DNA from: Saccostrea echinata
Taxonomy: Eukaryota
Direction of reading: 5' to 3'
NCBI RefSeq assembly: GCF_033153115.1
Contig: NW_026889771.1
Location: 4,464,001 to 4,528,000, forward strand
DNA: 64,000 bases
Each line of letters opens with the position of its first letter. The stretch's first letter is position 1. Positions 1 to 64,000 of the stretch are shown here, piece by piece. The notes under the pieces are model-generated. The model searched no databases. It was not told where the DNA came from and saw only the letters and a list, made by a program, of their open reading frames with translations. Position numbers and translations under genes: made by a program.

Positions 1-25076: not shown

Positions 25077-26356
25077 TTTCACTAGATCTTGTTCTCGTCC
25101 AAATGTGGTATAAATGTAATGCCCGATCTCAGAATGGCCGAGAAATCTCAACCCTTGAATATATATAAGATCCTCGTTTCCTTGGTGACATTGTCACTGT
25201 CCCCCCAATTATTATACCCCAGTATCCATGTCCCCAGATGTATTAAATGTGGCGGCTAAATTCGGTAAGACAGCTATTTAGCATTTTTGTGATACATAAG
25301 TCCTTTGTAATTAGCTTCTAATTTCTGCGAACTTTATTCTTAACTTCAATAAATCGCACTGTTTGTATTGAGTAACATTGATTTATATATGTAATTAGAT
25401 ACAGTTAAATTAGCTCTTTGGAAGAAAGTTTCAACGAATTTTGAAATGTAAAGGTTTTGTGTTAATTATAAATGAAAGTTCATATATACACATGTATGTA
25501 TATCTAACTTTGACCTCACTTGTATTAGTAAATGTAACCGATTGTGGGAAAAGCATAATTTTCATAAATAAATTATAAAGAAACAAAATATTTGAAAAAA
25601 ACATTTGGTGAAGAGATCCACAAAAATGTTCTATCTAATTTGATGAATTAAAATCCACAAGTCACAGGTCAATTTAAGAGAAAGTAATATTTTACACATT
25701 TTTCAAGGGGAGTTAACTCTTATAATTAACACTGAATATTAATTAAAGGATTCTGTCCGTACATTTCATTTAGTTCATGTTGATTGTTCTTATCATCTTT
25801 TGAACTCATTATATAAGCAATATTTAATTAAGCAATTACTTAACTGCTGAAACCAAAATTTTCCATTCCATCCCCCGAAATGTAATATACCCAAACATAT
25901 AAACATGCAAACTCGGAGAAAGGGCGAAAATGATGAACATTTTGTCCGAGACAGAAGGATGAGGCTGAAGAAATACATGCAGATTAACTTAAAAAAAGAT
26001 AAAATTTCAGGAAAAAATTGTTTTACATTTATTGAACAATATACAATAGGCATATAAACAGCATATGATATAAATAATCTCATAGAAAACAAATGTAATG
26101 AAATTACACCAAACATCTTTTGTCAAAATCAGTCATTTGAAGTGACTTAGAAAGACACTTATTTTTGTTGTTCTCTATCCTTCGACTAGAATTCACTGAA
26201 TTTTAACAGGTTCTCTTAATATGATTATCATTAATTTTATACACTTCATTCGCTGGTGTATTCTTTTAAGACATTTAAGGGAATCTATTTTTACTTCAGA
26301 TAACTCAAAAAAAAAATTGTCTAAGTAATAGATCAAAATTTTTTTTCTAAGAAAAT

Positions 26357-27097
26357 GATCCTATTCCTAGGGAACCCCTACAGAAAAGGCCTAAAAATTG
26401 AGATTGGCGAATGCAGAGGGTGTTTCATAATATATGTTACATGTTACATTTTTAAATCTAATTATTTTTCTTACCTATTATGTATCTATTACAAACTATA
26501 CACCATTTTAAACAACAAATCCTGCATTTTTGTTCCATGTGAAAAAGTCAAGGAAATCATGGTATTACAATGATTAATTGTGACATAAACACCGATGTCA
26601 TTATTTGAATATTTTCCAAAATGGACTAAACTTATCAACATATTGCTGAATTGTAAAGCTTTTTTTTCAATACGTGTCTCCAATATTCATTCATTCAGAT
26701 GGTGATAAAAGGAAATATTCCAAAAGAATAGAAGATTTGAGGATGCTTATCAGAAGGCTAGTAACAAGGTTAAAGGACAGGGACGGGCATTATGCGATAA
26801 ATGACACGGTACTCCAGAAAGCCTAAGGACTTTAAGAACCGAAGATTTAATTGGTGAAGTGGAGACTCTTAGATAGTTTAGCAAACTCCTGAGAAAAGTC
26901 TCAGATGGATGCTTTCAGAAAATTGATACTGGCAATATCAGCATTTCCAGCATATATTGAACTTTGAACTATGATATGAAGTTATCAGCGTAAAAAAATT
27001 TTCAATAATGCAATAAGCCAAGAAAAGAATTTGATCTCTGCATTCGCCAATCTCAATTTTTAGGCCTTTTCTGTAGGGGTTCCTTAGGAATAGGGTC
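26357..27097. mobile_element. Non-autonomous TIR element with ~60-bp inverted repeats
   Basis: CCTATTCCTAGGGAACCCCTACAGAAAAGGCCTAAAAATTGAGATTGGCGAATGCAGAG and its reverse complement at ~27036-27094; TSD not resolved. Confidence 0.75.
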
Positions 27098-27649
27098 TAC
27101 AATCTTAGACCGCGGATACTGAATGAGCTCAAAAGAAACATAAACCTTCAAATGAGGAGTGTATAAGCAGAAATGAGTGACAAGGTTATACAAATCTCGA
27201 GAAGCAACTTTCATTTGTAGTTGAAAAAGAGGAGATCATTAAGAACATTTAATGTGGGCTTTTGACGTTGTGAAATTCAACGTATTAAAAATGACCTAAT
27301 TTAGAAATTTCGCTGATTTTCATTAATGTTTAAGATTTGGTCTATTGTTTAATATTTTAGTTGGTAATTGTACATAATGAATCTTATGGATACATGCATC
27401 AAATTGATAAAATCACTTGTCTGTATCTTTTTCTTGTGTTTGTTAAATTGAAGATTCAAAATGTAACATATATTATGAATCGTAGATGTTCACACAGCCT
27501 TTTACTGGCACAGGGTACTGTAGACCCTTGAAGTCAAGACTGCAAACAACAAACAACAGCAAGCAATCCCTAAGCTTTTAGCGATAGACTTAGAAATCTT
27601 TATCTTAGATATTAGATATATTATCAAAATAATTATATATGATTTATAA

Positions 27650-27652
<3 letters not shown>

Positions 27653-27690
<38 letters not shown>
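27653..27690. repeat. (TC)19 microsatellite
   Basis: Directly visible. Confidence 0.95.
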
Positions 27691-27694
<4 letters not shown>

Positions 27695-28700
27695 GTCATA
27701 AGCGGTCTCGCACCTGATTTCTTAATTCTTGTCATTACTATTTAGAACCAATGTCATTGTGCTCGCTGGGTCTCCATATCCAAAAAGGGGCTTTGTAACA
27801 GTTTGATTAATGTTACGAGAATTTATATTTATTCTCTATAAATGGTGTAGAAAGTTAGAATTACAAGTTCTTATTTAAATGATGGATACCGCCTTAACTA
27901 AAGGCTATTTCAAACCCAGGGCTATTTATTAAAGCCAAACTTACCGCTAGATCTGCCGTTGGATGTATATAGTAGTATGTATTTGATCAGTTCCATCCAC
28001 TCCCTTGGACCACTTGAAATGGGGTGGCGGAATTCTGTAGCTGGCGAGGCAGGTGGCGTTGATTCTGATTCCGGGATATGGAGATCTTTTCCCAGTACAC
28101 GGAAACACATTGATCGGTAGAACTAGAGTAGAAATAAATGAATATCTAACAAAACAATCAAAGCACACAGTTAGTCCAGATGAAATTAATAGTATTTTAC
28201 CATCGTAAACATAACCAATACCAAACTGCTGATATGATTTACATAGCATGCGCTGTATAAAGTTTTATGAATCTGTAGTTTTCAAATGCATTTGAATCAT
28301 GTTAATCATTTCTGTTAATGGCGCCTACCAACAGAGGTGAAAGATTTCACGCTGCACTGAGCCAATGAAACACTAATAAAACCCTTCCTCTGCGGTAGCC
28401 ATATTAAGGAAAGTAGTTAGCTATGCCAGATCCGTATTTATTCTGGGTAAAATGTTGGTTCAAAAAGTTAAATAGTCGGAACCACTTCTAAAGTTTGGCT
28501 TTTGTAATTTATAATTTAATATTTGGTGATGAGTAACTAATTACTTTATTTTGCACTATGAGTACTTTCATGCCTTTGATTTTACTCTACTTTTTTTCAA
28601 GATAATTGTGATCCCACTTTGGTAGCGATACAGGCGAGCGTTTCGGACCCTCCATGCAATTGTTTGGTTTTTTAAACAATTGTCATGCGCTGACTCACTT
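27691..28700 (-). pseudogene. Decayed tandem paralog of the Ig gene (remnants of exons 2-5)
   Basis: Exon-2-like 28615-28700, exon-3-like ~28320-28505, exon-4-like 27945-28122 with frameshifts, exon-5-like 27691-27782 with an in-frame stop (YGDPASTMTLVLNSNDKN*EIRCETAYDG). Confidence 0.85.
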
Positions 28701-29441
28701 CAAATCTTTGTCGCTTTTTGTCCTTTTTTCGGGGGTGGGTGGGTGGGGTGATAAAAATATTTTGTATTGTACACGTTTTTAATCACACAAGTAGATATTT
28801 TGATATTAGTTTTATAAATTACATGCCTTGAATGTGAAATATATTAAAACTACACATGTACATGTATATTTTTAAATCAACAATACGTACTGATGATGTA
28901 AACTCGTAAACTAGTTAAAATCTATGTTATAAACAATGCCTCTATAATATTAGCTTCTAATTTCTGAGAGCGTACAGACCTTTGGATAAAATCTGTGTTG
29001 TTTACATTGAGTAACATAGGGTTTATGGTGTTTCCGCAGTTATTTGCATTTGTTATTATTAGCCATTCGGAAGACAATCTGTCTATCTATCGATATCATT
29101 TCATCAAATAAAATAGTCTATACCTGATTTAATATTTATAGATATCACTTTGTAAGTTGTTTGCTTTGTGGTTCTACGGTTTTGCATCATAGCATTATAT
29201 AGAGTTTTTGCTTTGACAACATACATGTAACAGTATTTGATGTTCCTTTATAATAATTATAATTATTGTAGAGTATAAGTGGTCCTCAAGTTTAAAATTA
29301 AGTTTTTTAGTTTTATAAGTTTTGAATTGGTTCTCTTTGAAGTCTTTTAAAAAATAAATATTTTACTTTACCTAATGTATTGTAAGATGTAAACAGGTAC
29401 AGTAAACCTATTTTACAGAGAAATCTCCTAAAATTTTAATG

Positions 29442-29620
29442 NNNNNNNNNNNNNNNNNNNNNNNNNNNNNNNNNNNNNNNNNNNNNNNNNNNNNNNNNNN
29501 NNNNNNNNNNNNNNNNNNNNNNNNNNNNNNNNNNNNNNNNNNNNNNNNNNNNNNNNNNNNNNNNNNNNNNNNNNNNNNNNNNNNNNNNNNNNNNNNNNNN
29601 NNNNNNNNNNNNNNNNNNNN
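29442..29620. other. Assembly gap (N run)
   Basis: Run of n. Confidence 1.
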
Positions 29621-30931
29621 AGTGCCACCATTGAAGGATTTCGACTTGAGTGTGGCATTTCCTTTTCGCACTAATCCCCACCCCCACCCCATCCCAATAT
29701 TTTCGTTGATCTAAGTTTGAATTCTTATCTACCTTGCCAAAAAAAAAAAAAGACCGACAACGATTAAATTTAGGCTCTCGGTCCTTGATTAATGAAAATG
29801 TCTTGGTCATCAGAATATGTATTCAATTTAATGTATACCCCCCTTCTGAAGACTCCCTGGCCTTTTCGACTCGCCTTTACATGTATTATTATTTTTTATG
29901 TGACACGTTCGTCTAATCCTTACTATACAATCAGTAAAAGATATCAAACATTTTATAAGAATTCCTACATGCAGTTCAAGCTGGATGGGATTTTTTAAAA
30001 ATATATAAATCGTTTGTTGAAGCAATTTTTTGGACTGATAGCATGGATTAGATTTTTTTTTTGCGTTTCAAATTTTGCCCCCACCCCCACTCCTTTTCGA
30101 AAACATGTCCATCGAACTACACCTAATCTCTAATGTTATAATTATGCTTTCTTTAAACTTCGCTTTCTTTTTTTATTTCCATAAGCAAAAGGATCCTCTC
30201 TCGATCTCTCTCTATAATCGAACAATGCCTGGCGTATCCGTCTGTCTGTCTGTTGTGTGTCATCACAACCTTATATACATGTATATAGCTTTCACTTTGT
30301 ATTAAGAACCATTGGGCCTCTTTGGGCGATGGGCATTCAAGTTTATGTTCATGTCCTTCACCAAGGGGAGATAATTTTTACAGTATTATGTGTCATTCAT
30401 GTTCTAAAGAATCATTTTTAAACAGTGATGAAACTTATAACTATATAAAATCATAAACAACGACAGGGCTACCTGCAGATGTCAATTTTTTATGTACATG
30501 TATAAGCATTTCAAGGTAGATCAAAATGAAAAAAAGGAAAATCCCTTGATAAACCCTAACACAGCAACAGAACTATGATTACTAAAAATAAATACATGTA
30601 TGTTAACGACGTCTCCATGTGATGCAGATTCAATTTTGTTTCAGGGATTTCTTTTGTAATGTTTTGTGTTGAAAATCGAGATCTCATTCCACAAGCTACA
30701 GAAATCTGGCTGAAGTCATCTTTATTTTCTGGTCATCAGTTAATGACGTGATTAAATCAGCGTAAACAAGAAGAAAAGAAACTAAATTTCTTGCTGAAGC
30801 GGCGCACATGCTAAGCGAATAACCAATGAACGAATTACTAAAGCAAGGGTCAAGAACATTAAAAAATGTTCTCTTGACTTTTCATTAGAATCCAGGGAAC
30901 CTTTTCGATGTTCCGCATGTGAGATGTAAAT

Positions 30932-33900
30932 ATGGCGGGCGATGAAAGAAAACCCATTCATATTTCTATAGAAAATTTTGATGATGGTGTCCCACAAATA
31001 TCTGGAGAACCTTTAACGACATATACTATCATTGAGACTGCTGGTCAATCAACTGACAACAATGAATTCAATATAAGTGCAGACATCTTTCAGGCAGAGG
31101 TATTTTCTGATCATACATGAAGCTCTGAAATAAGCAATGTAAAATATTTTGATTAAGCCATTGAACTGAATACTCTTCTTCTACAAAATAGATAAGAGGT
31201 CAGGCCTGAGTTTTACTGACATACCTTAAGATAAAATTTTGTTGTAACCAATTGTTTGTCTTGCTAAACTTTGTATTTTAACAGGTCCAGTCCAAAGACT
31301 ATTTCTACCTACGTAGCTATTAATAGCTACGTAGGTATTTAAACCTACCCAAAGTAGCTAATTTTACCTACTGTTTGCATTACTTGCATTTTGTGGCGGA
31401 ACAGCGCAACATGGTGAGTACCAAATTTCTTGATACAGTCACACTGATGATGAATACAACAAAATTTTGGCCAAAAGATGATTACTTCTTAAATTAACAA
31501 TTTTGCATAGTATTGAATGCAAAATTGTTAATTTACGAAGTAATCATTTTTTGGCCAAAATGTTGTTGTATTCATCATCAGTGTGACCACATCAAGAAAT
31601 TTGGTACTCACCATGTTGCGCCGTTCGGCCGTTTGGCCACAAAATGCAAGTAATGCAAAAAGTAGGTAAAAATAGCTACTTTGGGTAGGTTTAAATACCT
31701 ACGTAGCTATTAATAGCTACGTAGGTAGAAATAGTCTTTGGACTAGACCTGTTTAAGTTACATCTAATATAGATAACTTTTTAACCTCTAATATAGGGGC
31801 ATCAAAAAACTAAGTGTATATATCCAAATGGAGAGAACACAGCAATTTGGATTCTATATGAACTCCAATTTTAAAGAATCAAAGAGCCCTGATATAACAG
31901 TATATCATTATAATTTTATTAGTATTCATACATATCATCATTTGACCATTCCAGAATGTACAGTTTTTAGAGGTACCAGCTGATCAATTAGCCAACTTAG
32001 GGCTGCTGGCAACGATATCATCTGACCAGCCTAGAGATGAAGCTGGTCAGTTTATAGAAATGACAACAGTTGATGAACTGCAGAACCTCAGTGTAGTGAC
32101 AGAACCAGGACCCTCCAGTTATCAGTTTGTGCAGGCCAATGATGGCCAAGAAACCAATTTCAGTATGCCAGGAATAGAACCAACATTACAATACCTGACA
32201 GGTTACCATGGTTACAGTTACTCAATGAACAGAAAATGATTTTATTCCGCCAAATTACATAGAGCTTTTCTAGAAACTCAAAAATATTGTAAAAATGAGT
32301 TAACATATTTACTTAAGTAAGATTTATTAATTAGAAAAAAACAAACAAATAATAATTATGGTGTAAGTATTTGAAATTATGCCGATTAATTTTTTGTACA
32401 TAAACTGATATTTTGTTACATTTTATTTGATTTACAAGGGTTTTTATATACTGAACAAATTTTGTTGGTTGTTTCAGGAAAGATCAGTTTTGCTGAGTTC
32501 AGTGAACTGATGGAATCTGGTGATCAAGATGTTCCTGTTGACCTAGATAATGTCATACAGACAATCCATGTGACAGATGTTGTCATGCCAAAACAGGAAA
32601 CACAGGAGGAAAAACCAGTAGAGAGCACCAGTCAATCAGAGGACACTGATGAAAAGTCTCCAAAAAAGAAAACTCGTGTGTATACTTATTTTACTATTTA
32701 CCTATCTAGTGTGGAGATTTAAGGAAGGGGGGGGGGGTCCATTTATCTGTCTTCCAGTGACTTTGTTTCTGTGAAGTTGTTTACCTTTAAGGTGATGGGG
32801 AGGAGGAACATTTCTTTATAACTCACCTCAGGATCACATGTACTTTATAATTAAAGTAGCTTATTGCATATTCTTAGGAAGAAATTTATTGTATCTTATC
32901 AGCTTCTGTGAGTGTAACCACTGTCAAGATTGAGTCTGTTGAAGACATACAGTCAAACCTCACTATCTCGAACTCGATAGAACCGAGCAAAAACTTTGAG
33001 ATATCCGAAGATTTGTGATATTGAGGGTAAAATATATTAAGACTTCCAAATCATTTTGACATATCCATGGTATTCGAGATATCAGTGTTCAAGATACTGA
33101 AGTTCAACTGTATATTGCTGCAGCAATAACCTTACATTGCTTGTAAAATTCAAAAAGTTCATGTTTTACTGATCATGTCTTAATTTTGATACATGTATTG
33201 ATGATGTGGTGTGTCTACAACTCATTAAGGTATTATAAATGAAATATTGAAAAGCTCTATCAAAGAAAAATTGCTTTAGTTCTACATAATTTTTTAATCA
33301 AATTTTGTTATACTTACTAAAAGAGATTTTTGTCTTTTTATTGCAGGTAAAAAGAAAAAGGTAAGATTTTAACAACCATATTGACTTAAAGACGTACAAC
33401 ACACTGGGGGAGATAACTCTTGCGATTTCAATAAAATGTTTAACATAACGTTAAATTTGACGTTAATTACGAAGCGTCAAAATGACGAGCGATACGATCC
33501 TGATGTAATTAATGTAAAAAAAAAAAATAGAATAGATTTTTTTTATTGTGGTTTCTTTAGGAATACCAAATCCTATCCTTGATCATTTGCGCAATTGCAA
33601 TAAATCCCCCCCCCCCTCCATTAAAAAAGAAAAAAAGGACAGGTTCCCTAAACTTCTTTAATTTAAATTTAGTTAATTAATTCTTTAATATTGTATTTAT
33701 GATATACACTAAGGCATTTTTTTAATCTAAAAATGTTAATGGTACTCTACATTGCTTTTTCCCGTTACAATCGGCCGCATAACATTGAGAATAAATATTA
33801 CCGGTATGTTTAAATATTATCATATTACGAAAATAAACATTTTCTTTCTTTTCTTTTCTTTGAAAAAAAAAATGAAAAAGAGTAACCGTTTTCAGAAGGT

Positions 33901-36900
33901 CAGTCAAAGAGAAACAACTCTAAAAATGTCTTTCCTCCCCTTAGCTGAGTTATTCCTCCTGTTTTCCGAAGAATTATGAGTTTTTTCCCTCACAAATACA
34001 CAGATATATTAAAGATTTTACAGTGTGTTGCAAGGAACACAAGAACTAAAAGCCAAAGTTTATACAAATTAAAGTAAGTATCAACAGTTTAAAATTATTT
34101 ACTGAAATTAATACAACGGTTGCATCCCACTGAGAAAATCTTTTACTGTAAACAGTATCAGTTCGCATTTCCTCGAATAAAAACAAAACGATTGATACCA
34201 ATGTAGATGATACCATTGTAGATGATTAACATGAAAAATTTTAATACTGATAAATAATTTACAATTTGGTACGATTGAAGTTAACATGGACAAATACATC
34301 ATTTCCATTCCATTCATTGAAACAACAGGAGGATACAATATCCGAGGGGGGTGGGGGCACCCCTCTCGTTTGAAAACAGAAATAATTTAAAACCTAAATG
34401 TACATATATTCCATTTTCATCACAAGAGAGTTGTACATACACCACTGTTGGTTCACTTAAAAAATAATATTCAATGCAAGTAGGTCATATAAAGGTTTGA
34501 AACTGCACCTGTGTGCATGAACTCCAAACCGGACACGTGGTCATAAAATCCTTAGAAAAATGGTTTTACTAAATATAAATACAAAAAAAAAAAAATAGTA
34601 CTTAGAATAAAAAAATATTAGTATATAGTCAATATCTAATCTGTATACACGAATAAAGGACATTACTTTAGGAGTTCAATATGCCAATTATATTTATCAT
34701 GCAGACGTAACCGATGTTTTTTTTTTTCCAAGATACTGCATTGCAGAGAAGAATGGAGGGGGGGGGGGGGGTTTTAAAATTGAAGAAATTGCTTATTCAT
34801 CTTCATTTAAATGCAGATGTAAAGTTTTATATTTGTGATAAATATAATGTACATTACATTTTTTAAGTAAAATATTCTTTCCAGCTATAGGAATTTTTAT
34901 TTGTATTTGTAGAATCATAGCATTGTTTTCGTCCCAAGTCTGAAAGACGCTGTGAGAAATGTAACTTACGGAGAGAGGGGGGGTAGATTTTCCGCTATAA
35001 ATTCAAAACGCGTTGTTTAAAAAATTTTCAAAAAATTATCAAGAACATTTTGATCATCAGTTACAAGAAGTAATAATTTTTTTCAAAATTAAACGACAGA
35101 TTTTTTCATAAAAAAATATTTCATTTGAAAATCACGCATTTTTCAATGCAAAAATGAACCATAGTTTTTCAGTTTAAATTCTTCAAAATCGTTTTTCTCG
35201 AAGTGTACCTTTACAAATTCACTTTGTTTGTGTGTTTAATAGTTAAACGAACGATTCAGCAAATTTTGACAGCTAGGCTAACCTCAAATATTTTAAAATA
35301 AGGGATTTTATAGTTAGTTTGTTGAATTTTTTTTGTACTCGTGATCAGCCAAAGGGGGGTAACTTTAGGAACTTCCTGTTCAAATTCGGCTTGAACGATT
35401 TTGACCAAAATGTACATACACATAGCAGATATTGTCATGTATAAGATATACAAAAATAGCGAAAATTAAACGACAGGAAATTTTTGGGGTAGGTGTGTTG
35501 TACATCCTTAAGACATCTCGAAATGAAAATTTCCCATTCAAGTTAATTAATAGGCCCGCCTTTGATATATTTTGTTTATTCTAGAAATATAGTGATTTAC
35601 CAGCACATCTGGAAGGGCTCATGGGAGAAGCTAACCTGACCTACGCAAAAGGAGATCACGAGAAAGCCATTTCAATTTGTCTGGACATCATAAGGATGGG
35701 TACTATCTTTGTTCAGCGTACAATGTATTTGAAACCTAACAAATGTATTTTATTTCCTGAAAAATTTGTTAACAATTTTGAAACACTGTACATGTAATGT
35801 TAACTCCCTCCCCCCAAATTTGGAGAATATAATATGTTTCTATAAAGCTCAATCTTAGCAGCTTTTAACTAGAAGTTTGTTATAAATTGGCAGGACTTCA
35901 AGTCATTTAAAAACCCTGAAAGTGAAAAATGCTTTCATGTTTATATAATACTAAAAATTCAAGATTCCTTAAGATTACATGTTACTTCTTTAAAGTTATC
36001 AGGGTTATTTAGAACAGTTCATTGTCAAAAAAGATGAAGCAAAGTTAGGCAGTTTTATAAAATTTATGTTTTACAACACAAGAATTTACCAAAGGGAGCA
36101 TTCAGAATTTTAAGTTTAATAAAGATTTGATATTTTAACCCTCAGTCCAGAGGCAGGCCTGCCTTTTCAGACACTAGACATGATTTATGAAGATTTAATA
36201 CAGATCTGTTATTTACATGTAACTCTAGCTCCAGAGGCACACCTGCCTTTTCAGACACTAGGCATGATTTACGAAGATCAAGGGGATCTCAAGAAATCTC
36301 TGCAGGTTTTCAGTTATTTTTTTTTTTAACTTTATCAACTACAATTTTGAAGGGAGAAAAAGTTAATTTTCTATGAAGGTTAAAAATACAGATTTACTTT
36401 AACTAACATTTATGTAAATGTTGGTGGTTTCACTTTCAGTATAGTTTAATAGCAGCGTACTTGAACCCAGTGGACCGTGACAGCTGGATAAGGTTGGCTG
36501 AGTTGAGTTTGGAACTGGAGGATAAATCGCAGGCTGTCATTTGTTATAGTAAAGGTACTGCGACTTTGTAAAAATATCAGCTTATTTTGAGAGCTCTTAT
36601 TTAAATAATATTAAATTTCAGAGGAAAGTTCCAACAAATTTGTACAGTATTATACTGGAATCACCCCATCTGTCTGTTTGCTGATCAATCTGAATACAAA
36701 GGTTGTTTGTGACGAAAGAGTGTGTAACAACCCTATACCATGGTCATTTGGACAATGTCAAGGTCACAAGGTTTGAAATATGAAATTGTTATCCATTACA
36801 TACTTTTATTATGAAATAATTTCCAAAGATCATATTGCCCTAAGGGTTGATAATGACCATAGGATATGACATGACCCTGATCAAAGGTCATTATGACAAG

Positions 36901-48900: not shown

Positions 48901-50612
48901 ATTCTAATAACTCATGCATTGCCCATAGACTTTAATGTAAAATTCAAAGTGCAATTAATTTGACAATAATAAAAAAAATTTAAATTTCTTTGGTGGAGTA
49001 TTTTTATTTCACAACACTATCAAAATGATACCATAATTACAAATATAGGACCATTCATTTATTAGATACAAAATATGGTCGTTATACATTGAATACCTTA
49101 AATTCAGTATACATTTGTACTTGTACAAAAGAAAAAAAAAGAGTTCTTTGAAAATTCTTCTCTGGAACAAAAAATGTTAGAATTTCTATTCATGAATATT
49201 TAGATGTACTTGCAGTTTAAATTGTGGTTAGCTTAGCTGCTGGCCCCTAGACTATTTACACATATGACAAGGGCAACAGTATTCAGAAAGACCATTTATT
49301 TGTAGTGATAACTTACTAGTGTGTATTGCATTGCTTTATTTTTAGGGTCTTTCCTTTCTTAACAACTACAAAGAGCTGAGGGGAGAGTGCCAGGAGACTT
49401 ATTATAACATCGGGAGAGCCCTACATCAGCTGGGTAGGAAAAATATTTGTTATTTGTTATGTGATGAAGAAGTTTATAGAGGCTTATCTACTGTATACAG
49501 GGTTATTTTTGTTTCGTGTTATTTTTTCCCTTTCACATCTGCAAATAATTTTGCCCTGTTTTAAATTCGCCCAATCACAGTTCAGTTTTAGAAAATTATA
49601 CTGTGTTTTTTGAATTCATCCCGTTTTAAATTCGCCCACCTGTGAGTAGGACGAAAGGGGCAAAATTAAAACGGAGGCAAAAATTTCCCTGTATGCAGTA
49701 TTACAGACAATGTCATTGAAGTGAAAAATTGATAAAATTACAAAGAATTCATTGCAAATTATCATGAAAGAGGAAGGAAAGAAAATCATTAACTCTTCAA
49801 TTTTTGTAAAGAAGAAAATGAAGTGGTTTGTTTGTTTGTTTTTTGATTTGGTGCCTGTTTACTGATGCTGACACTGTAAATTGTATACAGTCAACTTTAT
49901 AATACCGGTACATGTATTTTGATTCTTGTAGGACTGACCTATGCTGCTGTCCATTACTACAAAAAAGGTCTTACATTTCCCCCAATGGTGGAGGATGAGG
50001 AGGTTTGTATATTACACAGAAATTACATTACAATCTTGATATCATTCATGTGCTGTTGGCGGAAATCATTTTTGTCTTATTTAGGCCATCTTTAAAAAAT
50101 TGTTTGTTTGCCCTCTCCCTAGTGACTGGCTAAAAATGGCCCTACACAGAACTTTTTTTAACATCCAAGAAACTTTTTTTTTTATTAATTCAGGAATTTT
50201 TTCCTGTTAACAATACATGTATTTTGATTTTAGGAATACCTTTGATTTTAATATATTTTAAAAATTCAGCATAGATGTTAAATTTTTTCAGGAAAAAATT
50301 TTCCCACCTTGTAGGAATATTGTTCATATTTTGTGATTTGCAATAAGAATTATCTTTCTGTATGTCTTTCAAAACATAGACATAGAAACATTATGTCCCC
50401 AGTAATTGTTGGCACCGTATATTTTTTTTTTAATGTTAAGAACTTTGAGATTAGTATGTTATTAATTTTAATATGATAATTTTTTATTTTTCTTGTAACA
50501 GAATCGGTTTGACCTGACCCGACAGCTAGCTTATAACCTGGTTTTGATCTACAAAACAAGTGGGTCTGAGGCTCTGGCCAGACAAGTTATGCACCAGTAC
50601 CTAGTCATCTGA
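30932..50612 (+). CDS. GTF3C3: General transcription factor IIIC subunit 3 (TFIIIC102, TPR protein), 26 coding exons, 943 aa
   Basis: Exons 30932-31099, 31955-32201, 32478-32675, 33347-33360, 35585-35699, 36229-36305, 36440-36554, 37483-37658, 38848-38935, 39214-39272, 39609-39721, 39916-40003, 40678-40824, 41677-41857, 43404-43432, 43535-43664, 44804-44875, 45493-45545, 45922-46026, 46334-46420, 46563-46661, 46924-46999, 47621-47745, 49346-49433, 49932-50002, 50502-50612; phase-consistent (2832 nt). Motifs YL.GKISF.EF, GLMGEAN, PFQTLGMIYEDQGD, GDLYLDVAEAY, RFCLR, NGHNA, CQETYYNIGRALHQLG, AYNL.LIY. Confidence 0.95.
31282..31751. mobile_element. 470-bp near-perfect palindromic MITE with 5-bp TSD (TTTAA) in GTF3C3 intron 1
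   Basis: CAGGTC(C/T)AGTCCAAAGACTATTT... arms of ~230 bp around a short loop near 31510; TTTAA on both flanks. Confidence 0.85.
32950..33110. mobile_element. Tc1/pogo-type MITE (CAGT...ACTG, TA TSD)
   Basis: TA|CAGTCAAACCTCACTATCTCGAAC...GTTCAAGATACTGAAGTTCAACTG|TA. Confidence 0.75.
33390..35507. mobile_element. Non-autonomous Kolobok-like DNA transposon (~2.1 kb)
   Basis: TTAA TSD (33386-33389, 35508-35511); TIR AGACGTACAACACAC / GTGTGTTGTACATCC; purine-purine termini; no coding capacity seen. Confidence 0.8.
36144..36203 (+). repeat. Partial duplicate of the GTF3C3 exon-6 5' end upstream of the true acceptor
   Basis: ag|tccagaggcaggcctgccttttcagacactagacatgatttatgaagat versus exon ctccagaggcacacctgccttttcagacactaggcatgatttacgaagat. 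Confidence 0.9.
37753..38568 (+). mobile_element. Non-autonomous Helentron (HINE) with ~170-bp tandem repeats
   Basis: TTTTAAGCTCACCTGA 5' end, (GTT)n, internal repeats, 3' CTCAGGTGAGC plus GGCCCATGAGCC hairpin and TCTTGTT. Confidence 0.85.
39997..40250 (+). repeat. ~56-68-bp tandem repeat x4 carrying copies of the GTF3C3 exon-12 donor
   Basis: TGGCACAG|GTAATATAT with GT at 40004, 40060, 40128, 40190. Confidence 0.9.
41378..41601. mobile_element. PIF/Harbinger MITE, same family as 9612-9831
   Basis: Colinear with 9612-9831; right end CTTAGTCGTAAGTTCTTTTGTAAAAC; CAG flanks. Confidence 0.8.
41956..43220. mobile_element. Non-autonomous Tc1/mariner element with nested MITE (42948-43154)
   Basis: TIRs CGAGGGTTGTTGGAAAAGTT / AACTTTTCTAACAACCCTCG, TA TSD; inner CTGTAAAC...GTTTACAG MITE. 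Confidence 0.85.
43936..44712. mobile_element. Non-autonomous hAT element
   Basis: TIR TAGTGTTGTCAA / TTGACAACACTA; exact 8-bp TSD ATAAAAAG; subterminal GAGTA/TACTCG/AACCG repeats. Confidence 0.9.
45626..45829. mobile_element. Tc1/mariner-type MITE (degenerate)
   Basis: TA|CTGTGGATC...GATTTACAG|TA. Confidence 0.6.
46487..46560. repeat. 24-bp tandem repeat x3 abutting the GTF3C3 exon-21 acceptor
   Basis: GAGTAATTTATTGTGTTATTTTGT units. Confidence 0.85.
47762..49255 (+). mobile_element. Old Helentron/HINE-like element with degenerate internal repeats
   Basis: TTATTAGCTCAC start; degenerate repeats resembling those in 37753-38568; 3' end approximate. Confidence 0.5.
49491..49698. mobile_element. 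Tc1/mariner-type MITE
   Basis: TA|CTGTATACAGGG...CCCTGTATGCAG|TA with internal TTTAAATTCGCCC repeats. Confidence 0.75.
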
Positions 50613-50832
50613 GGTATAAACCACAAGAGTTAGGGAAATTTCCTGTAAAGATCCTGTAATCCATCAAAAAGATTTTGGGAAATTTACAAAGCATATTGAA
50701 TGTTAACTGAGAAACTTTATTGACCTGATGGTGACATGCTTTAAGAATTTGCCCGTCATCTTGAAATTGAAGTTAACTACATATTTATATGATCATATAT
50801 ATAGACAAAAATATAAACATTAAAACAATTTT

Positions 50833-50966
50833 TTGTTTGTTATGTCGGAAATTATCATTGCAGCTATCACAGAAAAAATTTACATAACCCACTTAGGTGG
50901 GTTCTAAGTGGGTTATGTATTTTTTTCTGCAACAGCTGCAATATTAATTCCCATACTAACAACCAA
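50833..50966. repeat. ~135-bp imperfect palindrome just downstream of the GTF3C3 stop
   Basis: ttgcagct...agaaaaaatttacataacccacttag-gtgggtt-ctaagtgggttatgtatttttttct...agctgcaa. Confidence 0.75.
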
Positions 50967-52959
50967 AGAAATCATTTTATTGTGTTGGCCTACAGTAATT
51001 TGTTTAGTCAATGAAGCTTAATTGATATTGCAGTGAAAAACGGTGGTAATATTGGAAACACAACAGCAGTTAAGATAACTTTGGAACACATCGTCACTTA
51101 CAGATTCTTCCAGCAGCGCTTCTACAAGCTATGAAGTAGAAATTGACCGATATGGAACTTGCATAAATGTTGAGAAATGAATTGCACAGATCAGATTAAA
51201 TTCTGATTGGATGAGCTGTGACCTTGACCTCACTGTGTGTGCAGGGTAAATATGAGATTGACAGCAAAAGTGGAGAGAAACCGTAGACGTATCGTTTGAG
51301 TGTTCACGAGTTGTATCAATTTTGTTAGATTACCATAGAAGTTTAAGCTGTATAAGATTTCTGATCTCTTTTTAGGACACAGTCTGAAAAGTTAAGGGAT
51401 GGTGTTACTAATTAAGTAATCTCCCTTCCCCCTTCCTTAGAGAATTGAATAATAAGATTACATTTTTAAGGATTAATAACAGAGTAAGAAATACATGTAA
51501 ATCGAGTTGCTTAGAAAATATTGATATAGCTTCTTGGATGTCATGACATCATTGTTTTCAAATGCAACACAGACTGAAGAATTAGGGTTGACCAATAAAA
51601 TCTGCAAGAATGCTTCTATGTTTGCTTTCTAATTTGAGTTCTATCACTTCCATGCAAGTAAAATACAGTATAAATATGTGTATTGGATGTGCAGTTGCAG
51701 ATCAAATCTTATGAATTAAAAAAATACAGAACTCGATTCAAAATTAGGTAAGTTAAAGGAGACATATAATACAAGACAGGAATAAACACAGTCGGTTCCA
51801 CAAGCGTCTACACAAACGGACAGAAACGCATATAAACCAATCATTATTTCGTAAGTAGCTTTATTAATTTGGAAATAAAATATAAATTTCTGATTAATGA
51901 CTTTTTTTTTTTGGTAGGCAAGCAGATATTACATTTTGAAGCACAGGAAACTTTATGAGGGAGATATTTGTTTTCTGAATGTAACAACCGATAAAACGAG
52001 ATTCTAATTTGGGCTGAATTGAAAGCATTTTTAAAAAATCGATGAATTACTTTAACGTGGTTGCAGAAGTCCAAACAGTGTGTCGGTGTTTTATTGGATA
52101 GTTTTTTCAACCAATCAAGAACATCTTTAGTGGAAGAAAGTTAGATTTTAACATTTATTTACTGAACAAAATATTTAACAAATTATAAACTGAAATCCGG
52201 GAGATGTTGGACACTTACAGAAAAACGTGTATCATTCATTGCAATCATTGCTATGAAATTCATCGAAATTTATCTCACCCTAGCTTTGTATTTATTCTGA
52301 ATCTGTGTGGAAATCACACATTTCCTCCGTTATATCGGAGCTATTTAGTACAGCATGAGCGTATCCAACTTCCATCACTCTAAGTACTGTAGTATTAAAT
52401 TTCCTCATGTTGATTTACGTTTTAAAAAAAATACTGATAGTTCTTTTCGTTGAATTTTGAACGCTCTTTTGCTGCAATTTCACTTTTTTTTCCAAGAACG
52501 GAAATGATAAAGCCTCAGATTTATTGATGTCAGTCAAATATCTTGAAGTGTATGAATCCTCCTTGTCGCCCTTGATGGATTTTAGCATGTTATATAGCAA
52601 AACAATAAAATGTTTATGAATAATTCGTCAAATGTCCATCGATCGAACTGTTCGTTTTTTCTTTTCCTTTTTTTTAAATCAAAAATGCCTCTATAACAGA
52701 AACTTTTTGATGTGCGCCAAGAAGCGAGAGAGTGTACTTTTGGAGAAAGGTCGATTCAAAGGCGAGGACCTACTTGTGACGTATTTACTTCCGTAGATTC
52801 TACTGATATACTCGATGAATTGTATTTGTGTAGTCTATTCCATTACTTGCTTACTGAACAGGAGTTTATTAACACGAGGCGAGAAAAGAAAGAGCGCTTA
52901 ACGCTGAAGGGAAAACTAAAAGTCGCTAATGGGCTAGTCACTATAACTTCAAAATCACG

Positions 52960-53152
52960 TTCGATATATAATACTTGTTGATGCCAGCTCGCAAACGCTG
53001 GTTAGGAGCGAACGTTTTGTTCTCTGTTGTATAACGCGAAAGTGTGAGAACCAGAGGTTTTGAAGCGCATGGATGATGAATTGGTATCGCAATTAATTAG
53101 GAAATGCCCTGAATCGATTAGCTAAATAATCGCTGGATACTACAGGTTTCCC
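52960..53152 (+). promoter_or_regulatory. Putative TATA box and 5' leader with an 18-aa uORF (53069-53125) of the KCNE-like gene
   Basis: TATATAA near 52965, CpG-richer surroundings, TGACGT at ~52777; uORF MDDELVSQLIRKCPESIS*. Confidence 0.4.
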
Positions 53153-54065
53153 ATGGGTAAGGACAAGAGATAGCTGTTCTTTTTAGTAAGTTACGATTTA
53201 ATGCTTTAATTTGTTGCTAAATTAAGCATTTATTTTATGTTGAGTAGTCTAAAAATTCTTAAATCCTAATCTTAAAGTATAAATTCCTGGAATTTCTATT
53301 TAAATCAACCAGATTCAAATTATATAAAACACAACTTTCCTGTACGGAAGATAAAAACGTATATCACTGGAAAGGAAAAAAAAACTAGTTAATTACCAGA
53401 GGACGGCGATTGAAAACCACAAAGACTTTAAAATTAAAGTTTCAGTCTGTTGAACCGCCTGCGTTTTAGTGATTTGTAGAAAATCTGTTTTCATAAAAGG
53501 TATATGCAGTGATCTGGACCAGATAGAAATCTCGATATAGTTTTGGATGAGTTGAACATCTATCTGTCAAATCAATATTGACAAGGATTCTTCTGCAGGA
53601 CTTCATCTCAAAAGAAGTCTTCAAGATGAGGAAATCCAATTCATTTCCAAGACAGTGAAGGCAACAAGTGGCAGCATGTTGGCGCTCAATACCAGCGACC
53701 CCAATAGTAATGTGACTCCGTTTGGTGATATTTCTGTGACGTCACAAGAAACAAAGAATGTGGCGGATCTACAGCCTATGAAAAATGACAAAGAAGCTTT
53801 GTTTTATATCATAACAGTATTGATGTTTTACGCTGTAAGTATTGTGATTTTAATGGTGAAGTATTTACGACGGGAAAAGCAGGAGGCTGAGTTTACGAAC
53901 TACTATTATGAATATGTGTCACGTGACAAGTTCCAGGATCCACTGTATCAAAATTCCGTCAATGTACAGAGAACAATGAAGACAGTCAATGGAAGAAGAG
54001 GTAAAATCGTTCCTAGAGAAGACATATTATACCGTCAGTTGGCTTTTTCAGAAACTTGTGTATAG
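53153..54065 (+). CDS. Small single-pass membrane protein, KCNE/MinK-like (156 aa; 129 aa if started at ATG 53676)
   Basis: ATGG|gtaagg (53153-53156) spliced to ctgcag|GA (53599) is in frame with ORF 53655-54065. N-glycosylation sequons NTS and NVT, one TM (ALFYIITVLMFYAVSIVILMV), basic KYLRREK, C-terminal ETCV. Confidence 0.75.
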
Positions 54066-56831
54066 AACAGTCTTTTGAAGTGAGTTGTGTCACTTTTTCA
54101 GACAGAAAGAACCCGTTTTCTGTGTTCGTGTCACAATTATCATCATTTCAGATGTTTCTCGCATAAAGCTACCTGTACATGTAAAGATTCTAATTTGTTT
54201 AAATCATGACCCCCCCCCCCCCCCCCATCGCGGAGCCAGTTCTTGGGAGATCATATTTTTATATCAAAAAACATAGCAAGGAATATAATTATTTAGAGTG
54301 TTCCAAGGTATGTCTGCTGTGTAGCATCATTAAAGATGTAAATAAATATAAGAGTGGTCAGTATTTATTTGCTACTAGTATATCGTAGTTCATGCATTTG
54401 CCTGCATAAAAAAATCAACGGATATAGGAAGACTTTCATAGAATAGCAAAATCATATGAAATGTGACAATTACATAAAAACATGATTCCCCAACCCTCAA
54501 AGCTATAAGGAATAATGATTAGAAAATAGAAATAATTATTATTTAACCAACAATTCCCCAGAGTCATGAATTGAGAGAGATTTCAGTCTGTTGTCAGTTT
54601 AAAAGTAAAAACTTTATATGATGTGCGATCTATTTTGGTATACCAGTCAGGATGTATGCAGGATGTATTTTCATATTATTTAAATTTCAATTTGTTTTGG
54701 TAACTGTATATTATTATTATTATTAATAATAATTTATTAAGTTTTAAAGTACAGTATCATTCGAGCTCATACAGATGTGATATATAAGCTTGTTATAGAA
54801 ACTCTGCTTCTTAAAATTCAAAAGATAAGTTTTGATTTAACCGTTCGAAGTCCTTTTGCAAAAGAGGTCAAAGGTCAAGTGGATTTTCACGCTTTTTTTA
54901 AAGAATATTTTATGACAATCAGCGCATATGCTAAATAGCACAGCTTACCTCTTTATTGTCAAAAAATAATCTGTATGTTGGTTCTATGAATTATTTTGAA
55001 AAATATATCAAAAGGTCAAGTTCAAAGGCCACGAGGTGGGTAACCTTGATATTTTGCAATAGCCATAGTAGCAAGTTATGTATGTGCAAAATATTATACC
55101 ATACCTCATACAGTTCTCAAGATATAGGGTGTTACAGACGGATGGACAGACTCCGGGTAAAGTGATCCCTTAGTGTCGCTCTGCTCTGCAGGCGACACAA
55201 TAATTAACTTGAGGACCGTTCAGTTGAGCGATGTAACCCCCCCTTTTTTTTGTTTTAGATTTTAGTGAACAAGTGTTTACACTATTACCGGTATTAAATT
55301 TTTCTAGATATTAATTTTACAATTCTGCTCCTGAAAATAATGTCCTTAAGCATGTTGAGTAGAGGAGATCAGGCTTTCACAGATGTATTTTCAATAAATG
55401 ACCAATGAATCCTCACCATTTTTATGTCTTTTCTCAGTCAGGAGTCACAAATGAAGGCTTAGCCAGAAAAGGACATGAGCACTCATTTTCTAACCCACTT
55501 CGTCTAAACCAGTAGAGCTGGAGACTCCTCAGAGATTTATGATTTATCTCCTCTACTGTACATATAGGGTATTCGGATGTTTCTGTCGAGTATTAGGACT
55601 CCCCCTAGGTCGATGTTCTTGTCTTATTTGTCATACAATAATTCCGCTGCAATGTAACACATCAAAACCAAAAAAAAATAAAAAGAAATTATATATATTC
55701 GTAACCAAAAAAAATATTAATAAAATAAAATAATTTTGATAAAAAAAATCTGTTTTTACGCAGAAATTACCGTCCTGACACCCTGACATTGGTTATTTAA
55801 ACCAATTTTGTGAACCAGTTACTTTCTTTATAGACAAGAAAGATCAAGTTGATTCAATATACTGTGAAGAAAATTGTGAAAAATGGGGATTGTGGATTGT
55901 AGTCAATTTAAAAAAAATATATATTTGGAAGCATTTTATGGACTGTACATGTATAGGTATTAGTTTTCGTTTGACAATCAGAGAGAAGATGGATAGAGAA
56001 AGGGATGGTTATTAAGGGAGAAGGAATATTCTGAGAGAAAGTCGATTTTCGGAGACAAGTTTGCGTTTGTTTGATCAATAACCAAATAAACCCACTGTTG
56101 CCCATGATTTAAACGACAACATAAGAGCCCTTTGCCATGCCATATACAAGTTCCCCTATCATACAACGATGCACGCATGTTATTCGACGCCATATATGGC
56201 TGGTTTATTTACTTATGTAAAGATACGTCATGTTAATCGATTATAATCGGAAAACGAAAGAAAAACTATTTCCTTCAATAGCAATCAAATTATCGTAGTG
56301 GAAGGATGTTATTTTTCTTCTTCTTTTTTGTTTATTATTATCTCGCGTAATTTGAATTGAAATTTATAGATTGACTCAAAGCTGATATGCGAACAAATTA
56401 AAAGAAATGAAAAAAAACAAAAAACAAATTGAACTATTGAAGCAAACAAACAAATTACTTACGGGCTACCAGTATATAGGACTAAATCAGTTTATAGGGG
56501 TGGGGGTGGATTCCCCCGAAAAGAAATACTGAAGGCCAGTTTAAGAAGGTTTGATTGAAGCTTGGTGTTTCACTTGAAGTCAAAGCGAAAATACTGGTGA
56601 TTTGACACTTTCATAATAAAACATGAATCTTACTGTTGAATAAACGTAGCTTGAAGCTTCTGACTCTGAATTCGCCGCTAAAATAATATCTTACAGTTGT
56701 GGTAGAACTAATGTACGTTTTTGCGTCTTATGTTGGTACCGATTTTCCTGCTTGCAGCAGTTGATCGAAATATTAGAATTTGTCAGTTTTACATACTGAA
56801 CTTACTTATGCTTTTGTGTTTTGCGATCGAA

Positions 56832-58035
56832 AACAATAGGCTTATGGGGCACACAGCTCACCTGACATTGTATTAGCTTTATGCCAATTAAGCAATGAAG
56901 CCACACCATCTACTGTCGCCAAATTGCGGAAGAAGCACCCTTGCTCATCATAACCATGCACTTAGTGTGTCTGCTAAATACCAGGAGCAGAGAGTAAGAA
57001 AAAGATTAAGATGTTTTTAACGTACTAATGTTTTTTCACTTAGGAGGTATATGTATAGATTTACAAATTTTGTTTTCTTTCCCTTTTTAAGGTTTATGAA
57101 TATTTTCAACCATACTTTACGAGCATTTCCTCCAGTTAGAAAGTATTAAAAAGATACTAAAATATACGCATTTGTAAAACAATTTTCTATAGTGTTGAAA
57201 AGTTCAGCAGAAGAAACTGCGTTGTTGGTTTTATGTAAATTATACAGTTTATACACTAGGGAATTACATACAGAGTGACGTAATGATTGAAATTAAGTTT
57301 TTGATTTATATGAAAATCAAGTATTTCTCAGTTTCGACGTTTTACAGAATTTTGTTATAAACATGCAAATTGGGAATTATTAAGTTTTGATTTGCTTTTG
57401 TTTGCTGTGTAAACATAAACTTAAATTTTGTTTTATCAATTTTTAAATCATTAGGTTCTGTGGACACCACTTTTTGATTTCTTCATAATCAGAACTTTGT
57501 TCTGTTTCTTTACGTTGCAAATAATAAATTACAAATAATAAACATGCCGAGAAGCATCATTCCCAAAATTATCTACGTGTATATATGAGTGATTGACATG
57601 TAACGGAAAGTCATTAATTGATACATTATAGAGACAAGGAAAGACCAAAATCGATCGACCCTTGTAGCACACCTGTTATATCAGGTAAACATCTAATAGA
57701 ACATGTACCAAATTTTACACATATGATTCTGTACAAACGAAAACTGAAGCTTTTATTCTTTATTACTTTTGTTTCCCTCCTGGAGGTTCTTGATATCTAT
57801 AACATATACCACTATATTTTCATTATTTCTTAATCACCTCCCCTGAAAGAGTGAAAAGATATTTATTTGAAATCCGGGATCACCTTCAAGTATATCTTTG
57901 AGGAAAATTTGCTTGAAATTGTCCCAGTGCTTCTGGATAAGACACGATAAGTGCACAGACAACACTCGACATATCGATGGATGCTTGACAAACTTCAATC
58001 AGAAAAGATCACAAGAAATGGCTCAGGTGAGTTAA
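56832..58035 (-). mobile_element. Degraded Helentron/HINE element containing a LINE fragment
   Basis: Ends AACAATAGGCTTATGGGGC..AGCTCACCTGA and GGCTCAGGTGAGTTAA. Confidence 0.6.
57300..57760 (-). mobile_element. Degraded non-LTR retrotransposon (CR1/L2-like) reverse-transcriptase fragment
   Basis: Minus strand reads GVLQGSI..G.....INDFP (cf. [21 protein letters not shown]) and, further on, KKWC..N.M, with frameshifts. Confidence 0.6.
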
Positions 58036-58829
58036 CAAGAGGTCCATGGGCAACAACGCTAACCTGAGTCTCCTTGGCCCTATTGTTCTTTAGATTTTCA
58101 AGATTTTTTTTTTTACCTTCTATATTCCTATGAAAACTTTTTGACCCCATTTGGAAGGCCCGCCCTACCCGGGGGGGCATGATCTGAACCACATTAAATC
58201 TGCAATACCTGGGGATGCTTGCATTTTATATAACTAAACATGGCCCTGCTTTTTTCGTTATCAGATTTCTTTCGTATATATTCTCTTGTAAACTTTTATT
58301 CCCTAGTTTGGCCCATCCTGCTCCTAGGGCTAGGAGTTGAACAAATATAAATTTACACTACCTGGGGATGCTGGATTAAAAAGATGACAAAGCATGACTC
58401 TGCTAGTCTTGAGGTTTTTCTTAACATTTCTATGGAAAACTTCGACCCACTTTTTGGCCCCATCTAGCCCCTGGGGCCATGACTTCAACAAACTTAATAT
58501 CTACATAACTGGTATACACATAGAAGCTTCACTTGTTTGCGCACGTTTTATCCTTTATGGCCCAGTGGTTCTTGAGAAGGTTTTAAAAGATGCCGCTAAA
58601 TTTTCATTATTTTTTAATTATCATCCCTTGAGAAAGTGTGTGGCACTTCATTTCATTTAATCTTAATCCCCTACACCAGAGGATGCTTTGCGGCAAGTTT
58701 TATTGAGACTGGCCCAATGATTCTGGAGAAGATCTAAATATGAAATGGTTTGCAAACAACACTAGACAGAAGACGGACTATTTTAGAAAAAAAATCTCAC
58801 TTGAACCTTTTGTTCAGGTGAGCTAAAAA
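58034..58829 (-). mobile_element. Non-autonomous Helentron (HINE)
   Basis: AACAAGAGGTCCATGGGC..GCTAACCTGAG at one end, TTCAGGTGAGCTAAAAA at the other, internal ~150-bp repeats. Confidence 0.8.
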
Positions 58830-59084
58830 TCAATTTTCAATCTGTTCTTTCATCTTTATATATAATAGAAAAAAATATATATTCACACGACAGACTGTTC
58901 TGCAGGAAACGTATTGTCCTTTTCATATATTTAGTTTTTTTTGTTTTTTTTGTTTTGTTTTTTTTTTTTTGATATTTTGCTAATTTTTGATTGGCCATAT
59001 GCATAAAATTTGTACGAATACGGTAGTTTTGCTTTCATCAGGTGGGATGTATTATTGGTGTAACAAATTCTAGTATACATCAAA

Positions 59085-59088
<4 letters not shown>

Positions 59089-59129
<41 letters not shown>
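59089..59129. repeat. (AT)n microsatellite
   Basis: About 20 AT units. Confidence 0.95.
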
Positions 59130-59132
<3 letters not shown>

Positions 59133-59300
59133 TTAAACTAGTATTGGAGAACATAATCACTTCATATGAAAGAATGATCAGCAATCTAAAAAAGACTTTT
59201 AACCCCAACCCCACACCAAAGGAGGTACGTCACGGAATTTAAAAAAAATACGGCATATTTTAAATAGGTTTGTTGCAAGACTCCCTTCTTCTGTTCATGA

Positions 59301-59345
<45 letters not shown>

Positions 59346-59748
59346 TTCACTGCATGTTTACCCTCTCTCTGTCAAAGTTTGAGATAGCATCTCTTCCTAA
59401 ATAAGTATAAACCTCTCCTATCATTTTTAAAGTCTCTCACTGCTTTCATCACAGAAATCACTGGGCTTTAAGTGTTTGTTTTTTTAAATAGGACTAGTTT
59501 TGGAAAAATAGGGTATCATAGGACAATTTTTTGAGTTATACGAATATTATAGGGATAGTTCTCTCTATTTCCTCTTTTCCTATTTAAATACCATAACACA
59601 GGCATACATGTGTCTATTTGTGTGATCGCTTACCAATAACAAACCATCTACATTACTTCTGGGGAACTTCGGTTAAGCTCTTAAAATATCTTCCACAAAT
59701 CTTCAGCATTGCCTTGGCATCATGCTGTATGTCGTATGCATGAAATGA

Positions 59749-62700
59749 TTAGAGCTCTATGGGCCACAACGCTCACCTGAATAACCTTGACCCTGCTGTT
59801 TCTTCTTAAAATTTTTCCTTCTTTTCTCCCATGAAAAATGTTATTTTTGTCCCATTTTCATTCATCTATTATTCACAAGTCAACATGACTATTAAAAACT
59901 ATAAAATTAAAAAGTATACCTTTTATATTATATATTACAAATTCTCGTATAATCCCTTTATTCAATTTACCTATCAATTACATTGATTAATTATCATTAG
60001 TGAATTACAAAGGGGAATAACTTCACTTAAAGCAGAGTAAATATTTCTAAATATTTAATAATAGATGCCACCCTAACCCCAGAACCCCTGTCTCAAGGGC
60101 CATGAATGTCCCCAGTTTGGAAGAAGCATTCTTTCTCATCATAACAATTAAATGTTTATCTACTAAATACTCAAGAGAATTCAGATATGATCATTATAAG
60201 CTCTGCTTTAACGTAGTATGATGTTTAAAGTATCTCTTATGACATATGATTTCATCATTGAAAGATGAAATATTTTATAGACCTAAGATTTTTAAAAATA
60301 TTTTTCAGGAAAAATATAAAAATTGCTTTGGTTGCAAATAAGACGTCGGAGATTTTTTTTTGGCCATTAATTAATGCAAAGCATAAAAATCTAATATAAC
60401 ATGTCAGAGAGAGTCAGATTGAAACTTTTGTTTTGTTGATTTTTGAATTAAAAAAGATATTCATGAATTAAACAAAAGCATAAATTATCAATATACACAT
60501 GTACTCTGTATATATTTTATTAAATCTTTGGATGAAATCTTCAAAAACCGTTTTAAACATGAAGCAATGAAGAAAAGAAGAAACTGAAATTGAAAAAAAA
60601 AATAATAGAAAAATGACTCTCCTTGATGTGTTTTATTATATTTTAATGTTAAACGTTAACAAAAAGCAAACTTTCAGGTCTTCAGTGTCTTATAAGCAAC
60701 CAGAATTTTTTTCTTTTTTTCTCTGAAAAATCACAAAAAAGTCACACAAAAAAATCCATGTAAAATAATTCAGAGCTTAAATTGGTCTTTTATGAAGTCA
60801 TACAAGTATTTCAAAAGGGATAGTCTAATCATCCGTTAATTAAATGTTTTGTGTGTCATACCATCTGAAATCCAAAACCCTTGACTCTTAACCGGGTTCC
60901 ATGAATTTCACAATTTTGAAAGAGGCACCCTTTCTCATCATAACTATTCACTTAGTTTGTCTGCGTAATACACAGGAGCAGAGGAGATGTTCAAATTATT
61001 GCATTTTTTCTTTGGGTTGATTTGATTTGAACACGAGTTAGAATCTGCAGTCAGGTTTTTAAATAAAACAAGTATCTTTTGAAGAACAAGGTCTTTGAAG
61101 AACATTTAATAAGATGAGTTATTTTTGTCTCATTTTTAATAATCTATTATTCATAAGTCTATCTGATCATTTTCTTTTTCTATTAACCTTTCAAATACAT
61201 TATTTATAGTGATTAATTATCAAAGGTGAATGGCAAAGTGGAATAACTTCTATCAGTAGAATACAAATTAATAGAGTCCTGACCAGCACCAGAACACTTG
61301 ACCAAATGGTCTATAGAATATCAAATCTGTAAAAATATCCTTGCTTATTAAAACTTTTACTCTGATTTCGAGAAGCCCACTAACAGAGAAAATTTCAAAG
61401 AAATAATGCATTTTCACCAAAGATTCAACACAGTCCCACACAACTCCAAAAACCATGAAATTCACAAAATTAGAAGAGGTACTCTTGTTTATCATAACTA
61501 TGCACTTAATGGAAGATTTTGAATTAACACATTTTCACTATATTATCAGTAGACCCCCATCCCTCAAACCCCTGACCCTGTGACCAAAGTTTTAAAAATT
61601 TTGGGAGAAGCACCCTTGCTCATCATAACTATGCACTTTGTTTCTCTACTCAATACCCAGAAGCAAACTAGATTATTTAATAGAATTAGTGCATTTTTAC
61701 TATATCATCAATAGAGCCCCATCCTTCCACCAGAACATCTGACCCAGGAAACTGGAAGAAGCACCCTTGCTTATCATAACTTTACACTTAGTTTCTTTGC
61801 TTTATAACCAGGAGCAGAAAAGAATATTTTCAAAGGCATTATTCATTTTCACTATATAATGATTAAAGCCCCCTCCTCCCCCTCCCCCCTTCACCAGAAA
61901 ACCGACCCTTTGCCATGAATTTCACAATTTTGCATATCATAACCATGCACTTAGTTTGTTTACATAATACCCAAGAGCAGAGAGGAAGATTTTCAAAGAA
62001 TTAATGTATTTTCATAATATAATCAACAGAGCTCCATCCTAACACCAGAACCCTGACACAGGGGCCATAAAATTTACAATTTTGGAAGAGATCCCCTTGC
62101 TCATCATAACCATGCACTTAGTTTGTTAAGTAATACCCAGTAGCAGAGAAGATTTTCTAAGAAATAATGCACTTTACGATCTATATAGCCCCACTCTACC
62201 ACCGAAACCCCTGACTCTGGGGCCACAAATTTCACAATTTTAGAAGAGGAACTCTTGATATCATAACCATGCACTTAATTTATCTGCTGAATATCCAGGA
62301 GCTGACAAGAACATTTTCAAAGATAATGCATTTTCACTATATAATCAATAGAGCCCCATCCTAACACCAGAACCCCTGACCCAGGAGCCATGATTTTCAC
62401 AATTTTGGAAGAGGCACCCTTGTTCATCATAACTATATACTTGGTTTATTTCATAGACAGGGGGAGAGAAGAAGATTTTTTAAAGAATTTATGCATTTTC
62501 ACTATATGATCATTGGAGCCCCACCCAATCTCCAAAAACCCTGACCATGGGGCCAAAAATTTCACGATTTCATTAGAGGGCTTAATGCTTATTACAATTA
62601 TGCCAATAGTGAGACTGTTCAGTGTAAAGAGGAAGATTTTTAAAGATCATCACTAATTTTGATGGTTTTAGCCCCACCCCTAAGACCCAAGGGGGGCTGG

Positions 62701-63026
62701 GACCATGAAATTCATCATTTCTATTTCCCTTCACTCATAGGTGTTATGTGCCAAAAATGGGTGAAATTGGTTCAGCAGTTTGAGAGAAGAAGCTGAAAAT
62801 GTTCAAATGTTAATGCATGACGGACACTGCGACGGAAAACAACAGGCCCCAAGACCATAGACTGAGAACAGACTTAATTTTATTCAAAACTGCAAATTTT
62901 TAAGCAAAATCATTAAATGAAACTCAAGATATTAAACATCAAAATTTTGACTTAAACCTGTTCTCAGTTTATGATCATGGGGCCAGATAGCAATAGGTAC
63001 CCTGAGTGACTCAGGTGACCTAAAAA
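59749..63026 (-). mobile_element. Large Helentron/HINE with a satellite-like array of ~150-166-bp monomers (about 61400-62750)
   Basis: Ends AGAGCTCTATGGGCCACAACGCTCACCTGA and CCTGAGTGACTCAGGTGACCTAAAAA; motif CATAACYATGCACTTAG recurs near 61494, 61624, 61775, 61939, 62105, 62263, 62428. Confidence 0.85.
62846..62983. mobile_element. PIF/Harbinger MITE nested in the Helentron end
   Basis: GCCCCAAGACCATAGACTGAGAACAG / CTGTTCTCAGTTTATGATCATGGGGC, CAG TSD. Confidence 0.75.
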
Positions 63027-64000
63027 GACAGGGATTTTATAGGACATATCTATAGGCAATATATGGGCACTTGATGGCCTGACAGCATAATTAAGTCATG
63101 TTGTGTCATGCAGCTGATAATTATAATTCTTCTCTGCTCTTCTGATACCATGTATGTTACTTCTTTTTAACTACCAGAATTATCCAATAATTAAGAGTAA
63201 ATTAAACCAATAAATACCTCATTAACATTTTATTTTACAAATTTAATTTTATTCATGATATGATAACATGTACAACGATGAAAGGATGTTTAGTTTATAT
63301 AAGAAAAGTACAACACAAACACAAATCCCCTGCATAAAAGTTCCTATCATGTGTAATGCAGTGATTTGTGCTGCACATAAAAAGACACCATCCATCATGT
63401 AAAAAAGAGGACTAAAAAATTAATTTAATGCTACAAGTTTAAAAAAAAAAGAGGATAAATATTCACTTATTTAGATGTTTTTGGAAATATTAATCAAGAC
63501 ACTTCCAGCCCACGAAATTTACAATTTAAAAAAAAATATTTCTTGATGTAATTTATGGTAATCATTACCAAAGCAAAAAAGAAAGCATTTACCAAGAGAA
63601 ATATAACCTTCCAGTGCCTAAAATAAATTCTATAAATAAAACAAGGTATCCATTTTATATAGTACCACATACTGGATAAAAAATTAATTTAGTATCATAT
63701 ATTAATTTCCTTATGCATATATCATTCACCAAAGTATCAAGAAAGAAGAAATGTAACTAATTTTCTTACATGAGATTTTTAAACCTCTAAAGATACACAC
63801 ACAAGCATACTTGATAATGATTTCAACATTAAAAATTTTTCTGTTAATTTACTCGTTAGATCCATCTACATGTAAATCAATCATTCTCAATACTCTTAAT
63901 GATTGAAAGAAAAAGTATCCTGAAACTAACAGAATACAGATTTGTGATGATCTATTGACAAATTTGATCAGCATACTGCTGAGGCTAATGAGAGAAAGAA

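Follow-up and report, generated by a model that had tools for sequence, protein, structure and literature searches.

The closest known system to the locus described here comprises vertebrate KCNE1-KCNE6 and lamprey KCNE0 (Pfam PF02060; PDB 2k21, 9u7f, 2m0q, 6v01). The MPS-1 to MPS-4 proteins of Caenorhabditis elegans are described as nematode-specific. Canonical KCNE genes are stated to be absent from invertebrates (PMC11659587, 2024), as they are in the accessible part of a later paper (PMC13516689, 2026). As far as the available text goes, both statements rest on a 2005 ascidian genome survey, and the accessible part of an earlier study (PMC3206303, 2011) presents Ciona as being without a KCNE-like gene. 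Among the matches listed, the titles and abstracts of the open-access literature describe no mollusc or annelid KCNE, which subscription papers or supplements could hold; the accessible portions of PMC10950684, PMC11148248 and bioRxiv 10.1101/2025.09.21.677649 contain nothing on invertebrate KCNEs. Pfam already tags a share of proteins like the present one automatically as ISK_Channel. Here we report an oyster gene whose product we regard as a likely invertebrate KCNE and predict, with somewhat better than even confidence, to be an auxiliary subunit of a Kv channel, most likely of a KCNQ1-type channel of the oyster.

The window analyzed (the whole stretch of DNA, 64 kb long) is AT-rich animal DNA with a GC content of about 0.32, and its longest frame open from stop to stop, 169 aa, lies at 53556-54065 on the forward strand. 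The transcript structure around this frame was read from the assembled contigs of eight sequencing runs, whose RNA origin is presumed; such an origin agrees with the GT..AG joints and with the bins left empty at 51638-52573 and 55850-56317. The 5' leader exon (52859..53185, forward strand; the true 5' end may lie elsewhere) has two alternative donors, one following 53156 and the other following 53185, the donor sequences being GTAAGG and GTAAGT. One contig of run X1 covers 52859-53155 and then jumps, joining 53156 to 53500 across a 343-nt GT..AG intron (53157..53499; shorter side 229 letters). One contig of run X5 covers 53010-53186 before the jump and joins 53185 to 53599 across a 413-nt GT..AG intron (53186..53598; shorter side 110 letters), the exact cut being deduced from the two letters between the two sides (53186-AT-53602). 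Runs X6 and X8 come from a related species; their contigs break off at 53140 and resume at 53503, 50 letters separating the two sides, a length that places their joint nearer the second donor and the first acceptor. These joints therefore give two donors and two acceptors, and the contig of run X2 is unspliced across 53405-53770.

The initial annotation had joined 53156 directly to 53599 and started translation at the ATG at 53153..53155 of the forward strand. Both positions are used as splice sites, each paired with another partner (53156/53500 in X1 and 53185/53599 in X5), and the 53156/53599 junction itself is absent from the contigs of the eight runs, from which rare splice forms are not readable. 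Only this one of the four donor/acceptor pairs sets ATG 53153 in frame, giving a 156-aa form; the other three, including both junctions observed, turn it into an upstream open reading frame (uORF) of 14 or 6 codons, and it was rejected as the main start. Among the nine closest homologues, seven (126-127 aa) start at the Met matching 53676 or one residue later, and two (134 aa) start seven residues before it. Because of the junction pairs seen and these homologue starts, the main coding sequence was placed at 53676..54065 on the forward strand, where it encodes 129 aa (P0015) plus the stop. It lies wholly within the last exon. A one-exon coding region behind a spliced 5' leader is the vertebrate KCNE layout, for which PMC5138848 gives indirect backing; 53676-54065 has this layout, and the paralogues at loci L002-L005 are uninterrupted frames as well. 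A 27-residue N-terminal extension of the 129-aa protein via the upstream exon is possible, and it would parallel KCNE3L and KCNE4L as presented in the available part of PMC5138848. In the leader of the X1 form (52859-53675), 10 ATGs lie upstream of the main start and open ORFs of 2-18 codons, which would be expected to damp translation, and the choice among the two donors and two acceptors alters the set of uORFs in the leader.

Four features, all on the forward strand, characterize the 129-aa protein. Two N-glycosylation sequons, N5 and N12 (53688..53717), lie in a short N-terminus predicted to be extracellular. A single transmembrane (TM) helix spans residues 43-61 (53802..53858; Kyte-Doolittle 2.61) and includes the family-invariant Y44 and Y52. 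A basic juxtamembrane and Tyr-rich cytoplasmic segment follows at residues 62-81 (53859..53918), which phmmer aligns to KCNE1 64-82, and the C-terminus ends in the class-I PDZ-type motif ETCV (54051..54062), identified from the sequence and from family enrichment. On hydropathy only, the protein has one TM helix and no cleavable signal peptide, with no hydrophobic leader found (within the first 30 residues the highest mean over 10 residues is 0.8). The lack of a signal peptide, the N-terminal sequons, the single TM helix and the ETCV end had all been pointed out in the initial annotation, and all hold for the 129-aa protein. An AlphaFold2 model (mean pLDDT 73.3, pTM 0.40) contains helices at 34-86 and 89-106, with pLDDT reaching 94-98 over residues 41-60. 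Foldseek with this model gave no match at E<=0.001, a lone helix being uninformative in such a search, and structure searches of the ESM Atlas returned no usable match.

The gene is under purifying selection, which is strongest in the TM helix and the following 30 residues. Compared with a related species' contig (run X7), and counted over the 31 CDS differences listed, the coding sequence carries 24 synonymous and 6 non-synonymous codon changes over about 56 and 217 sites, respectively; within residues 38-93 the differences listed comprise 18 synonymous changes against 1 non-synonymous. A chance ORF was rejected on this synonymous excess and on the homologues found. The exact 129-aa protein is absent from a protein collection of 15 billion sequences.

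Multiple searches connect this protein to the KCNE family. The Pfam model ISK_Channel (PF02060), with a curated cut-off of 22.1 bits, is the top match of P0015, at 17.6 bits (E 0.0032) and below that cut-off. It is also the top match for all nine close homologues, two of them over the cut-off. Among 30 family members, ISK_Channel matches 18 at E<=1 and the next families 7, and among 108 further representatives it matches 25 at E<=0.002, ten of these reaching or exceeding the cut-off; no other Pfam family matches more than two of the 108 at that threshold. The KCNE family call made in the initial annotation is supported by these results, as ISK_Channel leads in every close homologue and is the sole family recurring across the wider family. 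A PF02060 search of the oyster genome gave no match, the present gene included, and three of the four paralogues L002-L005 have no ISK_Channel match at all. In the PDB (177,635 sequences), all seven matches of the 154-aa frame P0001 are KCNE1, KCNE2 or KCNE3, at E 0.18-1. The best of the 108 representatives, P0175, which shares 60% identity with P0015 across 62 aa, scores 33.7 bits against ISK_Channel (E 3.5e-8) and matches KCNE1 at E 5.6e-6 and KCNE2 at E 0.0085 in the PDB, values that stay significant after multiplying by 108; part of its score comes from an N-terminal stretch without family conservation. KCNEs were the only PDB proteins matched by P0001 and P0175. In the ESM Atlas, where 0.9 is the lead threshold and 4-10 of 100 shuffled proteins attain that score, ISK_Channel is present in 25-40% of the members of the clusters ranked highest for P0013 (score 0.94-0.95). 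For the paralogue P0018, a chordate KCNE4-named cluster, 93% ISK_Channel, ranks second (score 0.94, 209 of 256 features); SERTM1 (0.84), C10orf105 (0.83) and TMIE (0.77) rank lower. Judged on sequence comparison, the family is probably homologous to KCNE; P0015 itself, which misses the Pfam cut-off, is best termed a putative member.

The residue-level comparison reveals where the resemblance lies. The oyster protein is like KCNE1 in size, KCNE1 also having 129 aa, and in its N-terminal sequons, which KCNE1 carries at 5-7 and 26-28. It is like KCNEs in general in having one TM helix, a gapless TM alignment, a Y-x-x-R-x-x-K juxtamembrane pattern and an aromatic cytoplasmic segment. The gapless TM alignment to KCNE3 drawn up in the initial annotation was reproduced by phmmer with 9 of 27 residues identical, but at E = 0.48, and the likeness to KCNE1 proposed for the residues EAL proved to be shifted by one position when phmmer aligned the two proteins. 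On the two sides of the helix the matched KCNE1 positions are Y46, V50, F53, Y65, R67, K70, E72 and Y81. The oyster Y63, R65, K68, E70, Y77, Y80 and V81 align to KCNE1 Y65, R67, K70, E72, F78, Y81 and I82, so that the juxtamembrane pattern Y-x-x-R-x-x-K-x-E and the aromatic segment after it are both present. Across the family, Y63 is conserved in 79%, K/R65 in 97%, K/R68 in 81% and E/D70 in 95%, and Tyr at 76, 77 and 80 in about 50%. The KCNE1 stretches least tolerant of change are 61-73 and 77-82, according to the accessible part of PMC11138074; they align to oyster residues 59-71 and 76-81, within the part with 18 synonymous changes against one non-synonymous. KCNE1 D76, a known gating residue in the same available text (PMC11138074), aligns to Asn75, beside a one-residue gap, and Asp occupies this column in 9% of the family. 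The protein is thus unlike KCNEs in the lack of KCNE1 D76, as it is in its subthreshold Pfam score and in the triplet position, which reads SIV in the oyster protein, FTL in KCNE1 and TVG in KCNE3. A class-I PDZ-type end found across the oyster protein's family may be a further difference from vertebrate KCNEs.

The oyster gene belongs to a large family in molluscs and annelids. A search with the single protein recovered 13 homologues from 18 candidates, one with an 11-row profile recovered 160 from 2,835, and one with a 30-row profile yielded 798 clusters (50% identity) at E<=0.001, whose members were characterized from the best 150 of the 798. Among the matches listed, the named members come from bivalves, gastropods and the annelids Capitella and Owenia, and all of them are labelled 'hypothetical' or 'uncharacterized', none with a functional name. 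They include Mizuhopecten KP79_PYT08188, Capitella CAPTEDRAFT_217913, Owenia CAH1774086, Lottia LOTGIDRAFT_166990 and Aplysia LOC101863595 (E 1e-53 to 1e-14), and the family was also found in Lymnaea, beside Aplysia and Lottia. Feature counts over the 117 representatives new in the 30-row search show one hydrophobic segment in 116 and at least one sequon before the TM helix in 113, the sequon density being 0.040 per residue before the helix versus 0.007 after it. An S/T-x-V/I/L end occurs in 54 of the 117, against 3.9 expected from tail composition, and the same PDZ-type end in 19 of the 28 members of the window protein's subgroup, against 0.8 expected. The tails vary from a few to about 750 residues, the long ones being in gastropods. 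Three long members of 647-871 aa (P0149, P0163 and P0173; gastropod where named) keep the N-terminal core and end in ETKV, and no other Pfam domain was found in them at E<=0.05.

The search of the oyster genome identified at least six family members, and a seventh was judged by eye; two pairs lie in tandem. Paralogues L003 and L004 (contig C10, 3.216 and 3.255 Mb) belong to different groups and lie 39 kb apart on the same strand. On contig C22, at about 14.71 Mb, two single-TM ORFs of 121 and 164 aa (L030:1351-1716 and 2054-2548, reverse strand) stand head to tail, 337 bp apart; the first was matched at E 0.014 and the second recognized by eye, and neither has an ISK_Channel match or an exact copy in the protein collection. 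In a family tree of 49 rows and 76 columns, whose few columns and long branches call for care, the oyster paralogues fall into well-separated groups, several of them starred. Capitella groups with the L002 type and Owenia among sequences of the window-protein type, and the paralogue split is therefore likely, on this tree, to predate the mollusc-annelid divergence.

The potential channel partners were located in the same genome, where three KCNQ loci were found by search, two of KCNQ1 type and one other KCNQ locus, L006, which we take to be of KCNQ2-5 type. The KCNQ1-type S0-S6 exons lie on contig C12 (about 13.66-13.68 Mb) and contig C7 (about 7.59-7.63 Mb). The L007 exon scores best against KCNQ1 (57.9 bits, versus at most 39.3 for KCNQ2-5), and the C12 KCNQ1 protein shares about 60% identity with a close relative of the C7 protein. 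Just downstream of the C7 KCNQ1 exon, a decayed retrotransposon reverse-transcriptase-like fragment was recognized by eye (L026:1994-2251). KCNQ1 residues F123, F127, F130, G272, V324 and V334 are necessary for KCNE modulation, and Ciona KCNQ1, which has Val in place of F127, is resistant to KCNE3, both according to the available part of PMC3206303. We mapped these residues onto the C12 protein (P0345) by pattern, using the vertebrate rows in alignment A6; five of the six (F123, F127, F130, G272 and V334) are retained, and Leu stands at the V324 position. The S1 and S5 residues are likewise present in KCNQ1 of insects and nematodes, so the oyster residues show compatibility, not binding, and they may reflect channel structure instead of KCNE binding.

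By analogy with the known subunits, the protein most likely works like a KCNE. It would adopt an N-out, C-in topology without a signal peptide, its N-terminus being glycosylated, and its helix would lodge in a KCNQ1 tetramer between two of the voltage sensors, against S1, S5 and S6. This docking would shift voltage dependence or kinetics, altering gating or surface delivery, while residues 59-81 would contact the channel inner face and calmodulin and the ETCV tail would anchor the complex on a PDZ scaffold. An auxiliary role on some Kv channel is probable on this analogy, and KCNQ1 as the main partner is put forward more tentatively, a little short of an even chance. A broader scenario, which we regard as evenly balanced, is that KCNE is an ancient bilaterian family, of which a mollusc and annelid radiation of six or more PDZ-tailed members would tune KCNQ1 and other Kv channels; Ciona would have lost its KCNEs and its KCNQ1 drifted at the binding face, which the oyster KCNQ1 kept. 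If the family is KCNE, the subunit that underlies IKs in the heart and K+ recycling in epithelia originated before the protostome-deuterostome split, and molluscan K+ currents gain an unrecognized layer of modulators.

The family could also be truly homologous to KCNE and serve partners other than Kv channels, its members being older single-helix chaperones or modulators of other channels or transporters and potassium-channel gating a vertebrate specialization. The surplus of at least six oyster paralogues in separate groups over the three KCNQ loci found fits this proposal, and the conserved PDZ-type tail together with the very long gastropod tails points to scaffold roles. KCNE effects on TMEM16A have likewise been reported but are disputed, and strong species-specific tuning is described, in the accessible part of PMC13516689. 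The conserved core, however, corresponds to the part of KCNE1 in contact with KCNQ1 and calmodulin, and most of the residues of KCNE sensitivity are retained in the oyster KCNQ1, which leaves a non-Kv partner rather unlikely.

A separate origin, as an independent single-pass family without signal peptide, of the SERTM1, C10orf105, reprimo or TMIE type, would attribute the KCNE likeness to TM composition and the positive-inside rule. Profiles of the family do not recover the solved KCNEs at significant E-values: profile A1 reaches KCNE3 and KCNE1 at E 0.57-1.2, where they rank after two glycoprotein O chains of herpesviruses, A5 reaches KCNE1 at E 0.65, and A4, built from five paralogue groups, has no KCNE among its matches at E<=10. 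Most members also stay below the Pfam cut-off (83 of the 108 have no ISK_Channel match at E<=0.002), and conservation is limited to a short core of about 45 residues, half of it TM. SERTM1 (PF15872), C10orf105 (PF17665), reprimo (PF27763) and TMIE (PF16038), likewise small single-pass proteins, are among the Atlas neighbours at 0.77-0.88, with the SERTM1 and C10orf105 clusters at 0.83-0.88; these scores are lower and under the lead threshold. Against an independent origin, only ISK_Channel recurs out of 24,736 Pfam families, many of them single-TM, P0001 and P0175 single out KCNEs in the PDB, and the match runs through residue-specific positions on either side of the helix. In the 30 members 48 Pfam families were matched; the 25 of them listed include neither MRAP nor reprimo, and SMIM5_18_22 matches two members (best E 0.008). 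SERTM1, C10orf105, reprimo, MRAP, SMIM and TMIE have no Pfam match at E<=0.002 in the 108 members, in a 2025 Pfam copy that may lack PF27763. Membership of MRAP, reprimo or SMIM, which the initial annotation had named as the assignment that would speak against KCNE, was rejected on these Pfam results for the 30 and the 108 members; we consider an independent origin unlikely. A transmembrane adaptor without a channel partner, whose phosphorylated Tyr-rich segment would bind SH2 proteins and whose tail would bind PDZ proteins, is suggested by the Tyr cluster at 76-80, the PDZ-type ends and weak Pfam SIT matches in two homologues (E 0.10-0.12), but these SIT scores are far under the cut-off and the TM helix, with its invariant aromatics suiting intramembrane contact, is more conserved than the tyrosines, making such an adaptor highly improbable.

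We return to the putative KCNE gene for its surroundings. Shared synteny gave no support, as the oyster RCAN gene lies on another contig (C52), a result of little weight either way. Upstream on the same strand is a multi-exon TPR-repeat gene (36407-41880, possibly extending to 51612, where a spliced 3.4-kb contig ends), which presumably resembles GTF3C3. Exons of an immunoglobulin-domain gene lie on the reverse strand at 23328-24555 (Pfam V-set, 26.3 bits), and a forward-strand exon at 10626-10841, with no Pfam match at E<=0.05, resembles what we take to be LMBRD1. Stretches of N occur at 20864-21001 and 29442-29620, far from the gene. Short repeats common to many transcripts, at 50083-50159, 54178-54520 and 56928-56982, show very high summed contig depth and loose ends, and the repeat at 54178-54520 sits just 3' of the stop codon of the gene.
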